64,000 nucleotides of DNA, taken from positions 1 through 64,000 of the IMG/VR virus record IMGVR_UViG_3300020047_007062. One strand, given 5' to 3'. Positions within the stretch are counted from its first letter, which is position 1; each line of letters starts with the position of its first letter. The stretch comes from a virus. Lineage: Duplodnaviria; Caudoviricetes. The translations under genes were made by a program, and so were the position numbers. This document shows positions 1 to 64,000 of this stretch, in pieces. The notes beneath the pieces were generated by a model. The model had not been told where the DNA came from, ran no database searches, and worked only from the letters and a program-made list of their open reading frames with translations.

Positions 1-108
1 CCTGTGGGACGTGGTAAATTTAGTTTTGGCGTCCCTGTTAAATGTTGCTTTCATGGCTTTTTCTTATTAGTGTTTTAATTGTTTATTCCTCAGTTTCCTC
101 AGCGTCCC
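1..108. repeat. Perfect 108-bp inverted repeat, left copy (partner 556-663)
   Basis: Bases 1-108 are the exact reverse complement of 556-663; the match ends at a C-run/GGG junction. Confidence 0.95.
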
Positions 109-200
109 CCCCTCGTTGCCCCGCTATCCCTGCCAATGGGAAGCGGGGTTTGGGGTCGCTGACAGTTTAATAATTAATAACAATCAAAACTTAAAAAGCC

Positions 201-581
201 ATGAAAACAAGACTCGAAAAAATGCAAGAGTTTTACTCAACTCTTAACTGTGAAATTGACCTGCCTTATTTCGCTGATGAATCCCATGAATCCTTTGATG
301 ATTTGCGGGACGCAATAGAAGACGGGGACGGGTTCAATGTGGAAATTATTTACTACGCTCGTGCTATGGAGTATCTAACAAACTGTGACAATTCCCTCCG
401 TGAATCCCTTGCTATTGCACAAGAGATGGGATATGAGCCGAAGGACTTGAGTAGTGAGGTATTGGCCTCTCTTTTAGCCTCTGAAAATGCAAGGCAGGAA
501 TTTGAGGAATTGGAGGGCGCAATATCCACCTTTTTTGATGAACTGAATGAGGAACGGGACGCTGAGGAAACTGAGGAATAA
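201..581 (+). CDS. Ocr-like acidic DNA-mimic / antirestriction protein (putative)
   Basis: About 35 D/E vs about 9 K/R in 126 aa (hand count); DDLRDAI..V..YYA resembles T7 Ocr DDLHDAI..V..YYA; acidic tail; first early gene. Confidence 0.55.
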   Translation: MKTRLEKMQEFYSTLNCEIDLPYFADESHESFDDLRDAIEDGDGFNVEIIYYARAMEYLTNCDNSLRESLAIAQEMGYEPKDLSSEVLASLLASENARQEFEELEGAISTFFDELNEERDAEETEE

Positions 582-663
582 ACAATTAAAACACTAATAA
601 GAAAAAGCCATGAAAGCAACATTTAACAGGGACGCCAAAACTAAATTTACCACGTCCCACAGG
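556..663. repeat. Perfect 108-bp inverted repeat, right copy
   Basis: Spans the end of ORF 201-581 and the start of ORF 610-1023. Confidence 0.95.
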
Positions 664-1023
664 AAAGAGGGCAAATACTATTTTGATAGCTATACAGCCC
701 TCGTTGTTGGAACCGACCACAACGGAAATTTCACCATGCATGAAGTCGTTGACTTGCGTCTGTATGGAACGGGGCAAAAGAACTATTGTGCCATGTGGGT
801 GCATGACAGTAAAAGCGACACCCACACCTCCGGCACGGGTTCCGCTGGTGGTTATGGATACCACAAACCGAGCGCGGCAGCAAGTGAGGCAATAAGGAAC
901 GCGGGCTATACCCTTAGTGAAGATATTAGCGGGCGCGGGGATCAGGCTATCTCCGAAGCGGTTAAAGCTATCACTGAAAGTTTGGGATATTCAGAAGTGT
1001 ATGTACACCACGCCCACCAATAA
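610..1023 (+). CDS. Early hypothetical protein with GTGSAGGYGYHKPSAA motif
   Basis: 137-aa ORF with A-rich leader (aagccATG). Confidence 0.8.
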   Translation: MKATFNRDAKTKFTTSHRKEGKYYFDSYTALVVGTDHNGNFTMHEVVDLRLYGTGQKNYCAMWVHDSKSDTHTSGTGSAGGYGYHKPSAAASEAIRNAGYTLSEDISGRGDQAISEAVKAITESLGYSEVYVHHAHQ

Positions 1024-1101
1024 CTAACCCCAACCCCCCGCCGGTTTAGCCGTATGCCGCAAGTGCAGCGGGGGGAACTAATAATTAAACTAATAGAAGC
1101 C

Positions 1102-1365
1102 ATGAGCAGAAAATCAACAAAATGGTGGTCTAAACTGACCCCTGAACAAATGTACCATGTAATGCATGAAAAGGGATATAACGAAGATGACGCCCGAACT
1201 TTGGCCTTCGATTATTCCGACCCTGAGTTCAATAAAACGCTGTCCCCTTATGACCGCGACAAATGGGCCCATGTATGCCAAATGATTGAAGAAGGTTGGG
1301 AACGCACAACAGGCGGTTACGAAACTGTGCAGGGAACGCAATATGATAACACAAACGGATTGTAA
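1102..1365 (+). CDS. Early hypothetical protein
   Basis: Start moved to MSRKST after A-rich leader; the ORF-track start lies inside a hairpin. Confidence 0.7.
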   Translation: MSRKSTKWWSKLTPEQMYHVMHEKGYNEDDARTLAFDYSDPEFNKTLSPYDRDKWAHVCQMIEEGWERTTGGYETVQGTQYDNTNGL

Positions 1366-1386
1366 ACTAATAAAACCCAAACAAAC

Positions 1387-1686
1387 ATGAAAACCACATT
1401 GTTAGCCCTTTTCGGGCTTATGCTGACACTTTCAGCCCCCTGTCAGTCTGTTGTAACCGACACAACGCAAACTGCCGTTAAAACAGCCCTATTGAAGCCG
1501 GACACGACAGAGGTGGAAACCGGCTACTTTTTCCAAACCGCCCCCGACTCATCCGGCAATGTCAGGTACTACCCGATATATAAGGGGGCAAAGGGCGGCA
1601 TGTACTACTACCGGACAAGCAAGAAAACAGGGGAACGGTACAGGGTCTATTTGTCTGAACAGCAGAAGCAAGACATCCACAATTAA
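1387..1686 (+). CDS. Small exported protein with Sec-type signal peptide and basic aromatic C-terminal domain
   Basis: MKTTLLALFGLMLTLSAPC N-terminus; C-terminal YPIYKGAKGGMYYYRTSKKTG. Confidence 0.7.
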   Translation: MKTTLLALFGLMLTLSAPCQSVVTDTTQTAVKTALLKPDTTEVETGYFFQTAPDSSGNVRYYPIYKGAKGGMYYYRTSKKTGERYRVYLSEQQKQDIHN

Positions 1687-1755
1687 CCATTTTTAGCAAT
1701 GGGGGCAAGCCGTCAGCCCCTACTTTGGCGGCACAATAACAAACTAATAAGAAAC

Positions 1756-2187
1756 ATGAAAAATTTTGATCTCAAAAACGAAACGATCATTCAGGCCATA
1801 GAACTTGGCTTCGACTTTCACCTCTCAACAGATGACAGCACAACGGTTGAGGAATTAAAGGCTCTCTTGCTTGACTTTTTCGACGAAAACCGCGAGAAGC
1901 TACCCCGCGAGGAAGATGAGTGTAAGGTGTCTGGTAGCGGAAACAGTCAGTCCGTTATTTATGGTGACTATGTGTGTTCAGGCGAAATACTGAGCTACCG
2001 AGATAATGCATTTGACGCACCCGACACCAAAATATTTCACAGTGATTTTGTGATGCAACAACGGGACGGAAGAATGGTACACATGAACCTGTTTGAGTAT
2101 GTAGGCCCAACAATGTACAACGCGCCCGAAGGGTATGAATACGATGAACGGTCAGGCACCCACATTTTTGTGCAGAAACAAGACTAA
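1756..2187 (+). CDS. Acidic early hypothetical protein
   Basis: Start MKNFDL after A-rich leader. Confidence 0.75.
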   Translation: MKNFDLKNETIIQAIELGFDFHLSTDDSTTVEELKALLLDFFDENREKLPREEDECKVSGSGNSQSVIYGDYVCSGEILSYRDNAFDAPDTKIFHSDFVMQQRDGRMVHMNLFEYVGPTMYNAPEGYEYDERSGTHIFVQKQD

Positions 2188-2262
2188 GCAACGAAATACC
2201 CCCCCGACCGCCCCGCCCTGAGACACAGGCGGGGGTTGGGGCGTAGAAACAAATCAGAACAC

Positions 2263-2511
2263 ATGGAAACAAGACTAAGCCAAACTAAGCGCGAAGAAGC
2301 CCTAATCAGGGCCAACGACCTACTGTTCAAATTGGAGGAACTTAAAACCCGCTACCGCGAAGCGGGACGTATCGCAATGGCCCCCCAATTCCACCACGTC
2401 CGCCACCGGAAGCAGGCAAGGGTCAGACGGTTAATGGCAATGTATGACGGACTGGCTGACCACTACAACGCAGCAATAATGGATGCACTAATCGTAACCA
2501 AATACCTCTAA
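2263..2511 (+). CDS. Hypothetical protein
   Basis: Start METRLS after leader. Confidence 0.65.
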   Translation: METRLSQTKREEALIRANDLLFKLEELKTRYREAGRIAMAPQFHHVRHRKQARVRRLMAMYDGLADHYNAAIMDALIVTKYL

Positions 2512-2513
2512 CA

Positions 2514-2651
2514 ATGATCCCCCACAACAACCGCAAAGAGGAGGAGGAGGAATTTACCCGCCTGCTCCACCAAGTAACCATAGTTTCAACCGCCTTCGCC
2601 ATCATTGTCACCCTGACAATAATAGCCACCGGCCTATACTGCCTGATATGA
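2514..2651 (+). CDS. Small membrane protein (45 aa)
   Basis: Not in the ORF track; C-terminal hydrophobic helix; ATGA overlap with next gene. Confidence 0.55.
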   Translation: MIPHNNRKEEEEEFTRLLHQVTIVSTAFAIIVTLTIIATGLYCLI

Positions 2652-2878
2652 AACCCCTGTACAATTTCCCCAAGCCCAAACCAGTGACCATACCCGACAC
2701 CGCTACGCGGGAAGTGGTGGGACGGGAAACCGTTGTGTGGTGGGAAAGGGAATGTTTGATAAATTGCGTATGGCGAGGCAAGGTGTACGTATTCACCGAA
2801 CTTTGGGACATGAGACGGAAAATCAGGTGGTTCGCCATAGGCGAAGCCCGAAGGGGTCAACAGGTGCTTAAATTCTAA
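2648..2878 (+). CDS. Hypothetical protein
   Basis: Translational coupling with upstream ORF. Confidence 0.6.
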   Translation: MKPLYNFPKPKPVTIPDTATREVVGRETVVWWERECLINCVWRGKVYVFTELWDMRRKIRWFAIGEARRGQQVLKF

Positions 2879-2897
2879 TCAATTAAAACAAATAGCC

Positions 2898-3233
2898 ATG
2901 AATTACACAAAAGAACAACTCGAAAAACTGCCCAAATGGGCGCAGAATGAAATCAACCGACTTGAAGCTGACCTGAAACATTACAAGGAACGTAGCGAAC
3001 AAATTGAAGGAAGTGCAGACACTAACACCTTCTTACAAGAAGGGCTTTCATCCCGACCGTTACCTCAGCATGCACGGATCGAGTTCTGTTTGGGCGAAAA
3101 TAATCAACACAAAGCGTCTGTGTACGTGACAAAACATGGATACATTGACATTAATTGTGACAGCCGTATGGCTAAAGGCACATATATCCGCCCACGGGCA
3201 TCCAACGCATTTGAAATTCACTTTTTTGACTAA
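2898..3233 (+). CDS. Hypothetical phage protein (LEKLPKWAQ N-terminus)
   Basis: 111-aa ORF with A-rich leader. Confidence 0.75.
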   Translation: MNYTKEQLEKLPKWAQNEINRLEADLKHYKERSEQIEGSADTNTFLQEGLSSRPLPQHARIEFCLGENNQHKASVYVTKHGYIDINCDSRMAKGTYIRPRASNAFEIHFFD

Positions 3234-3236
3234 GCC

Positions 3237-3449
3237 ATGATAAAGCTAAATGACAGGCCCCTCTGCACAATTACCCACCACGAGGGGACAATATTACTCG
3301 ATCAGGAATACCATTTTATCGCCATTAAAAAGGCCAACGGGACAACCGAATGGAGCGTAGGGGAGGTGACACCTGAACCTCCACAAGGAACCATTGAGAT
3401 GATAAAAGCAACGATCCTTAATAACATTAAAACCAGTAAGACAGAATGA
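3237..3449 (+). CDS. Hypothetical protein
   Basis: In-operon ORF. Confidence 0.6.
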   Translation: MIKLNDRPLCTITHHEGTILLDQEYHFIAIKKANGTTEWSVGEVTPEPPQGTIEMIKATILNNIKTSKTE

Positions 3450-3622
3450 AAACCGGACGAATAATAACCCTGTGGGCAACCAATCCCCGCCCCTACGACG
3501 CCCTCCTGCTAACCTGTAACCGCCTGTCGGCCCGATACCCCCACCGGAGGGTGTCCCTACTCGACATAACGAGGGCGAAGGGAGGACTCGTTACGGGTTG
3601 CGTTAAAATAGTGGCTCCCTAA
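3446..3622 (+). CDS. Small hypothetical protein (58 aa)
   Basis: ATGA overlap with the previous ORF; below the ORF-track cutoff. Confidence 0.45.
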   Translation: MKTGRIITLWATNPRPYDALLLTCNRLSARYPHRRVSLLDITRAKGGLVTGCVKIVAP

Positions 3623-3637
3623 TCCCTTTTGCATTAT

Positions 3638-3673
3638 TTTGGCTTTTTTGCAAGCCCTATCCCACTACCTTTG
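3638..3673 (+). promoter_or_regulatory. Bacteroidota sigma-A-type promoter
   Basis: TACCTTTG at 3666-3673 with upstream TTTG motifs. Confidence 0.65.
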
Positions 3674-3691
3674 GCAACACATTAAGAACAA

Positions 3692-4252
3692 ATGAGAAAC
3701 CTACTTATCATCGCATTGGCAGGACTACTTCTGACATCCTGCACACCCCAAAAGCGACTCAGCCGCCTCCTCAAGAAACACCCCGAACTGGTAAAGACTG
3801 ACACCGTTTGGACGGAGGTGACAATACCCCCCGACACCGTTTACCTTGAAACGATGGTCTATTTGGGTGCGGATACAGCGAGGGTTAACCTCCTTGTGGA
3901 TTCCATCCTTGCCACTTTTAAGGACAATAGTTGGCTTATCGTGCCGGAGGAGGGGCGTAGTACCCCCCGCGAGGCTATCGCCTCCCTAATAACCCGTAAT
4001 GCACCCACATTGGTCGTTTGGCCCTCCGATACAATAACGGTAGAGGACGAGGGTGTAAAAGCCCAAATCAGTTTCAGTAAGGACGGGAAGGCGCGGTTCA
4101 GGGTAATTGACAAGGGGGAAACAGTCAAAGTACCCGTGGAGGTCAATACGGTGAAGGCTCCCTTTCGGGTGCCGTGGTGGGTCGTCGCGGGGGTATTGGC
4201 CGCCCTATTCCTCTTTATTTACGGCACACAACCAAAACGGAGGGGGGAATGA
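3692..4252 (+). CDS. Lipoprotein with C-terminal TM helix; unimolecular spanin candidate
   Basis: Lipobox LLLTS-C17; beta-rich middle; C-terminal PWWVVAGVLAALFLFIYG then KRR. Confidence 0.55.
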   Translation: MRNLLIIALAGLLLTSCTPQKRLSRLLKKHPELVKTDTVWTEVTIPPDTVYLETMVYLGADTARVNLLVDSILATFKDNSWLIVPEEGRSTPREAIASLITRNAPTLVVWPSDTITVEDEGVKAQISFSKDGKARFRVIDKGETVKVPVEVNTVKAPFRVPWWVVAGVLAALFLFIYGTQPKRRGE

Positions 4253-4524
4253 GCATGAAACACCCCGTAATCACCCTGCCAACGCGCCCGACAACAGTAG
4301 GTGGTTGGCTTGAAACGTTGCCCGAACCGTATAGAAGTCGGGCGATTGAGAATTGTAAGTGGCTTGAAGATGATTGTCATAGTCAAGAGAAAGCTACCTA
4401 TTGTGCATTTACTTGGCAAGATTCACCACAAGGTGGAGACTATTGGGGTGATGTATATTTAAAATCTCGTACCGGCGATTTCCCCTACGAGTTTTCCGAC
4501 GAAATGAAGGAGGGCAAACAATGA
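4249..4524 (+). CDS. Hypothetical protein
   Basis: ATGA coupling on both sides. Confidence 0.65.
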   Translation: MSMKHPVITLPTRPTTVGGWLETLPEPYRSRAIENCKWLEDDCHSQEKATYCAFTWQDSPQGGDYWGDVYLKSRTGDFPYEFSDEMKEGKQ

Positions 4525-4940
4525 TCTACATCGGCATCGACCCCGGAACGAATACCGGCCTGGCAGTTTGGGATGGAACCACAAAAAAGTTCATCGAGAT
4601 ACGAACCACAATGATTCACCGCGCTATGGCATACGTTGAAGATCAGGCACAACAAAACGTGATGGGTGTGAAGGTTATTGTGGAAGACCCACGCAAGATC
4701 AAATTGCCCCGTGAATTACAACGCATGGGTAGTTATGCAGATCAGGGTGTAGGTTCGGTAAAACGTGATGCATCGATTTGGGAAGACTTTTTGAAGGACA
4801 TTAATGTAGATTACGAGATGGTTTGGAACCCACGGGGTATCCGCAAACTATCATCACAAAAATTCAAAGAACTAACCGGCTGGGATAACCGTACAACCGA
4901 ACACGGAAGGGATGCGGCTATGTTGGTGTTTGGTAAATAG
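4521..4940 (+). CDS. RuvC-like Holliday junction resolvase
   Basis: IGIDPG, VIVED and HGRDAA acidic motifs of the RNase H/RuvC fold. Confidence 0.8.
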   Translation: MIYIGIDPGTNTGLAVWDGTTKKFIEIRTTMIHRAMAYVEDQAQQNVMGVKVIVEDPRKIKLPRELQRMGSYADQGVGSVKRDASIWEDFLKDINVDYEMVWNPRGIRKLSSQKFKELTGWDNRTTEHGRDAAMLVFGK

Positions 4941-4961
4941 TAAACAATCAAATCACATACA

Positions 4962-5216
4962 ATGAAAAATTCAGATCAACCGATTAACGCACTAAGCAAA
5001 GAAGAAACAGACCGCGTAGATGCTGGTGTTAAATTCTATACCGGCCTCACCAAACGCGAATACGCGGCTATTATGGCAATGCAGGGCTTGCTTTCAATTT
5101 ATGACCCATCAAACAATACAGTGCCTAACATGGACAATGTACATTACATGGCGTGTTTATCGGTTACCGCAGCCGATTGCCTACTCGCGGAATTGGAGAA
5201 GGAACAATCTAAATAA
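4962..5216 (+). CDS. Conserved phage hypothetical protein (GLTKREYAAIMAMQGLL)
   Basis: Recognisable recurrent phage motif. Confidence 0.75.
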   Translation: MKNSDQPINALSKEETDRVDAGVKFYTGLTKREYAAIMAMQGLLSIYDPSNNTVPNMDNVHYMACLSVTAADCLLAELEKEQSK

Positions 5217-5224
5217 CTGGCGCA

Positions 5225-5389
5225 ATGACAAAAATTACAAGTTGTAGAATTGCATGGAAAAGCAAGCTAACAGGCTTTCAAGGAAGCGGCGAATGGTTTG
5301 ACATAAGCCACGAACAAATGTTGAAGGACTGTATTGCTGACAGTAACAGCAAACGCCCCGACCTCAAACATTGGTTGGAATGGAAATAA
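5225..5389 (+). CDS. Small hypothetical protein (54 aa)
   Basis: MTKITSCRIAWK...WLEWK; fills the gap in the operon. Confidence 0.5.
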   Translation: MTKITSCRIAWKSKLTGFQGSGEWFDISHEQMLKDCIADSNSKRPDLKHWLEWK

Positions 5390-5443
5390 TCTTTTAACCT
5401 CTTTTGGCTTGCGCCTACCTACCGAATCCCCCACTTTTGACCC

Positions 5444-5635
5444 ATGAAAGAAACATTGAACGTTATGGAGTTGGTTGACGCCCTCGAAAAAATGGCGGAC
5501 GCACAAACGGCAAAATGTGATGCAATGAGAAACGAATCAGAGGCAACACACCTCCATGATATTCTCACCACACAAGGTAAGGCCATCGGCATCCACTTGG
5601 CCATTCAGGAGATATTCAAACTCGCTAAGTCATAA
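5444..5635 (+). CDS. Hypothetical protein
   Basis: In-operon ORF. Confidence 0.55.
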   Translation: MKETLNVMELVDALEKMADAQTAKCDAMRNESEATHLHDILTTQGKAIGIHLAIQEIFKLAKS

Positions 5636-5820
5636 TGGGACAATCAAAAGAACTGTTTATTAAACTCAGAGAATATGAGCAAAATGAGTACCTTTATGCA
5701 GGTCAACAGGGAGTTGTACATCCAACAACCCGACCCGACCAACCCGACCCACGTCGAGAACTACCGGATGGCCCAAGCCAACGGTATCCACGCGGGGATC
5801 GCCCTTCAAGAATTTCATAA
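5635..5820 (+). CDS. Hypothetical protein (alternative frame 5675-5839 also open)
   Basis: Stop/start overlap with the previous ORF; true frame uncertain. Confidence 0.4.
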   Translation: MGQSKELFIKLREYEQNEYLYAGQQGVVHPTTRPDQPDPRRELPDGPSQRYPRGDRPSRIS

Positions 5821-5844
5821 AAATCAATCCAATAAATAAATCAC

Positions 5845-6558
5845 ATGAGTAAACCAATGACACCTCCACAAACAGGAGGATCGGATCGAGAAATCGCTCC
5901 CGCTGGCTCCACGGTGGGCCGCTGTTTTGAAATCATCTACCTCGGACAAGAGGAAGTTGAATGGCAAGGTAAAAAGAAATGGGTTCCCAAAGTTCGTATC
6001 TCGTGGGAACTGGCCGAACACATGAAGGTGTGGAAGGAAGGGGAGCAGCCAAAACCAATGGTCGTATCCAATGACTTCAACTACTACATGACAGACAAAT
6101 CCCAATTCCGCCCGTTCCTCGAATCATGGAGGGGCAAACCCTTCACCGACGATCAGGTCAACTCGTTTGACCTCACATCCCTCGCGGGGGTCTATGGGAT
6201 CGTGAATGTGATACATGGCACAAGTAAGAAGGGCCGCCCCTACGCGGCTGTGTCGAGCGTTATCCCCTTGGTTAAGGGCATGACTATCCCCGCGCCTGTA
6301 AATCCCGTCTTTACGTTTGACGCGAGGGAGTTTACGGCTGACGAGTTCAATAAGTTGCCCAAGTTCCTCCAAGACAAGGTAATGAAGTGTAAGGAGGTGT
6401 TGGAATCAATGGAGGAGGAGAGCATGAGACCCAAGGTTATTGAGAATGATGCCCAACCACCCATTCCTCCCCATTCGGACTTCCAACCTAACTCACCACA
6501 ACCATCGGCTCCCCTCGACGGGGTGCAGCCGGAAGACGGAGATGATCTTCCTTTTTAA
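5845..6558 (+). CDS. Phage ssDNA-binding protein-like (NGO0469-type family)
   Basis: beta-rich N-terminal core, FLESWRGKPF motif, Pro/Gln linker, acidic DGDDLPF tail. Confidence 0.7.
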   Translation: MSKPMTPPQTGGSDREIAPAGSTVGRCFEIIYLGQEEVEWQGKKKWVPKVRISWELAEHMKVWKEGEQPKPMVVSNDFNYYMTDKSQFRPFLESWRGKPFTDDQVNSFDLTSLAGVYGIVNVIHGTSKKGRPYAAVSSVIPLVKGMTIPAPVNPVFTFDAREFTADEFNKLPKFLQDKVMKCKEVLESMEEESMRPKVIENDAQPPIPPHSDFQPNSPQPSAPLDGVQPEDGDDLPF

Positions 6559-6660
6559 CCTTTTGATTTTCAGTTAGTTGCAATAGTTAGTCAGTAGCCA
6601 ATCCCCACCGCCCCGCGACCGTCAATGGCGCGGGGTTTGGGGTTACTAACAATAGAAATT

Positions 6661-6861
6661 ATGAAAACAGAAATACAATTTACCAATGGTGGGGAAACCA
6701 TCACCAAGGAATATGAAGGATTTGTAGGCGCACCTGCGGTTGGCACTTGGGCAGGCGCACATACCAGTGAGCCATACCAAACTATTAATGGGGAAGTATC
6801 CGATGTTCAAACAACATACTCAAGTGTTGACGCCATTGTCCACACAATAACCCTCATCTAA
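6661..6861 (+). CDS. Hypothetical protein
   Basis: Start MKTEIQ after hairpin and leader. Confidence 0.55.
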   Translation: MKTEIQFTNGGETITKEYEGFVGAPAVGTWAGAHTSEPYQTINGEVSDVQTTYSSVDAIVHTITLI

Positions 6862-6866
6862 CCACT

Positions 6867-7556
6867 ATGACCCGCGAAGAATTACCCATATTCAAGGCAT
6901 CCTGCTATTCCATTGGCGACCTGATGGGCATCAAGGGGTTGGGCAAAACGGGACAGACCTGTGTCAAGACATGGTACTTGTCCAAACTATACGACCGCAA
7001 ACCCGACTTCTTTTCCAAATACGTTGAAAAGGGATTGGCCACCGAACAAGCGGGGATAGAACTCTATTCAGCCATACAAAACGAGGGCGTATTGCTCCAA
7101 AAGAACACCCAATGGTTTGAGGACGATTGGCTCCGAGGGACACCCGACCTGATTACCGCAGACATGGTGATTGACATCAAGTGTTCGTGGAACCTCTTTA
7201 CATTCCCCTATTTTGACAAGGAATTACCCAACTCCGACTACTACTGGCAGTTACAGGGTTACATGGCCCTCACGGGGCTAAAAAAGGCCGCCATTGCCTA
7301 TTGTTTGATTGACACCCCAAAGCCCCTTATCCAACAGGAACTTAAAAAGCTATTCTACCAAAGTGGGGGACGGCCCGAGGATTGGACGCCCGAAACGTAT
7401 GCAGACTTGGAAGTTAATTACCGATTTGACGACATCCCCGAAAGGGACAGGATCAGGGTATTCCCCGTGGAGAGGAATGAGGCTGACATTGCCCGTATCC
7501 GAACCCGTGTGGAGGAAGCGAGGGATTATTTGAAGTCGGTGGTTATTCCTGCTTAA
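6867..7556 (+). CDS. YqaJ / lambda-exonuclease-family PD-(D/E)xK nuclease
   Basis: G..TE, GTPDL..DMVIDIKCSW, YYWQLQGYM. Confidence 0.85.
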   Translation: MTREELPIFKASCYSIGDLMGIKGLGKTGQTCVKTWYLSKLYDRKPDFFSKYVEKGLATEQAGIELYSAIQNEGVLLQKNTQWFEDDWLRGTPDLITADMVIDIKCSWNLFTFPYFDKELPNSDYYWQLQGYMALTGLKKAAIAYCLIDTPKPLIQQELKKLFYQSGGRPEDWTPETYADLEVNYRFDDIPERDRIRVFPVERNEADIARIRTRVEEARDYLKSVVIPA

Positions 7557-7625
7557 TATTGCACAGTCTTTTGATTTTGTTTCGTGTTTCTTCTATTTAG
7601 TTTTAATTGTTAGCATCGGGGGAGG

Positions 7626-8192
7626 TCAATGGCCTCCCTTGGTGTTTTGGGACAGTAGATCAAAGTGTCGCTTTGTCCGGTAGTCAGTATCATGTTTGTT
7701 CCCCTTGTCAATGTTACAGGACTTACACAGGACTTGCAGGTTTCGAATGTCCATTGACAGGTCGGGATATTTGGATCGGGGCTTAATGTGATCCACATGC
7801 ATGATTGTGTTTTTGACCCCGCACTTCATACAGGTTAGCCCGTACATACGCAACACAGACTTCTTTAATTTACGCCATTCATCAGTAAGGTAGAAGGAAT
7901 TGGGATATACCTCTTTGAGCATCTTTATCCATTCCTTATTAGATATAGTGGTTTTGGGGCTGACTGGCGCTTGTGGCTTTTCTTCAATGTGGCCCACGAT
8001 GGAACCAGATAGAAACGCACTTAGCCAATTATTTCGGTTAGCCCGCTTTTTGAACGACTTTGGTACTTCGGTGGAGTTGGTATGGATCATGTAGAAGTCC
8101 GCAATGACATCCCTCATTTTAACCCCGTTGGGCGGTGACTTGCGGTCATACATTGTCATGCATATCCGCTTGTACAACTCTCTTTGATCCAT
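7626..8192 (-). CDS. HNH endonuclease
   Basis: CMKCG..MHVDHIKP..NLQVLCKSCNIDK; own TAAATTTG promoter at 8207-8214. Confidence 0.85.
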   Translation of the reverse strand: MDQRELYKRICMTMYDRKSPPNGVKMRDVIADFYMIHTNSTEVPKSFKKRANRNNWLSAFLSGSIVGHIEEKPQAPVSPKTTISNKEWIKMLKEVYPNSFYLTDEWRKLKKSVLRMYGLTCMKCGVKNTIMHVDHIKPRSKYPDLSMDIRNLQVLCKSCNIDKGNKHDTDYRTKRHFDLLSQNTKGGH

Positions 8193-8244
8193 GTTTCTAT
8201 TTTTTGCAAATTTAGCACAGGTCGGATAATCTTTTAACACCCTT

Positions 8245-8280
8245 TGGCTTGCACGGGCAATCCACCCTCCCCTACCTTTG
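8245..8280 (+). promoter_or_regulatory. Bacteroidota promoter upstream of the tRNA region
   Basis: TACCTTTG at 8273-8280. Confidence 0.65.
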
Positions 8281-8340
8281 TCCTACTTATCCCCGTCGGG
8301 GATTTGGTTTTGGTTAAGTATTATTAGTTCAGCAAGGAGA

Positions 8341-8369
8341 CCCCCGTTCCAACGGGAGCGGGGGTTTTT
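8341..8369 (+). terminator. GC hairpin plus U-tract
   Basis: cccccgttcc-aacg-ggagcggggg-ttttt. Confidence 0.65.
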
Positions 8370-8382
8370 AATTGAAAGAATT

Positions 8383-8455
8383 GCGTCCATAGCTTAACGG
8401 TTAAAGCACCACGCTCATAACGTGGGTTATATTGGTTCGAAACCAGTTGGGCGCA
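8383..8455 (+). tRNA. tRNA with CAT anticodon (elongator Met or Ile2); CCA not encoded
   Basis: Cloverleaf: GCGTCCA/TGGGCGC acceptor, GCTT/AAGC D stem, CCACG-CTCATAA-CGTGG, ATTGG-TTCGAAA-CCAGT. Confidence 0.92.
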
Positions 8456-8459
8456 CGAA

Positions 8460-8719
8460 GGGTGAAAACACCCATACGACACTTTTTTGACAGAAGGGGC
8501 CACGGTGCATCCGGAAGTGGAAGTACAACACTGCAAACATCGTGGCCCCAAGGAAATTAATGGCGGGTAATGGCTACCGGAGGTCGGGGCCGGGTTAGCA
8601 ACCGGTACAACCGGTGAAGGTGGCACAATCCCTAAGCACAGCAATCGCGCTGTGTTAAGCCGAACAATGATGACAGACGCTACGGCTGCCCTCCCCCGGC
8701 AACATCGGGAGGGCTTTTT
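8460..8719 (+). ncRNA. Candidate structured ncRNA downstream of the tRNA
   Basis: No credible ORF; ggggccacg/cgtggcccc stem and several hairpins; ends in the terminator gccctccc..gggagggc-ttttt (8688-8719). Confidence 0.35.
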
Positions 8720-8748
8720 AATCAATCGAAAACTATTAGAAACAGACA

Positions 8749-9165
8749 ATGAGACAAATAAAATTCCGGGGCAAGCGCCTCGACAATGGCGAGTGGGTTG
8801 AGGGGGACTTGGTTCATGGTCAAGGAACCAAAGCAGGGCGCATGTACATCTTGCCACATGCGGCAGTTTATCCACCCGGTTGCCATAAAATTTATGGATG
8901 GAACGTTGACCCCGCCACAGTCGGACAATTCACCGGCCTCACCGACAAGAACGGGAAGGAGATTTGGGAACAAGATATTATCTTCATCAGGCACCCGTGG
9001 AAAAGCAGGGTGTATAGAGGTGAAATCATTTATGACAAGGGTAAGTTTTGTGCTGTGCGTTTTCATTTTCCCCACCAAGATAATCCCGAAGACCCATTTG
9101 AGAATATTGAATACATGGAAGTAATCGGCAACGCGATAGATAACAAAGAACTCCTAACCAAATGA
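8749..9165 (+). CDS. YopX family protein
   Basis: MRQIKFRGKR..GEWVEGDL, VGQFTGLTDKNGKEIWEQDI, EVIGN. Confidence 0.92.
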   Translation: MRQIKFRGKRLDNGEWVEGDLVHGQGTKAGRMYILPHAAVYPPGCHKIYGWNVDPATVGQFTGLTDKNGKEIWEQDIIFIRHPWKSRVYRGEIIYDKGKFCAVRFHFPHQDNPEDPFENIEYMEVIGNAIDNKELLTK

Positions 9166-9755
9166 GCCAATGGATTTCAGTTGATGAAAGACTGCCCGAA
9201 ACACCCGACAATGTGTTGGCAGTATTGAATGGGCAAGTATGCATAATGAGCTACTTTTTATTTACGGAAAATGGGGAAACAAATAAAGTATGGGCATACG
9301 TTTATGACGGAATAAACGGTGACGGAGTATTTGACGACAACTATTATCCAACCCATTGGATGCCTATACCACAACCCCCAACCATTAAACTCACCACACA
9401 AACCCAAAATGAATTAGATAGACGGTTAGTGGATATTTTGGAGGCATTACGGTATCACGAATGGAACTACCGATTAGAGAGTGAAAGTGATATTGGTGTT
9501 TACGCAACATTGATAGACCGCAGCACGTACCCAAGGTTATGGATAGATAACAGTACAGCAGGGGAGATGACTATAATGTGTGAAACGCCTGAAAGCACCC
9601 TGAACAGACTAAGCCCGTTACCTGAAAAAGATTGGATTGAAAGGTTTTTTGGCAAAGATACTTTTGATGCAGTCCACAAAATGTGTGATTATATCATTTG
9701 TCAATATCCAAAAAGTCGCTTTGCGGAGTGGTGGAGTAAAAATATTACCCAATGA
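9162..9755 (+). CDS. DUF551-like N-terminal domain fused to an unknown domain
   Basis: WISVDERLPE ... PTHWMPIPQPP. Confidence 0.75.
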   Translation: MSQWISVDERLPETPDNVLAVLNGQVCIMSYFLFTENGETNKVWAYVYDGINGDGVFDDNYYPTHWMPIPQPPTIKLTTQTQNELDRRLVDILEALRYHEWNYRLESESDIGVYATLIDRSTYPRLWIDNSTAGEMTIMCETPESTLNRLSPLPEKDWIERFFGKDTFDAVHKMCDYIICQYPKSRFAEWWSKNITQ

Positions 9756-10018
9756 ACCCATTACAACCCATTACCATCCCCCTTGGGGACGCCCCTGTCC
9801 CAACGCTTGATGCCGTTTTCTATCAGGACGTCAGGGAGTTCATGGTTTGGATGGCCTGTAACTACTACTTGGCCCCCCACCGCAAACAGGTTGAGAGGGA
9901 GAGCGGGCTAACCCAACAGGATATACTCAGGGCCGCGTGGGGCAAGGATTTGGACAGGGCTAAGGCCGACAGGATAAGGAAGTGGTTAAAGGATAACCCC
10001 AACTACCGCAATGATTGA
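9752..10018 (+). CDS. Hypothetical protein
   Basis: Coupled ORF. Confidence 0.65.
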   Translation: MNPLQPITIPLGDAPVPTLDAVFYQDVREFMVWMACNYYLAPHRKQVERESGLTQQDILRAAWGKDLDRAKADRIRKWLKDNPNYRND

Positions 10019-10457
10019 ACGTTGTACATTCTACGGATTCAAACGGGACGGCAAACCCGTTATGCCCAACTCCAAGGGCTTATGGGCATACGTAATGGCT
10101 TTGAAGGGGGACGAGTTCCAAATAACAGTGGAACCCAAGAAGAAGAACCGTTCAAACCAACAGAACCGCTACCTGCATGGGGTGGTGTACCCCTTGGCCG
10201 CCAAGGGATTGTCGGACGCATGGGGCTATCCCGTATCACTCGAAGAAACCCACCTCTTTTTCAAGTTGAAATATTGGTACAAGGAAGGGGTGGACGTGGA
10301 GACGGGAGAGATCACCAAGCTACCGAGGTCAACAAGGGAGATGGATACGGTTGATATGATGGGGTATTTGGAGGCCATACGGGCCTTTTGCGCGGCCTAT
10401 TTGGGGACGGACATACCCGAACCTAATGAGCAGGTAGAAATGGAGTTTAATCAATAA
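10011..10457 (+). CDS. NinB/Orf-like recombination accessory protein
   Basis: RSNQQNRYLHGVVY..STREMDTVDM..YLEAI. Confidence 0.65.
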   Translation: MIERCTFYGFKRDGKPVMPNSKGLWAYVMALKGDEFQITVEPKKKNRSNQQNRYLHGVVYPLAAKGLSDAWGYPVSLEETHLFFKLKYWYKEGVDVETGEITKLPRSTREMDTVDMMGYLEAIRAFCAAYLGTDIPEPNEQVEMEFNQ

Positions 10458-10467
10458 AAATCACAAT

Positions 10468-10788
10468 ATGAGTTTAGATGTTTGTTTGATAACAGAAAAC
10501 GAAGAAGTTTATAGTTCCAACATTACCCACAACCTCGCTACAATGGCGGACGAAGCGGGTATTTATGAGGTGCTTTGGACGCCAAATGAGATAGGCAAAA
10601 CCAAGGCGTCCGAACTTGTGGAACTACTTGAAGAAGGATTGGCTGACTTGAAAGAACGACCCGACCACTTCAAAAAGTTTGACGCCCAAAACAAGTGGGG
10701 GACTTATGAGCAGTTCGTCCCGTTTGTGGAAGACTACTTAAATGCTTGTAAGGAACATCCCGACGCCAAGGTGGAGGTATCGAGATAA
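10468..10788 (+). CDS. Conserved phage hypothetical protein
   Basis: NITHNL..MA..AGIY..LW, NKWGTYE motifs. Confidence 0.75.
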   Translation: MSLDVCLITENEEVYSSNITHNLATMADEAGIYEVLWTPNEIGKTKASELVELLEEGLADLKERPDHFKKFDAQNKWGTYEQFVPFVEDYLNACKEHPDAKVEVSR

Positions 10789-10972
10789 AATACGCCGTGG
10801 GTGCTGGGCGGTTTATCGGCACCGAATTAAATATTGGGTAGTGTCTCAGTTTGAAATAATCAACAAAACCATATCGCAAAAATGAATAAAAGCAAAACCG
10901 TATCAGTAAGGAAGCGTATTGCCGATTCCTTCGTAGTTGAAGTCCTTGTGGAATATGTTGGATTCCTCAAAT

Positions 10973-11572
10973 TCATGCTTTGGCTGTTTGGTCTTCGGAA
11001 GCACGATCATTAGCAGCCAATTGCTTTAGGTAATAATCGTAAAATGCAATTGACTTAGCGTAGTATTCGTTTAGAAGAGCCTTATTGTCTCGTTCTATCA
11101 ATTCCTCAGCACCTAAAACTCGTGGGTAGAATATTTTGTCGAAGTCCTCTCGCGTGACGTTACGTATCTTGATGTCACTTGCTATTAGGAACAAAAGATC
11201 AGACGTGATCTTATTCAATGTTGCCTTTTCTTCATCCGTCAAGTCTCTGCCCCCATCTGTGTTCACGGTTGCGTGAAACTGTTTCCATTTCTCACGAATT
11301 TCATTGTTTTTTGGAAACACTACCTGTATCGCATTCAAAGTATCGGCTAATTCTCGCTTAAAAACAGGGGATGCCCTGTGTAAGAATAGCTTTTGGAACA
11401 AGTCGCTCTTGATCTGTTGATTTGCATATCGCTTTTGCGACCAAATAGTAATACCTACACAGATCATTGGAACACATACTATTGCTATTAGTTCAATAAT
11501 AGAAATAATTAGTTCCACTATTCGAAAATCTAAGTATGGCAACGGGACAAAGGTTTTGGTTGCCCCAAACAT
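10973..11572 (-). CDS. IS passenger: N-terminal TM helix plus helical domain (DUF6680-like)
   Basis: Hydrophobic aa 18-43; LFQKLFLHR..ALN-type TLNAIQVVF..IREKW motif. Confidence 0.6.
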   Translation of the reverse strand: MFGATKTFVPLPYLDFRIVELIISIIELIAIVCVPMICVGITIWSQKRYANQQIKSDLFQKLFLHRASPVFKRELADTLNAIQVVFPKNNEIREKWKQFHATVNTDGGRDLTDEEKATLNKITSDLLFLIASDIKIRNVTREDFDKIFYPRVLGAEELIERDNKALLNEYYAKSIAFYDYYLKQLAANDRASEDQTAKA

Positions 11573-11579
11573 AGCAAAC

Positions 11580-12410
11580 TTAGCTCTCAGACAGTCGGGC
11601 TATATCCTCATAACTCATAATGTCCTGAGTTAATCCCGCCTCCATTGCAGGGGTAACCCTCAATGTCTTGTGAATCTTGCAGAAATTGTAATATACGAAG
11701 TGTAGGGCGATTGCGTGGCAATGGTTCTCTACCTTCTTAGAAAAGGCATTGGTAAGCCTTGTAAACCGTCTCATGTGCATCCGCATGGTCAGGTTTTGAC
11801 GCTCTACATAGCTTGTAGATATGTGGCTGGCCTCAGGATTGCCAATAACATCTACTTTCTTGGCTCCAATACATTCAGCAGGTGAATATCTCTTTTCGCC
11901 CTTTATTTCGGTTGAACCATACAATTTCACAAGTTGAGCATAGTCTATTCCTGAGGGAAAAGCATCCGCAACCGCGTCTATGTAGGACTTAAAACCGTCC
12001 GTTGTCAGTTGAATCCTATTTTGAATGCGTGACGCCACATCTTGCATAAAATCGTTTGCGCTATCCGCATCCCGATTGCCAACAAACCAGGACACTACCA
12101 ACTTAGTTTCCGCGTCAATGCCTACCCAAGTCCAAACATCACCCGCTTCGCCCCTTTCCCTCATGTCCTCAGGTGCGTTCTTATGCTTTGCATAGACAAA
12201 CGACCAAATTTCGTCGCATTGAACGCGCTTACAGATCAGCCCTCTTACTGTTTCGTCGTGGAAACGCTGACATGCCTGACCAACCTCAACAAGTAGTTTG
12301 GTCACGGTATTGATTGAACAATCGGCTATGCGTGACGTGGCGCGCAGGCTATTACCCTCACACAGTAGTTGAATGATTCGGGCTTTGTCGGTAATGGATT
12401 TCTTGTTCAT
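11580..12410 (-). CDS. IS1-family DDE transposase
   Basis: N-terminal HTH EGNSLRATSRI; QCDEIWSFV, LTTDGF, STSYVERQNLTMR; TATCTTTG promoter 4 nt before ATG. Confidence 0.93.
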   Translation of the reverse strand: MNKKSITDKARIIQLLCEGNSLRATSRIADCSINTVTKLLVEVGQACQRFHDETVRGLICKRVQCDEIWSFVYAKHKNAPEDMRERGEAGDVWTWVGIDAETKLVVSWFVGNRDADSANDFMQDVASRIQNRIQLTTDGFKSYIDAVADAFPSGIDYAQLVKLYGSTEIKGEKRYSPAECIGAKKVDVIGNPEASHISTSYVERQNLTMRMHMRRFTRLTNAFSKKVENHCHAIALHFVYYNFCKIHKTLRVTPAMEAGLTQDIMSYEDIARLSES

Positions 12411-12580
12411 GCGACAAAGATAATGAACTTTTGCTTATTCGGTCAAGAATAATATTCATTATGAGTAACAAAAATGTTAAAAAACGGATGTCGCTCATTG
12501 TGTGGCGGTTGGTTGGGTTTATGTTGCACAACTTTTGTCAACAATTTACGTACTATAAAGGTTGTAAATTTGTTTTAACC

Positions 12581-13123
12581 ATGAACTCTGTTTCCTTTAA
12601 TTATTGCGATCCTGGATCACAGGAGAAGGCCGTCAAGTTTATTGAGTCTTTTACTCGTAACCCCAATAAATCAAAGCCTGATGCAACTTCCATAAAAGTG
12701 GCATATCAATACTTAGAACCAAAAGAGTCAACTCATTTGAAGGAAGTTTCCAACATTGTTTTGAATCTATCGGAAAGCATTTTAGATAGCCTACCAACAA
12801 ACAAAAACAACCGTTGGAGTGAAGCTAAAGTGAATGTTGTTGCGCAGACTTGTGGGTCTCTTAATCAGGCGGTTGAATCATTACTAACAATGATCCAAAC
12901 CATTGATGTAGTAAAAGGAACTTCCCAAGCCATCAAAAACTTTAAAATAGCATCAGAAAACCTTACGTTTATTGAAGATTACTTGATAGGCGTATGCACA
13001 ATAGATGCTGCGCGAAATGATGTTAAACACATGCGCCCTATGACCCCAAGTCAGTTCAAAAAGTATATTAATAAATATAGCAGTTATGTATGGGATACTG
13101 ATCTCGAAATCTGCATTAGCTGA
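12581..13123 (+). CDS. IS passenger: unknown helical protein, putative partner of the RelE-like gene
   Basis: Start chosen after TAAATTTG at 12565-12572 (ORF is open from 12431); overlaps next gene by 38 nt. Confidence 0.65.
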   Translation: MNSVSFNYCDPGSQEKAVKFIESFTRNPNKSKPDATSIKVAYQYLEPKESTHLKEVSNIVLNLSESILDSLPTNKNNRWSEAKVNVVAQTCGSLNQAVESLLTMIQTIDVVKGTSQAIKNFKIASENLTFIEDYLIGVCTIDAARNDVKHMRPMTPSQFKKYINKYSSYVWDTDLEICIS

Positions 13124-13400
13124 TTTGACAACTCAGCACAACGCGAAGTTTAAATCACGTATTATTTCAGACATTCAAGACATCGCTAACGAGCCACATT
13201 CGAAAAGAATCAAGTCAATTAAGAAGAACATTTTAGGGACATTTTATGTAAATTGTGGGCCTCGGTATTGTGTAGTATTAGATATGGATCATGACAATGA
13301 GACAATAAGTATCTTAGCGGTATGGCACCGCGCATATCTGCATAATTTAGTTAACGGCCGAACAAAACTTAAATCTACTTCTTCCCCCACCGCTTCTTAG
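13086..13400 (+). CDS. IS passenger: RelE/ParE-fold protein
   Basis: ILISKSALADL..RIISDIQDIANEP..FYVNCGPRYCVV..ISILAVWHR pattern. Confidence 0.6.
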   Translation: MYGILISKSALADLTTQHNAKFKSRIISDIQDIANEPHSKRIKSIKKNILGTFYVNCGPRYCVVLDMDHDNETISILAVWHRAYLHNLVNGRTKLKSTSSPTAS

Positions 13401-13608
13401 CGGCTTTTTTGGCAATAGCCGACCGTTGTTCGGCTGTTAGTTTTTTGGCTCTTGCCTTTCCGCCCTTTAATCCGCCTAACCTGCCTAATGCAACAGCAGC
13501 AGGATTTTTGCCTTCGCTGTTTTTTGGGTCAACGGCTTCGCCCGTTGAGATGTCCACAATAGATTTGGCGAGCTGATTGGGGTCGCGTGGTCTTTTCTTT
13601 TTAGCCAT
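13375..13608 (-). CDS. IS-associated small basic protein (often labelled histone H1-like)
   Basis: RPRDPNQLAKSIVD ... KNPAAVALGRLGGLKGGKARA. Confidence 0.8.
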   Translation of the reverse strand: MAKKKRPRDPNQLAKSIVDISTGEAVDPKNSEGKNPAAVALGRLGGLKGGKARAKKLTAEQRSAIAKKAAKKRWGKK

Positions 13609-13684
13609 GCAGCAAATATGGCCATTCTTGAGCGGTCAAGATGTTAAAATTCCAAACTGAGACACTACCAAATATTGAAAGGAA

Positions 13685-13921
13685 ATGACACCACAAGAAA
13701 AAGCACAGGAACTTATTGAGAAGTATCTACCTACGGTACGAGGTGCTGACAGATACAACTACAACGTTGAAAGCATGAACGTGTTTATTGCAAAAGAATG
13801 TGCAAAAATAGCCGTTGATGAAATTTTGGAAACTCTCAAAACTTGTTGGGACGAACAAGGTGCTTACTTGCAGCACAACTATTGGGAGAACGTGAAACTT
13901 GAATTGGAGCAAACGAAATAA
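13685..13921 (+). CDS. Hypothetical phage protein
   Basis: MTPQEKAQELIEKY..AKECAKIAVDEIL..YWENVKLEL. Confidence 0.75.
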   Translation: MTPQEKAQELIEKYLPTVRGADRYNYNVESMNVFIAKECAKIAVDEILETLKTCWDEQGAYLQHNYWENVKLELEQTK

Positions 13922-13937
13922 GTTGCCTCAATCCCCC

Positions 13938-13969
13938 TTTGCAAAAATTCCCAAAAACACCTATCTTTG
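13938..13969 (+). promoter_or_regulatory. Consensus Bacteroidota promoter
   Basis: TTTG-N20-TATCTTTG. Confidence 0.8.
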
Positions 13970-13972
13970 TCC

Positions 13973-14082
13973 CGACCCAAAACCCCAACGTGGTGAAACT
14001 CCCCGTGGGCAGCAACGGACAGGTGAGGAACGTAGGGTCAACCGAGGGGGTGTGCTATCAGGCGTCACCCCTTCGGCTTTTA
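13973..14082 (+). ncRNA. Candidate sRNA of about 110 nt, convergent with the endolysin gene
   Basis: Perfect promoter, no ATG-initiated ORF, terminator ccgagggggtg..caccccttcgg-ctttt (14042-14081). Confidence 0.4.
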
Positions 14083-14088
14083 TACCCC

Positions 14089-14595
14089 TTAGAGAATAAC
14101 GTATCCCGCACCATCAACATTCCCCAATCTGACATCGGTTAGTAATGACTTTGTAGAACGCCCAAATGTCTGTTGGAAGTGGGGGCGATCCTTAAATCCT
14201 GACCAGTCTCCGCCCCATTCGTAGCCATAGTGTTTGGCTATTACAACAACCTCTAACCAATCTGCCTTCCCATCCCCGTCAAAGTCCACGTTGGTTTCCC
14301 ATGAGGCCGTCTCGAACTTACCATCCGCATTGGTGTCCTTTAACAGGACTATATCAAAGGCAAGTCCATAATTGTGGTATGATTGACCACCCCTTGCGTT
14401 GGTGACTATTTTGCCCGCTTTTGTCCGCCCTTGGGCGTAGAGTTCATCTTGCTCCTGAAAGGTGCGTAGAGTGTACGCAAATCGGCACAGCGCCTTTCCA
14501 GTGAGTGCCTTGCAAATATCCCTGTACATTTCCACGGCATCGGCCCGTAGTTTGGGGTGCATCAGTTGGATGCGGTCAAGTGTAATTTTATCCAT
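14089..14595 (-). CDS. Endolysin, peptidase M15 (L-Ala-D-Glu peptidase, CwlK-like)
   Basis: RTFQEQDELYAQGRT, SYHNYGLAFD, WGGDW..DRPHFQ. Confidence 0.93.
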   Translation of the reverse strand: MDKITLDRIQLMHPKLRADAVEMYRDICKALTGKALCRFAYTLRTFQEQDELYAQGRTKAGKIVTNARGGQSYHNYGLAFDIVLLKDTNADGKFETASWETNVDFDGDGKADWLEVVVIAKHYGYEWGGDWSGFKDRPHFQQTFGRSTKSLLTDVRLGNVDGAGYVIL

Positions 14596-14875
14596 TAGTT
14601 ACTTCTGTTGTGTTTGGGTCATAAGTCACGGGCGGTTTCTTTCCCCTGACCATCCCTATCATTTCCTTGCCACCCTCGACACCCGCAAAGGTGATTAGTC
14701 CCCATAAGGCCCATTCGAGGGCTGAATTGTACACATCGAGGACATCATCGAAGGTCTCGGTATCGTTAAAATAGATGATGGCGGCCCCTATGAATATGAA
14801 TACCCAATAGGCAATGAGGAGCGCGAATTTGCGCGAGGCCATCCATTCCTGTAACTTCTGTGCTGTCTTACTCAT
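14588..14875 (-). CDS. Holin candidate (2 TM)
   Basis: Two hydrophobic helices; overlaps the endolysin start. Confidence 0.6.
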   Translation of the reverse strand: MSKTAQKLQEWMASRKFALLIAYWVFIFIGAAIIYFNDTETFDDVLDVYNSALEWALWGLITFAGVEGGKEMIGMVRGKKPPVTYDPNTTEVTNG

Positions 14876-15177
14876 CTCCTCCTCCTCTTGCGCTTCCCGT
14901 GGGTCTTCTTAGCCAAGGTATAGACCGTGTACATTGATACTACACAGGCTGATGCCTCAGCCAATATTTTGACTACCTCTCCCACGTTTTTGATTACTTC
15001 CATCCAATTAATTACGATGACACCCAAAAAACCAAAGAAGACCGTAAAGATCAAAGCAAATATAAAGCTAATGACCGTATAGGTTTTATGTACGTCTAAA
15101 ATACAGGAAGAAAAGATATGGAAAAACCACACTAACCCAATGGTGATGGGCTTGTGATGGCGCTCTGCAATATCCAT
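14872..15177 (-). CDS. Membrane protein of the lysis cassette (holin/antiholin candidate)
   Basis: TM helices, highly basic tail KRKRRRR; start coupled to the upstream stop. Confidence 0.55.
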   Translation of the reverse strand: MDIAERHHKPITIGLVWFFHIFSSCILDVHKTYTVISFIFALIFTVFFGFLGVIVINWMEVIKNVGEVVKILAEASACVVSMYTVYTLAKKTHGKRKRRRR

Positions 15178-15614
15178 CAGGTTTTGGGTCTCCATAGGTT
15201 TTTGGGCAGTCTTTTTAACTGTTTGTATATCCATGAACATCCTTTTTCTATCGGGGCAACAACCCAATAGTTTGTGAGCGCAATATAGCCACTAATGACA
15301 AACCCGACGTACTCCGCCCCCGTTATTTCCAAGGGAGAAAAAAACAGTTCGTCAAAGAGGTTAGTTAAGGCCAGTCCGTAGAAGAACTCCGCCAAGTGGT
15401 AATCCCCCCGCTTCCCCTTCGTGTACCCCATGACACCCTTGGTAATTAACACCCAAGCGATAGCCATACACAGCATCCAAAAGTTGGTGTAGGCCACCTC
15501 AAGTTCGGTCTGACGGTCGGGATACAGGTCAATGAGGTAAGAGAACCTATGCCACGACTGATACGCAACTAAGGTACAGAGGACGGATAGCCCTATGTGG
15601 TAACGGGGTTTCAA
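15177..15614 (-). CDS. Four-TM membrane protein of the lysis region
   Basis: Four hydrophobic segments. Confidence 0.65.
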   Translation of the reverse strand: MKPRYHIGLSVLCTLVAYQSWHRFSYLIDLYPDRQTELEVAYTNFWMLCMAIAWVLITKGVMGYTKGKRGDYHLAEFFYGLALTNLFDELFFSPLEITGAEYVGFVISGYIALTNYWVVAPIEKGCSWIYKQLKRLPKNLWRPKT

Positions 15615-15887
15615 TTAACGCTTCTTGATGTTAGAAGGTCGGTTCCCGTTGAGTTTGTAATAGATGTTCCCAACGGAATCCTCAATCCATTGTCCGTTAC
15701 TCACGTCAACCGATTGGGCTATTTCCGAATACCAATATTCAACGGTGGGGTTGCAGGGAGACCCGTTCTGACCCTGATGGAGGGTGTAGGGGGATGAGGG
15801 GCTTGGGTTGTTGTCCTTGATGTAATCTACACCGAGGTAGTTGAGGAACACGAAGTTCTCATTTGCGGAGAGTTGGACTTGTGGCAT
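15615..15887 (-). CDS. Hypothetical protein
   Basis: Start MPQVQL. Confidence 0.55.
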   Translation of the reverse strand: MPQVQLSANENFVFLNYLGVDYIKDNNPSPSSPYTLHQGQNGSPCNPTVEYWYSEIAQSVDVSNGQWIEDSVGNIYYKLNGNRPSNIKKR

Positions 15888-15949
15888 GTCGTTGTCGGTT
15901 ATGTGGTATCTGTCGTGCAAAGGTAATCGGTTTAAGCAATTTTAACTAC

Positions 15950-18900
15950 TCATGGTTTATACCCCTCAAGGGCTGCGTTGTACTTCTGAATATCCCCCTC
16001 CAAGTCCCTGTCGGATGGTGCGTTCCCCCACTTGGCCGTCATGGTCGCAAAGGCAGCCTTATTACTCAAAGTATTGATCTCGCTGATCTCCCTCTTGATC
16101 TCGTCCCTCTCCCTGATGTCAACAAGTTCCTTACCCAACTTGGCCTCGTAATTGGGGTCTTCTGATGTGATCCCCCTGTCGGTCAATTCCCTCTTGGCCT
16201 TGCGTAATTGTTCAAAGGTAGCGGCAGCCACGTACTGTTTGTAGATGTCGTCCCTCGTCTGCTTACTGTCCTCCTGTAACATGGCGTCAATCCTCCTCTC
16301 CTTCTGCCCCACGGGATTGGTAGCGTAATAAGCCTTGACCAATGCATCAAACTTCTTGGCCTTCTCAAGCCCGTACTCATACAATTCCTTTTCGGTCATG
16401 GTGCGTAACCCGTACCTCTGACTTGGGTCAAACACTTTGTACGGTTCGAGGTCTTCCCGAACATTCAACACGCGGGGGTAGTAGTCACTCACGAACTTAT
16501 CCACCTTGTCACCCATCTGCTTTTCCTTAAACATGGTGAGCCACCCGTTCACCGAATTGGCGTAGATGTCCCCTGTCTTATATTCCCGTCCCCTGTAATC
16601 GTAGGCGGGTTTATCCAATGCCCAACCACCAAACAGTCCCATATTCTTTTTCACGTAATCCCCAAAGGTGATAGGGCTTTTCGCTTGGGGATGGATTGTT
16701 TGCTCAAGTTGGCGGGATGTCTGCACCAAGGGGATCAATGCCCTCGTACTCATATCCGCAATCAAATTCTTGAGGTATTTTGGATCGTCATAACGACTTG
16801 TGATGTCCCTGATTCCCCCAAGTTGTCCGTCCACGATGATGTCACTTGCCATCTTGGTCATGTACTGCCAAGTGCGGTCTGTGAATGTTAAGTCCTCGAA
16901 GTTATCCACGTACCTGTTGAGGTCAGCGTATATCGCTTCGGCCCTTATCGCCCCACCCATCGTTCCAAGTGCCTCGAAGGGGATGTTATAGTTCCCAATC
17001 CTAACCGCATCCTTGGGCCTTGTCACGCTCTCTGTCTTTGACCGTTTCCAATCGCCGGAACCACTACCGAAGAAGGGGGATTTAACCTCGTCTTCCTCAT
17101 CGTCCTCGTCAAACATGGCGTATGCCAATAATGCCAATGTACGTACTGCCAATCCAATCGAGGCGCGGACAATAAATTCGTGGCCGTGCTGAAAGGATTT
17201 CATGGCGCCCAACTTGTCACCTTCCACGAGGCGCTTGTATGCCGCTGCGGTCATGTAACCCGCCCCCTTGGTGTACCCGTAGGTTGGGATATACTCCAAT
17301 GTCTTCTCAACGATATTCCCAACGCCCTTGATGAAGGGGATAATGGTTCCTGTAATCGTGTCAATTAATACTTGTACGAATCTGAAAAAATCTTCCGCGA
17401 ATTTGGATGTCGTTGTTGTTACTATCTTCTTGGTAATTGACTTCAAGACAGACACAATGGCGTCAAGCATCCCAATAGTCAACCTACTGATACCATACTG
17501 CTCTTGGCTCTTGTATGTATTCCTATTGGCGAAATAAGCCGCCTCCTTGACAATCTCTTGTCCCCTTCCCTGCACGATGATCTCATACACCCTCCGCATG
17601 AAACGGTTGTTGTCCTTAGCGTTGTCCCCCAAGTTAATACCCATCTTGGCGTAGTCCGCCTCTGCCTGTTCTATCGCGTCTTCCAACGTCACGGGGTACA
17701 TCATCTCCAATGTCTTAGCCTCCAACGCTTCCATTGAGAGCGCGGGTTCCTCGATCATCAACTTATGTTTGATGAACGTGTAGGTCTGCATCTCTTGGAG
17801 TAACACTTGGTTAAGCGTGTCGGGGAACGACAATACCCTACCCACGTACTTGTTGACCCCCTGCATCTTGGAATAATACTTACCAAGCAAGGTCGTGTAT
17901 TCAGCGGGGGAGAACTCCAAGGTACGGACGCGGGGTGAACCCTCCTTAGTTTCGGTGATCTCCGAATAAGCCGAACCCAAGTCCACACCTCCCCTGAGCA
18001 ATATGTCAAGGGCCGTGCGGAGTGCTGGCTTAATAGCCCGTGCTACCGCTTTATTCACATTCACATCGGGTTTCTTACCCCTACCCAATGACGAGTACAG
18101 GTTAAGGAGCGAATGGTGCAGGTACATCGGGGGTAATTCGAAAAATCCCGTCAGGTTCTTGAGCGTTGTTATGTAACCGGCGAGCATACCCGACTTCATA
18201 AAGTCTTGGAACCTGCGGGTAGTAAATTCATGTTGTAGTTGCAACAGACGGGCCGTGAACTCCTCCTCCAAACCCTCCCTCTCAAACCCACGGGGGGCCT
18301 CGTCAATCTTCCTAAGTTGTTCCTCCATCCAATCCTCGTCTTCCTTGGTCATGGACTTAATACCCAAGTAGTCGGCGAGTTCGGCGAGGACGTCCGCCCG
18401 CTTGAGCGCCCCTATGTTGTGGGCCTCAATGAGTTTGTCAATGCGGGTCTTTCTGATTCCCTTCTTGCGCTTGCGGCTACCGATCAAACGGTTAATGGCC
18501 GATTCCTGCTTCTGACGGTGGAGTTCACGGAACCTCGGTGATATTTCCGTGATAAATTGGTCAGCGGCCTGTTCCCCCACTTTGGGGACGAGGGCTTCCC
18601 TTATTTTGTTTAGGGCATCATCGGCATTTTTGGAACCTTGGACAAGGGGTGACCAGTTGACCCGCACAACCTTCTTACCCTTGATGGTTGATTCGGTAAA
18701 GAGGCCCATGTCAATGAGGGCTTGGCGGATTTTCTTGTCAACACTCACCTTCTTTTTGCCACCCTCCTTCTCACTAATGAGCGCCATCGCTTCATCCACT
18801 TCTTCGTCGGTTGACAGGTCTGACATTGGGTAACCCATATCAACCAAATCTTGGCGTACATTCTTATAGAACTCCGCAATATCTTCCTTGTACTTGCCCC

Positions 18901-21900
18901 CCGTCAGTTTGGAGAACTCGTTGTAGAAGTCCACAAAGTTGTTAGCGCCCCTCTCCACAAGTTTGGCGGCGATTATAGCCGCGTTCTTGTACATTTCGGG
19001 GTTCAGGAATGGGTTGGCCGACAAGGTTCCTAAAAACTCCTTTTTTGCCCTCTCATACGCCTCATCGGAAACGAGGGTAATCTTGGACTTGGGCCTCCTC
19101 CCCTTCTTCTTTATCCTGTCAAGTTCCTGTTCCAACGTGCTTACCCTCTCCCTCTCGGCCATGAGGGCTTCCATTGCTTCCTCATACCGTTTGTCGGAGG
19201 CAATGGCGTCCTCTATCTCTGCGGCCTTCTTCTCGGCCCCCTTCATGCGGTTCCGATTGCGTTCGGCCAAATCTTTTTTGATCCTGCGGATAACGGCGAA
19301 TGGGGTTGAGAAGTAGAGTTGGCTCAAGTAGGCAATGGCCCTACCCATGTCGCGGCTATACTTGTCGAGGACGTCCATGTACTGACCCATCTCGTCGGAC
19401 AACTTGGCCTTCTCCTTGGGGTCTGTATCCTTGTCGTTGATCTTGGCCCTTAGTTCGACCATCCTCTTACCGATAATAACGGTACGGAGGTAGGGGGCCA
19501 TCTTGGTTCCCTCGGTGATTGCTTCCTTGAGGGCTGCATCCAAACCACCCATTGCTTCCACTACTTGGTCGGCCAATGCCTCCATTTCATCGAAGGGGAG
19601 TTCATCGTATAAACGTCCGAGTTCATCCCCGATTTCCTTGGCGGTTGCCTTGTCCATACCCTCGGCTCGTTCGGTGATGGCTTCAACGACTGCCTTCTTG
19701 CGGCGCTCCCTATTCTCCTTGTGGGTGTTGGGGTCGGCGGGGTCGGGGAATGGCTTAGGTTCTTCCTCCACCATTTCGGGGATTGCCTTACCCAACTTCT
19801 CGTCAATGAACTTCATGGCTTCATCGGCCTTGAACTTAGCTTCCTTCCCCTTGAGTTCATCCACCGCTTGTTTGATCTTATCGCGGAGTTGTTTGGCGGT
19901 AATTGTTCCCGCTTTGTAGGCATCCACCAAAGTAGCCACCGTTTCAATCAATCCGTTCCACCGGGGGACGGCAATGCCGAAGGCTACCACTTCAACTTGT
20001 GGGGCTTCCACTTCTGTTGGACTTAGTAGTTCTTCTACCGCTTTGTCAATAAATTTATTAAACTCTTTATTAAAGTTATTTATGTCATCAATTTCTGATT
20101 GTTCAATATCTTCATCAAATCTTTCTTTCCAAGACTCTATTGTCCAATTATCTTTTCTTTTGCTTTCTTTTAATTTTTTTAATTCCAATTCTGCCTTTTT
20201 GCTATCTCCTCTTGCGTTTAGTATTCTTATTCTTTTTGCAGCAAGTTCTATTTCTTCGTATTTTACAACTTTACCCAAGTTATCTCTTGTGATGTCATTT
20301 GCTTTAGACCATGATGAAAATTCGTCATCTGATAATTTTGCTATTACATTTTCGTCTTTAAGATTTTTTATTTCTTGTTGAAAATCTGAATATTCTTGTA
20401 GCAATGCTTTTTCTGCATCCGTTAGGTTTTCATTTAGTTGATTTTGAGCGTTGAATTGTTTTATGCCGATATACCCCAGCTTTTTAGCTTTTTCATCTAA
20501 GGATGATTTTTTACCCTCCAACGCCTTCGCTGTGCTTTCAACGTCTGCAAGCGCAGGTTGGGCGGTTTCCGTGGGGGGTGTTCCTAACAAACTTTCAACT
20601 GCCTCAACCAATTCGGGGTTAGAACCATCAGCCTTGGCGGCATGATACGCTTGGGACACAGTTAATGACGGCGGCCTTTCATCAATAATCCACGCCGGGA
20701 TAAATTCCATTCCCTGCTCTCTCCAAAACCTAATACGGTGATTCCCGTCAAGAATCTGTATGTTCCCATCACTTTCTATTTTTATTTTGGCAGGAGGCAT
20801 TCCTCTATTTTTCCCCATTAATTCAGACCAATCATACTCCCCCACTCCTTTTAACGGGCTTTCTTCCTCTGCTAAAACTTCATCAGGAACCTCGTTGCTT
20901 GGGATATATCCCTCATAAATAAACGCATCTTTCGACGCGCCGTAATCCTTTCGTATAGTCTCCTTTGTGACCTTTGATTCACTATCTTGTAAATCCCTTG
21001 CGGAAAACGCAACATCGGGCGTAGTATCGCTATCATAATCCTGATATGGCACGTCTAAGTAGCCGTCTAATTCCTTCACTTTAGCAACATCGGCCATCTC
21101 CATTGCCTTCGCCGTGCTTTCAACATCTGCAAGCGCATCAGTTGGCACATCTTGTACACTTTCTGCCGTTTTCTTTACATCTCCCCCCTCATCTGTAACA
21201 ATTTCAGCCGTTAATAAATCGGAATATTTGTCATCAAATAATTGCCTAAGTTTTGCAGGTATTTTATTCAATAGTGCTTCATCCCCATATAATTTACCTT
21301 GAAAATATTGCATTACATAGTCTGCAAAGTTTTCTTCTTGTAATGACGCACTTGTTTCTTTGCCATTACCGCTTTTTTCTTGTGATTCATAATGTTTTGC
21401 CATTCCCGTTTCAATTGGTAATGACCTAACATAATCCCTTTCTTCTTTAGTTAATTTAGTCCATTCGTGATGCCCTAATTCGTGGCTCATTGCATTTGTA
21501 ACTTGTCTTATGTTTTCAAATGCTGAATTATTATTTAAGTGTATTTTGTTGTCAGAATAATGAGCGAACATTTCTTCTGCTGGTCTATTTTCACCATGTA
21601 TTTTAGTCACCCCTAATTTATTGAGTATGTTTAAGAATTTGTTATTTTCTAATAGTATTTTAAGGTGGCTTGCATTCAAGTCTAAATCAATTAATGAATT
21701 ACCAACTTTGTAATAACCACCCTCCGTATGTTCTAAATCGTCTAATTCATAATCCGCCCTTTTTAGCTTCTTATCTCTTGGGCTTAATTTATCCCACTCT
21801 TGTTTTGCTTTTTCAAAGTTTGATAAATGTTGTTCGTTACTAATAATACCTAATTTATCACCAACTTTTTCCTTTACAGGTTCCTTCTCCACTACCCCCT

Positions 21901-24664
21901 CCCCGACGGGTGGGGCCATCAGTTCCTTCATGGCGACCTCAATGGCCGCTATCCTCTCCTCGGCCACGGGGTTGGGTACTGACAACGCCTTCTGCTGCTC
22001 CTCAATCCCCTGCTTCTCCAATTCCAACGCCACCACCTGTGGTTTAACATCCTCCGGCAACCCCTCGGTGGCCTGTTCCACTTCCCACCACTTCTCAAGC
22101 AACAAACCAACGTCGGGTTGACCCTCCAACAACTTCTGTAATTGTGGATTAAGCGGATCACCCTCTTTGACCTTCTTGGCCAATGAGGACAACGCTTGCG
22201 CCTCTATGGGAGACACGGGCTTTTTCAAATAGCCACCTGCAACAACGCCACTACCTAACATACCCCCTATTGTACCAACCTCGATAAGGTCATTGGTTTC
22301 GATGGGGTCAAAACGCTGTTCGCCCACAATCGTATTGGCTACTGACTTGTAAATGCCTGACGCGAGTTCTACCGCTACCTCCTCCCCTGCTTCCTTCCCA
22401 AAACCAGTAGTCACCTCAGTCTCGAATGAGGATTTGAGGGCTTGTGACAATGTGTTCTTGTCCCACTTCCCCTTGGCGAGTTCCTTAATGAGTGACCCCC
22501 TCCACCGTTTGCCCGCGTCTGCCGCCAACTTATTTTCCTGTACCATCACCTCCATGACGGACGTAATAGCTGTCAATGCCATTGACGCTTGGGCCGCATC
22601 CCGTGGGGCAAATCCCGCATCAATGAACTCCCGATAGTTGTCCCCCGCTTGGGTCACAAAGGCCGTCCCAACGATACCCGCAGCACCCAATGGGCTTGCC
22701 CCTGCGGCCATGAAGGCAGCTAAGTCAACAACACCTGCCGATAGCTTGGGGAGTAGTGTCTCCGCCCCACCCTCATCAAACAATCCTTTGTTGAGAGATG
22801 GGAGTGTCCCGCTTTCGGGGGTAATCATTAAGTCACTCCATTCGGTCATGTTGTCAAAGAGGACGTCGGTTACTCCGTACTCCCCCTCGGCACCGAAAGC
22901 ATCGGAAATCACCTTGGGTAATTCAGCCATGTTCCGGCCAACATTCTGTAACCTATTCTGAATAGGTAGGGCTACTTGCTCTTGTAAGAGGATGAATGGC
23001 GTAGCGATTCCAGTCTCCCCCCTTTTGGCAGCCGCATATAATTCTTCCCTCGCCTGTATCGTTGCGTTAATCTCATCTACGTCCTTCTGTAATTCGGGGA
23101 ACCGTGGGTCAACCTTTAGATCACCACCCTCGGTGAATAGGGCGAGGTTGTAGGTGTTGAGTACGTCGCTTGCTTCTTGTGCCTTGGCTATATCCTCATC
23201 GGTTAGACCATACTTGGTAAAGATGGCGTCCTTGGCGGCCTGATTAGCCGCTTCCACCTCCGCTACCTTGGCCTCCATCGCCTTGACTTTCTTGTACAAC
23301 GGTTCGGGGAGGGGGCGTATAGTGCCGTCCTCATTACGGTAGGCATCTAATTCGGTGTTTATGGCCGTAATGGCTGCCGCATCGGGGGTTACAGCCGCTA
23401 TTTGATACTCATTATTTGCCGCTTCAACGCGCTTAAATAAGTCACGATTCTCAACTTGTAGGGCGTTCTTTTGAAACAGCCTTGCGGTAGTCAATAACTT
23501 GTTTTGTGCCTTTTCTTGGGCATACCCCTGTGGAACCAACTTCCTATCTACAAGGCCATAATCCGCAAGTAGCTTGTTGTTATTGGGGTCATTCCTTGCC
23601 GCGTCGTACTTGTCGGGGTCTGTCACCTGCCAATACCGTAGGGTATTCTTTAGGGCCGCGTAATCCTCATTTTCGGGCGTAACGGGTACATAACTATACT
23701 CCCTGAACTCTAATGCCCTGTAATCCTTCATAAACTTCCTCTGCTCATCGGTGAGGGCATCGGGCTTCTCGACTGTGTACGCGGCACGGGTCTTTTCGGA
23801 CGCTTCCTCCTTGGCTATGGCCTCATTACGTTCCCGTTCTTGGGCTTCCAACTTGTCAAACATTGCTTTGTTTGCGTTGGTCAGTCCATTGGCGGGGTCA
23901 ATCACTAAAGAGGGGATAGGTGGCTTTTCGAGTTTGGCGTTTAGTTCCGTAGAGGCAGCCATGAACTTGTCAACGGCTGATTCGAGTTTGGATGCGGGCT
24001 TAATCGGTTGCCCCGCCTTCCACCCCTGACCCGTTCCGGTAGCACCAAACCTGACTGGCTTGCCTTCTTCTAAAGGCGTTCCTTTTTTATAGCCACCTTC
24101 GGCATATTCCTGAGATTCCTTCTCTGTTTTGAAGCTACGAAATTCATCGTTCTTTAATGCGTAATCAATAGCATCGTCAACGCTTAACTCAACCAACTTG
24201 CCATCTTTTTCTACAATGGTTGGAAACGCGATATACTTCCCGTCAACCTCCGCGCTTGCCATTTTATGTGTGCTTGTGGTTCCATCGGGATTCTTGATTG
24301 ATTGAGACGGGTTTAATGCCCGCTTTTCAAAGTTCTTTAGTTTACCCGTTACGGTAGGTGTTTGAGAAGGCTTTTGCGGCTGCTGAACAGGATTTTTTGA
24401 ACCGTTTGACCCAACGCCAAAAACGTCCACCACTTCCTGTGGCGTTGGTTCTTTTTTTTTTACGCCATCCACGGGGACTGCGTTTGGCATGTCCTTCAAA
24501 AATTCCCCAACCTTACTCAATGGAATATTGTACTTCTTATCCCCAACGGTATAGGCCACCACTTCTTCCGCGTCGGGGTAATCGGCCAAAAATGCCTTTG
24601 ATTCCTTTTCGGGAATGGCATACACTTTACCTTGTGTCCTATATCGCTTGATTGGGTCTTGCAT
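15950..24664 (-). CDS. Giant (2904 aa) internal virion / DNA-ejection polyvalent protein
   Basis: Follows tail and pilot genes; mostly helical; internal zincin HELGH and ParB-like DGNHR modules. Confidence 0.7.
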   Translation of the reverse strand: MQDPIKRYRTQGKVYAIPEKESKAFLADYPDAEEVVAYTVGDKKYNIPLSKVGEFLKDMPNAVPVDGVKKKEPTPQEVVDVFGVGSNGSKNPVQQPQKPSQTPTVTGKLKNFEKRALNPSQSIKNPDGTTSTHKMASAEVDGKYIAFPTIVEKDGKLVELSVDDAIDYALKNDEFRSFKTEKESQEYAEGGYKKGTPLEEGKPVRFGATGTGQGWKAGQPIKPASKLESAVDKFMAASTELNAKLEKPPIPSLVIDPANGLTNANKAMFDKLEAQERERNEAIAKEEASEKTRAAYTVEKPDALTDEQRKFMKDYRALEFREYSYVPVTPENEDYAALKNTLRYWQVTDPDKYDAARNDPNNNKLLADYGLVDRKLVPQGYAQEKAQNKLLTTARLFQKNALQVENRDLFKRVEAANNEYQIAAVTPDAAAITAINTELDAYRNEDGTIRPLPEPLYKKVKAMEAKVAEVEAANQAAKDAIFTKYGLTDEDIAKAQEASDVLNTYNLALFTEGGDLKVDPRFPELQKDVDEINATIQAREELYAAAKRGETGIATPFILLQEQVALPIQNRLQNVGRNMAELPKVISDAFGAEGEYGVTDVLFDNMTEWSDLMITPESGTLPSLNKGLFDEGGAETLLPKLSAGVVDLAAFMAAGASPLGAAGIVGTAFVTQAGDNYREFIDAGFAPRDAAQASMALTAITSVMEVMVQENKLAADAGKRWRGSLIKELAKGKWDKNTLSQALKSSFETEVTTGFGKEAGEEVAVELASGIYKSVANTIVGEQRFDPIETNDLIEVGTIGGMLGSGVVAGGYLKKPVSPIEAQALSSLAKKVKEGDPLNPQLQKLLEGQPDVGLLLEKWWEVEQATEGLPEDVKPQVVALELEKQGIEEQQKALSVPNPVAEERIAAIEVAMKELMAPPVGEGVVEKEPVKEKVGDKLGIISNEQHLSNFEKAKQEWDKLSPRDKKLKRADYELDDLEHTEGGYYKVGNSLIDLDLNASHLKILLENNKFLNILNKLGVTKIHGENRPAEEMFAHYSDNKIHLNNNSAFENIRQVTNAMSHELGHHEWTKLTKEERDYVRSLPIETGMAKHYESQEKSGNGKETSASLQEENFADYVMQYFQGKLYGDEALLNKIPAKLRQLFDDKYSDLLTAEIVTDEGGDVKKTAESVQDVPTDALADVESTAKAMEMADVAKVKELDGYLDVPYQDYDSDTTPDVAFSARDLQDSESKVTKETIRKDYGASKDAFIYEGYIPSNEVPDEVLAEEESPLKGVGEYDWSELMGKNRGMPPAKIKIESDGNIQILDGNHRIRFWREQGMEFIPAWIIDERPPSLTVSQAYHAAKADGSNPELVEAVESLLGTPPTETAQPALADVESTAKALEGKKSSLDEKAKKLGYIGIKQFNAQNQLNENLTDAEKALLQEYSDFQQEIKNLKDENVIAKLSDDEFSSWSKANDITRDNLGKVVKYEEIELAAKRIRILNARGDSKKAELELKKLKESKRKDNWTIESWKERFDEDIEQSEIDDINNFNKEFNKFIDKAVEELLSPTEVEAPQVEVVAFGIAVPRWNGLIETVATLVDAYKAGTITAKQLRDKIKQAVDELKGKEAKFKADEAMKFIDEKLGKAIPEMVEEEPKPFPDPADPNTHKENRERRKKAVVEAITERAEGMDKATAKEIGDELGRLYDELPFDEMEALADQVVEAMGGLDAALKEAITEGTKMAPYLRTVIIGKRMVELRAKINDKDTDPKEKAKLSDEMGQYMDVLDKYSRDMGRAIAYLSQLYFSTPFAVIRRIKKDLAERNRNRMKGAEKKAAEIEDAIASDKRYEEAMEALMAERERVSTLEQELDRIKKKGRRPKSKITLVSDEAYERAKKEFLGTLSANPFLNPEMYKNAAIIAAKLVERGANNFVDFYNEFSKLTGGKYKEDIAEFYKNVRQDLVDMGYPMSDLSTDEEVDEAMALISEKEGGKKKVSVDKKIRQALIDMGLFTESTIKGKKVVRVNWSPLVQGSKNADDALNKIREALVPKVGEQAADQFITEISPRFRELHRQKQESAINRLIGSRKRKKGIRKTRIDKLIEAHNIGALKRADVLAELADYLGIKSMTKEDEDWMEEQLRKIDEAPRGFEREGLEEEFTARLLQLQHEFTTRRFQDFMKSGMLAGYITTLKNLTGFFELPPMYLHHSLLNLYSSLGRGKKPDVNVNKAVARAIKPALRTALDILLRGGVDLGSAYSEITETKEGSPRVRTLEFSPAEYTTLLGKYYSKMQGVNKYVGRVLSFPDTLNQVLLQEMQTYTFIKHKLMIEEPALSMEALEAKTLEMMYPVTLEDAIEQAEADYAKMGINLGDNAKDNNRFMRRVYEIIVQGRGQEIVKEAAYFANRNTYKSQEQYGISRLTIGMLDAIVSVLKSITKKIVTTTTSKFAEDFFRFVQVLIDTITGTIIPFIKGVGNIVEKTLEYIPTYGYTKGAGYMTAAAYKRLVEGDKLGAMKSFQHGHEFIVRASIGLAVRTLALLAYAMFDEDDEEDEVKSPFFGSGSGDWKRSKTESVTRPKDAVRIGNYNIPFEALGTMGGAIRAEAIYADLNRYVDNFEDLTFTDRTWQYMTKMASDIIVDGQLGGIRDITSRYDDPKYLKNLIADMSTRALIPLVQTSRQLEQTIHPQAKSPITFGDYVKKNMGLFGGWALDKPAYDYRGREYKTGDIYANSVNGWLTMFKEKQMGDKVDKFVSDYYPRVLNVREDLEPYKVFDPSQRYGLRTMTEKELYEYGLEKAKKFDALVKAYYATNPVGQKERRIDAMLQEDSKQTRDDIYKQYVAAATFEQLRKAKRELTDRGITSEDPNYEAKLGKELVDIRERDEIKREISEINTLSNKAAFATMTAKWGNAPSDRDLEGDIQKYNAALEGYKP
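20523..20555 (-). repeat. 33-bp direct repeat copy 2 encoding ALADVESTAKA
   Basis: 31/33 identical to 21105-21137. Confidence 0.9.
21105..21137 (-). repeat. 33-bp direct repeat copy 1 encoding ALADVESTAKA
   Basis: 31/33 identical to 20523-20555; both differences synonymous. Confidence 0.9.
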
Positions 24665-24666
24665 TG

Positions 24667-25950
24667 TTATTCCTCGTATTTATCCCACTTGTTCTTGTTG
24701 GCTGCGGGTGCTTTAGGCTTTTGTAGCGGCTTCTTCTGTACAGCCCACATCTCGGTTGCCTCTATGGGGTCTGCGCCCAAATAGGTCACAATACGCCCGT
24801 AATTCACATCCTCATTCGAACGGTCAAAGGGTACTTCTTCAACAATATCCTTCTTAACTGTCTTTCCATCAATACCTTCAACCATCTCCGTATCTGTTGC
24901 GAACTCCGCTATGTAACGGGGTGAGGCATCCTCCCCCAAGTCCTTGTAACCAATGAACACGCCCTGCCACTTGTTATCGGGGCCATAGAACTTCTTAGCC
25001 TCCGTGGTTCCAGACTGACGGGTAAAGGGTACATACTTGATCGTCCCATCGGCGTTGTAAACGGGCGTGGCCGTGTAGTCCCCCAACGTGAACCACTTGT
25101 CGTATGCCGTAAAATTACCTGCTGCCTCAGTAACGGTTGGTCGTGGCCCCACAGGCACAGGCAAGTCCCTCTCGATCTTGGGGGGTTGGCTTGCCCGCAC
25201 AATGGTCTTAAATTCCTCTATATCCTTCCAATACCCCTTGTCAATACCACGCTGAATGGCGGCCATCCCGTCGGGGGCAGCAATGAATGAATCCATCTTA
25301 ACCTCCAACGCCTTATCATCCACCTGCTCTACAATGTGCCGCCCGTCCTGTGTCACGGTTCTCTCCATGATGAGGGGTTCAATAATATCCGACGGGTTGA
25401 ACTTGCGGATCAGCATCGGTTTACTCTTAGCAAACTTTAATGCCTCCGTCAGTCCCTCCGCCGTGGGGGGAAAGCTGGTTAGCTTCTCATAATTGTCATA
25501 GGTCTCCGCATCCAATTCCTTGGACTTGTAGGGGTCATTCAGGGCGGATTCAACCATCTTAACGGCGTTCTTGTACTCCTCGGCCATTGCCGCGAAACGG
25601 TCAACGGCCCCCACGCTCTCGGTATATCCCGCCATCACTTTGGGGTCACTCCATGAACCCGTCTCCATTGCCAAATCCACTACCCCTTTGAGTTTCTCAT
25701 TGCGGAGTTGTAACCCCGCCGTGGCGTACTTCGCTTCGGGTGGTTTGTAATCAATGGACATGAATTTGTCCTGCAACTCCTGTTCGCGCTTGACGCGGGC
25801 TGCTTCCTGCGCTTGGGCCGTGGCGTACTTCTGTTTGTAGAAGTCAATGAACATGGAGGGGATGGCAGAACTGTCGAGTATCTGCGCGGCCCCCGAACCC
25901 TCGCGGCCCAATGCTACATTTGAAAGTGGTGCTGTCATAGTTATCGCCAC
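24667..25950 (-). CDS. Putative internal virion (ejection) protein
   Basis: Synteny between pilot-like and giant genes; helical. Confidence 0.5.
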   Translation of the reverse strand: MAITMTAPLSNVALGREGSGAAQILDSSAIPSMFIDFYKQKYATAQAQEAARVKREQELQDKFMSIDYKPPEAKYATAGLQLRNEKLKGVVDLAMETGSWSDPKVMAGYTESVGAVDRFAAMAEEYKNAVKMVESALNDPYKSKELDAETYDNYEKLTSFPPTAEGLTEALKFAKSKPMLIRKFNPSDIIEPLIMERTVTQDGRHIVEQVDDKALEVKMDSFIAAPDGMAAIQRGIDKGYWKDIEEFKTIVRASQPPKIERDLPVPVGPRPTVTEAAGNFTAYDKWFTLGDYTATPVYNADGTIKYVPFTRQSGTTEAKKFYGPDNKWQGVFIGYKDLGEDASPRYIAEFATDTEMVEGIDGKTVKKDIVEEVPFDRSNEDVNYGRIVTYLGADPIEATEMWAVQKKPLQKPKAPAANKNKWDKYEE

Positions 25951-26822
25951 GGATTAAAATATGAGGGCATCCTGAATCCACCTGTTTGATACGGCAACGG
26001 TATCTCCCCCGTGGGGGTAGCCGCTCCCGTCCCTGTTAGTCCTGTTGTACGTGGTGCAACTCCCATTGGTACTGTCACATCCATTGGGGAATGGCTGTAT
26101 GGAACCTGATCTCCCCACGATGGTGGTGGTGGAGGCGTTGGTGCCACCGCATTTTTAACCATCCCGTCAAACATGGTGGACGCGGGGGGTGTCATTGCCT
26201 TTGAGGCAGCAAGCCCCAATAGCGCACCATTCATCCCGCTGCCACCACCTGATGATCCCAATGTTTCAAGCAAGTCTTTGTACATGATGTCAGCGGCCCA
26301 TACCTGACCTGCGCCCTGTAATGCGCCCGCTGTGTTCTGAATACCCGAACCAATGAGGGCTGACTTGGTGGCCGCATCCTCCAAATACTTTTGTTGGTAA
26401 TCCCACGCCCACTTGTCCTTCTGCCATTGGGCCATGTGACCCAATTCGCTCCTTAGTATCTCCCTGCGGCGTTCCATGTCTTGTGCGTTCTGAATGTCCA
26501 AAGCGGTTTTCTGACCCATCCCGATTGCCGAAGCGTTGGTGAGGGCTTCAAGTGCCTGACCCGAACCCGTGCTGACCCTCCCTGCCGAACTACTCATGGT
26601 TCCCAAAGTGCGGTCAATATTGCTCATGGCTTGGTCATACCCCGCCATCTTGGACTGACCTGCTCCCAACTGCGCGAGGGACAATGCGTCCTTGGCCCCT
26701 TGGGGTATGGGCATTTCGGGGCGGTCAACATTCATGTTGCCTCCCTTAAAGAGTTGATAGACGCCCGTTAGTAGTTGGGGCGCTTGTGAGAGTAGTCCTA
26801 CTGTTAGTGCGCTTATCGGCAT
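25941..26822 (-). CDS. Putative pilot / ejection protein
   Basis: Gly/Ala/Gln-rich with hydrophobic N-terminus, typical of podoviral core proteins. Confidence 0.55.
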   Translation of the reverse strand: MPISALTVGLLSQAPQLLTGVYQLFKGGNMNVDRPEMPIPQGAKDALSLAQLGAGQSKMAGYDQAMSNIDRTLGTMSSSAGRVSTGSGQALEALTNASAIGMGQKTALDIQNAQDMERRREILRSELGHMAQWQKDKWAWDYQQKYLEDAATKSALIGSGIQNTAGALQGAGQVWAADIMYKDLLETLGSSGGGSGMNGALLGLAASKAMTPPASTMFDGMVKNAVAPTPPPPPSWGDQVPYSHSPMDVTVPMGVAPRTTGLTGTGAATPTGEIPLPYQTGGFRMPSYFNPWR

Positions 26823-26824
26823 GG

Positions 26825-29800
26825 TTACATTTTTGGGGGTCTTACAAAATAACGGGTTGCCACAAAGGTAATGATTTGCTGCACGGTAAAATCATCCCCC
26901 GTGAGAGAGACGTACAAATAATATCCCTCCATCGGATCACCATTCAATCTCGCCTCATCCTGTGACACAAAATTGGGGGTAATGGAACTGTATGGGATAT
27001 TCACCCAATAGGTCTGTTCAAGCAATTCCCACCACGCCTCGCTCCAATCTGTTGACTGTGCGCCCGTAGCCATTGTATTATAGGCAGCCGCATTTTCAGC
27101 CGTAACAGCCATCGCCAATATGCTCTTTAACCCCATCGCGGTAAATTGCTTGTTGAGCATCGGTTCGGGGTTGACAATGAATAGAACATAGTAGTCATAC
27201 TCCTCACCGTAGAACGAATTGTAACCGCCCGCGTTCTCCGTATATGGGACGCCATCGAGGTGGTTAAATGTCACGAACATATTGCCCGCTGACAATCCCC
27301 CCGCCGTGGGTAATGGGTCTTTGCGAACCCAACGCCTACGGTAACGGTTAAAGACGTGTTGCTCCCCAACCCACGAGGTAGATGTCTCCGTGTTGCAAGC
27401 CACTATTTTATACTCATTGTATTGGCGGTCAAACAGTCCCAACACCAACTGATAGGAGGTATTTATAGCATCACTCAACTGCGATATGGCCGAATTATAC
27501 TTGTAGTCCCCCTTGCTGATCGGGATAAGCCCACCCCCCGCGTTCTCAATCACCTGACCACCATTGCGGTCAAGCCAATAGACGGCCCCATTCTCATGGA
27601 TCACCGTCAGGGGGTCAATACAACCAGCCGCGTACTCATAATACCTCACGTTACCAAACGCTTGGGGTGAGGCGAGGACGGTATCTCCCGCGCCGGGGTT
27701 GGCGGCAAGTACCGAATCGGTATAGATGGCGCATGAATGCCTCTGTTGGTTTACAACGAGAGTATTAGCACTCATGGTCAATGCGGTCACAGCCCCATAC
27801 AGACTATTCAAGTTCTGTTCGGTGAGCAAACTAATCTTGTTTAACCCGTTATTCTCCGTGTCCTGAATGAAGGGGAACGAATGGTTGACGGCACTCTCCA
27901 AATGGAGGCGCTTGGCGTTAATGTCATACAATGCCAAACGGCCACGGGAGGTCAAATCACTATCCCAAAAATCACTCATGCGGGTGTCCTCCACCCAATA
28001 GGAGGCCCAATTCATGCCGGGGACTGTGCCGATGGCTACCCCCATTGGGCGGCAGCGTATCCACGCATCCCAATATCCCAATGTCTGTATGGCGGGTGTA
28101 CCCCCATTCTGATTCTGTGTGTTACCCTCGTGGGCGCGGGATGAAGTGTGGGGGAAACGGACGTTCTGCCACTCCCCCATCTCGTACCACAAACCATTGT
28201 CGTCTGCGGGGGCTTGCCTGAATATTTCAAGCAACGCACCCGTACCCGTAGCGTTAGACGTGTTGGCCAATAACGTTCCCCATTCAAAGAGGTCAACCCA
28301 AATGGCGGCGCTGCTATTGAATCCCCCCACGGGGTCATACTTGCGGACAGTCATGGTGACGGTCTCACTTACCTTGTCGTGGTTGGTATTGGGCGTTACC
28401 GCGTTGAGAACCGATTTAGTCCTGAACCTGACCTGATCTCCCACTTCGGGGACGTAGTTATAGGTTGCCCCCTTGTATAGGTCAGTGTATTGCTTTTCGA
28501 GGCTTATACGAACAAGTCCGGGTGTCAAGGGATCATTCAACACCTCGTATGCCGAAGTCTGCATAAATGACTGCAAAGTGCCGTCATTCTTTGATACCAC
28601 ACACCAATGCGTTGCCCATTCGGGCGGCACATGGCTTATAGTCATTTTCCCCGTCACGTAGTAAGGGTTGTTGGGGTCTGAAAAGGCAGACGTATCTTCT
28701 TCCGGCGGGTTGAGGATGTTGAGGATCATGGAGGGGTCGGTAATCACCGCGCACTCCCTGTTGACCACATCCAAATATTTTATGCCTATCTGCCGCTTAG
28801 TCCCCGTCTTCAACGTGGGAACCGCATAAGTGGGTCTCATCACAAAGCACTTAGCGGGGGACGAAACAAGTTGAAAAGCCAAAGTGAAATTAGGCGTACC
28901 CGGAATCATTGCCGCCATTGTTGGTGGCCCTGATGCGTTGTACGCTGTCACAAAGGCCGTAATCACGTTAATGTGCTTTTGGGCATCCGTACCCACCCCG
29001 AAGTCACCCGCTTGTATTGTGTATGAGAATGAGTACGGGTAATCGGTTGCCGCATCATACGTATAGAATAGCCAAATAACATCATCAACCATGTACGGCA
29101 AACCCGACGTCACCAATGATTTGAATGTCCTAACCAATGTACCCGTATTGGTTTCTATCTTAAACTGTGGAGCAAACCGATTAACCGTGGTTATCTCCGT
29201 TATGTCATAATCACAAACCACCGAGGGGTCAACGAGGTCAAACTCCCTGTAATAGTCCCCAAAGGCCAATACACCACTCGGCATGGCCTCAATGGTACGG
29301 GCCGACTGTGGGACATCGTAGTAGTTAGGCTCACTATCGGATAGCGGAACCACCGCCTTGTCATTGGTGAACACAACGGTGTAGAAAGTGTCGTTACCGA
29401 TACCCTCATCGTCCTTATTTAGTTCCTCGAATATCCCGAAGGGGCCACCATCTACACTCACCGCCACCCTTATGGCCGTCACTATGTACGAACCCGTGGG
29501 GACATCTATCTCTATTGTGTTATTGAGGTAAGTTGTACTCTGATTCCCGTTCCAAAACTCACTCCCTTGGGGAATGGGAACCTTGGTTATGTATGACCAC
29601 GAAGATTCCTCCCCGTTGTCGTACACAAATTGTACGCGGAACTTGAACTGATGCCTGTATAGCCCGTTGATGGATAATGTGGCGTCGTCAGCATAGGCAA
29701 CCTGTATCTGATCTACGGGCGGTTGCTTGGCGAGGTTAAGTATCTGTGCTGTAACGGACGTATAATCCCCCGCGAGTGCCTTACTGATACTGATGCACCT

Positions 29801-30262
29801 AACGTCGTGGTATCGGGGTAATCCCCCTGCGGTGTTGAGGAAACTGTCGAAGTAACCGTCCGACCACACGAGTAAGTCCCCACCCAATACCTTGCAGTTC
29901 TTCCCAATGTAATAATCCTCCTTGAAGTCGAGGGCGGATGACAGGAGTACTTGGTCAAAATCCCCTGTAATCCCATTGTACATCCAAATGGAGTGTTGGG
30001 CAATCGTGCTGTAATAGAAAACGATGAACCCGTTGACTGCGGGGTATTCGCACCACCCAATCGGGAGTGACCCGAAGGGGAGTATGTTCGAGGGGATCAT
30101 GGCGACGTTCCCCGCCATACTGACAGCCGCAATGGATGAACTGTAAACGTTATCCACCACGCGCATGAAGCGCATGTCGCGGTAATCCCCTTGGGGGACA
30201 AAAGTGGGTTCGTCGTCTGAATTTAACCCACCCGTGAATGTATTTAATACTTCCTTCTGCAT
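26825..30262 (-). CDS. Tail stabilisation / nozzle (muzzle) protein
   Basis: N-terminal FTGGLNSDD..GDYRD motif; beta-rich; C-terminal propeller-like region. Confidence 0.7.
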   Translation of the reverse strand: MQKEVLNTFTGGLNSDDEPTFVPQGDYRDMRFMRVVDNVYSSSIAAVSMAGNVAMIPSNILPFGSLPIGWCEYPAVNGFIVFYYSTIAQHSIWMYNGITGDFDQVLLSSALDFKEDYYIGKNCKVLGGDLLVWSDGYFDSFLNTAGGLPRYHDVRCISISKALAGDYTSVTAQILNLAKQPPVDQIQVAYADDATLSINGLYRHQFKFRVQFVYDNGEESSWSYITKVPIPQGSEFWNGNQSTTYLNNTIEIDVPTGSYIVTAIRVAVSVDGGPFGIFEELNKDDEGIGNDTFYTVVFTNDKAVVPLSDSEPNYYDVPQSARTIEAMPSGVLAFGDYYREFDLVDPSVVCDYDITEITTVNRFAPQFKIETNTGTLVRTFKSLVTSGLPYMVDDVIWLFYTYDAATDYPYSFSYTIQAGDFGVGTDAQKHINVITAFVTAYNASGPPTMAAMIPGTPNFTLAFQLVSSPAKCFVMRPTYAVPTLKTGTKRQIGIKYLDVVNRECAVITDPSMILNILNPPEEDTSAFSDPNNPYYVTGKMTISHVPPEWATHWCVVSKNDGTLQSFMQTSAYEVLNDPLTPGLVRISLEKQYTDLYKGATYNYVPEVGDQVRFRTKSVLNAVTPNTNHDKVSETVTMTVRKYDPVGGFNSSAAIWVDLFEWGTLLANTSNATGTGALLEIFRQAPADDNGLWYEMGEWQNVRFPHTSSRAHEGNTQNQNGGTPAIQTLGYWDAWIRCRPMGVAIGTVPGMNWASYWVEDTRMSDFWDSDLTSRGRLALYDINAKRLHLESAVNHSFPFIQDTENNGLNKISLLTEQNLNSLYGAVTALTMSANTLVVNQQRHSCAIYTDSVLAANPGAGDTVLASPQAFGNVRYYEYAAGCIDPLTVIHENGAVYWLDRNGGQVIENAGGGLIPISKGDYKYNSAISQLSDAINTSYQLVLGLFDRQYNEYKIVACNTETSTSWVGEQHVFNRYRRRWVRKDPLPTAGGLSAGNMFVTFNHLDGVPYTENAGGYNSFYGEEYDYYVLFIVNPEPMLNKQFTAMGLKSILAMAVTAENAAAYNTMATGAQSTDWSEAWWELLEQTYWVNIPYSSITPNFVSQDEARLNGDPMEGYYLYVSLTGDDFTVQQIITFVATRYFVRPPKM

Positions 30263-30264
30263 TA

Positions 30265-31008
30265 TTAATGTGCAAACCTATCTCCCGTGGCGGTATAAAT
30301 GGCATCCAATACCTCCGCAATAAGCGGTGAGTTAGCCGCGAAGTTGGCATCGGCCATAGAGAAATCATACTGATCCTGCCTCCGCTGCCTCTCCCCCACG
30401 GGGATTGTCATGTCGTACTCAATGTCCATCCACGCGCAGTAGTTGATCCCCGCGTTGACGTAAGCCTCCATCACCCTCGTATTCCCATCCACGGACGAAC
30501 CATTTGAAATGTATTCGAGGACAACCACCCTGTTGAGCAAGGTACTGTCGAAGTAAATGACGTTGTTTGGGAGGTCGGGGCGGTAGTAACCTACGTTGAA
30601 CCCACCCGACGCCCCGAATGTCTTGTATTGGGGCCACCACGAGTTAAAGAGGTAGTCGAGTTCTATCCCCGACGTATCCTCATTGTTTGCCCCCTCGGTC
30701 TCCGTCAACCCTTCCAAACAGGCGGGGACGGGGATCATGGCGAGGGTTGGGTCAATGGTGAGTGTCCACACCCTGTTGCCAACAAGTACCCCAATGCGGG
30801 TGTACATAACGAAGTCGTCGGGTAATCCGAGGCGGGATAGCTTGTCGAGTTTCCCGTAGTGAACACCCAAACGGCGAAGCCCCTCGTGGGGGACAACTTC
30901 GGTGTACCACCTCTTGGCGTATTGCAGGAAGTGAGGGTAGTCCTGATCTGAACTCTTTTTCAGATAGAACATGGCTGAACGGGCAATATATTCGAGGTTT
31001 TTTACCAT
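30265..31008 (-). CDS. Tail ring / adaptor protein (crAss-like)
   Basis: LPDDFVMYTRIG motif; synteny. Confidence 0.55.
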   Translation of the reverse strand: MVKNLEYIARSAMFYLKKSSDQDYPHFLQYAKRWYTEVVPHEGLRRLGVHYGKLDKLSRLGLPDDFVMYTRIGVLVGNRVWTLTIDPTLAMIPVPACLEGLTETEGANNEDTSGIELDYLFNSWWPQYKTFGASGGFNVGYYRPDLPNNVIYFDSTLLNRVVVLEYISNGSSVDGNTRVMEAYVNAGINYCAWMDIEYDMTIPVGERQRRQDQYDFSMADANFAANSPLIAEVLDAIYTATGDRFAH

Positions 31009-31361
31009 TATTCGTTAACCGTGGTGGGATTGCTTAAACCCTTCGGCATCTCAAAGGTAATGGGTGCGATACGCGGTGGCAACCCCTCCTGAATGATGAT
31101 CGGGGGAACCTCAAAATTCTTCTTACTCAACGTGGGTTTCCGCGTGGGTAACTTGACCCCCTGCGACACCAAATAACTATGCAGCCCACCTTCATAGTGG
31201 CGTCCCTGTGCCAAATACCCTTTCACCTTCTCACACAATTCCTTCACCGAATCGGTAGTTTCAAACAAGGTCTTTTCGCTCAATACAGTATCAAGCTTTT
31301 TGTGTTGAACTTTAATGTGTTTGGCGCAATCAACAAGTTGCCCCTCTGTCAAGTTGTACAT
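31008..31361 (-). CDS. Hypothetical protein
   Basis: Coupled ORF in the tail operon. Confidence 0.6.
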   Translation of the reverse strand: MYNLTEGQLVDCAKHIKVQHKKLDTVLSEKTLFETTDSVKELCEKVKGYLAQGRHYEGGLHSYLVSQGVKLPTRKPTLSKKNFEVPPIIIQEGLPPRIAPITFEMPKGLSNPTTVNE

Positions 31362-31374
31362 ATCTGTTGTTTTA

Positions 31375-31986
31375 TTATTTGTTTCCTTGTTCCCTGTCCA
31401 CCCTCAAATTATTCAATACTTCTTCGGGTACTTGGTTAGTGTACCCCATCACCTGCAATACCGCCCTCACGATCATATTCTCCGACCCCGCCACCACCAC
31501 GTAATCGTTATCACCCAATTCATTAAAGTCAGCGATAATCCACAAATTAACGTAATCAATGAGCGTCCCCTTCGTATCCGTCGGCTTTTGGTTATACACA
31601 AGCCTCTTACCCCTCACCACACCCGTTATGCAATGTTGGTTCGGGCTGATGAAGTTGAGGTTAAAATTATCTGCCGTACTCTGCCTGATACTTATGGCCC
31701 TGTCCAAACTATCCGTAGCGAGGGTAATACTCCTACCCCCCGCCATTGGGCGGACGGGCAACGTTGTGAACCACACCCCTGAATCGTTCTGACTGATCGC
31801 CAATTCCTCATGCAAGATAGCAAGTTGGGACAACAATTCCGTCTTGGGGCCGAAGGCGAGTTCGGCAATCGCGTTCCCAATGTGCATCCCAACCACCGAG
31901 GGGTGCGCCTTACTCTTAACGTCGGGCGTCGTATCCCCACCGTTGAGGACATTTTGGATGATCTCTATGAACTCCCTCTTTCTCAT
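31375..31986 (-). CDS. Tail ring protein (putative)
   Basis: Size and synteny as in crAss-like ring genes. Confidence 0.5.
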   Translation of the reverse strand: MRKREFIEIIQNVLNGGDTTPDVKSKAHPSVVGMHIGNAIAELAFGPKTELLSQLAILHEELAISQNDSGVWFTTLPVRPMAGGRSITLATDSLDRAISIRQSTADNFNLNFISPNQHCITGVVRGKRLVYNQKPTDTKGTLIDYVNLWIIADFNELGDNDYVVVAGSENMIVRAVLQVMGYTNQVPEEVLNNLRVDREQGNK

Positions 31987-32681
31987 TCGCTCGGTTTAGT
32001 TTGAACCGCTGTCTGTACACCCCAATCATTCTGATTAGCCACCGACAAGATACGGGCAGTCCTGTTCACTATTTCGGGGGCCAATATATCGGGCCACTCA
32101 AAGTTAGTTGACGTAGCCGAATCATACACAGGTAACGTATTCACTATCGTGTAACCCCATACGGGCGTCACGGGCAATCTGAAATAGGTCAGGGTACACG
32201 CGGGAACCCCAATGGGGCTTACAAGTATCTGTGACCCCTCCACGCACGCAATCGGGTCGTCCACCGTGGGGTACATTAGCTGTGAACTGATACGGAACTC
32301 AAAGTCAGCATGTTGTAATATCTCGAACTGCCTGAAATGTTGTTCCTCGTCCTCGTCACAATCGGGCTTGGTTGTGTACATAGCGCCCCCCGATATGTAG
32401 TAGGCATAATCGTCGGGCAATGAGCCACCCATTATGTGCTTATTCAATTCTTCGAGGTCAATCATGGCTGCCGAACCCGTACCCTTGCGCTCAATGAAGT
32501 CCTTGACCTCATCGGCTAACTGTAACCCCGCTTCATAACGGGCGCGGTAATCGTTAAACAGTTGCAGGTTGACCAGTTGGATGGCCTGATTGAACCGCGC
32601 GGGGGAGAATAGCCCCCCGATCATGGATACACCACTCTGTTGGCGGACATCCTTGAATATGGTATCAACGGTGATGGTCAT
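31983..32681 (-). CDS. Head-tail adaptor / ring protein
   Basis: FSPARFNQ, LPDDY, LTYFRLPVTPVWGY motifs. Confidence 0.65.
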   Translation of the reverse strand: MTITVDTIFKDVRQQSGVSMIGGLFSPARFNQAIQLVNLQLFNDYRARYEAGLQLADEVKDFIERKGTGSAAMIDLEELNKHIMGGSLPDDYAYYISGGAMYTTKPDCDEDEEQHFRQFEILQHADFEFRISSQLMYPTVDDPIACVEGSQILVSPIGVPACTLTYFRLPVTPVWGYTIVNTLPVYDSATSTNFEWPDILAPEIVNRTARILSVANQNDWGVQTAVQTKPSE

Positions 32682-34384
32682 TATTCAGGGAGGTCGGTCG
32701 TGCGGCTTACGTAAACACTCACATTGGTGAAGTAGGTATTGGCATTACCAAAGACCTGAATGATATTGTCCTCCTCGTAATTCCAATCCGAGGTAGTTGG
32801 GTTATTGCTCGATGATATAGTGGTTGAACCCGCTAAGGTAGATGACCGTGACATAACCCATGAGGCCAAGTCACCATCCACCCGTGTCACCACAATCACG
32901 TACTTAAACGCTGTTGCCGTGGCGAATGAACCAGTGGCCAAATAGTCCACTTGGGTAGTGTCATTCTCGACGGTTATCTCCCCGCTACCACCCGAACTGT
33001 AACCCTCAACGGTGATAATCACCTGATCTCCTATGTTGGCAACCAAGTCAGCGCCCACAACAATGTCCTCGGCCTCCGCCTGAATATCGGTGTCAGCCTG
33101 TGAATACACCTGTGGGCTTGCCCATACCTTAAAGAAGGAATTAGTGAGCCACGAGGGTGTGTAAACCAACCCGCCACTATCGTTGAGCCACGAGGGGGCA
33201 TCCGCCGTGGTGTTCCCACACGTACACTCACTTCCAAGCAACTCCTTGAGGTTGGTCAACGCGGTTTGCGCATCGGTGTACTCCCCACAGGAAATAGCCA
33301 ATGCATACTGCTGTTGGTAGGCATTAATCAATGTCAACTGTGCCATATTGCCGGGGTCGGGGATGCCCTTATTCAACTGTGCCGCATACGCCACCACCGC
33401 ATCATTGATGCACGAGGCAAGCCCACACAACGAACTCTCACACACTACCGAAATGGACTTCTGCCCCCTTACGGTGTACCAAATAATCAATCCATCATCC
33501 TGCTCACATTGCATGTCGAGTACCACCACGGCCACGAAGGGGAACTGATCCCCCGCCGTATCCGCAATGGGGCTGATCGCCAACACAGAATTATATGTCG
33601 TCTTTGGGTCTGCCGCAGGGGCAGGTACAAGCCCCACGGGGTATGTCACCGAAATCCGCTTGGTTGTATTGGTTCCCGTCCCGTTCAATACCGTCTGCCC
33701 CGAAGGGATAGTAGTCGCGTCGGTCACAGCCATTGACCCCGCGCCATTGGCGGCGGTGCAGTCAACGCTTGATTCAATGGATACCGTTACGTGGTCACAC
33801 TCTGAATAGGTGTATGAAAACTCATTCTCCACAGTCTTACCCGTGGCTGAATAGGCAAATGTGCCGGGCGACGTTGGGGATTCGGGGGTGAACAAGAAGG
33901 CGCAAGTTATCACGGTAATATCACCTTCCTCATTGTACACAGCGCCGATCACCGTCTTAGACCCGTTGTTGCCAACGTTGGTACAACCCGACAGGGTTAC
34001 TGTATCGCCCGCCTCGATGAAGGAATAATCACCGGGGGCCGCGAAGGCTGCCGTGCCGATAAACTCAATGGCTGCCCCCGTGATGGCGTAGTCAATCTCG
34101 ACTTCCGCTGTGAACACATAGGCGCCCGGTTGGATGGCATTCTGACCCGCCACTTTGGGCAGTTGGAACCAACCCGTCTCCTCCTCATAGTTGGAGGTGG
34201 CATAATCAATCTCCACGGTGGCCGTGGGGAAGGCTGACCCCGACGGGCCGACGCCCGTTATGGTCATGGTGACGGGTGTAACCCCATCGGCGGCCAACGT
34301 GGGCCACGGGGTTTGGTCAATGATCTTGAATTTAATGGTATTCTCGTTGAATATTGGTTGGATGACCAATTCTGTTCCGTCCAT
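32681..34384 (-). CDS. Putative structural (tail/collar) protein
   Basis: beta-rich, Thr/Ala/Cys-rich; first gene after the promoter at 34402-34409. Confidence 0.5.
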   Translation of the reverse strand: MDGTELVIQPIFNENTIKFKIIDQTPWPTLAADGVTPVTMTITGVGPSGSAFPTATVEIDYATSNYEEETGWFQLPKVAGQNAIQPGAYVFTAEVEIDYAITGAAIEFIGTAAFAAPGDYSFIEAGDTVTLSGCTNVGNNGSKTVIGAVYNEEGDITVITCAFLFTPESPTSPGTFAYSATGKTVENEFSYTYSECDHVTVSIESSVDCTAANGAGSMAVTDATTIPSGQTVLNGTGTNTTKRISVTYPVGLVPAPAADPKTTYNSVLAISPIADTAGDQFPFVAVVVLDMQCEQDDGLIIWYTVRGQKSISVVCESSLCGLASCINDAVVAYAAQLNKGIPDPGNMAQLTLINAYQQQYALAISCGEYTDAQTALTNLKELLGSECTCGNTTADAPSWLNDSGGLVYTPSWLTNSFFKVWASPQVYSQADTDIQAEAEDIVVGADLVANIGDQVIITVEGYSSGGSGEITVENDTTQVDYLATGSFATATAFKYVIVVTRVDGDLASWVMSRSSTLAGSTTISSSNNPTTSDWNYEEDNIIQVFGNANTYFTNVSVYVSRTTDLPE

Positions 34385-34401
34385 GTGCCTGAGTTTTTAC
34401 G

Positions 34402-34435
34402 CAAAGGTATAGGCACTCTCACAAAAAAAACCAAA
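34402..34435 (-). promoter_or_regulatory. Bacteroidota promoter for the tail operon
   Basis: TACCTTTG on the minus strand at 34409-34402. Confidence 0.65.
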
Positions 34436-34484
34436 AAATGTTTGGGGAATAGTGTATGTGAGGTCGATGATTGTCATTGTACAC

Positions 34485-34952
34485 TTAATCATCGTGGCCT
34501 GCACCCATACAATATCCCGATTTACCTTTCCATTTCGTTCCGTCTGGTTCGGTCAATTCAAGATTTACGGCCTCTGGTGAATCGGACGGATATGCCTTAA
34601 ACTTATACCCGTTCAACTCTCCTTCAATACCGTCTGAATCATACCAATTCCAATCATCTGTTCCGGCACCTGTGCCTTTTTGATACGGCTTATCATCAAC
34701 CTCTTTTCCTTCCCAATAAATCATAGGGAACGACTTGTATCCACACAACCTGAATGGCCCGTTGCCAAGAGATGCGTGGGTGCAGTGAAGTTTTGATTTT
34801 GTTGAAGCCCGTGTTCCGTCTTCATTGTTGCCGCCAAAAGCCTGCCAATAGCCAGCTTGCAGCTCATCTTCTTGATAGGGGGTGTTGTCCTCTCTGTTTG
34901 TTTGGCGCTCTCCGTTTTTGTAAACGTATGCGCCCCAGTTTCCGTAAGCCAT
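34485..34952 (-). CDS. Hypothetical protein
   Basis: 155 aa, A-rich leader. Confidence 0.75.
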   Translation of the reverse strand: MAYGNWGAYVYKNGERQTNREDNTPYQEDELQAGYWQAFGGNNEDGTRASTKSKLHCTHASLGNGPFRLCGYKSFPMIYWEGKEVDDKPYQKGTGAGTDDWNWYDSDGIEGELNGYKFKAYPSDSPEAVNLELTEPDGTKWKGKSGYCMGAGHDD

Positions 34953-34978
34953 GTTGTTTTATTTATTACTTGTTTATA

Positions 34979-35257
34979 TTATTTATCATTCCTTGTCTCA
35001 TACACGCGGTCGGGGTCGTCTTCCCATTCCGGCACTTCAAAGTATTGTTCTACGTGGTCGGTGACGGACTTCTCAATCTGCAAATGCAAGTCAGGTGATA
35101 CGTACCTGCCGTGTATCTCCATGTCAATCTTCGTGACTTCTTCGTGGTCATGCTTAATGTACACATCCACGTCCACGTAATCCTGTTCTCCATCATCATA
35201 CCACACCTTCACTGTTTGTTCTGTCGCGGTTGTATTGAAGTCTTCGATGGTTATCAT
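34979..35257 (-). CDS. Acidic hypothetical protein
   Basis: 92-aa ORF. Confidence 0.65.
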   Translation of the reverse strand: MITIEDFNTTATEQTVKVWYDDGEQDYVDVDVYIKHDHEEVTKIDMEIHGRYVSPDLHLQIEKSVTDHVEQYFEVPEWEDDPDRVYETRNDK

Positions 35258-35281
35258 TTGGTTTGTGAGTTATCGGTAATT

Positions 35282-35509
35282 TTACAAAGCACCTGCCGCT
35301 CTCATTTCATTTTCAAAATTCAATACCCTTTCTTCTAATTCCTTTTCTTTACCTTTCCATTGAAATGCACACTCATAATAAAAATCATTATTCCATTTGC
35401 GTTCAGGGTATTTCCACTCTGAATGTTTCTGCAACCTATCAATCAGAGAGTACAAACTACTGCTAATATTGGTTTTGTGCTGTATTTCTTTGATTCTCTC
35501 TTTACTCAT
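35282..35509 (-). CDS. AT-rich hypothetical protein
   Basis: Downstream of TAGCTTTG promoter (35536-35529). Confidence 0.6.
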   Translation of the reverse strand: MSKERIKEIQHKTNISSSLYSLIDRLQKHSEWKYPERKWNNDFYYECAFQWKGKEKELEERVLNFENEMRAAGAL

Positions 35510-35574
35510 TTTCTCTCAATTAATTCCACAAAGCTACACGTACCCTCCCCCTCGCAAAACCCAATAAAATATAA

Positions 35575-35607
35575 AATCCCCTCCAACCCATTGGCCAGAG
35601 GGGATTC
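35575..35607 (-). terminator. Terminator of the capsid operon
   Basis: aatcccctc..gaggggatttt on the minus strand. Confidence 0.65.
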
Positions 35608-35627
35608 CACACTTACTAACCTTAAAC

Positions 35628-36575
35628 TCAGGCCGTGACGGCCCTCAATTCTTCCAACCTCGCGTGCAACGTAGCATCCGCCTTAATCGCCTTGGCAAAT
35701 TCCTCATCGGTCATAGCCTTAGCAAGCGGCTTCGCCTTGGGGTTACTATTCAAGTCGGCCTGAGCAAACCACCCCTTGGGGGTCTGCACTATCTGACCTG
35801 CTGACTTCAACTTGGCGATATAGATCATCTCGGCCCTGTACAGCCTTCCCTTCGCCATGTTTTGGATACGGTCTGCCGCCGCCTTGTCCTTACCCTGCTT
35901 GGTTGCATCCCATAAATAATATCGTTTTTCATCATCCTCAATATTGAGGGTATATCCCATTGCGGTGTACACCTCATTTAAGAGTTGAGAATCCATTTCT
36001 TCGTAAATGAACTTGCGGACTTTCTGTGCTTCCGCCTCCGCCCTCACCTTGGTCTTAATGGCCAATTCGGGGACATCAAAGAAATAGACGGGTTTACTCA
36101 CCACCTTGGTGGAATCCTCCGTCTGTATGCGGGAACTCTTGGTTACCAAGAACCACAACTCCTCGTTGTCCACGGGGAAATTGAATGTCCTGCCCATCCC
36201 GTACATCTTTGAATTTTGCGGCCACTCCGTCTTCACCGTGAACGCATTTAACGGCTTTTGAATCGGGGCTTTATTGTCGTCATGGTAACGCCAATGAATC
36301 TTCTTTAGGCCCGTGATCTGTTCGGTCGCATACACGGGGATAGCCGTGCGGGGCTGTGAAAGCCTGTACTCCCCCTTCCCCTCCTTCATCCCACGGGATA
36401 CATACCGTTTCTTTCGGCGTTCCTCCACGGGCTTCATTAAAGCCGAATGAACCTTACCCGTGCTGTCGGTTATACCGTAACTTGGGATCGCCTTGCGGAT
36501 AGCCGCCAAATCCTCCTCTGTGAGGTCATAAGGCTCCCAATTAATTCCGTTTTCTGATTTCCAAATTTTACCCAT
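35628..36575 (-). CDS. Capsid-associated / auxiliary protein (putative)
   Basis: Directly downstream of the MCP gene. Confidence 0.45.
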   Translation of the reverse strand: MGKIWKSENGINWEPYDLTEEDLAAIRKAIPSYGITDSTGKVHSALMKPVEERRKKRYVSRGMKEGKGEYRLSQPRTAIPVYATEQITGLKKIHWRYHDDNKAPIQKPLNAFTVKTEWPQNSKMYGMGRTFNFPVDNEELWFLVTKSSRIQTEDSTKVVSKPVYFFDVPELAIKTKVRAEAEAQKVRKFIYEEMDSQLLNEVYTAMGYTLNIEDDEKRYYLWDATKQGKDKAAADRIQNMAKGRLYRAEMIYIAKLKSAGQIVQTPKGWFAQADLNSNPKAKPLAKAMTDEEFAKAIKADATLHARLEELRAVTA

Positions 36576-36637
36576 AAGCTATGTTCTACCAATGGTTCCC
36601 CCGTGAGGTTCATTCCCCACGGGGGCCATCGGTTTGA

Positions 36638-38020
36638 TTACGATACTGTTCCGCTGATGTAGGTGGAACGGTTCAGCATGAACGACTGCAACCCTGTGTG
36701 GCTACGGAAGTACATGGCTGAAAAGTCCATCTGCCCGATGCGGAGGCCATTGTGGGCCGTACCATCACGCCATACCTCACGGCGGCGGGAGTAGTCACCC
36801 AAAGCCTTATACCTCATGCGGAGGTAGTTCTGCAAGAACCCTGACGGGCTTGTTGCTGAACCCACCGGCAAGAACATTGACAACTTCTGTGAACGGGGAT
36901 TGGTCAAACGGCCCGACGCGGGGTCGTTGAACGCAAATCCAAGTTGGAAACTGAATGTGCGGCCTTGAGTAACCACAGACTTATAGTCCATAGTGGCTGC
37001 AAGGGCAGCACGGGTGTCCCCTTCGATGCCATCCCAGAAGTATTCCTGAACCTCACGGTTTACACGCGCGATGTTCACGTCCTGAAACTCGGTGGTCAAC
37101 GCTCCGTTTATTTCGTTCCAACGGGTAGTTGACAACCATCCGTAGCATGGGCCGTAGTAGTATTCAGCTTGCATTTGGTCTGCAATATCTTGCAGGTCAC
37201 CAAGGTCAAGCGAACCTGTAACGGCGAGGTTATAGGCGCGGTTTGCACCATCCTCATCCATTTCATACACCAAACCGTTCATGGTCTGCGCACCGGCGTT
37301 GTTTCCGGGGGTTGACCAAAAACAGAGGTTGTACTCCTGTTGGATCATGCGGTACTCCGCTTGGAGAAGCACGCGGCTCCAATAACCGTCAAAGGTGGTT
37401 CCGGTGGTGTCCGACTTAACCCACAACTCGTTGGTCTTTTCCGTACCCGTGATGGATGCGGTGTCCTTGTAGATTTGGGTGTTGAAGTCGTACTTCGTTT
37501 GGAACGCGAAGGCGGTTTCCGGTTGGCCGGTATTCTCGGCGAAGGCCGTTCCAAGCACCTGAAACACGTTACCTGTGGTAACAGCGAAGTTGGTGCCGGG
37601 GAGGACGGGATCAGCGGTGAAGGTTGTGCTTGTCAGTTTCGCGGTAATAAGGTACTGCGCACCGTTGTCAAGGTTCTCCACCACGTTACCCACGCGGAGG
37701 TAGCAATAGCCGTCTGACGATACGTCATTGGCCGATACAGTCAATGTAAACGAAGTACCCGCGCCGGGTGCGGCTACTGTCGCCCCTGCGGTAATGTACT
37801 TGGTGTACTGTTCTTCCTCCCAATGGGAGAACTCGTCCCCCGACACCATATCTTGGGCGCCTTGGGCGAGGAGGAACATATAGAACTCCATACCCTGTTT
37901 TCCGTAGGGCAGGAATAGTTGTGTCAAATATTGAGGCATTTGGATGAACGCGTCATGCGTGGAGGCAATCTCCGACGTGAGCGAGGGCATCGAAATAGCC
38001 TGTGAAGCTGGTTGTGCCAT
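36638..38020 (-). CDS. Major capsid protein (HK97 fold, crAss-like type)
   Basis: 460 aa after scaffold; FSHWEE, AFAENTGQP, FNTQIYKD pattern. Confidence 0.8.
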   Translation of the reverse strand: MAQPASQAISMPSLTSEIASTHDAFIQMPQYLTQLFLPYGKQGMEFYMFLLAQGAQDMVSGDEFSHWEEEQYTKYITAGATVAAPGAGTSFTLTVSANDVSSDGYCYLRVGNVVENLDNGAQYLITAKLTSTTFTADPVLPGTNFAVTTGNVFQVLGTAFAENTGQPETAFAFQTKYDFNTQIYKDTASITGTEKTNELWVKSDTTGTTFDGYWSRVLLQAEYRMIQQEYNLCFWSTPGNNAGAQTMNGLVYEMDEDGANRAYNLAVTGSLDLGDLQDIADQMQAEYYYGPCYGWLSTTRWNEINGALTTEFQDVNIARVNREVQEYFWDGIEGDTRAALAATMDYKSVVTQGRTFSFQLGFAFNDPASGRLTNPRSQKLSMFLPVGSATSPSGFLQNYLRMRYKALGDYSRRREVWRDGTAHNGLRIGQMDFSAMYFRSHTGLQSFMLNRSTYISGTVS

Positions 38021-38034
38021 TTGCGTAAATTAAT

Positions 38035-39210
38035 TTAGGATTGATACTTTGGTCTTAAATCCGCCAAGGTCTGCTTGACAAAGTCAGCCGTCTTATTTGG
38101 ACTCGCTGCGCCCGGCGCTGCTGGTTTCTGTACGGGTTCCCCATTATGGAGTGACCTTCGTTCCTTGTCGAGGGCAGCCTTAACTTGGCTATCCACAAAG
38201 GACTTTACAGATGTACCAATCCCGGATATACCCCCCGCCTGTTCAATGGCTTGTTGCCGAACGAACGATGTTACCATCGCCGGGGTTATATCACTTTTAT
38301 TAGCACCGCCATGTACGTAGTGAGCAATAAGGCTCTTGGCGAAATCGGTTAACTTGGCCGCGTCCGGTGTTACCGGAATCCCTGCGGCCTTAAATTCGTT
38401 AATTACTTCCGCCGTGACCGTATCGGCCATCGGGGTGAGTTCTTGCAATAATCCCGCCCTGTCAGTCTGTACTGCCGACCTGCGGGTGTCAATGAGTTGT
38501 TTGAAATCCGTGGGGGCCGCTTTGAGTTCCCCCTGCTTGGCCGTGATGTCATACACCGCTTCCTTGACCTTAATCCGTTGGGCGGGGGTCAGGTCGGCTC
38601 CTTCCTCAATTCCCAATTCCTCTTGGGCTGCGGCCTTCAAATCGTCGAATGTCACCCCCTTTTGGAGGAGGGTTGGGTTAGCCAATGCCTTTTGGACGGC
38701 AACGGCTGTCACGGGGTCTGCGAGCATTTGGCTCTCGGTGGCCCCCGACACATATCCCACTACTGCGGGGTCGTCAATTTTGAGGACGCGCTCCGCTGCC
38801 GCGAGGCGGGCAATGCGCTCATTGGGGTATGGGTTCTCAATCAAGGCTTCCACGTCCTGATAGAACGCCAACTTCTCCCTCAATGTTTGGGCTTCCTTCT
38901 GTGCCTCACTCCAACGGGTATAGGCATCCTTAACCACGTCGGGGGTGATACTCTCATTGTAAGCATCCCCGAATATGGATTGGAGGGGGTTGGTGATTGG
39001 TTCCGTCGTTGGGGTAGGTTCCACGGGGGCAACGGGTTCGATTGGCTCCACGGGTTCCACAGGTGGGATAGGGTCAACGGGCGGCGTAGGATCGGTTGGC
39101 TCGGCGGGTTCTTGTGCTGCCGCTTGCGCCATTACGAACTCATTTAGCTTGGTGGGGTCCTCCTTGGACTGATTCACCATATTCACAAACTCCGCCGTTT
39201 TATCTGCCAT
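38035..39210 (-). CDS. Scaffolding protein (putative)
   Basis: Acidic Pro-rich N-terminal repeats (PVEP), helical, between portal and MCP. Confidence 0.65.
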   Translation of the reverse strand: MADKTAEFVNMVNQSKEDPTKLNEFVMAQAAAQEPAEPTDPTPPVDPIPPVEPVEPIEPVAPVEPTPTTEPITNPLQSIFGDAYNESITPDVVKDAYTRWSEAQKEAQTLREKLAFYQDVEALIENPYPNERIARLAAAERVLKIDDPAVVGYVSGATESQMLADPVTAVAVQKALANPTLLQKGVTFDDLKAAAQEELGIEEGADLTPAQRIKVKEAVYDITAKQGELKAAPTDFKQLIDTRRSAVQTDRAGLLQELTPMADTVTAEVINEFKAAGIPVTPDAAKLTDFAKSLIAHYVHGGANKSDITPAMVTSFVRQQAIEQAGGISGIGTSVKSFVDSQVKAALDKERRSLHNGEPVQKPAAPGAASPNKTADFVKQTLADLRPKYQS

Positions 39211-39222
39211 GTCGTTTTTATT

Positions 39223-41574
39223 TTAGACCGCCGCCTGCCCTTCGGGACTTGGGGGCGTCAATAATGTTTGCAAAATTAACAATTCTTGGCTGTTTTGCAA
39301 ATCTTTTTGCATTTTTAATAGTTCAATGGCTGCATCCCCCATCTTTTCGGTCTTGATTTCCTCCAACTTGTTGAAATGCTTTTGCTGTTCCAACATGGCC
39401 CCCGCTTGGGCTTTCTGTTGTTCGATGGCCTGTAACTGTTGGCCCTGCAATAACACGGCCTTATCCTTAGCTTCCTGTATCCGCTTTTGGGTCTTGGCTT
39501 CCTCGATACTCAAGTATGCCTGTGCTTCCTTCACGTCACCGTTCTCAAGCATATTCACAATTCGGAAGTATTGGGCATAGGTAATTAGCGGTTGACCATC
39601 CCTGCCCACAGACAAGGCCGCCTGTGCTGACGCCAATACCTGTTGCTTCATCTCCGCTTGGGGGGCCGATACCATGTACATACCCACCTGTTCGAGGGTT
39701 GGCTCATGTTCTGCAAGTGCCTTCACCTTCTTCTCACCCAACACGCCCTCATAGTAAGCCTTAACGTCCTCATTGTATTTCATGGCTGTCCACGCCCTCA
39801 AGGTTGACCCCTTAGCGGACAATTCCTTTAGCTTGGTGAACCCACGGGTCAGTTTGCTGATCGCATTGGCTGTCCCTTGTGCTGCCATACGGTTAAGTCC
39901 CAATCCCTCGTCGGGGGCCGAGGAACCCGCGAACACCTCCGTCACGCCCGTGAGTTCATACACGAGTTTTAACTGTTGGCTAATGGCTTCCACGGCTTCC
40001 ATATAAGCCTTCCCCAATCCCCCTTCGAGTTGTTGGAATGGTTGCCCGTTGGGTATCATCTTGCGCATGTCGGGCTTGATACGGTAGATCAAATTACCCG
40101 TCTCCCTATACTTGGCAATGAGTTCCCACTCCCCGTACTTGGGGATACCCGTGATGAATTGGATGTCAATGGCGAGGCCCGGCGGGACGGCTGCTGATAT
40201 GAAGCTAATCATTTTCAGACACAACCTCTGCAAGGTGTCAAGGGCGGGTATAGCCCTCTCGGTGATACTCATGTTAGCCCCTGTCCTCCACAAATGGTAG
40301 GACAACATGGCTTTATTCCCCGTCACCCTCTTTTGGTTATGCTGTAACCCGCCATAGGCGAGGAAGTCCCCTGTAATGACGTAACAACCGTCATAGACTT
40401 GGTGGGTATCCACGTTGTACACAATATCCTCCGATGTGATCTCCTCCCCGCTTACGTTCCGCCTCTCAATGGCGTACTCAAATGGAATTTTGTCACCCCC
40501 CTCTTGGTAGTAATTACGGTTGATGGTCACTATCTCAAAGAATAGGACTTGCACTTGGAAGTCGAGGAACCGCCACCCGTTTGTCACGGGGTCTTTTTCC
40601 TTATACCAACTCCACGGTTGGGATTGGATGAATGAGGGTTGTAATGACCAAATGCTATGTGCAAATTCGAGTATCCTCTCCTCTGACCACCCATCATTGT
40701 GCATGTAGGGGATCAGGTATTGGAAATTCACGATGCTGTAATGGCCCGCGAAGGGCGGGCAGTCGTGGTGGCTCCCCTCGTTAAAATATGGGTACACGAG
40801 GTTTTCAAGCGGGACGAACTCCACCTTTGCGGCTCCCGTGGTGGGGTCGGAATAGTCGCGGGTACAGGCGGAGTTGGTGGCAATGAGGTCATAGATGATG
40901 CGGTCTCCCTCGTCCTCCCAATTACTGATCTCGAATGTATGTTCGGACAAGTCCTCAATGGCGATCTCCTCCTGCATCCTGTTACCCCCTATCTTCTCCC
41001 ATACTTCGAGTTCCTCCATACTGTCGGGGATGAAGTCGGGTTGGGGGGCTATACCGCCCGTGGCGGCCATTGCCTTTGATGTGGCGGCAATCATTTCGGG
41101 GCGGGTTTCGAACCAAAAAGTAAGTTTCTGCTGTTCCTTCTTCCTTCGGGATTGGTAGGATACCGATTCACATTGTACGCGGTAGTCTGCGCTCTTGACG
41201 AATGTGGCAATGGATTCGGCAATCTTGGACATGGGTGACCAAATATCCCACGACATATTGTTGCCCCCCTCGCGGTCGTATTGTGCCGATTTGAGGTCAA
41301 GTCCCCGTTGGGGGTCGGATGAGGGGAGTGGGTTTTGACCCGTGCGGGCGGTTTCTTTTCGCCCGTTCCACTTCATGTATTGTTGTTTGTCCTGCCGCCC
41401 GTTGGTGTAGTTTTTAAGGCGGATTATTTCGGCTTTGGAGAAGGCCCCGTATGTGGTTGCCCCCGCTTGGCTGTATGCCGATATTGCGCGGCCCACCTTG
41501 AGGAGCCATGACTTATTTTTCTTCGCGGGATCAATCAGATCGGGCGGGAAGATGCTGCCTGTTGCTATTGCCAT
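39223..41574 (-). CDS. Portal protein (crAss-like)
   Basis: About 783 aa; P..KKNKSW, YTNGRQDK..Y, WDIWSPM, EIAIE, YRETG motifs. Confidence 0.85.
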   Translation of the reverse strand: MAIATGSIFPPDLIDPAKKNKSWLLKVGRAISAYSQAGATTYGAFSKAEIIRLKNYTNGRQDKQQYMKWNGRKETARTGQNPLPSSDPQRGLDLKSAQYDREGGNNMSWDIWSPMSKIAESIATFVKSADYRVQCESVSYQSRRKKEQQKLTFWFETRPEMIAATSKAMAATGGIAPQPDFIPDSMEELEVWEKIGGNRMQEEIAIEDLSEHTFEISNWEDEGDRIIYDLIATNSACTRDYSDPTTGAAKVEFVPLENLVYPYFNEGSHHDCPPFAGHYSIVNFQYLIPYMHNDGWSEERILEFAHSIWSLQPSFIQSQPWSWYKEKDPVTNGWRFLDFQVQVLFFEIVTINRNYYQEGGDKIPFEYAIERRNVSGEEITSEDIVYNVDTHQVYDGCYVITGDFLAYGGLQHNQKRVTGNKAMLSYHLWRTGANMSITERAIPALDTLQRLCLKMISFISAAVPPGLAIDIQFITGIPKYGEWELIAKYRETGNLIYRIKPDMRKMIPNGQPFQQLEGGLGKAYMEAVEAISQQLKLVYELTGVTEVFAGSSAPDEGLGLNRMAAQGTANAISKLTRGFTKLKELSAKGSTLRAWTAMKYNEDVKAYYEGVLGEKKVKALAEHEPTLEQVGMYMVSAPQAEMKQQVLASAQAALSVGRDGQPLITYAQYFRIVNMLENGDVKEAQAYLSIEEAKTQKRIQEAKDKAVLLQGQQLQAIEQQKAQAGAMLEQQKHFNKLEEIKTEKMGDAAIELLKMQKDLQNSQELLILQTLLTPPSPEGQAAV

Positions 41575-41578
41575 AACG

Positions 41579-41608
41579 CAAAGGTATAGCGAACGGGGCA
41601 TTTAACAA
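41579..41608 (-). promoter_or_regulatory. Promoter for the portal gene (near-leaderless)
   Basis: TACCTTTG ends 4 nt before the ATG. Confidence 0.6.
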
Positions 41609-41812
41609 TATTTGACAGTTATTAAAATCCACATAACAGCGTGGTGACTAACGTGCTTCACCACACTGCCTAACTCTCCCGCACCTGCGGGTTAAGAAAC
41701 ATAACCGCCTTGCACGAAACGGTTAAGCGTGGAATTGGCTTGTACTTCGCCAATGTTTTGAAAAAAAGCAACATTACATTCTGTATCGGAGAGTTCGTTC
41801 ATTAGTAAAACA

Positions 41813-42040
41813 CTACGACAGCCATGCGTCGAGTAAATCTTTGACATCTCTGTGCATATTGCGCCACATGTGAACACACATGTGTACGGCTTGGTATTTC
41901 ACCAAGCATATTCGGTATTCCTCCATTAAATTGTGAGCCTTGTAGAATACTAATTGCTCATCAAGACTTCTTATCTCCGCTTCATACTTTGAAATTTGCT
42001 CATCGTAGTCGTCGAGTATTTCTTTCAATTTGTCTTCCAT
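41813..42040 (-). CDS. AT-rich coiled-coil hypothetical protein
   Basis: Own promoter-like TAACCTTTG near 42076-42084. Confidence 0.6.
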   Translation of the reverse strand: MEDKLKEILDDYDEQISKYEAEIRSLDEQLVFYKAHNLMEEYRICLVKYQAVHMCVHMWRNMHRDVKDLLDAWLS

Positions 42041-42116
42041 CTAATTCTGTTTATTACTTTTTTGTAATTTTCGTCAAAGGTTAAACTTTCTTCATGTAAT
42101 ACATTGCCAATAAACG

Positions 42117-42353
42117 TTAAAGACCTAATTTGGTTTTCCTCAACTCATCTATCCGCTTTTGAAGTGCGGCCACATTATACTCGCAAGATGGAGTGTAATG
42201 CGGTATATGTTTGAGGCTTGCTTCTAACTCCCCGTCAGCCAATTTGGTTACTACAATGATGCTTCCACCATGACCATCATCGGTCATTGATGCAGATTGC
42301 CCCCGATTAGACCAAAAAAGTCTTAGTCTGTTTGATTGATTTTCTTTTTCCAT
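42117..42353 (-). CDS. AT-rich hypothetical protein
   Basis: Start MEKENQ just after the terL stop. Confidence 0.5.
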   Translation of the reverse strand: MEKENQSNRLRLFWSNRGQSASMTDDGHGGSIIVVTKLADGELEASLKHIPHYTPSCEYNVAALQKRIDELRKTKLGL

Positions 42354-42364
42354 ATCCTTATTTA

Positions 42365-44767
42365 TTAAAGCATCTCCATCCACGTATAATCTTCTCCCTC
42401 TGCGGTGTCCGCCATGTCGTAACGTTGTGACAAAACCTCCAAATGTGTACCCGCATAATACGCAAGGCAACTCGCTGTAAACAAGTCGTGGTCGGTCATG
42501 TAACTATGATGCCCCACATTCAGCGCATCCTCCAACACTTCGGGTATCTTACACCTGTCCGTATTGTGGGTAAGGAAATTCCCAAAGTGGAGGAACAAAC
42601 GTTCACCCACGTTCCCCACATTACTTATCCCCGACAATACCTTCACCTTACCCGTTTCGGGGTCTTTCAGGTGCAGCAAATACCCACCATACCCCCACTC
42701 CTTAAAGTTCCTGTCGAAGTCGGGGATGTTATTCTCCCCGAACAATAATGCCCCAAACAAGATGCAAGCCTTTAATGCCTCCTCGTGGGCATCGTCGGTC
42801 GTTTCGGGCCTCCCCAAATAGGCCCATACCATATCGTCACTCACCCAATCCTTCCTCTCCCTGTCCCCGTCCAAAATGGGGTCGAAGCAGTAATAGATAG
42901 TAAGCCCCTGATCGGAACCACCACCCCCCGACTGTTCATCACGGTTAAGCCTGAACGGGTCGAGGCCCGCATAGAAATTCCCGATCACTTCGGGCGCGGG
43001 GCCATTCATCTCATACAAGTGGCTATACTGTACCCTATTCTGCTTCGACGTGGGCGGCAAGTAGGAACCAATGTGAAGGCCATTAGGGTCGGGGACTGCC
43101 ACCACCTTCCCGAACTTGACACCACCTATCCAATCGAGGCGATACCTGTGCCACGGCTTATCCGTCCCCTTCAATGATCGCAAATAGCTAATCCTGTCTT
43201 GGATGTCATTGACGTTGTATGACGATTCACTCACGTTCTTCCTGAACAAGTCCTGCCACTCCATCGGGTGATCGAGGACGAACTTATTTAAGTCCCTCCA
43301 TTGCTTCTTCTTGGTCATGTCGTCAATGCGGTTCTTGATAAAGGTCTTGGCCCCTATCCCGATCATCCTCCCGTCAATCCCCTCCACGGGCGCGGGCGGG
43401 TCGTCAATGACGGGATCACCATACTTGTCCACATAATTCTCCAAACAATAGTACGCGGGGAAAAAGAGGTTCATCATACCCGTGGTCGTCTGACCATTGG
43501 CATCCCTGTCCTCCCAATGCGACCCCTGTGCGAACTGTTGGAACCTGCGGCCCCCACCGTCGAACTCCCCCACGGTGGAAATCCCGATCATAAGGCCAAT
43601 GATGTTGGAGCCCGCCCCCGTCGCCATTGCGGGTTTAATGATGTTGATACGCTGTACCACGTCCGCCAAATTCTCCTTCCACAACTCATCCTGCACCACC
43701 ACATGGAGTTTGTCCCCGTCGAAGGCCGATTCCTTACCACTTTCGGGCGTGAACCACCCATTGAGGGGTTCTATGTCCGTCCTCCGCCCCTTCTTACTGC
43801 CGGGGAATTGGTAGTTGAGGCCCGACTTGGGTGTGTCCATCCCGTCGTGGATGGGGCGTAGCCAAAAGGGGAGGGATTGCCACGGTTTGATGAACTTGTC
43901 CGAATACGCCCTCATTGCGCTGTCAAGGTTCTTGGACTGCACACCCCCGAACCGTTCCCTCTGTTGGGACACAATACTGTCAGCGATGGACATGGAACCG
44001 AAGGTGGCGAGGGTACGCCTGTGCTTGGGGTTGTTGACCCCGTAGAACGCCCTGCGCTCCCCTTTGAGTATCCATGTACCTTCCTCGGCAACCCCACCAA
44101 TGACGTCGGCAAACTCCGTGCAATCCACGGCGTTGTTGAAGTATTGGTACTTGATTTGTCCCTTGTCAAAATAGACAACCCTGTGCTTGCGTGGTATGTC
44201 GGTCGTTGTGTATGCGTATTCGATGGCTAAGAACCAATCGCGCAACCTGCGGTTATAGAAGGGCAATCCATGACGGTTGTTCTTGGCGTCATTCCCCACG
44301 GGCCAATAGTTCAAAGTCTTGTAACACCACCCATTCATGTAGGTGGGCTTACCCTTGCTGAACCACCAATACCCAGCCCTGCACCGTTTGATCTCACGCT
44401 GAATCCACAACATCTCCCTGCGGTAGCGGATGGGGTTTCCGAGTAGTTCGGCCCACCTGTCCTCGTCGGTGATCTTGTCGAATGTCTTGTCGTTGCGGGA
44501 CTTCTTCTTGGCCCGAATTAACTTGTCAAGTTCCCTCAATGACTGTGGCATTTCCGTGTACCGAAAGAATTGTTCTTCGGGGGGTAGGCCATAGTTGGGA
44601 ATCTTGGTTATGTCGTCGGGGCAGGGGGGTAGTGGAATCTCGATTGGGTGCAATGCGGCATCGCCCCAATTATGAATCCAAATGGAGGTATCGGCGGGTT
44701 CGTATTGGTACGGGTGCTTACTCAACGATGCACCAATCTTCGGCAAGAATATCGGTTTGTGAGGCAA
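42365..44767 (-). CDS. terL: Terminase large subunit (crAss-like); true start probably a TTG near 44725
   Basis: GKPTYMNGW, KHRR (Walker A region), VQDE (Walker B), C-terminal nuclease GLDPF, FGENN, DHDL. Confidence 0.88.
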   Translation of the reverse strand: MPHKPIFLPKIGASLSKHPYQYEPADTSIWIHNWGDAALHPIEIPLPPCPDDITKIPNYGLPPEEQFFRYTEMPQSLRELDKLIRAKKKSRNDKTFDKITDEDRWAELLGNPIRYRREMLWIQREIKRCRAGYWWFSKGKPTYMNGWCYKTLNYWPVGNDAKNNRHGLPFYNRRLRDWFLAIEYAYTTTDIPRKHRVVYFDKGQIKYQYFNNAVDCTEFADVIGGVAEEGTWILKGERRAFYGVNNPKHRRTLATFGSMSIADSIVSQQRERFGGVQSKNLDSAMRAYSDKFIKPWQSLPFWLRPIHDGMDTPKSGLNYQFPGSKKGRRTDIEPLNGWFTPESGKESAFDGDKLHVVVQDELWKENLADVVQRINIIKPAMATGAGSNIIGLMIGISTVGEFDGGGRRFQQFAQGSHWEDRDANGQTTTGMMNLFFPAYYCLENYVDKYGDPVIDDPPAPVEGIDGRMIGIGAKTFIKNRIDDMTKKKQWRDLNKFVLDHPMEWQDLFRKNVSESSYNVNDIQDRISYLRSLKGTDKPWHRYRLDWIGGVKFGKVVAVPDPNGLHIGSYLPPTSKQNRVQYSHLYEMNGPAPEVIGNFYAGLDPFRLNRDEQSGGGGSDQGLTIYYCFDPILDGDRERKDWVSDDMVWAYLGRPETTDDAHEEALKACILFGALLFGENNIPDFDRNFKEWGYGGYLLHLKDPETGKVKVLSGISNVGNVGERLFLHFGNFLTHNTDRCKIPEVLEDALNVGHHSYMTDHDLFTASCLAYYAGTHLEVLSQRYDMADTAEGEDYTWMEML

Positions 44768-44972
44768 GCCATGGAACGCGATTTTTTGGCGCCTTGTCGT
44801 TGTTGGTAATCAGCCCTGTTGTATCAATGAATATGTAAGGATGTGTCATCTTTGAATGTTCATCAGGGACTTGCAACTCAATAAAAATACCCTTTCCGTT
44901 CCAACCCTCACGGGCCACTTTTTTGCCTTCTTTCAGCGCGGCAACTGCTTCTCCAAAATTCATGTTTGACAT
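44718..44972 (-). CDS. tad2: DUF2829 / Thoeris anti-defence Tad2 family protein
   Basis: MNFGEA..LKEGKKVAREGWNGKG..PWLASQTDILAEDW. Confidence 0.82.
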   Translation of the reverse strand: MSNMNFGEAVAALKEGKKVAREGWNGKGIFIELQVPDEHSKMTHPYIFIDTTGLITNNDKAPKNRVPWLASQTDILAEDWCIVE

Positions 44973-44993
44973 TGTATTACTGATTTATGTTGG

Positions 44994-45665
44994 TTACAAA
45001 TTATCCAATTCGGGGTCTGCCAATATGCTCACCTCCGCCAAAGGGTCAATCCCCTTAGCCAACTGCGCGGCTATCTCCTCTGGTCGCAAACCCAAATTCT
45101 CATTAACAACTAACGCCATTAGCGTCTCCTCAATCAACTTCGACGTATCCCCCCTGAACAGTTGGTTCTTAACCTCCACGATGTTGTTCATAAGCCCCTT
45201 CATCCTGTCCTGACGGCTCTTAGCCTCCCTCTCGTCACTCGGTATCTCACTCTCCTCCAACGCCACAAGTTCGGCCTCCAACTGTTTGAGTACCCGATAA
45301 AATTCGTTGTACTGCAAACGTAAGAACAATACCCTCCGAATACGGAACATGGGACTTTTGTGTGTCGCCACACCCAACATGCCCGTACTCACCGACTTCA
45401 CCCCCAACTGTTTCAACGCCCACGCCTTCTTCTCGGCGGGGTCGGGTATATTGTCGGCCGGAGTTCCCGGCGCGTCCGTCAATATCAAATACCTAAGCAC
45501 AAAGTCACAGGGGTCATACCCCTCCGGCAATCCGTCTATCTCTATGGGGTATCCCATGAATTGCGACCTATGCGCACTAAGGTCGGGGAAACGGTCAATG
45601 ACCGCCACCGTGGGGGGTACCCCGTCAATCCTGTACTTAATCCTCGACCAATCAATTATCTCCAT
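44994..45665 (-). CDS. Putative terminase small subunit / packaging protein
   Basis: Helical protein upstream of terL; assigned by position only. Confidence 0.4.
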   Translation of the reverse strand: MEIIDWSRIKYRIDGVPPTVAVIDRFPDLSAHRSQFMGYPIEIDGLPEGYDPCDFVLRYLILTDAPGTPADNIPDPAEKKAWALKQLGVKSVSTGMLGVATHKSPMFRIRRVLFLRLQYNEFYRVLKQLEAELVALEESEIPSDEREAKSRQDRMKGLMNNIVEVKNQLFRGDTSKLIEETLMALVVNENLGLRPEEIAAQLAKGIDPLAEVSILADPELDNL

Positions 45666-46288
45666 ACTCCAATCACATTTTGGGGTGAACAATACCACAA
45701 ATCCTTTGTCCTCACCTCTGTGTATTCAAGTTCGTGGGGCTTAACCCGAACAATTACATTCTCCCCCGTCTTGGCCCATCCGATGTCGTGTATCAAACTC
45801 CCCGTCCACGATGTCGTCTTCCCCGTCATGTTCTGAATGATACCGTCAAAGAAAATGTACCCGTTGAGGGGGGCGAAATCCCCGTCCCTCTCCCTCGCTA
45901 CAATTTCTTGGTGGCGTACTGCCATGAGGAACTTACCCTCCGACCACAATGCCATATTCTTTTGGCTCCCCACGTTGGTTTGGCCCATTGCGAAGAAGGA
46001 CGTGTAGTTCTTCATCCACACCTTGTCTCCCTTTTGGATGTCCCCCGATGGGTCGTACCCATATCCTTTGCTCATTGGTTTCCCGACGGAGTGGACGGTG
46101 GCCGTGTAGGGGGCGCGGCGTTCCACCCCGAATTGGTGGGCCTCTATGACCGTATGACCTAAGTCAATGTGATCCCAATGGTAGGTGGGTTCCACGAGGA
46201 CGTACCCGTTCCCTGCCTCCGCTGATAGCACTTCGGGTTCGGTCAGGCGCACACCCGTCCTATATGTCCGTTTGGGGTCATACGCCAT
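45656..46288 (-). CDS. Tandem two-domain GroES-like co-chaperonin
   Basis: Two repeats of (P)LNGY(V/I)L..V..VG..(K/T)GD/E.V..IVA pattern. Confidence 0.6.
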   Translation of the reverse strand: MAYDPKRTYRTGVRLTEPEVLSAEAGNGYVLVEPTYHWDHIDLGHTVIEAHQFGVERRAPYTATVHSVGKPMSKGYGYDPSGDIQKGDKVWMKNYTSFFAMGQTNVGSQKNMALWSEGKFLMAVRHQEIVARERDGDFAPLNGYIFFDGIIQNMTGKTTSWTGSLIHDIGWAKTGENVIVRVKPHELEYTEVRTKDLWYCSPQNVIGVWR

Positions 46289-46592
46289 GATTCTTGAAGT
46301 AGTTGTTTATGTGGCGGAGTAGGGGTGCTTTCTTGGCTTCGGCCATTGTGTAATTCCGAACAATATTGGTTATGTCCACGTTGATGTCTTCGAGGACACC
46401 CGCCTCGAATTTGATTTGGTGGGGCAATACCATGTAGGAACGGCCCGTTTTGACATCCTCGACAATCGCTTTGGTTATCACCACTACCCCATTGGGGGTG
46501 TGTTCAATGGCTGTCCCCCACGCGTGGAATACCCCCTTGTGGTTGCGGGAGGCGCCCGCTTCTTCGTTAAGGGCGAAATAGATTGATCTCAT
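46278..46592 (-). CDS. Hypothetical protein
   Basis: In-operon ORF. Confidence 0.65.
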   Translation of the reverse strand: MRSIYFALNEEAGASRNHKGVFHAWGTAIEHTPNGVVVITKAIVEDVKTGRSYMVLPHQIKFEAGVLEDINVDITNIVRNYTMAEAKKAPLLRHINNYFKNHGV

Positions 46593-46840
46593 ACGCGGCG
46601 GATTACAAAGTAGTTTTCCCCCGTCTCGTCCACTATGGCCTTGATGCTGATCTTGATGTCGAGGCCCGTCAGTTTGTTGTAACGGCGGAGGGCGCTGTAC
46701 ACCTTCTGACGTACCTTTTCCTTGTTCTTGGTGTCATAGGTAGCCACGGCGTAATGGTCGGGGTCTGTCATGGCCCCGAAGTTAATGATGAGGTCGTCAA
46801 TGGGTGTCTTCCCCTTGCGTATCTCAAGTTGTGTGGCCAT
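46589..46840 (-). CDS. Small basic hypothetical protein
   Basis: In-operon ORF. Confidence 0.65.
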   Translation of the reverse strand: MATQLEIRKGKTPIDDLIINFGAMTDPDHYAVATYDTKNKEKVRQKVYSALRRYNKLTGLDIKISIKAIVDETGENYFVIRRV

Positions 46841-47057
46841 GAATATCCTCCTTTTTTATGATGTGGTAACGGGCCGTGTCGGTCATTACCTTACTCCCTG
46901 ACCTCGGTTGGAATAGGATGGGTTGGTTGAGTTCCACTTCCGTCACGTCATCCCCGATGGTGATTACTATCCCACGTAGTACGGTGCGGCTTGTTTTCTC
47001 CGCATAAATGTCGTCATAGAGGACAACGATGTGGTCGGGGGCGGGAACTATTGTCAT
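46824..47057 (-). CDS. groES: Co-chaperonin GroES (minimal)
   Basis: PAPDHIVV, GIVITIGDDV, YHIIKKEDIHG; coupled to groEL. Confidence 0.75.
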   Translation of the reverse strand: MTIVPAPDHIVVLYDDIYAEKTSRTVLRGIVITIGDDVTEVELNQPILFQPRSGSKVMTDTARYHIIKKEDIHGHTT

Positions 47058-48613
47058 ATCGCCTCTGAATTGCTTAGGAATGTACCCGTCATGGCGAGGT
47101 GTACCCCCGCTGTCACCGCGTTGGTTACCGCTTCCCTCAACACCTTCGAGGGGTCATAAATGCCTTCTTCCTCGTACTTGGCCCTCAGCGCGGTCACGTC
47201 CCCGTCACCCTTGATCTTAATCAATGGTTGGATGAGGGCCGCCGCGAGGATATTCTCCCCCACCGTTTTTGGTTCATTGAGGCAGTCGGCATAGCCGATA
47301 CCACCACCAATCACATACCCTTCCTCGATGGCACATTGTACCGCTTTGATGGCGTCATCCACCCTGTCGAACTTCTCCCCCGCTTCCGTTTGGGAATTGG
47401 CCCCGATCTTCACCACGGCAACACCCACGGTCAGGCGGGCAACCCTCTCTTTGAGGCGGGCCTTCCGTTCAATGTCCGTCTCTACTTCGTAAGCCGCTTG
47501 GAGTTCGGCGATGCGGTCGGTTAGTTTCTGATTGGGGTTAAATTGGAATATGGCGTGGTCTTTTGTGACCGTCACCTTCTTGATGTTACCCAAATAGGAT
47601 GCCCCCGATGCGTCCACGGTTCGGCCCGACTTGGTTCCAAACACAACGGTATCACAAGCATGGGCAATGTCCTCCAACACTTCCGCATTACCCTCCCCAC
47701 ACTCGATAGCCACGATGGGCGCCCCCTTCTCTGCCTTAGTCATCCTCCATTGGTTGTTATTCCCGATGAGGGCCGCAGGGGTATTCCCGTTAATGACGGG
47801 TGCTATGTACAGGATTGGGACGATCATCTTCTTTGAGATGTCAACCCGCGAACGGGAAATGAGTTTCTCAATCCCCTCGCTGTACGAAACGGTATCCCCA
47901 TGTATGCAGACGAGGGCTTGTTCGTATTCTGCCACGCCCCGCGAGGGGTCAGTAATCATGGATGGGTCGAGGAATCCCCACGGCATACGGGCGCCATTAA
48001 CCACTTCGAGGCACGTTTTATCCCCGTACTCCGCCATGACGTGTCCACGGTATTCTACGGCCTTGTATGCGTCCACAATGAGGGATGCAAGCTCCTTGTC
48101 CCCATTGGTTGACACGACTGCCACCTTCATAAGGTCATCCCCTTCGAGATCAACGGGTTTTGATAATTCCGACAAATTCTTTTTGAATACTTCCAATGCG
48201 CCGAAGATGCCGCGCTTGAGTTCCGAACCGCTCATTACATACTCAGGCCTCTCAACGGACGGGTGCTTACCCATTGCGATGAGGCATTGTTCGTAGATGT
48301 AGGCGGCCATTATGACCGTTGAGGTAGTCCCGTCCCCCGCCTTGCGGAGGGTTTGCATGGATGCCTCGCGTATGATTTCCACCCCGATGGCTTGTCCCGC
48401 CGTTTCGCCCTTGACGAACTTAGCGACGGTAACACCGTCTTTGGTAAGCATGGTCACATGGCCATTGGCCCCACGGGGGTCAGCGATGCGGATTGCCACG
48501 AGTTCCCCACGGGGGCCGAGGGTAGAACCGACGTGGTTATTGATTAGGTTAACTCCCGCGAGGATTTCCGAAACGGCTTCCCCACCTGTTTTCTGACGGT
48601 AAATGATTGGCAT
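47054..48613 (-). CDS. groEL: Phage-encoded chaperonin GroEL
   Basis: TLGPRG, TKDGVTVA, AGDGTTS, GVAVVKIGA, DRVDDA..AIEEG..GGG, GIYDP; no GGM tail. Confidence 0.95.
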   Translation of the reverse strand: MPIIYRQKTGGEAVSEILAGVNLINNHVGSTLGPRGELVAIRIADPRGANGHVTMLTKDGVTVAKFVKGETAGQAIGVEIIREASMQTLRKAGDGTTSTVIMAAYIYEQCLIAMGKHPSVERPEYVMSGSELKRGIFGALEVFKKNLSELSKPVDLEGDDLMKVAVVSTNGDKELASLIVDAYKAVEYRGHVMAEYGDKTCLEVVNGARMPWGFLDPSMITDPSRGVAEYEQALVCIHGDTVSYSEGIEKLISRSRVDISKKMIVPILYIAPVINGNTPAALIGNNNQWRMTKAEKGAPIVAIECGEGNAEVLEDIAHACDTVVFGTKSGRTVDASGASYLGNIKKVTVTKDHAIFQFNPNQKLTDRIAELQAAYEVETDIERKARLKERVARLTVGVAVVKIGANSQTEAGEKFDRVDDAIKAVQCAIEEGYVIGGGIGYADCLNEPKTVGENILAAALIQPLIKIKGDGDVTALRAKYEEEGIYDPSKVLREAVTNAVTAGVHLAMTGTFLSNSEAI

Positions 48614-48626
48614 AATTTGTTTTTGG

Positions 48627-48658
48627 CAAATTTACGCCTGTTTTTGTCATTTTGCAAA
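48627..48658 (-). promoter_or_regulatory. Promoter of the groEL-terL operon
   Basis: TTTG-N20-TAAATTTG. Confidence 0.75.
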
Positions 48659-48703
48659 TTTTAACTACCGCAATTTATTAGATGATATGGATGAATAAAT
48701 AAA

Positions 48704-48774
48704 CGCAAGTGTTATTTTGGTGATTATTAGGTTTTTGACTTTGTGAAGTTGCGCCTATCTGCGAGTTATACGCA
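48704..48774 (-). other. Truncated attC-like element, family A, copy 1
   Basis: Shares cgcaagtgtta and a 23/29 box with 54325-54395 at identical spacing. Confidence 0.6.
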
Positions 48775-48978
48775 ATTTGGAAACCGTTCCACAAATGCTT
48801 TCAGTATCTTAGGTAAATCAATTTCATAAATCATTGTGTACTCTTGTTCACCTTGTTCTTTTTGAAACTTCTGTGTTTTCCACCATTTCCATATTTCAAC
48901 ATTATCAGGAAAACTGCGTATAACATCGGTTTTGTGCAATGCCGAGTTCTGTGCTTCATTCAAATTTTGTTCTTTCAT
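48766..48978 (-). CDS. Small AT-rich gene in an attC-like cassette
   Basis: Starts inside the upstream hairpin loop; stop codon lies in the TGCGTATAAC core. Confidence 0.6.
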   Translation of the reverse strand: MKEQNLNEAQNSALHKTDVIRSFPDNVEIWKWWKTQKFQKEQGEQEYTMIYEIDLPKILKAFVERFPNCV

Positions 48979-49049
48979 TTTACTTTAGTTTTAAATTAAA
49001 CATTTGTGCATTTTAATTCGGCACTGCACAAAGCCGAGAACCGTTACCC
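48915..49049 (-). other. Complete attC-like palindrome
   Basis: AAC/GTT box, asymmetric unpaired spacer, 23-bp stem, AT-rich loop. Confidence 0.65.
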
Positions 49050-49520
49050 AATTACCCAAAATACCACATACATCATTACGGCAAGCCCGAAGAAGGTTAC
49101 CCTCCCGCCAACCGACAAATCCCACATGGCTGTCCCCTGTCCACTCGGTTCCGACCACCATCCCCTCCTATAAACCATAGGATTTAACCAATTCCTGAAT
49201 GTGTACAACATCCCATCGTGGAAGAAGGGGAACGACAATATCGCAAACACCCCATGCCACAACATCCAATCGGGGAAAAAGAGGACAGCCCAAACAAGTC
49301 CCCTCGTGGCCATAAACCATGTGTGTTCATTGGTGACACAATCAACAAACCAATTACTGCCCTCCCACAACCCCGCCCAATGGTCAGCCGCCTTCCCTTC
49401 GGGGGATTGCGTTAGGTTACGGGAATGGGGATTGTATAGTTTGTGGTATAGGATGGCCTCCGCGATGGCTGATACCAACGCGAATAGGATAAAGATGAAT
49501 ATTTTGTACTCCCCGATCAT
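49044..49520 (-). CDS. Multi-TM membrane protein
   Basis: Hydrophobic, Trp-rich; stop TAA within the GGGTAAC box. Confidence 0.7.
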   Translation of the reverse strand: MIGEYKIFIFILFALVSAIAEAILYHKLYNPHSRNLTQSPEGKAADHWAGLWEGSNWFVDCVTNEHTWFMATRGLVWAVLFFPDWMLWHGVFAILSFPFFHDGMLYTFRNWLNPMVYRRGWWSEPSGQGTAMWDLSVGGRVTFFGLAVMMYVVFWVIG

Positions 49521-49804
49521 TTCCTTCGTTTTTGGTCTGCATAATCCGTTTCAATCCCCCTCTTGTACCTTCGGTACGCGGCTGATCCCCACCACCATAT
49601 CACTTGCGGTATAAACCACGAACAACCAACAACCACCCTCTCGGCCACGCTGTTGGTGAAATACCATGAACCATCCATTGATACGTGGATGCCCATGATA
49701 ATACCCGCCGTGAGGAATGTGGATACCCCTATGAAGGCCCAAATGAGGATTGTGTAGTTGTTTCGCCTGAAATATTCGGCTTTGGATATGGGTGTCTGTT
49801 TCAT
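49517..49804 (-). CDS. Two-TM membrane protein
   Basis: Two hydrophobic helices; ATGA coupling. Confidence 0.65.
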   Translation of the reverse strand: MKQTPISKAEYFRRNNYTILIWAFIGVSTFLTAGIIMGIHVSMDGSWYFTNSVAERVVVGCSWFIPQVIWWWGSAAYRRYKRGIETDYADQKRRK

Positions 49805-49983
49805 CAACTTAGGAATATGAATTGGTGTGGATTACTGAACCAATGGGAACCCTTGTAGAATATCTCCATCTTCATAAACGGGATTTCCATAAGCCTCCCG
49901 TGGGGGTATCGGTACACCGTGTAGTATGGGATGCACTCAACGTAGAGATAATATGACTTAGGCAGTTCCAAGTGTTGGCTCAT
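49804..49983 (-). CDS. Small hypothetical protein (59 aa)
   Basis: MSQHLELPKSYY..; stop/start overlap with the next gene. Confidence 0.5.
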   Translation of the reverse strand: MSQHLELPKSYYLYVECIPYYTVYRYPHGRLMEIPFMKMEIFYKGSHWFSNPHQFIFLS

Positions 49984-50006
49984 GGCGCGGGGCTAAGATA
50001 TGGGTT

Positions 50007-50522
50007 TCACTCTTTTCGTTTGAAGTATTTGTGGATTGTCTCAAGTGTAAATTCATGGCGTTCAGCAAAGTCATTAATCACGACAATTAGCGATCCGTAA
50101 TCTTCCATTACGCGGTATTCTTTATTAACCGTTAATGCCGATTTTCCTTCATGGGTTCCAATAGTTTCAATCACACACGGGTCAATCGCAATCAGAACAT
50201 CCCCCTCTTTTGGCATGAATGGTTCGGGCGTGGGGCCGTCCTTTGCCTTTTGAATGTAGTCAAGCGCAGCCTGTTTAGCCTCGTAAAATACACCTTTGGG
50301 TTCGGTATCACTTTCCTGGGGTCGGGAAGGTGATGGTTCGGTATCCTTTTCGGGACGTATTATTTGAAGTTCTGATTCTACTATGTATTGATTTGCCGCC
50401 CACAATACCTTGTCATACGCCTCGTCAAGGCTAATTAGCATTATCGGGGATTCACCATCCCCATTGCACCGTTCCCAATCACGATGGAACTTGACAAGGT
50501 AAATCGCTTGTTGTAGTGTCAT
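50007..50522 (-). CDS. Hypothetical protein
   Basis: 171-aa mosaic ORF. Confidence 0.65.
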   Translation of the reverse strand: MTLQQAIYLVKFHRDWERCNGDGESPIMLISLDEAYDKVLWAANQYIVESELQIIRPEKDTEPSPSRPQESDTEPKGVFYEAKQAALDYIQKAKDGPTPEPFMPKEGDVLIAIDPCVIETIGTHEGKSALTVNKEYRVMEDYGSLIVVINDFAERHEFTLETIHKYFKRKE

Positions 50523-50881
50523 TTCCCACCTCCCTTCTTAACAACCTTCCCCGTCAGGTCAACGTATTGTGTATTGTACCACCTTTCAAACGGATAAAGA
50601 ATAGACTTATTGCTGCGCTTAGAATCTGTTAGACAGTTAAATTGTGCACTCAGATTCTTCTTCACATTCTTCGCACTGGTCAGCACTTCCGACGTTGACA
50701 ACACCTCCCCGTTCTTGCCGATAAGCACCACGCGGAAGCCTGTCATTTTACCTTTGATTTTGGCCGGACGAATCTCAATCCGTTGGCCCTTCTTTTTTGT
50801 GTTTTTTGCCATCTCTTTTTTTCGCAAATATTCGTCAATACCCAACCTCGCCCCACCTCCATTAACATATTTTGGGGCCAC
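50519..50881 (-). CDS. Basic protein with YegP/DUF1508-like region
   Basis: FRVVLIGKNGEVLSTSEVLTS..N motif; start uncertain (possibly MAKNT). Confidence 0.5.
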   Translation of the reverse strand: MAPKYVNGGGARLGIDEYLRKKEMAKNTKKKGQRIEIRPAKIKGKMTGFRVVLIGKNGEVLSTSEVLTSAKNVKKNLSAQFNCLTDSKRSNKSILYPFERWYNTQYVDLTGKVVKKGGGK

Positions 50882-50908
50882 CGCCTAAAATGCCTTTATT
50901 TTGCACTC

Positions 50909-52948
50909 ATGGATTTCCGTACCGTCACGGTCACAACAATCACCAAAGATTCCACGTCGGGGATAATAACATTCAGCACCCCCATCTCCGCAAACCCCGA
51001 ACGGAACGGGATAGCCTTCGCCTGCAAACCCACCGATTACATCGGCCTTGACGACCAACGCCAATACATCGAGGTATCCAACGGGTACAGGGGTATCAAA
51101 TTCTCCGTCCACAACGAGATCACCATCACGGGTGACCCCGCCTCCCCCTACGCGGAGGTCGGGGAGGACTACACCTCCGAGGACTATAAGGATAAGATAG
51201 GGGACATCTACCAATACCTCGTGACATCAGTTGCCGAGGGTTGTTGTTGCCCCGAAATAGTCACCATTGGAAACGTGGTCATGGTAGATACCTATGCCGA
51301 ACTCCCATCCACGGGAATAGCAGGAACATTGTACGTGGTTCTGACGGGTGACGAGGAGGGGACATACTATTGGGACACATCACTATCAACTCCCGATTAC
51401 CTCCCATTTTTCAATGACGTTTTAATGTATGACACCTACGCCGACTTCCCCCCAACGGGAACGGCGGGTAAACTGTATCTTGATAAAGATCAATATTCCA
51501 ATGCTGCATCCCGTCTCTATTGGTGGGATGACGAGGCATCCACGCCTGACTACGTTCCCGTAACCGCTGACGACCCGTCCAAATTACCATTGGCGGGGGG
51601 TTCCATGAGTGGCCCGATCAATGAGTTTCAGGGGGCTAACATTGCGTCGGCAGGGACAACAGACATAGGCGCAGCAACGGGCAACCTTATATACGTAACG
51701 GGAACCACGACCATCACGGCGCTCGGAACCATCCAAGCGGGGACAGAGAGGGTTGTCATTTTCACAGGTATCCTGACCCTGACGTATAACGCCGTTTCGT
51801 TGCTTTTGCCGGGCGCAGCCAACATAACCACGGCGGCAAATGACATAGCCACCTTCCGTTCCCTCGGTTCGGGGAATTGGATATGCACATCGTATCAGAG
51901 GGCAAATGGTACGGCTGTTGTCGGCCCCTACCTACCATTAGCGGGCGGCTCCATGACGGGAGCAATTAACGAGGCACAGGGAGCCAATATCGCATCATCG
52001 GGGACGACGGATATAGGGGCGGCAACGGGTAATTATGTAACCATAACGGGGACGACCACTATTACCTCTTTTGGAACCGTCCAAGCGGGGACGCAGAGGG
52101 TGCTTGCTTTTACTGGTGTCCTAACGCTAACCCACAGCCTTGCGATCAGACTTCCAACTAACGCCGATATTGACACGGTAGCAGGTGACTATTGTTGTAT
52201 GATGTCGTTAGGGTCAGGCGATTGGGTATGTCTTTGGTACAAAAGAGCCAAGGGGCATATTTTCACTCCTGACATTAACATGAACGGGACTGACTCACTT
52301 GATACAACTCAAATACAGTTTGCCCCCACAACGTCCGACGTTTCGCAATTTAATATGATAACAGGGACCGACGTTACCGCCCCTGTGGATGGTGACGTAT
52401 TTGCGTCCACCCAAAATACAATAGCCAATCAAATTTCGGGAACTACCCTCCATGTAGTTGAGGGATTCGATACACAAACCGCATCGGTAACGGTCAACAC
52501 AACTGCCGCCGAAACAACTCTTTTAACGGGGATCGGCGACTTTGGCGCCAACTTCTTCACAGCGGGGAAAACACTTAACATATTTGCATCAGGCAGGATT
52601 ACCAATACGGGAACGCCAACCATCAGGATTCGTTTCTACCTTGATGCCGTGGCCCACATAGACACCACCGCCGTAACTATGGGAACCATATCAGGGACAG
52701 GACTATGGATATTTCAGGGGTGGGTCACATGCAGGTCAACGGGCGCGGGGGGAACCGCTGCCGCACAAGGCATATTCAACTATTGGGCATCCACATCGTC
52801 CCAACGTACCGCTTCTTCACCAATGACCCCCACCTCCGCCATTGACACAACCGTAGCTCTTACTCCCAACCTAACCGTGACGTGGGGTACGTCAAGTTTA
52901 TCCAATAGCATTACTTGTGACATCTTTGAAATATTTATCGTGAAATAA
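50909..52948 (+). CDS. Tail fibre-like structural protein with internal duplications
   Basis: Gly/Thr/Ala-rich; two 116-aa IAS.GTTDIGAATG repeats and two short TYA..P.TG repeats. Confidence 0.65.
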   Translation: MDFRTVTVTTITKDSTSGIITFSTPISANPERNGIAFACKPTDYIGLDDQRQYIEVSNGYRGIKFSVHNEITITGDPASPYAEVGEDYTSEDYKDKIGDIYQYLVTSVAEGCCCPEIVTIGNVVMVDTYAELPSTGIAGTLYVVLTGDEEGTYYWDTSLSTPDYLPFFNDVLMYDTYADFPPTGTAGKLYLDKDQYSNAASRLYWWDDEASTPDYVPVTADDPSKLPLAGGSMSGPINEFQGANIASAGTTDIGAATGNLIYVTGTTTITALGTIQAGTERVVIFTGILTLTYNAVSLLLPGAANITTAANDIATFRSLGSGNWICTSYQRANGTAVVGPYLPLAGGSMTGAINEAQGANIASSGTTDIGAATGNYVTITGTTTITSFGTVQAGTQRVLAFTGVLTLTHSLAIRLPTNADIDTVAGDYCCMMSLGSGDWVCLWYKRAKGHIFTPDINMNGTDSLDTTQIQFAPTTSDVSQFNMITGTDVTAPVDGDVFASTQNTIANQISGTTLHVVEGFDTQTASVTVNTTAAETTLLTGIGDFGANFFTAGKTLNIFASGRITNTGTPTIRIRFYLDAVAHIDTTAVTMGTISGTGLWIFQGWVTCRSTGAGGTAAAQGIFNYWASTSSQRTASSPMTPTSAIDTTVALTPNLTVTWGTSSLSNSITCDIFEIFIVK

Positions 52949-53748
52949 TGCCCGTCTATACAGTCACTAAAATAGTTCATAAAGCAAATGGGGACAAGGA
53001 GTTCTACAATGTAGATGCCCTCCAAGCAACCTGTCAAAGCATTGACGCGGAAGAAGTTTCAGGAACCGTTCACACCCTCACCACAAACACGGGGGAGATT
53101 ATTTATGACATCGTAAATCTCGAATGTGTGCTTGTAGAACCATCGGGGACAAATAACGGATGGGTACAATGTTTCCAAGGGGGTGTCCCTGTCAATAATG
53201 ACTATTGGGTTAACACAAACCTATCCAATTCCTCACAGGTGCAATCCAATACCAACAGTTGGATAAAACTTGCGGTTGACTACACGTTAAACTCCGTCAA
53301 TACCGAACAAAAGCTATTTAACACAACGCCCAATGGCGCACTTACCCTCCCCACGGGAACATACTTGTTTGAGGCTATTATCTACGTAACAACCCTATCT
53401 TCCACGTCGGGGAACTTTTCGTTTGACCCCATCGGGGGAGGGACGGCGGTTGGCGCCTCCTTTTTGTACTATACCGTTGGGGTTGATAACAATACACCCA
53501 CCAATGCAGCAACCCAAACGGGTTCCTTTTCTGCCACTCAACAAACGGTTGCCTCCGCTGTGGCCGCAGGGGCAGGAACCGCCGCAGGAATGAAGATAAG
53601 TGGGACATTTAGGATCACCACAGCGGGAACCATTATCCCATCCATTACCCTTGTGACGGCCAACGCAGGGGTTGTCAAGGCGGGGACGTACTTCTCTGTT
53701 ACCCGTATTGCCGAACACAACGTTAATAGCGTTGGTGCATGGACATAG
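52948..53748 (+). CDS. Fibre / structural protein with beta-sandwich C-terminus
   Basis: Thr/Gly-rich; GTYLFEA..GTYFSVTRI pattern. Confidence 0.55.
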   Translation: MPVYTVTKIVHKANGDKEFYNVDALQATCQSIDAEEVSGTVHTLTTNTGEIIYDIVNLECVLVEPSGTNNGWVQCFQGGVPVNNDYWVNTNLSNSSQVQSNTNSWIKLAVDYTLNSVNTEQKLFNTTPNGALTLPTGTYLFEAIIYVTTLSSTSGNFSFDPIGGGTAVGASFLYYTVGVDNNTPTNAATQTGSFSATQQTVASAVAAGAGTAAGMKISGTFRITTAGTIIPSITLVTANAGVVKAGTYFSVTRIAEHNVNSVGAWT

Positions 53749-53763
53749 TAAATAATACACCCT

Positions 53764-54315
53764 ATGATAACTGACGTTAAAGTTCACTTTTTCAACGAGC
53801 CACAAGACATGCACGCCATCCTCGATAACGCCTGCACGGTTCAGTACGACAACGGTATCTACACCCAAATTGCCCCCTCGGACACCGCCTTCGCCTATGA
53901 ATGGTACAACGTTCAGGTTGATACCACCACGGGGGCGCCCACCTTCATCCCATTGGGGAATACCTATAACCTGAACCTGAATGGGGACGGGGTTAAGGCA
54001 GCCATCGGGGGGAACGGGGAGAAGTTGGTTGCCTTGAAGGTCAAGCACAAGGAAACGGGCTTTACATGGGCGATCAAGATACCGACTTTGGTCAACCTAT
54101 CGGATTGGCAGGAAGACGGGTTTACGGTGTGGCCCATGCCGCAGCCGGGCATTTTGTCGTTTACCGATTGGATGAACCAATATGTACAACAAGCCAACTT
54201 CACGAGGCACATAAGGGGCGCTCACTTCATTGGGGGCAAGCGGGGGGACTTGAATGTGGATGGGTTAAACAATACTGCCGACCTGTTATTGCTAATGGCG
54301 GATTTCGGGCAGTAG
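53764..54315 (+). CDS. Protein with a C-terminal dockerin/EF-hand-like Ca-binding motif
   Basis: GDLNVDGLNNTADLLLL. Confidence 0.6.
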   Translation: MITDVKVHFFNEPQDMHAILDNACTVQYDNGIYTQIAPSDTAFAYEWYNVQVDTTTGAPTFIPLGNTYNLNLNGDGVKAAIGGNGEKLVALKVKHKETGFTWAIKIPTLVNLSDWQEDGFTVWPMPQPGILSFTDWMNQYVQQANFTRHIRGAHFIGGKRGDLNVDGLNNTADLLLLMADFGQ

Positions 54316-54395
54316 GTGGATAGGCGCAAGTGTTAGTGTATTGATTTACAGTTGTTTTGTCATATTAAGTTGCGTGTATCCGCGAGTTGTGTGCA
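54316..54395 (-). other. Truncated attC-like element, family A, copy 2
   Basis: ggataggcgcaa/ttgcgtgtatcc arms; core GTTGTGTGCA at 54386-54395. Confidence 0.6.
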
Positions 54396-54398
54396 AGG

Positions 54399-54614
54399 CT
54401 ACTTGTCCTTACTTTCAAGTGGTCGGACGGGAATTGATTTACTTTTCATAACACCATCCCAATCACCCCATTCAACACCTCCACGATATTCAATAAAAAG
54501 ACTACCATCTTCATCTACTCTGCCAATTTTTTCTACAATATGTTTAGCAAACATTTCTTTTAGCTGTTCAACTTGGTAATCAGAAAATACCCTTAAAGTA
54601 ATTTGGTTTGCCAT
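54399..54614 (-). CDS. Small AT-rich gene in an attC-like cassette
   Basis: Lone minus-strand gene bracketed by complementary 10-bp cores. Confidence 0.6.
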   Translation of the reverse strand: MANQITLRVFSDYQVEQLKEMFAKHIVEKIGRVDEDGSLFIEYRGGVEWGDWDGVMKSKSIPVRPLESKDK

Positions 54615-54635
54615 CTTATTTTATTTTACACGCCC

Positions 54636-54773
54636 TGCACACAACAAAAGGCTTGCTGCAAGTAGGGCTTGACGTTAATAATTTGGCAGACGAATAATTT
54701 GTGAACTTATGTTCCTTGCTCGGCGGTAGTGCTGCCAATTCCCTACCTGCAAAGCAAGCCCCGAACGTTACGA
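54636..54773. other. Complete attC-like palindrome with extrahelical bases
   Basis: AAC(54643-45)/GTT(54767-69), 4/6-nt spacer, 18-bp stem with 2 bulged bases. Confidence 0.7.
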
Positions 54774-54878
54774 TCAATATCTTTATGTCCCGCAAATATT
54801 TAGTTGGGTTGGGGCTGATCGGTTCACAATTAACGTCTTTTGGGTTTTCTGACTACTTGCAAACATTTTCTTTGCATC

Positions 54879-55277
54879 ATGCCAATAGATTACAAGAAAT
54901 ACCCCGCTAATTGGAAGTCAGAAATCAGACCGGCTATCCTAAAGAGGGCCATGTATTGTTGTGAGTTCTGTAATGTGCCTAATCACAAATATATTTTACG
55001 AGGCACTTGGAACGGTATAGAGTGCTACCAAGATGATGATGGTTCCATTTACGACGCCTCAACAAGTGAGAGGATAGGGGATGATTACGTTGGCGAGGTA
55101 CACCCAACAAACAAATTCATTCAGGTAGTTTTGACTATCGCCCACCTTGACCACAACGTTGAGAATAATGATTTTAACAACTTGAAGGCGCTGTGTCAGC
55201 GATGCCATAATCGGCACGATGTTCATTTCAGAAAGGCCAACAGGGACAGGAATAAAGGCACTATATCCATGTTTTAA
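54879..55277 (+). CDS. HNH-family endonuclease
   Basis: CEFC..VLTIAHLDH..NLKALCQRCHNRHD. Confidence 0.8.
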   Translation: MPIDYKKYPANWKSEIRPAILKRAMYCCEFCNVPNHKYILRGTWNGIECYQDDDGSIYDASTSERIGDDYVGEVHPTNKFIQVVLTIAHLDHNVENNDFNNLKALCQRCHNRHDVHFRKANRDRNKGTISMF

Positions 55278-55445
55278 CAAAGATTTTCTTTGCACGGATG
55301 AAACATTTGTCATTCATTTGCGGAATGGCAAATTCATTTTTTCGATCACCAAAATATTTTCACACGTATTGGACGGCTGTGGCCGGAAAGATGGGTTTGC
55401 CAAAACTATGCTTTTGTCCCTTAGCTGTCCTACGTGTGAATTTTA

Positions 55446-56255
55446 ATGAAGAAGTCCTTTCTACTTTACATTGATACTTTAGAGGTTCTTTCCGCGCTGT
55501 CCGATGAGGATGCGGGGAAGCTATTTAAGGCTATCAGATCGCATGTCGTTGGAGAGGATGCTACCATACCCGATTCAATAAAACTGGTTTTCATTCTGAT
55601 AAAGAACCAACTTGATCGTGATGCAGAAAAATGGAAAAAAATCTCTGAACTCCGCGCTGAACAAGGGAAACAGGGCGGTTTAGCAAAAGCTAACAAAAGC
55701 AAGCAAAAGCTACCAAAAGGTAGCAAGAGTAAGCAAGAGTTAGCAAGTGTAGCTGTTAATGTTACTGTAACTGATAATGATAATGAGAAAGTAAAAAAGA
55801 AAAAGATTCCGTCTGAGGACGGATTTAAGTTTTCAGATTGGTTCAATAGCCTACTTACCGAAGAGTTGAAATCCACGTTTAATGAAAAGAAAAAATTGGA
55901 TTGGGCAAAAACATACGACAAACTGATTGAAATGGGTTACACCAAGGAACAGATAATTTCCGTTGGGAAGTATGGTCGGTCAGATGATTTTTGGTCAAAG
56001 AACTTTTTAAGCCCTGCCAAATTGATTAAGTTCGACAAAGAGGGAACCCGATACATGGACAAACTTTTAGTACACTCAAAAGCTGCTTTCAAAAACCCAA
56101 CCCCCAGTTCCGCGACACCCCCTTCCCTTACCAAGCAACCCGAAGGGTGGGTCAGGAACCCCGTCACAGGCGTTTACGGGCCACCTGTTGAACTCAAAGA
56201 TGATTTCCGTGGTTTGATGCAGGAGGAGGGAGATAGTGGCTTAAATCAAAGCTAA
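55446..56255 (+). CDS. Replication initiator / replisome organiser (DUF6291-type N-terminus)
   Basis: KKSFLLY..LSDEDAGKLFKAI..IKNQLDRD..W; immediately upstream of dnaB. Confidence 0.75.
   Translation: MKKSFLLYIDTLEVLSALSDEDAGKLFKAIRSHVVGEDATIPDSIKLVFILIKNQLDRDAEKWKKISELRAEQGKQGGLAKANKSKQKLPKGSKSKQELASVAVNVTVTDNDNEKVKKKKIPSEDGFKFSDWFNSLLTEELKSTFNEKKKLDWAKTYDKLIEMGYTKEQIISVGKYGRSDDFWSKNFLSPAKLIKFDKEGTRYMDKLLVHSKAAFKNPTPSSATPPSLTKQPEGWVRNPVTGVYGPPVELKDDFRGLMQEEGDSGLNQS
55681..55750 (+). repeat. Seven tandem 10-bp repeats (WAGCAARAGY consensus); putative iterons/origin
   Basis: TAGCAAAAGC TAACAAAAGC AAGCAAAAGC TACCAAAAGG TAGCAAGAGT AAGCAAGAGT TAGCAAGTGT, followed by an AT-rich tract. Confidence 0.7.
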
Positions 56256-56270
56256 TGAGTTTTTAACCAT

Positions 56271-57713
56271 ATGAATTACTCTAACCCGTTCGACCTCATT
56301 GGTAAGATACCCCCCTCGGCCATAGAAATGGAGGCCGCCGTCATTGGGATGATCTTGCTTGAGAACAAGGCCCACGGTCGGATAGCCGACATGCTCAGGC
56401 CCGAAATGTTCTACAAGGGGGAACACCAAGTCCTCTATTCTGCCATTGAATCCATGCTCAGGGAGGGTAAGGCAGCCGACATCCTGACTGTCACCCAATA
56501 CTTGAGGGAGGAGGGTAAACTTGATTACGTAGGGGGAGCCTATGCCATATCCCAAATGACAACCCGCATTGTCGGGACATACCCCATACAGCAATATGCC
56601 CTCAGTTTGATCGAGAACTACCTCCGCAGGGAGTTAATCACTTTGGGGAGCCAAACCTCCACGGACGCCTACGACACCACCCTCGACGTGTTTGATTTGG
56701 TTGACAAGACCAACAGGCAACTGACGGGTATCCTGACGCAGAACGTCAAACCATCGGCATCCCACGTAGCACAGTTGCAGCGGGGAGCCATAGAGGACAT
56801 CACCAACAGGAACGCCACGGCCAACTACATTCATGGCATCCCATTCTACATCCCCTCGGTGGATAAGGTAATTGGCGGGATGGGTAAGGGGGACTTGTTC
56901 ATTATTGCCGCCCGACCCGCGATGGGGAAGACTGCCTATGTGCTATCCGCTGCCTTGAGGCAAGCCCAAGCGGGGAAACCCGTATTGATTTTCAGTTTGG
57001 AGATGAGTAAGGAACAACTCAATTACAGGCTACTTTCAACCCTCACGGGGATTAATGGGGATCGCCTTATGAAGCAGCCACTAAATCAGGACGAGATAAT
57101 GAGGGTGAATCAGGCAATGGGCCAGTTGGAGAGGTTGCCCATATACATTGACGATACGGCGGCCCTCAACGTGTGGTCAGCGAGGTCAATAGCCCAACGC
57201 TATACCGAACAGTTCGGGGTAGAGGTGGCCTATGTGGATTACCTGCAACTAATGACCGTTGACGGTAAGAGGGGAGGCAGCAGGGAGCAGGAAGTGTCGG
57301 AGATCAGCCGAACCCTCAAGCAGACCGCTAAGGATTGTAGGATACCCGTGGTGGCGTTGTCGCAACTGTCGAGGGCCACAGAATCAAGGGGGGACAAGAG
57401 GCCGATACTGAGTGACTTGAGGGAGTCGGGGAGTATCGAACAGGACGCAGACGAGGTGGCTTTCCTGTACAGGCCCGAATATTATGGGATACCCGAAACG
57501 GAGAATGGGGAGCCGTCACAGGGGCGGGCTGAGTTTATCATTGCCAAGAACAGGCACGGGGGGATTGCGACTGTTAATTTGGGATTTTCGGCCCGTACAA
57601 CGACCTTCTATGACCCCAACGAGGGGAGGATGGAACCGAGGGAGGCGCCCCACCCCGACGCGAGGATTGAACCCAATACGTCCTTTTTGGTAAATGGTGA
57701 ACCTCCATTTTAA
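56271..57713 (+). CDS. dnaB: Replicative DNA helicase DnaB
   Basis: AARPAMGKT, FSLEM, VDYLQL, LSQLSR, SDLRESGSIEQDAD, IAKNRHG. Confidence 0.97.
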   Translation: MNYSNPFDLIGKIPPSAIEMEAAVIGMILLENKAHGRIADMLRPEMFYKGEHQVLYSAIESMLREGKAADILTVTQYLREEGKLDYVGGAYAISQMTTRIVGTYPIQQYALSLIENYLRRELITLGSQTSTDAYDTTLDVFDLVDKTNRQLTGILTQNVKPSASHVAQLQRGAIEDITNRNATANYIHGIPFYIPSVDKVIGGMGKGDLFIIAARPAMGKTAYVLSAALRQAQAGKPVLIFSLEMSKEQLNYRLLSTLTGINGDRLMKQPLNQDEIMRVNQAMGQLERLPIYIDDTAALNVWSARSIAQRYTEQFGVEVAYVDYLQLMTVDGKRGGSREQEVSEISRTLKQTAKDCRIPVVALSQLSRATESRGDKRPILSDLRESGSIEQDADEVAFLYRPEYYGIPETENGEPSQGRAEFIIAKNRHGGIATVNLGFSARTTTFYDPNEGRMEPREAPHPDARIEPNTSFLVNGEPPF

Positions 57714-57762
57714 CCCTTTTTGGCTTGTGGGAACCAATTACATTTACTCACCTTTGCCGATT

Positions 57763-57990
57763 ATGAAACAGACAGGAAGAATATTTGAATGTGACGTTCC
57801 GATGGAAAGTCTAACGGGCATTACAACTCTTGCCAAAATAGAGATAAGCATAAGAGGTGGTGTAGTTGTCACTCTAAGTCCATTTTCTGACAAACCTGCG
57901 ATTATGACTTTTGATAGTCTTAATTTGGCTAAGAGGTCTTTTGCGGATTTGGCTGACATTATGGATCAAATAAACAAGTGGCAGGATTAA
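57763..57990 (+). CDS. Hypothetical protein
   Basis: Start 6 nt after a CACCTTTG promoter-like box. Confidence 0.55.
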   Translation: MKQTGRIFECDVPMESLTGITTLAKIEISIRGGVVVTLSPFSDKPAIMTFDSLNLAKRSFADLADIMDQINKWQD

Positions 57991-58028
57991 TCATTGCCAT
58001 AGAACAATGTAATACGTTGTAGGACACT

Positions 58029-58436
58029 ATGAGCAACGAACAAATAATTGAAACCGTAAAACGGATAGTATCCGAATACCACGGGATACCCGTTGAAAAC
58101 GTATTCTCCAAATCCCGCAAGAAGGAACTTGTATTCCCCCGACAGATAGCGTGGACAATCCTCGCGTGGCATGGGGGCAATACCCTCACCAAGATAGGGG
58201 CCACGTCGGGCCACGGACATTCCAACGTGATTCATGCTCGAAAGAAAATACAGGGGTACATAGACATGGACAGGGCTTTCAGGTTCCACTTACGGGAGGT
58301 TTTGGCGAAAGTCGTTGAGGTGTATCCCCAATTATCATCTTTGTGCAATAACATACCCGTGGATGCGTCAATCAGGCCGTCGAGTAACCACTTGCCCCTT
58401 GTGAAGGTTAAGTTCCACGAAATAGAAGCAGCATGA
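58029..58436 (+). CDS. DnaA C-terminal-like HTH DNA-binding protein
   Basis: SKSRKKELVFPRQI..LTKIG..GHSNVIHA..KI. Confidence 0.8.
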   Translation: MSNEQIIETVKRIVSEYHGIPVENVFSKSRKKELVFPRQIAWTILAWHGGNTLTKIGATSGHGHSNVIHARKKIQGYIDMDRAFRFHLREVLAKVVEVYPQLSSLCNNIPVDASIRPSSNHLPLVKVKFHEIEAA

Positions 58437-58892
58437 CCTATGAAGAACTACTCACCCTCAGAACATACAGGGACGAACTCGTGGAGTTACTCAATCGGGG
58501 GGAAGACGATAACATTGTCCTCTGCGGACGTGGAGAAGGAATTGTCCTCACGGGAAAGAGAGACCTTACAAAACAGGACACCCAAAAGATTGCGGATGAA
58601 CTCCAAAGAATTGACCATCTTCTCCGAAATTATGTCCGACCCCATAACGGGGGAAGAAAACCAACTGCAAGAAATCATAAACCACCAACTCAAAATAGAA
58701 GGGAAGTGGGCAAAGGGGGCGCTATCCTACGGGATATACGAGATGGGGAAAAGGATAAGGCAGTTAAAGGCAGAAAGGGCAGGAAGGGAATGGGAAAAGG
58801 AAACGTTAGCCTCAACACCCCCAAGGGGTCAAAGAAGGGTACAATACATGGAAAACCTCGCTGCCGGAAGGTGGCCTAATCAATATTTATGA
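58433..58892 (+). CDS. One or two overlapping hypothetical genes (frames 58433-58879 and 58440-58892)
   Basis: The first frame looks coding 5-prime, the second 3-prime and abuts the GT2 gene. Confidence 0.4.
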
Positions 58893-59644
58893 ACGATAAT
58901 TTACCAATGGGGACACCCCCGCTGACGATTGCCATTACGACCTATAACCGTGACCCCCAAATGGTCATTGATTCGTTCAGGCAGGTTTATGACCACCCTG
59001 CGGTGGACGAGGTGGTTATTGTGGATGATTGTAGTGATAATTCACAGTTTATTCAGTTAGACCTTGATATAGAAACTTTCCGCAAAGGAAAACCTGCACA
59101 AAATTTATCTGTTTATAGGAACACCAAAAATATGGGCATGAGCCGCAACAAGTCTAATGCAATCAGGTGGTCACGCAACGATTGGGTTCTAATCCTCGAT
59201 TCGGACAACGCCCTCTACCCATCCTCGATTGACGCCATTTGTAAACTCACCAACCTCCGCACCGACACCATCTATTGCCCCGCCTTCGCCGAACCCGAAT
59301 TTGATTACAGGCGCCTGCAAGGGAAGTCATGGGACGCCAAGGGGGTCGCCTCCCAAATCAAGAGCAGGGATATGAGCGTACTACTCAACACCTGTAACTA
59401 CCTCGTCCATCGGGATACCTACCTTGAAACCTATGAGTACAACCCCGACGTTAAGGAGAGTGATACCATTTGGTTCAACTACTTGTGGTTGAGACGTGGT
59501 GGGCTGCTCCATGTGGTTCCCGATTGGCATTATTACCACCGCATCCACGAGGGGTCGGGTTGGAAACAGAACGCCTCGGAGAACATGAGGATGGCCGAGA
59601 GGATCAAGGGGGAAATTGTACAACTTGCAAATCAAATACAATAG
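58889..59644 (+). CDS. Glycosyltransferase family 2
   Basis: IAITTYNR, VVIVDDCS, LILDSDN. Confidence 0.88.
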   Translation: MNDNLPMGTPPLTIAITTYNRDPQMVIDSFRQVYDHPAVDEVVIVDDCSDNSQFIQLDLDIETFRKGKPAQNLSVYRNTKNMGMSRNKSNAIRWSRNDWVLILDSDNALYPSSIDAICKLTNLRTDTIYCPAFAEPEFDYRRLQGKSWDAKGVASQIKSRDMSVLLNTCNYLVHRDTYLETYEYNPDVKESDTIWFNYLWLRRGGLLHVVPDWHYYHRIHEGSGWKQNASENMRMAERIKGEIVQLANQIQ

Positions 59645-59647
59645 GAT

Positions 59648-59947
59648 ATGAACTGGTACATTGGACAGGATATTGTGGCGATAGAAGATCACCAACAAGG
59701 TATATTCAAAAAGTGGGAAGTGTTTAAAATTCGTGGATTACGGATGTGTAAATGTAAGTGTAATCATGTGGAGATTGATATTGGCTTCTCCGTGAAAACG
59801 CTGCGCTGTGCTACATGCAACACAGAGAATGTGCCTAATTCTGGAATTTGGTGGCTTCATGAGAAACGTTTCGCCCCCCTCGACAACCTCGTGAACATGG
59901 ACGAGATCAAGGAGGTGATGGAAGATACAGACCTGATCCCCGCATGA
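59648..59947 (+). CDS. Cys-rich hypothetical protein
   Basis: CKCKC and CATC motifs; AT-rich. Confidence 0.6.
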   Translation: MNWYIGQDIVAIEDHQQGIFKKWEVFKIRGLRMCKCKCNHVEIDIGFSVKTLRCATCNTENVPNSGIWWLHEKRFAPLDNLVNMDEIKEVMEDTDLIPA

Positions 59948-60675
59948 TAACCTGTAAGTACGTCGGCCAAACGGGGAACCAACTATTCATCGCTGCCGCA
60001 GCCATAGCAACGGCCATCCGCAACAATGACACATTCCTATCCCCCCACACGACCAACTCCCGTGGGTTGTGGCCGTTCTACCTTACCCACCTACCCGAAT
60101 ACAGGGGGATTCCCAAAGCGAAGTTCGTTTTTAAGGAACCCGCCTTCGGATCACCCAACCCCATCCCGTACCACCCCGACATGATGATTATGGGCTACTT
60201 TCAAGCCCACCAACACTTTTGGGACATCAAGGACGAGGTGTTGGAAATATTGCGCCCACCCCACTTCAACAGGGACAAAATACCATACACGTCCCTCCAC
60301 GTCCGCAGGGGGGACTACGTTCAACTGGCCCACAAACACCCACCGATCACCACGGGGTATATCAGCGAGGCCATCAAGTATCTGAACCCCAAAAAGGTAT
60401 TGGTATTTTCCGACGACATCCCGTGGTGCAGGGAACATTTACGGGGCGCTCTTTTTGACTTTAGTGTGGGTCGGGACACGATGGGGGATTTGGAGTTAAT
60501 GAGTCGTTGTGAGAACCACATCATTTGTAATTCGACATTCAGTTATTGGGCCGCTATATTTGGCGGCGGGGAAACGGTGGCCCCCACACCCGAAACGTGG
60601 TTTGGCCCCGGCAATGCCCACCTTAATTCATCAAACATACTACCCCCTGAGTGGGTTAAATTTCCATTATGCTGA
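59944..60675 (+). CDS. GT11 alpha-1,2-fucosyltransferase-like glycosyltransferase
   Basis: GQTGNQLF, GYFQ, LHVRRGDY, VFSDD, ICNSTFSYW. Confidence 0.9.
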   Translation: MITCKYVGQTGNQLFIAAAAIATAIRNNDTFLSPHTTNSRGLWPFYLTHLPEYRGIPKAKFVFKEPAFGSPNPIPYHPDMMIMGYFQAHQHFWDIKDEVLEILRPPHFNRDKIPYTSLHVRRGDYVQLAHKHPPITTGYISEAIKYLNPKKVLVFSDDIPWCREHLRGALFDFSVGRDTMGDLELMSRCENHIICNSTFSYWAAIFGGGETVAPTPETWFGPGNAHLNSSNILPPEWVKFPLC

Positions 60676-61517
60676 CCTTTTGCTCCCATTGTGACATTAA
60701 CTACTTGCCCAAGTTTTTGGCAATGTGGTGGTCTGTCCGCAACCACGAACCCGATGCCATTGTCCACCTGTTGTGTAACGACGACGAAACCTTCGATCAT
60801 GTGGTGGCGCGGGGAGTTGATGGGGTGATACCAACGAAACTTAGTGAATTAAGAAATACCGACGATTCCCTCGGCAAACTACGGGAGGCAGCGGGGTCTG
60901 ACTTCGGGAGCAAGGACGACAATTTTATATGGGCGCTCAGTCCCTATTGGATAAACAAGTGTCTCCCTAAGTGCGCAGAAAACGAATACCTAATTTATGT
61001 AGATGCGGACATCTTGTTTTACATGGCGCCATCCCTAATCATTAAAGCCATTGGCGGGAACTCAATAGGCATCCACACCCACCGATTTACCCAAATGTAC
61101 AACCCATACTGTTCAGTAGGTTCTTTTAACGTGGGCGTCGTTGTATTGAAGAATGATCGCATTGGCCGCACAGCAAGTAATTGTTGGATAGGATGGCTAC
61201 GGGAGACAGGGAACCTGTTCAGGAGCCAATACGGAAAGTGTGGGGATCAGGGCTATCTTGCTCTCATATATGACCTGTTTCGAAAGAATGTCACAGTATT
61301 TGACGTTGCGCAGGAATTTACGCACTTGGCACCGTGGTGTACGGAAAATCCGCAAACCAAACCAGTCATATTCTATCACTTCTCTCACTTCCGTTACATA
61401 AGCAATACCGAATGGGCCGATTCCCTCAAAGGGGAGTGGAACCCGTCTTCGCAAAGCCATATTAAGCCTTATTACGAACATTATCACCAAGTAATATCCT
61501 GTATCCTCAATGATTGA
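60669..61517 (+). CDS. GT-A fold glycosyltransferase-like protein
   Basis: YVDADILF, FNVGVV, GDQGYL, IFYHFS. Confidence 0.75.
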   Translation: MLTFCSHCDINYLPKFLAMWWSVRNHEPDAIVHLLCNDDETFDHVVARGVDGVIPTKLSELRNTDDSLGKLREAAGSDFGSKDDNFIWALSPYWINKCLPKCAENEYLIYVDADILFYMAPSLIIKAIGGNSIGIHTHRFTQMYNPYCSVGSFNVGVVVLKNDRIGRTASNCWIGWLRETGNLFRSQYGKCGDQGYLALIYDLFRKNVTVFDVAQEFTHLAPWCTENPQTKPVIFYHFSHFRYISNTEWADSLKGEWNPSSQSHIKPYYEHYHQVISCILND

Positions 61518-62160
61518 CATAGTAGGCGTTATTAAGATCACAGACCCCACGAGGGAAACGTACCACAGAGCATGTGTGTCGTCATTGTCATTAGTCAGGC
61601 ACACGGGGGATTTCCTGATCTACAACGGGGATGTTAGTAGTTATGGGCAAACGTATATGCATCTTCTTGAACAATGTTATCAGCCATTTGTGCTGAATTA
61701 CATAGAGGACGCATTTATGACATTGGATGACAGGGCCATATTGTTTTCCATGTTGTCGGAAATGCAGCAACATTCATGCGACGTAATGAAGGCTTCTTTC
61801 CACAAGATTGAACTCAATAGCCTCTCCGCACTTACCGAAATTACGGAGACCCAACATGGTTACATTTACGAAAACACGCCTGAAAACCATTACAAATATT
61901 GCACCCACTACGGACACAGGTATTGGTTAGGGGTGAACATGATTACCACGAGGAACTTCGCCCTTAGATTTTGGAACCGCAACTTGGGCCACAGGCCGCA
62001 TGAATACGAGTTTAACGATTACAACCCGTCGTTCCACCATAAAGTATATGTCCCAAAAATAGAGGTGTTGGCAAGCATTGACGACGACCACGGGGAACCA
62101 AATACAGCCCTCATTCACAGGGATGAACCTAAGTTTGTTAAAATAATGTCTGAAATATGA
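61510..62160 (+). CDS. Putative glycosyltransferase-like / sugar-modifying protein
   Basis: In the cluster; LNYIED motif; weak evidence. Confidence 0.4.
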   Translation: MIDIVGVIKITDPTRETYHRACVSSLSLVRHTGDFLIYNGDVSSYGQTYMHLLEQCYQPFVLNYIEDAFMTLDDRAILFSMLSEMQQHSCDVMKASFHKIELNSLSALTEITETQHGYIYENTPENHYKYCTHYGHRYWLGVNMITTRNFALRFWNRNLGHRPHEYEFNDYNPSFHHKVYVPKIEVLASIDDDHGEPNTALIHRDEPKFVKIMSEI

Positions 62161-63071
62161 TTAAGCTATTTCACATAAACGACCACGTAATCAACACGGT
62201 CATGTTCAACAACCTGCTACACGACAGGTGTGTGTCGAACTTTGAGACCGTCATTGCCAACTACGTGGGGGCTGAGTATGCCGTGGGGCTGAATAGCGCA
62301 ACGAGCGCCATTTTCCTCCTCACCAAATTGTTTAATCCACAAACGGTTTCTATCCCGTCCATGATACCCCCTGTGGTTCCCAACGCAATTATCACGGGCG
62401 GCTCCCAAGTGGGATTTTATGACAACACTAATTGGGTCGGGGGCGAATATCGTCTAACCCCTGAAATTATAGATTCCGCACAGGCCATTTACAAAGATCA
62501 GTTTGCTCTGTATGGAAGGTCTGCAAAGTGCATAGTGTACTCCATGTACCCGACAAAACCCATTGGGAGTTGTGACGGGGGAATAGTGGCCACCAACGAC
62601 AAAAACCTTTACAAGGCACTCAAAGAGATGTCAATGAACGGGATGTCCTTCGCGGAGAATAATTGGGACAGGAAACAGAATAGTATCGGATACAAGATGT
62701 ACATGAACTCCATTCAGGCTGAAATAGCCATGCGCAACTTTTTTAAGTTGGAGGAGAAAAAGGAGAAGCTGGTAGAAGTTCGCCACAAGTACAATACAGC
62801 CTTTGGGCTTTCCAACGTGTCCGAACACCTGTATAGGATAAATGTAAGAAACAACCGAGAATTTATCGAGGCCGCCAAGGCCAATGGTATTGTTTGTGGA
62901 ATCCATTACGATACCTGCCACGACAAACCTATCTTTGGCTTTCATGCATCGTTACCACTCTCAGAGGCGGAACGGGAAACAACGGTTAGTATCCCATTCC
63001 ACGAGGCGCTTACCGAATATGAGATAAACAAAGTAATTCAATTTACCAATGAACAAATTAAAAACGATTAG
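62157..63071 (+). CDS. DegT/DnrJ/EryC1/StrS sugar aminotransferase
   Basis: AVGLNSATSA, IIDSAQA, SMYPTK (PLP lysine), GGIV. Confidence 0.88.
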   Translation: MIKLFHINDHVINTVMFNNLLHDRCVSNFETVIANYVGAEYAVGLNSATSAIFLLTKLFNPQTVSIPSMIPPVVPNAIITGGSQVGFYDNTNWVGGEYRLTPEIIDSAQAIYKDQFALYGRSAKCIVYSMYPTKPIGSCDGGIVATNDKNLYKALKEMSMNGMSFAENNWDRKQNSIGYKMYMNSIQAEIAMRNFFKLEEKKEKLVEVRHKYNTAFGLSNVSEHLYRINVRNNREFIEAAKANGIVCGIHYDTCHDKPIFGFHASLPLSEAERETTVSIPFHEALTEYEINKVIQFTNEQIKND

Positions 63072-63432
63072 TGACGAGAGGGGTGTCCTGATGGTCATAG
63101 ACCACTCCGCAATCCCCTTTGAGGTTAAACGAACGTTCTTTATCAACTCAGTCCCCGACGGCCACACGAGGGGGAATCACGCGCATAAGGAATGTCACCA
63201 ATTCTTTATTTGCCTCTCACGAATCGTACACCTAAGTCTCCATTGCAAAAACCCGTCATTCACAGACCTCCCCGAAGTGGTTTCACTAACCCAAGGGGAA
63301 TCCATCTATATCCCGCCGCTCACTTGGGTTGACCTTGTGTTCACAGAGGGCGCATCGGTTTGTGTTGTGTGTTCACATGAGTACGATCCCAACGATTATA
63401 TTTCCGACTACGCTAAATTCGAATTGTTATGA
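63049..63432 (+). CDS. FdtA/QdtA-family cupin sugar 3,4-ketoisomerase
   Basis: DERGVL, PFEVKRTF, RGNHAHK, IPPLTW, SHEYDPNDYI. Confidence 0.9.
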   Translation: MNKLKTISDERGVLMVIDHSAIPFEVKRTFFINSVPDGHTRGNHAHKECHQFFICLSRIVHLSLHCKNPSFTDLPEVVSLTQGESIYIPPLTWVDLVFTEGASVCVVCSHEYDPNDYISDYAKFELL

Positions 63433-64000
63433 AAATATCCGCAGGAATGATCGTCCTTAATTCGGACTTTGTGTTAAGGCAAACCATTGAATCCATCATC
63501 CCATTTGTTGATCGGGTTTATATAGCCGAGGGGCCAGTATCATGGTGGCAGTCAAAGGGCATTATTGGCTCAACTGACGAAACGATGGACATCCTTTCTT
63601 CATTCGGGGACAAGGTTGCTGTGGTGCGGGGATCATTTGCGGAAAAGACGGAGCAATGCAGGGCGTGGTTCTCAATGGTTCCAAGCGACACGGACTACGT
63701 ACTCTGTGTGGATGCTGACGAGGTTCATAAGCCCGAACACCTTGAATCGCTCATCAGGTTTTTGGAAAAGGAACAGCCCAAAAGCGTTGGATTTAAGAGC
63801 AATACCTTTTTTGGTGGCTTTGACCATGTTATGGGCGGCTTCGAGGCAGAACACGATTTCGTGAGGGTTCTTAAATACGAGAGGGGGTGTGAGTACCTGA
63901 CACATAGGGCGCCCACACTATCACTCAACGGCGTACCACTACAAGGCAGACACATTACGGGACAACAACTGTTTGAAGCCACGGGCCACGAGATGTTCCA
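63429..64000 (+). CDS. Glycosyltransferase family 2-like, truncated by the window end
   Basis: Hand translation MKISAGMIVLN..IESI..AEG..STDET..VDADEV; open to the window edge. Confidence 0.75.
   Translation, partial: MKISAGMIVLNSDFVLRQTIESIIPFVDRVYIAEGPVSWWQSKGIIGSTDETMDILSSFGDKVAVVRGSFAEKTEQCRAWFSMVPSDTDYVLCVDADEVHKPEHLESLIRFLEKEQPKSVGFKSNTFFGGFDHVMGGFEAEHDFVRVLKYERGCEYLTHRAPTLSLNGVPLQGRHITGQQLFEATGHEMF

Follow-up and report, generated by a model that had tools for sequence, protein, structure and literature searches.

A candidate gene cassette with an attC-like long hairpin in a phage genome, and its relatives in Bacteroidota and their phages

A putative landing pad, a small candidate cassette and a long hairpin

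The DNA analysed here (the window) is the first 64,000 nucleotides of a 73.6-kb IMG/VR virus record (IMGVR_UViG_3300020047_007062) that is ∼77% complete, and the region of interest lies at positions 48699–49520. The minus strand carries every gene around the site. On one side are a GroEL-like gene (47054–48613) and a GroES-like gene (46824–47057), on the other a resident gene for a 158-aa membrane protein (49044–49520), and between them lies a small open reading frame (ORF) of 70 aa (48766–48978), referred to below as the cargo. The G+C content of the cassette described below is 30–38% in 100-nt windows, and that of 48600–49040 is 27–38%, versus ∼55% in the flanking genes. At 48627–48658 on the minus strand, just upstream of the GroEL-like and GroES-like genes, is a Bacteroidetes promoter of canonical form (TTTG-N20-TAAATTTG); this chaperonin pair, which is downstream of the cassette, has its own promoter. 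Pfam matches among the 67 ORFs of the window include an IS1-type DDE transposase, a ParE toxin, a DnaB helicase, a DnaA-type HTH, HNH and sugar-modifying enzymes (DegT, FdtA and glycosyltransferases). The window also has a tRNA (8383–8455) and a 2904-aa ORF (15950–24664).

We describe the site on the plus strand and mark its junctions with a slash. A putative attI-like landing pad (48699–48765) ends in ..TATCTGCGAG, and a 278-nt candidate cassette (48766–49043) is joined to it after G48765. The cassette lies between two G/TT points and consists of G/TTATACGCA, the cargo ORF on the minus strand, TGCGTATAAC, a hairpin and then CCG/TTA, the distal junction reading CCG/TTACCC. The core-type box G/TTATACGCA at the cassette start (48765–48774; 10-mer GTTATACGCA) includes the TAA of the cargo ORF (48766–48768, within GTTATA), and the inverse-core-type box TGCGTATAAC (48915–48924) is its exact reverse complement. 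The left arm of the hairpin (48926–48948) falls within the 5′ coding region of the cargo ORF. It is followed by an A+T-rich loop of 66 nt (48949–49014), which holds an A-rich leader and the cargo ATG (48976–48978, minus strand), and by the right arm (49015–49037); the two 23-nt arms are 87% complementary. Residues 1–22 of the cargo are encoded by the hairpin and box, and residues 23–68 form a conserved small domain. An unpaired 5-nt spacer, GAACC, and the box G/TTACCC complete the site (49038–49049), with the stop codon of the membrane-protein gene (TAA, 49044–49046) placed in the GTTA box; the gene itself is outside the cassette. The AAC/GTT boxes of the window, TAAC and CGTTA, are at 48921–48924 and 49043–49046.

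A preliminary description of this locus gave the coordinates of the 10-mers and the ORF correctly, and also recognised the 135-bp palindrome with its 23-bp stem, the ORF start in the loop, the stop of the membrane-protein gene in the far box and the ORF's own stop in the core. It stated, in addition, that the exactly complementary 10-mers bracket the ORF. Their complementarity is indeed exact, but the second 10-mer makes up codons 19–22 of the ORF, so that what the pair encloses is the gene body and not the complete ORF. With one mismatch allowed, the complementarity reaches 14 nt. Taken alone the pair is at chance level, as the window contains 22 perfect 10-mer inverted repeats within 300 nt versus 22.9 expected in Markov-1 random sequence, and its significance comes from its position and from the hairpin family described below. 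The fold of the window hairpin is only moderately better than those of shuffled sequences (z −2.5 and −2.9).

A second pad and cassette are present in the same genome. Segments 48699–48775 and 54320–54396 can be aligned over 77 nt, 69% of which are identical, with E 2e-8 in a comparison confined to the window (the next best match has E 0.09), and both pads, the second spanning 54320–54386, finish at GCGAG/TT, where a cassette starts; each has one cassette. The sister cassette (54387–54767, plus strand) is composed of G/TTGTGTGCA, a gene body, TGCACACAAC, a divergent hairpin and then CG/TTA. Its ends, GTTGTGTGCA and TGCACACAAC, show perfect 10-mer complementarity, and its hairpin arms (54650–54667 and 54741–54760) form the stem GGCTTGCTGCAAGTAGGG / CCCTACCTGCAAAGCAAGCC. 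A degenerate short copy of the hairpin (35449–35509, minus strand) heads a 74-aa ORF (35285–35509) with the N-terminus IQHKTNISS, and because its end boxes are no longer complementary this ORF may represent a fossil cassette. A CALIN comprises at least two nearby attC sites without an integrase; the site at 48766–49043 is single, with the next intact site 5.3 kb away, and corresponds rather to a solo site.

Four patterns describing the pad were compared with IMG/VR and metagenome contigs, of which two gave chance matches and the others none. Searches of IMG/VR with the GroEL-like and membrane proteins found no close relatives of the window phage, and neither IMG/VR nor the metagenome contigs yielded a relative in which this exact locus is empty or filled with another cassette, as sought in the preliminary description.

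The conserved body of the 70-aa protein has relatives in >172 clusters. Its structure prediction (pLDDT 64.5, pTM 0.28) was too poor for a structure search, and the first 17 hairpin-encoded residues are predicted to be disordered. We note that the conserved 45-aa domain of the cargo (EIWKWWQTQKFQKEQGEQEYTMIYEIDLPKILKAF) corresponds to the C-terminus of phage proteins of 90–100 aa (L265–L275), the genes for which have GGAGG ribosome sites and lack the boxes. The cassette probably acquired part of a phage gene that is widespread.

The hairpin family in Bacteroidota and their phages

Positions 48913–49046 of the window are 76% identical to sequence in 21 Flavobacterium Muminvirus records, where the matches fall on the 5′ ends of DNA methyltransferase genes and the regions before them, and nowhere else in those 21 genomes. 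The reading frame over the shared stretch varies among the phages, which indicates that the constraint acts on nucleotides. Using the search pattern GGTTTTGTGC-N75-105-CACAAAGCC, copies were found in >120 IMG/VR contigs among the matches listed. Conservation was judged on an alignment of 93 diverse copies at positions outside the search pattern; there, TAAC and CGTTA are at least 90% conserved, and the consensus on the plus strand of the window is ..TGCnnnTAAC-A-nn-stem-loop-stem-nn-aaaa-CGTTAnnnGCAAT. Unpaired features include a 1 × 5 nt asymmetric spacer, an A.C mismatch that is conserved across subfamilies and, in roughly every second copy, a bulged A; there is also a T.G mismatch, which the search pattern itself imposes.

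The distal part of the stem occurs as GCCGA/TCGGC, GGGG/CCCC, GGCG/CGCC and GCCG/CGGC variants. Each of its five base pairs has undergone 15–46 double-sided compensatory changes with almost no broken pairs, and among ∼465 covarying cells there are no G-U type intermediates, which points to Watson-Crick pairing of DNA and not to an RNA helix. Comparison of the copies thus shows, at the level of sequence, that the stem of the family is under Watson-Crick constraint; covariation in an inverted repeat could also come from homogenisation of both arms. Rfam searches at gathering and permissive thresholds returned only a tRNA and sub-threshold miRNA-like or generic long-hairpin matches.

In genome contigs the bare hairpin pattern is expected to match ∼130 times by chance, and we retained those matches that were also recognised by an nhmmer profile of the family. 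The genuine copies identified in this way are in Bacteroidota only (Flavobacterium, Kaistella, Chitinophagaceae, Larkinella and others). One complete Bacteroidota chromosome, CP058707.1 (G003:C1:3561387-3620860), contains four near-identical hairpins 3.5–50 kb apart, all of them distant from any strong tyrosine-recombinase match. Phages mumin9-1 (L001) and snusmum6-1 (L254) have further hairpin subfamilies at cassette borders (e.g. TAACGTTTGGTGGCTTTAATACAGTTGCGG), and the superfamily of sites is therefore wider than our search pattern.

The gene upstream of the hairpin in phages has its stop codon in the TAAC box in 28 of 87 copies and 12 nt before the box in another 18. We found 115 copies, 103 of them with a usable downstream ORF, and in 70 of these 103 the ORF starts in the loop. 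Downstream ORFs traverse the hairpin arm in any of the three reading frames, which rules out a conserved N-terminal peptide. The commonest identifiable cargo is DNA methyltransferases: among 65 downstream proteins there are 16 DNA-modification enzymes (15 methyltransferases of the N6_N4, C5 and UPF0020 types and one Mom) and three YopX proteins, and most of the others are small with no Pfam match. The Bacteroidetes promoter TTTG-N17-23-TAnnTTTG is found in none of the 93 sense strands, ruling out a sigma-A promoter in the hairpin, and a −7 box is present in only one of the 93; a terminator-like T run is absent from the hairpin. An invertible promoter switch was also considered, and is ruled out by the 66 nt between the arms, the cassette-like system and the distant complementary ends.

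The complementarity of core and inverse-core ends, which the preliminary description had put forward as a hallmark of integron cassettes, extends throughout the family. For each copy the 10-mer after the hairpin (GTTAnnnnnn, gene-sense strand) was taken and its reverse complement was sought downstream. Such a box, ending in TAAC, is present in 88 of 94 copies (67 exactly and 21 with one mismatch) at a distance of 160–1419 nt (median 383), compared with 105 of 1491 control searches (7%) in which the box of another copy was used. By contrast, when the two boxes that belong to a single hairpin are compared, 81 of 89 copies have 3–6 differences among the 6 variable positions. Cassette ends are thus shown by sequence comparison to be complementary within a cassette and not across the hairpin. 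An integron cassette is a circle opened at G/TT, so that its inverse core corresponds to the beginning of the same cassette rather than to the core next to it; the pattern of end complementarity seen here is the integron-cassette hallmark.

Chromosomal genes associated with the hairpin are mostly in the canonical ORF-then-site orientation (30/41), opposite to that in phages, and end complementarity is present in 21 of 40 chromosomal copies. An 8.7-kb chromosomal contig (L256; G001:C282) contains seven co-oriented hairpins, and its cargo comprises Cass2 (a family associated with integrons), a pentapeptide-repeat protein, bPH_2, DUF4420 and a type IIG restriction-modification gene. This contig has the appearance of a chromosomal array of cassettes whose sites belong to the family seen in the phages. 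The preliminary description had named Bacteroidota cassette arrays as a comparison for the hairpins, and the same hairpin is used in chromosomal arrays whose cargo is typical of integrons.

Cassette movement and candidate recombinases

An unrelated 26-kb phage contig (L120) has the same hairpin and ORF as the window, with 95% identity over 273 nt, in wholly different flanks. The high-identity homology runs from the stem foot (49036) to ..GCGTATAAC(T); the TAACGG box past a 4-nt spacer is also common to the two, but is conserved family-wide. When the 11 longest homology pairs among element neighbourhoods are considered, the left break is ≤18 nt from the stem foot in 10 (nine of them at −11 to 0) and the right break ends ..TGCnnnTAAC(G), likewise in 10. 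A precise 470-bp indel bounded by TAACGTT repeats distinguishes two phage records that are 99.8–99.9% identical (L040 and L110); this is the type of gain or loss at the boxes that the preliminary description had asked for among relatives. The cultured Flavobacterium phages mumin9-1 and snusmum6-1 share blocks that are 98.9–99.7% identical and in changed order, and most of the block edges are at TAACG. These comparisons of sequence show that close relatives gain, lose and re-order cassettes, and that the exchange points are located at the boxes.

The cargo body of the window is also found in several other contexts. With identical boxes, GTTATACGCAG .. TGCGTATAAC, it lies behind hairpin subfamily A in the window and L120 and behind hairpin subfamily B in L258–L263, and in L264 it is fused in frame to another ORF with no hairpin; the junction is exactly /GTTA in all contexts. 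L120 and L261/L262 have the body and downstream flank in common and differ in the hairpin. Together these junctions indicate that exchange takes place at all three AAC/GTT boxes, as would be expected if either strand of a nearly symmetric site is usable. We note that the 3′ end of the cargo in L263 (IMGVR_UViG_3300044612_002213) is a hairpin-less palindrome of both boxes with a 6-nt centre, TGCGTATAAG-TGCT-GTTATACGC, which resembles a minimal tyrosine-recombinase core site.

The 4–6 nt spacer between TAACG and the stem is the same in about half of the pairs and different in the rest (TTCT in the window, AAAA in L120), so a single fixed cut at G/TT cannot account for every junction. This could be the result of two cut positions at a distance of 7–8 nt and a heteroduplex overlap, such as heterology-tolerant Bacteroides integrases produce, of crossovers within the invariant stem foot, or of later conversion.

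None of the 67 ORFs of the window, in which 20 Pfam families were matched, is a tyrosine recombinase, a serine recombinase or a Y1 transposase, and PF00589 has no match in the whole phage record. Among 50 element-bearing phage records, 17 encode a tyrosine recombinase (9 of the 27 that are at least 90% complete), and 10 carry a small recombinase of 265–301 aa. In seven of the 50 records a small recombinase (265–288 aa) follows, at a distance of 45–67 nt, a cassette-type gene that has the same orientation, and in four of these seven the cassette-type gene starts in a detected hairpin. The junction before the recombinase is conserved (..GCnnnTAAC/TAYTATATRTA..ACACTAATAAAATCAA..ATG), and when viewed in the orientation of the site the layout is that of an integron, with a recombinase pointing left, a pad ending G/TT, and cassettes.

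The small recombinases retain the catalytic R, K, HxxR, H and Y residues. Their best model is NF040815 (“tyrosine recombinase/integron integrase”), with 171–207 bits versus a cut-off of 220. Against TIGR02249 they score 150–165 bits versus a cut-off of 265 (150–203 bits for the linked recombinases overall), and the match is in two pieces that skip model positions ∼180–237, which correspond to the IntI-specific insert. The family comprises 2251 clusters (E <1e-20), nearly all of 275–277 aa and with PF13495 and PF00589; a 348-aa relative is located 5 kb from a chromosomal array. No integron integrase above the TIGR02249 cut-off was found in five array-bearing Bacteroidota genomes. We consider a small Xer-like recombinase without the IntI-specific insert to be a better candidate than IntI, and the step proposed in the preliminary description, in which a host integron integrase acts on single-stranded DNA, is not supported as stated.

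An integron-like reading and its alternatives

We interpret 48766–49043 as one mobile cassette at a phage pad, with a site that is an attC-like imperfect hairpin between AAC/GTT boxes, and put the probability of this reading at roughly 0.65. The view of the locus as a phage gene cassette was already advanced in the preliminary description, and is strengthened by the complementary ends, the unrelated flanks, the re-ordering, the precise indel, the chromosomal arrays and the second pad with its cassette. The window unit apparently belongs to a large, undescribed integron-like exchange system of Bacteroidota and their phages.

In a free circular cassette TGCGTATAAC would pair with GTTATACGCA, lengthening the hairpin by 10 bp, and the circular junction would be ..TGCGTATAA joined to CGGTTCTCGGC... 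Cutting at G/TT and joining to the G/TT of the pad would yield the linear arrangement seen. In contrast to classical integrons, the cargo gene reads out of the hairpin, with the loop giving a leader, the ATG and ∼22 N-terminal codons, and its stop codon is complementary to the TTA in the core. We infer that the reaction is site-specific and is catalysed by a tyrosine recombinase, most likely one of the small (265–288 aa) Xer-like family adjoining arrays in some phages; for this phage a co-infecting phage or the host would have to provide the enzyme in trans, and the hairpin would fold from single-stranded or extruded DNA. A broader proposition, for and against which we see equal weight, is that Bacteroidota and their phages run an integron-like system of their own. 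Its long-hairpin sites would donate a start codon and an N-terminal leader, its minimal Xer-like enzyme would act without the IntI domain, and through it lytic and temperate phages would exchange anti-restriction methyltransferases as well as small accessory genes, even across very different G+C contents.

The resemblance to integrons is in the AAC/GTT boxes that flank an imperfect hairpin with an asymmetric unpaired spacer, the junctions at G/TT, the inverse core complementary to the start of the same cassette, the co-oriented arrays with Cass2-type cargo, and the recombinase gene and landing pad at one end of an array. The differences are that the hairpin sequence is a Bacteroidota-specific family, that cargo genes in phages run in the inverted direction, from a start within the loop of the site that belongs to them, such that the ORF of the window does not run towards an attC, that the linked enzyme is a 265–288-aa Xer-like protein lacking the IntI-specific insert, that exchange points are on both sides of the hairpin, and that the window copy is a solo cassette without an integrase. 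Xer/dif and CTX-phage-type systems likewise have a small Xer-like tyrosine recombinase, for which a folded hairpin is a plausible substrate, although here there is no dif-like 28-bp site and the elements carry cargo genes and form arrays.

Among the 17 phages in which Qi et al. (2023) described attC clusters is Polaribacter phage P12002L, which has methyltransferase cassettes; P12002L_attC1, the only related site with a published assay, was the single site of six that was not recombined by IntI1 (PMC9892861). P12002L is also a phage of Flavobacteriia with methyltransferase genes beside attC-like sites, and the P12002L_attC1 boxes, TGCTAACGG .. TTGTTAGGC, are identical to those described here, whereas its hairpin is short (55 nt), has the gene start outside it and was predicted by HattCI only. 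Our nhmmer family profile gave only one weak partial match to P12002L, and its sites are a short relative and not members of the long family. That study does not include the long-hairpin family, end complementarity, cassette shuffling or a linked recombinase (PMC9892861). The nearest phage precedent for cassette-like shuffling is the PeSL motifs, units of a sigma-70 promoter and a terminator that recombine by homology in T4-type phages (Arbiol et al. 2010; PMC2839356). There too repeated stem-loops border small accessory genes in plastic regions that undergo gain, loss and re-ordering, but the phage hairpin family has no promoter motif, its cassette ends are specific and complementary, and its junctions are at fixed boxes. 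Full-text literature searches found no description of the hairpin family, the start-codon-bearing loop or the linked recombinase, which is not proof that none exists.

Several other explanations have to be weighed. The hairpin could be a conserved intergenic or regulatory element whose invariant 9–20 nt are used by general or phage recombinases, such that shuffling is driven by homology with no dedicated enzyme. The invariant stem foot GGYTTTGTGC in every copy, an apparent break at the stem foot and not at TAAC in about half of the pairs, and the absence of a tyrosine recombinase from most of the phages are all in keeping with this, as is the ability of PeSLs to yield mini-circles and gene swaps in T4-type phages (PMC2839356). 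We nonetheless think it unlikely: crossovers in a shared repeat would not yield cassette-specific complementary ends, junctions also occur where the partner has a GTT/AAC box but no hairpin (the window pad, L120 and L264), and the lack of a sense-strand Bacteroidetes promoter (0/93) and of a terminator-like T run argues against a regulatory element. The preliminary description favoured a classical attC site, with its folded bottom strand recombined by a host IntI. Although the AAC/GTT boxes, the imperfect hairpin with conserved mismatches and a bulge, the 135-bp length, the complementary cassette ends and the arrays with typical cassette cargo are as this predicts, it appears quite improbable in view of the lack of a TIGR02249 match above cut-off in the five array-bearing genomes, the recombinases found without model positions ∼180–237, the near absence of integrons from Bacteroidetes according to IntegronFinder 2.0 (PMC9024848), and the failure of P12002L_attC1, a short relative with the same boxes, to give IntI1 recombinants (PMC9892861).

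It is very improbable that the element functions at the level of RNA, with the stem closing the translation start region for translation control or as an RNase III site and mobility as a side effect. The fixed orientation relative to genes in phages, the start codon in the loop in 70 of 103 cases and the upstream stop in the box would suit such a role; the lack of G-U intermediates among the ∼465 covarying cells, the opposite direction of genes through the hairpin in chromosomal arrays (30/41) and the lack of an Rfam match do not, and the distant complementary ends would go unexplained. An IS200/IS605-type ‘peel and paste’ element or a MITE, cut beside TAAC by an HUH or other transposase in trans, seems more improbable still. 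The target of IS608 is TTAC, and the TAAC-adjacent insertion resembles that of IS608, with a hairpin beside a conserved tetranucleotide, insertion 3′ of TAAC and a small module. However, each module has one hairpin and not two subterminal ones, its boxes are module-specific and complementary, there is no Y1_Tnp among the 20 Pfam families matched by the 67 window ORFs, and the gene that is actually linked to arrays is a tyrosine recombinase.

Integrons are nearly absent from Bacteroidetes according to IntegronFinder 2.0 (PMC9024848), and phage-borne attC sites have been treated as rare stowaways (PMC9892861). Here one site family joins >120 phage contigs, among the matches listed, to chromosomal arrays. 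If our reading of the window unit as an integron-like cassette is correct, it would explain in concrete terms how the accessory regions of aquatic Bacteroidota phages come to be mosaic, and would provide a candidate minimal recombinase that functions without the IntI-specific domain. The site would double as a translation-start adaptor, so that promoterless and even start-less gene bodies could be expressed wherever they land.

Follow-up and report, generated by a model that had tools for sequence, protein, structure and literature searches.

The locus at positions 54316-54773 of this phage DNA raises the question of whether a lone antisense ORF, bracketed by two short complementary boxes, is a gene cassette of an integron-like system, as the original prediction proposed from the letters alone. 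We followed this question in the window, the whole stretch of 64,000 nucleotides in which the locus lies, and in the viral, bacterial and metagenomic sequences that share its elements. Integrons are the textbook gene-capture device. The reading that we favour, and regard as probably correct, is that the locus (site 2) is a cassette made of the ORF P0001 and an attC-like hairpin of about 121 nt, seated on terminal site B of an integron-like recombination system native to Bacteroidota.

The boxes lie where they were predicted on either side of P0001 (54399-54614, minus strand, 71 aa). One is GTTGTGTGCA on the plus strand at 54386-54395, which on the gene strand is the box that reads ...CACAAC 3' of the ORF, and the other is TGCACACAAC on the plus strand at 54636-54645, which reads GTTGTGTGCA on the gene strand just 5' of the ORF. 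Next to the second box lies the attC-like hairpin, body A (54646-54766, minus strand), located by a match to the covariance model R1 described below, by folding and by a hairpin scanner; its spacers measure 6 and 4 nt, its arms 20 and 18 nt and its loop 73 nt. The predicted palindrome with 4/6-nt spacers and two extrahelical bases was recovered in it, with arms at 54650-54667 (18 nt) and 54741-54760 (20 nt), two bases unpaired, and spacers AAAA (4 nt) and CCGAAC (6 nt). The outer box GTTACGATC (plus strand, 54767-54775), whose counterpart at the second locus of this kind (site 1) is GTTACCCAAT, marks the point at which the constant framework of the phage resumes. At the other end, terminal site B (54318-54385, minus strand) abuts the stop codon of the convergent gene 53764-54315 and reads, on the gene strand, AAC-tcgcg-GATACACGCAAC, then a 40-nt A-rich loop, then TTGCGCCTATCC. 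Read on the plus strand, with boundaries marked by a slash, site 2 consists of B, /GTT-box, inverted cargo, box-AAC, hairpin and /GTTAC with the constant framework. This is the order of an integron (terminal site, box, cargo, box, hairpin, framework) with the cargo inverted. Both sites are islands of 30-35% GC in surroundings of 50-56% (genome, 48.5%). Perfect 10-nt inverted repeats no more than 300 nt apart are expected by chance about 18 times per 64 kb, so the box repeat by itself proves nothing; the significance of the locus comes from the homology breakpoints, the matches to the covariance model, the pairing of boxes across arrays and the low-GC islands.

The genes around site 2 deserve a brief description. 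The gene 53764-54315 (plus strand), the last before the site, encodes 183 aa without a family assignment and has a dockerin-like DLNVDGxxNxxD motif at its end. The structural block ends with this gene; the replication block (DUF6291 initiator, DnaB) begins after a free-standing HNH endonuclease gene (phrog_1571; 54879-55277, plus strand) that adjoins the cassette. An X6 contig links 54850 to 55273 via AACCA, the HNH gene being absent from this natural variant; the gene resembles a homing endonuclease that moves on its own. That this neighbour homes the cassette was considered as the main cause and rejected: the HNH gene is present or absent independently, and site 1 has none. Further upstream, a 199-nt direct repeat (51585-52131, 71% identical, spacing 348 nt) within the 721-aa ORF 50783-52948, which belongs to no family, probably encodes a domain repeated within a tail or fibre protein.

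Comparison with natural relatives places the points of exchange at the boxes. The window and contig L017 share a block of 87% DNA identity that runs exactly from 54646 to 54386, box to box, and then stops. The homology starts at one box and ends at the other, similarity is confined within them, and the hairpins that flank the common cargo are unrelated in sequence. At site 1, the block 48766-48920 is common to 10 viral contigs, in at least four upstream and at least six downstream contexts, and the site 1 hairpin is found fused in frame to two unrelated cargos (L014 and L015). Hairpin bodies and cargos assort independently, and the block ends of boxed cargos and of hairpin bodies all fall in TAAC or (T)GTTA.

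Parts of the segment 53600-55600 occur in 20 runs from 9 studies of wastewater, sludge and freshwater. We aligned contigs from four studies to the window; they show the presence of variants, not their frequencies, and stretches without contig cover (such as 54400-54545 in X1) are no evidence of absence. On the left flank, contigs X3 rec8 and X6 rec24 follow the tail-side gene and B as far as 54388, where they diverge, one left-flank variant running on as GTTAGTGGCA, a different box and cargo. On the right flank, contigs of X1, X4 and X6 begin to match only at 54764-54766, or else end at 54771. Because the flank matches break at 54388 and at 54764-54771, the cargo together with body A (54389-54766, minus strand) is the variable, replaceable unit, and B and the HNH-side flank, which the contigs of the four studies keep, are a constant framework. 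The crossover nucleotide is ambiguous, since GTT and AAC are common to all copies. No cassette circles, empty site or recombination event were seen in the contigs of the four studies, and no relatives of the phage were detected by blastn against cultured phages or, in viral contigs, through P0004 or the GroEL-like protein.

The hairpins of sites 1 and 2 belong to one family, as had been proposed. The covariance model R1 was built from an alignment of 27 hairpins with a family length of about 124 nt, comprising 22 pairs, of which 16 show compensatory changes, invariant AAC and TGTT and two conserved G.T pairs. In the window it has exactly two matches, one at site 1 (48915-49052, minus strand, 115 bits, E = 1e-22) and one at site 2 (54636-54776, minus strand, 52 bits, E = 4e-9), and nothing more up to E = 1 with filters off. 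Building such a model and scanning Bacteroidota phages and hosts with it had been suggested with the original prediction, and the scan yielded arrays of 13-17 hairpins in phages as well as matches in 101 of the 151 genomes of one bacterial order. The phage genome G001 (32.5 kb, CheckV 100%) has 17 hairpins in 8.2 kb, all in one orientation and mostly of 122-127 nt, and the cultured Flavobacterium phage vB_FspS_lillamy9-1 has 13, in its early arm. The hairpin scanner, which is aligner-based and requires AAC..GTT ends, reported 0-4 hairpins in shuffled sequence, and the real counts are far above those of shuffles and of other boundary triplets. Phage cargos include DNA methyltransferases, a regulator and small ORFans.

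The arrays obey a simple pairing rule. In every array, the GTT plus 7 nt that follow one hairpin are the reverse complement of the 7 nt plus AAC that follow the next cargo. Cognate boxes agree at 6.12 (G001), 6.83 (lillamy) and 6.5 (G003) of 7 positions, as against 3.2-3.3 of 7 for the two boxes of one hairpin and 2.9-3.2 of 7 for non-cognate pairs, and in host arrays 26/29 consecutive pairs match at 9-10 of 10. The co-variation of the cores with the cargo, predicted from two sites, holds in about 60 consecutive phage and host pairs. Together with the exact homology breakpoints at the boxes and the replacement of the unit in natural variants, this bears out the proposal of an integron-like cassette. 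Nor do the elements behave as a known repeat or terminator family devoid of core complementarity: their boxes pair across arrays and they correspond to no Rfam family, Rfam giving nothing at gathering threshold in the window except a tRNA and only chance miRNA-like matches on the G001 array.

Site 1 lies 5.6 kb from site 2, and each has one full hairpin and one terminal site. The site 1 cargo (48766-48920, minus strand) is bounded by GTTATACGCA and TGCGTATAAC and codes in frame for the C-terminal 50 aa of P0002, the ATG and first 18 codons of which are contained in the hairpin loop, in frame through the box. The cargo ORFs of the two sites are unrelated, with no BLASTP alignment between them, as had been noted before. 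The element common to both sites was also found as described: the window has exactly two copies of the 11-mer CGCAAGTGTTA, at 48704 and 54325, each with a box 42 nt further on, and the two boxes agree at 23/29 positions. The core AAGTTGCGNNTATCNGCGAGTT, for which 0.01 matches would be expected in the window, has 2 there, and just those 2 in the 73.6-kb genome. The whole element is about 70-72 nt long and recurs at 48704-48775, with copies about 70% identical; as a terminal site its second copy, B-prime, occupies 48704-48765 (minus strand), upstream of the phage GroEL-like gene. One part of the prediction has to be revised here. The downstream element is not another attC-like site but an array-terminal, attI-like site, which in hosts lies beside a recombinase gene. 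Searches with the terminal-site core pattern gave 0 matches in viral contigs and 9 in metagenome contigs, all of them chance matches in unrelated high-GC DNA. The chaperonin gene itself (phrog_5725, PF00118; 47054-48613, minus strand) shares its strand with the site 1 terminal element and follows immediately downstream of it, and about 20 nt before its ATG there is a TAAATTTG box similar to the Bacteroidota -7 promoter motif.

The bacterial matches give the terminal site its meaning. R1 matches six contigs of one bacterial MAG and 5/5 genomes of its family, the 101/151 genomes of the order already mentioned and 45/121 genomes of the phylum. We infer that the R1-rich order is Flavobacteriales, since the cultured phages infect Flavobacterium and Polaribacter. 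The host matches cluster as arrays of a single orientation, with cargos that include type ISP, type III and type I/IIG restriction-modification systems, OLD-family nuclease, SIR2-STALD, GmrSD, Fic and secreted proteins. Adjoining the arrays is a tyrosine recombinase of 345 aa (PF13495 and PF00589), with 55-70% identity among copies taken from four genomes. Its score on NF040815 is 213.6 bits, and it falls just short of the XerA/integron-integrase model; it scores 192 bits on TIGR02249 (cut-off 265), where it aligns in two stretches that skip profile positions ~180-238, without the IntI insert. A canonical IntI was present in 1/151 genomes, and that genome has no hairpins; because the threshold of the IntI model mixes Xer paralogues, we used adjacency rather than cross-tabulation with element presence.

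The terminal-site motif AAC-N5-[GT]ATANNCGNNAC occurs 7 times in 786 kb against 0.37 expected. Two of these are B and B-prime; in hosts, the remaining matches mark array ends or are 150-260 nt away from the stop codon of a recombinase gene; four more were found in further flanks. The terminal site stands between the recombinase stop codon and the first cassette, 100-260 nt past the stop, and the gene for the enzyme and the model strand of the elements are convergent. The 3' half of B-prime, ACTTGCGTTTATTT, nearly equals the recombinase-adjacent site of host genome G019 (L048). Given the motif common to B, B-prime and the recombinase-adjacent host sites, element B is, judged by its sequence, an array-terminal, attI-like site, of which the phage has two with one cassette each. 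In 20 further recombinase flanks, hairpins or a terminal site were found within 3.5 kb of the 3' end in 12, always in the same orientation; 5 of the 8 negative loci have less than 400 nt of contig left on the 3' side. Counting all loci, including the first six, 18/26 have elements or a terminal site within 3.5 kb, against a chance level of about 1-2%, so that the linkage to tyrosine recombinases that had been put forward as a check is present in the hosts. The description of the system as dispersed and integrase-less stands for the phages, which have no enzyme, and fails for the Bacteroidota chromosomes, where arrays are linked to the Xer/IntI-like recombinase. No tyrosine recombinase was found in the phage under study (77% complete) or in three complete array-bearing phages.

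The host assemblies have peculiarities of their own. In L055, L059, L061-L063, L065, L067, L071 and L072, draft contigs end 60-400 nt from the 3' end of the recombinase gene; repeated hairpins appear to break assemblies, so arrays would be under-counted in MAGs. The label of one MAG (L032/G006, CAMART010000020.1), titled Chitinophaga pinensis, looks wrong: it has 2.9 Mb and about 31-33% GC in the parts read, whereas the genome of that species has about 9 Mb and 45% GC.

Could these hairpins act as RNA rather than as DNA? They might be regulatory RNA or transcription elements that lie between early genes (processing signal, stabiliser, terminator or promoter) at which relaxed or microhomology recombination, of the kind associated with PeSLs, shuffles genes, selection then keeping recombinants with intact boxes. 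In phages, the conserved G.U pairs lie on the sense strand and the P0002 ATG and first codons lie in the hairpin loop, in frame through the box. G001 has Rad52/Erf-like, NinB, resolvase-like and SSB genes, and the array phages have no integrase; with annealing proteins of the Rad52/Erf type, NinB and junction resolvases in array phages, shuffling is possible without a site-specific enzyme, and PeSL-mediated shuffling and mini-circles are documented (PMC2839356; PMC4122927). However, the window and L017 are dissimilar outside the boxes, yet exchange is exact at both ends, and homologous exchange does not predict cargo-specific complementary boxes or account for arrays linked to a tyrosine recombinase and a terminal site. 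The strand bias of the fold also speaks against it. The family fold is asymmetric, with spacers of 5-6 nt on one side and 1-2 nt on the other and conserved G.T pairs. In 5 phages it is the favoured (model) strand that carries the ORFs, and the ORFs of at least 100 aa in host arrays lie mostly on the opposite strand (about 35, against about 9 on the same strand). The asymmetry follows the element and not the gene, which fits a DNA signal, like the strand choice of attC, and is no property of an mRNA. A simple terminator was discarded, no T-run or U-tract following the stems. We consider the RNA reading unlikely as a whole, and favour the cassette reading. The phage hairpin precedes the ORF and can supply its start codon, so that an added role in expression is likely.

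More doubtful still is a selfish origin, in which a transposase or HUH enzyme spreads the hairpins as miniature repeats of the MITE, REP or ERIC kind that simply accumulate between genes, the boxes being features of the target site. The uniform hairpin length of about 124 nt with 20-nt inverted arms, the high copy number within each of two thirds of the order's genomes and the frequent breaking of assemblies at hairpins would all suit such repeats. Against this, the flanks of a hairpin are neither direct repeats, as a target duplication would leave, nor mutually complementary; box complementarity spans neighbouring cargos rather than one hairpin, which insertion of a repeat cannot yield; all copies of an array share one orientation; and the linked gene is a tyrosine recombinase, with no transposase. 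Least probable of all, in our judgement, is that site 2 is an inverton, in which an invertase would use the 10-nt inverted repeats to flip the antisense ORF. A 261-nt segment between inverted repeats, holding an ORF antisense to both neighbours, would look just like that, but the hairpin and the terminal site share the strand of the ORF, which gives the module a single orientation as a unit; joints that change strand did not occur among the contigs, the only material for this comparison; site 1 has the same build with all genes co-directional; and no invertase gene was found.

A mechanism for the cassette reading can be outlined. One DNA strand of the hairpin would fold, with AAC(G) at one end pairing to (T)GTT at the other, and the adjoining 7-10 nt that are specific to the cargo would pair too; the flanking boxes would be complementary because in the free circular cassette they make up one stem. 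Strand exchange at GTT would be the work of a tyrosine recombinase. Recombination would accordingly be enzymatic and single-stranded, and as the phage has no enzyme of its own, the host 345-aa Xer/IntI-like protein is the presumptive agent, which would act on phage DNA during infection. Phages may thereby gain, lose and swap small accessory genes, and hosts may bank defence genes. Several points weigh against this reading. Crossovers occur at both boxes of a hairpin; the phages have no tyrosine recombinase but do have annealing proteins and resolvases; the only family member assayed by experiment, P12002L_attC1, did not recombine with IntI1 (PMC9892861); and the start codons and N-terminal coding stretches within some phage hairpins suggest a role in expression as well.

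A broader model, which we advance tentatively and hold to be slightly less than even in probability, is that Bacteroidota and their phages share a second, independently built 'integron', in which hosts bank defence genes and recombinase-less phages borrow the host enzyme to trade counter-defence and accessory genes, the phage studied here offering two landing pads. Its components, of which we are no surer, would be an Xer-like recombinase without the IntI domain, a terminal site past its stop codon, folded sites of 124 nt and cargo-specific 10-nt boxes. If this model is true, a large phylum, Bacteroidota, has its own version of the integron with a different enzyme, and the system runs both in bacteria, with restriction and defence cassettes, and in viruses, with DNA methyltransferase and small-ORF cassettes. 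It would give integrase-less phages a route for fast turnover of accessory genes, allow new defence and anti-defence genes to be sought among the cassettes, and provide a new pair of recombinase and site for genetic tools in Flavobacteria. Cultured material is at hand in lillamy9-1 with its host Flavobacterium LMO9 and in Polaribacter phage P12002L.

The system resembles integrons and CALINs (attC clusters without an integrase) in several respects. In both, cassette arrays are split by imperfect hairpins of 60-140 nt that start in ...AAC and end in GTT..., with unpaired spacers and extra-helical bases; the site is split, the box after one hairpin pairing with the box after the next cargo; and a tyrosine recombinase from the Xer/IntI branch adjoins the terminal site. 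The site 2 hairpin shows the architecture of attC (R''-spacer-L''...L'-spacer-R', imperfect, with extra-helical bases), and, by the box rule and the breakpoints, the cassette boundary falls at G/TT, with the 5' box pairing to its own R''. An IntI with its specific extra domain, scoring above the TIGR02249 cut-off, is found neither in the phage nor in the host enzyme. There are also differences. The recombinase described here has no IntI-specific insert and stays below the IntI cut-offs; it is convergent with the array and the site lies past its stop codon, whereas integron intI is divergent, with attI and Pc at its 5' side; the paired boxes extend over 10-13 nt instead of 7; breakpoints fall at both boxes, as opposed to exchange at R' only in integron attC; and the phage ORF is inverted, so that the hairpin precedes it and can give the start codon.

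Two Xer-dependent systems are related in principle. The pdif (Xer) modules of Acinetobacter plasmids are gene modules bounded by inversely oriented Xer-type recombinase sites, akin to the present cassettes, and CTX phage, which exploits Xer, integrates as a folded single strand. The pdif sites are double-stranded XerC/XerD sites of 28 bp and fixed sequence, without a 124-nt hairpin and without cargo-specific boxes. REP/BIME, ERIC and Correia repeats resemble the present elements as abundant imperfect palindromes of about 30-150 nt that lie between genes and are co-transcribed with their neighbours, but box pairing along arrays, a terminal site and a linked tyrosine recombinase are all missing from them. 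The nearest phage analogue are the PeSL cassettes of T4-type phages, in which short conserved stem-loops stand between small non-essential genes (Arbiol 2010, PMC2839356; Comeau 2014, PMC4122927). PeSLs likewise mark borders of gene gain, loss and replacement, with mini-circles proposed as vehicles, but theirs are a sigma-70 promoter plus terminator and homologous exchange between near-identical copies, without cargo-specific complementary boxes, recombinase linkage or arrays in host chromosomes.

Integrons and CALINs have been surveyed repeatedly (Cury 2016, PMC4889954; Neron 2022, PMC9024848; Qi 2023, PMC9892861). Such surveys find next to no integrons in Bacteroidetes. The IntegronFinder 2.0 survey reported only isolated integrons in this group (PMC9024848), and 17 CALINs have been reported in phages (Qi 2023, PMC9892861). 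Sedentary chromosomal integrons have defence-rich cargos, as do the present host arrays (bioRxiv 10.1101/2024.07.02.601686). One hairpin of the present family is already in the literature: Polaribacter phage P12002L_attC1, called attC by HattCI, was the only one of six sites that failed with IntI1 in E. coli (PMC9892861), and it corresponds to a short-form R1 match at L045 30002-30062. The integron-like system is common in Bacteroidota and their phages, with a single passing mention found in print. The statement, made before any search, that no description was known stands for the family, which full-text searches of open-access papers for attC- or integron-like elements in Flavobacterium or Bacteroidota phages found undescribed, and falls for this one hairpin, attC1 of P12002L. 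Nilsson 2020, which describes lillamy9-1, does not mention the repeats.

The cargo of site 2 is itself an orphan. P0001 matches no Pfam or PHROG family and has two relatives only among 5.8 billion proteins, both in unrelated contexts, and none in viral contigs; in the Atlas it has its own record alone, with a low-confidence model. The closer relative (96%) lies on L017, a contig of 1.65 kb, amid unrelated small genes. The other, 70% identical (L016, 5001-6523), ends a row of genes with a 4-nt overlap with the stop of a convergent 435-aa phage-type integrase; at its locus on this 38.5-kb contig, the hairpin scanner detected no hairpins.

Some further details of the arrays may be recorded. In G001 (L018, ~7300-7320; L009, 3190-3250), two successive cargos share a box and abut with no hairpin in between, in the form GCGTATAA-gtgct-GTTATACGC. 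The arrangement resembles a junction that has collapsed, and the recombination reaction may have left it as a footprint. In a host contig (L038 9459-9596, G006:C15), a 'solo' hairpin has two boxes that are complementary to each other (TGCCCATAAC / GTTATGGGCT), which is how a cargo-less site or the joint of a free cassette would be expected to look. Finally, the hairpin-bearing early arm of lillamy9-1 (L022, MN812212.1, 2256-8479) contains GenBank 'hypothetical proteins' of 96-129 nt (gp006, gp008, gp011, gp016 and gp022), tiny ORFs that may be annotation artefacts over hairpins.
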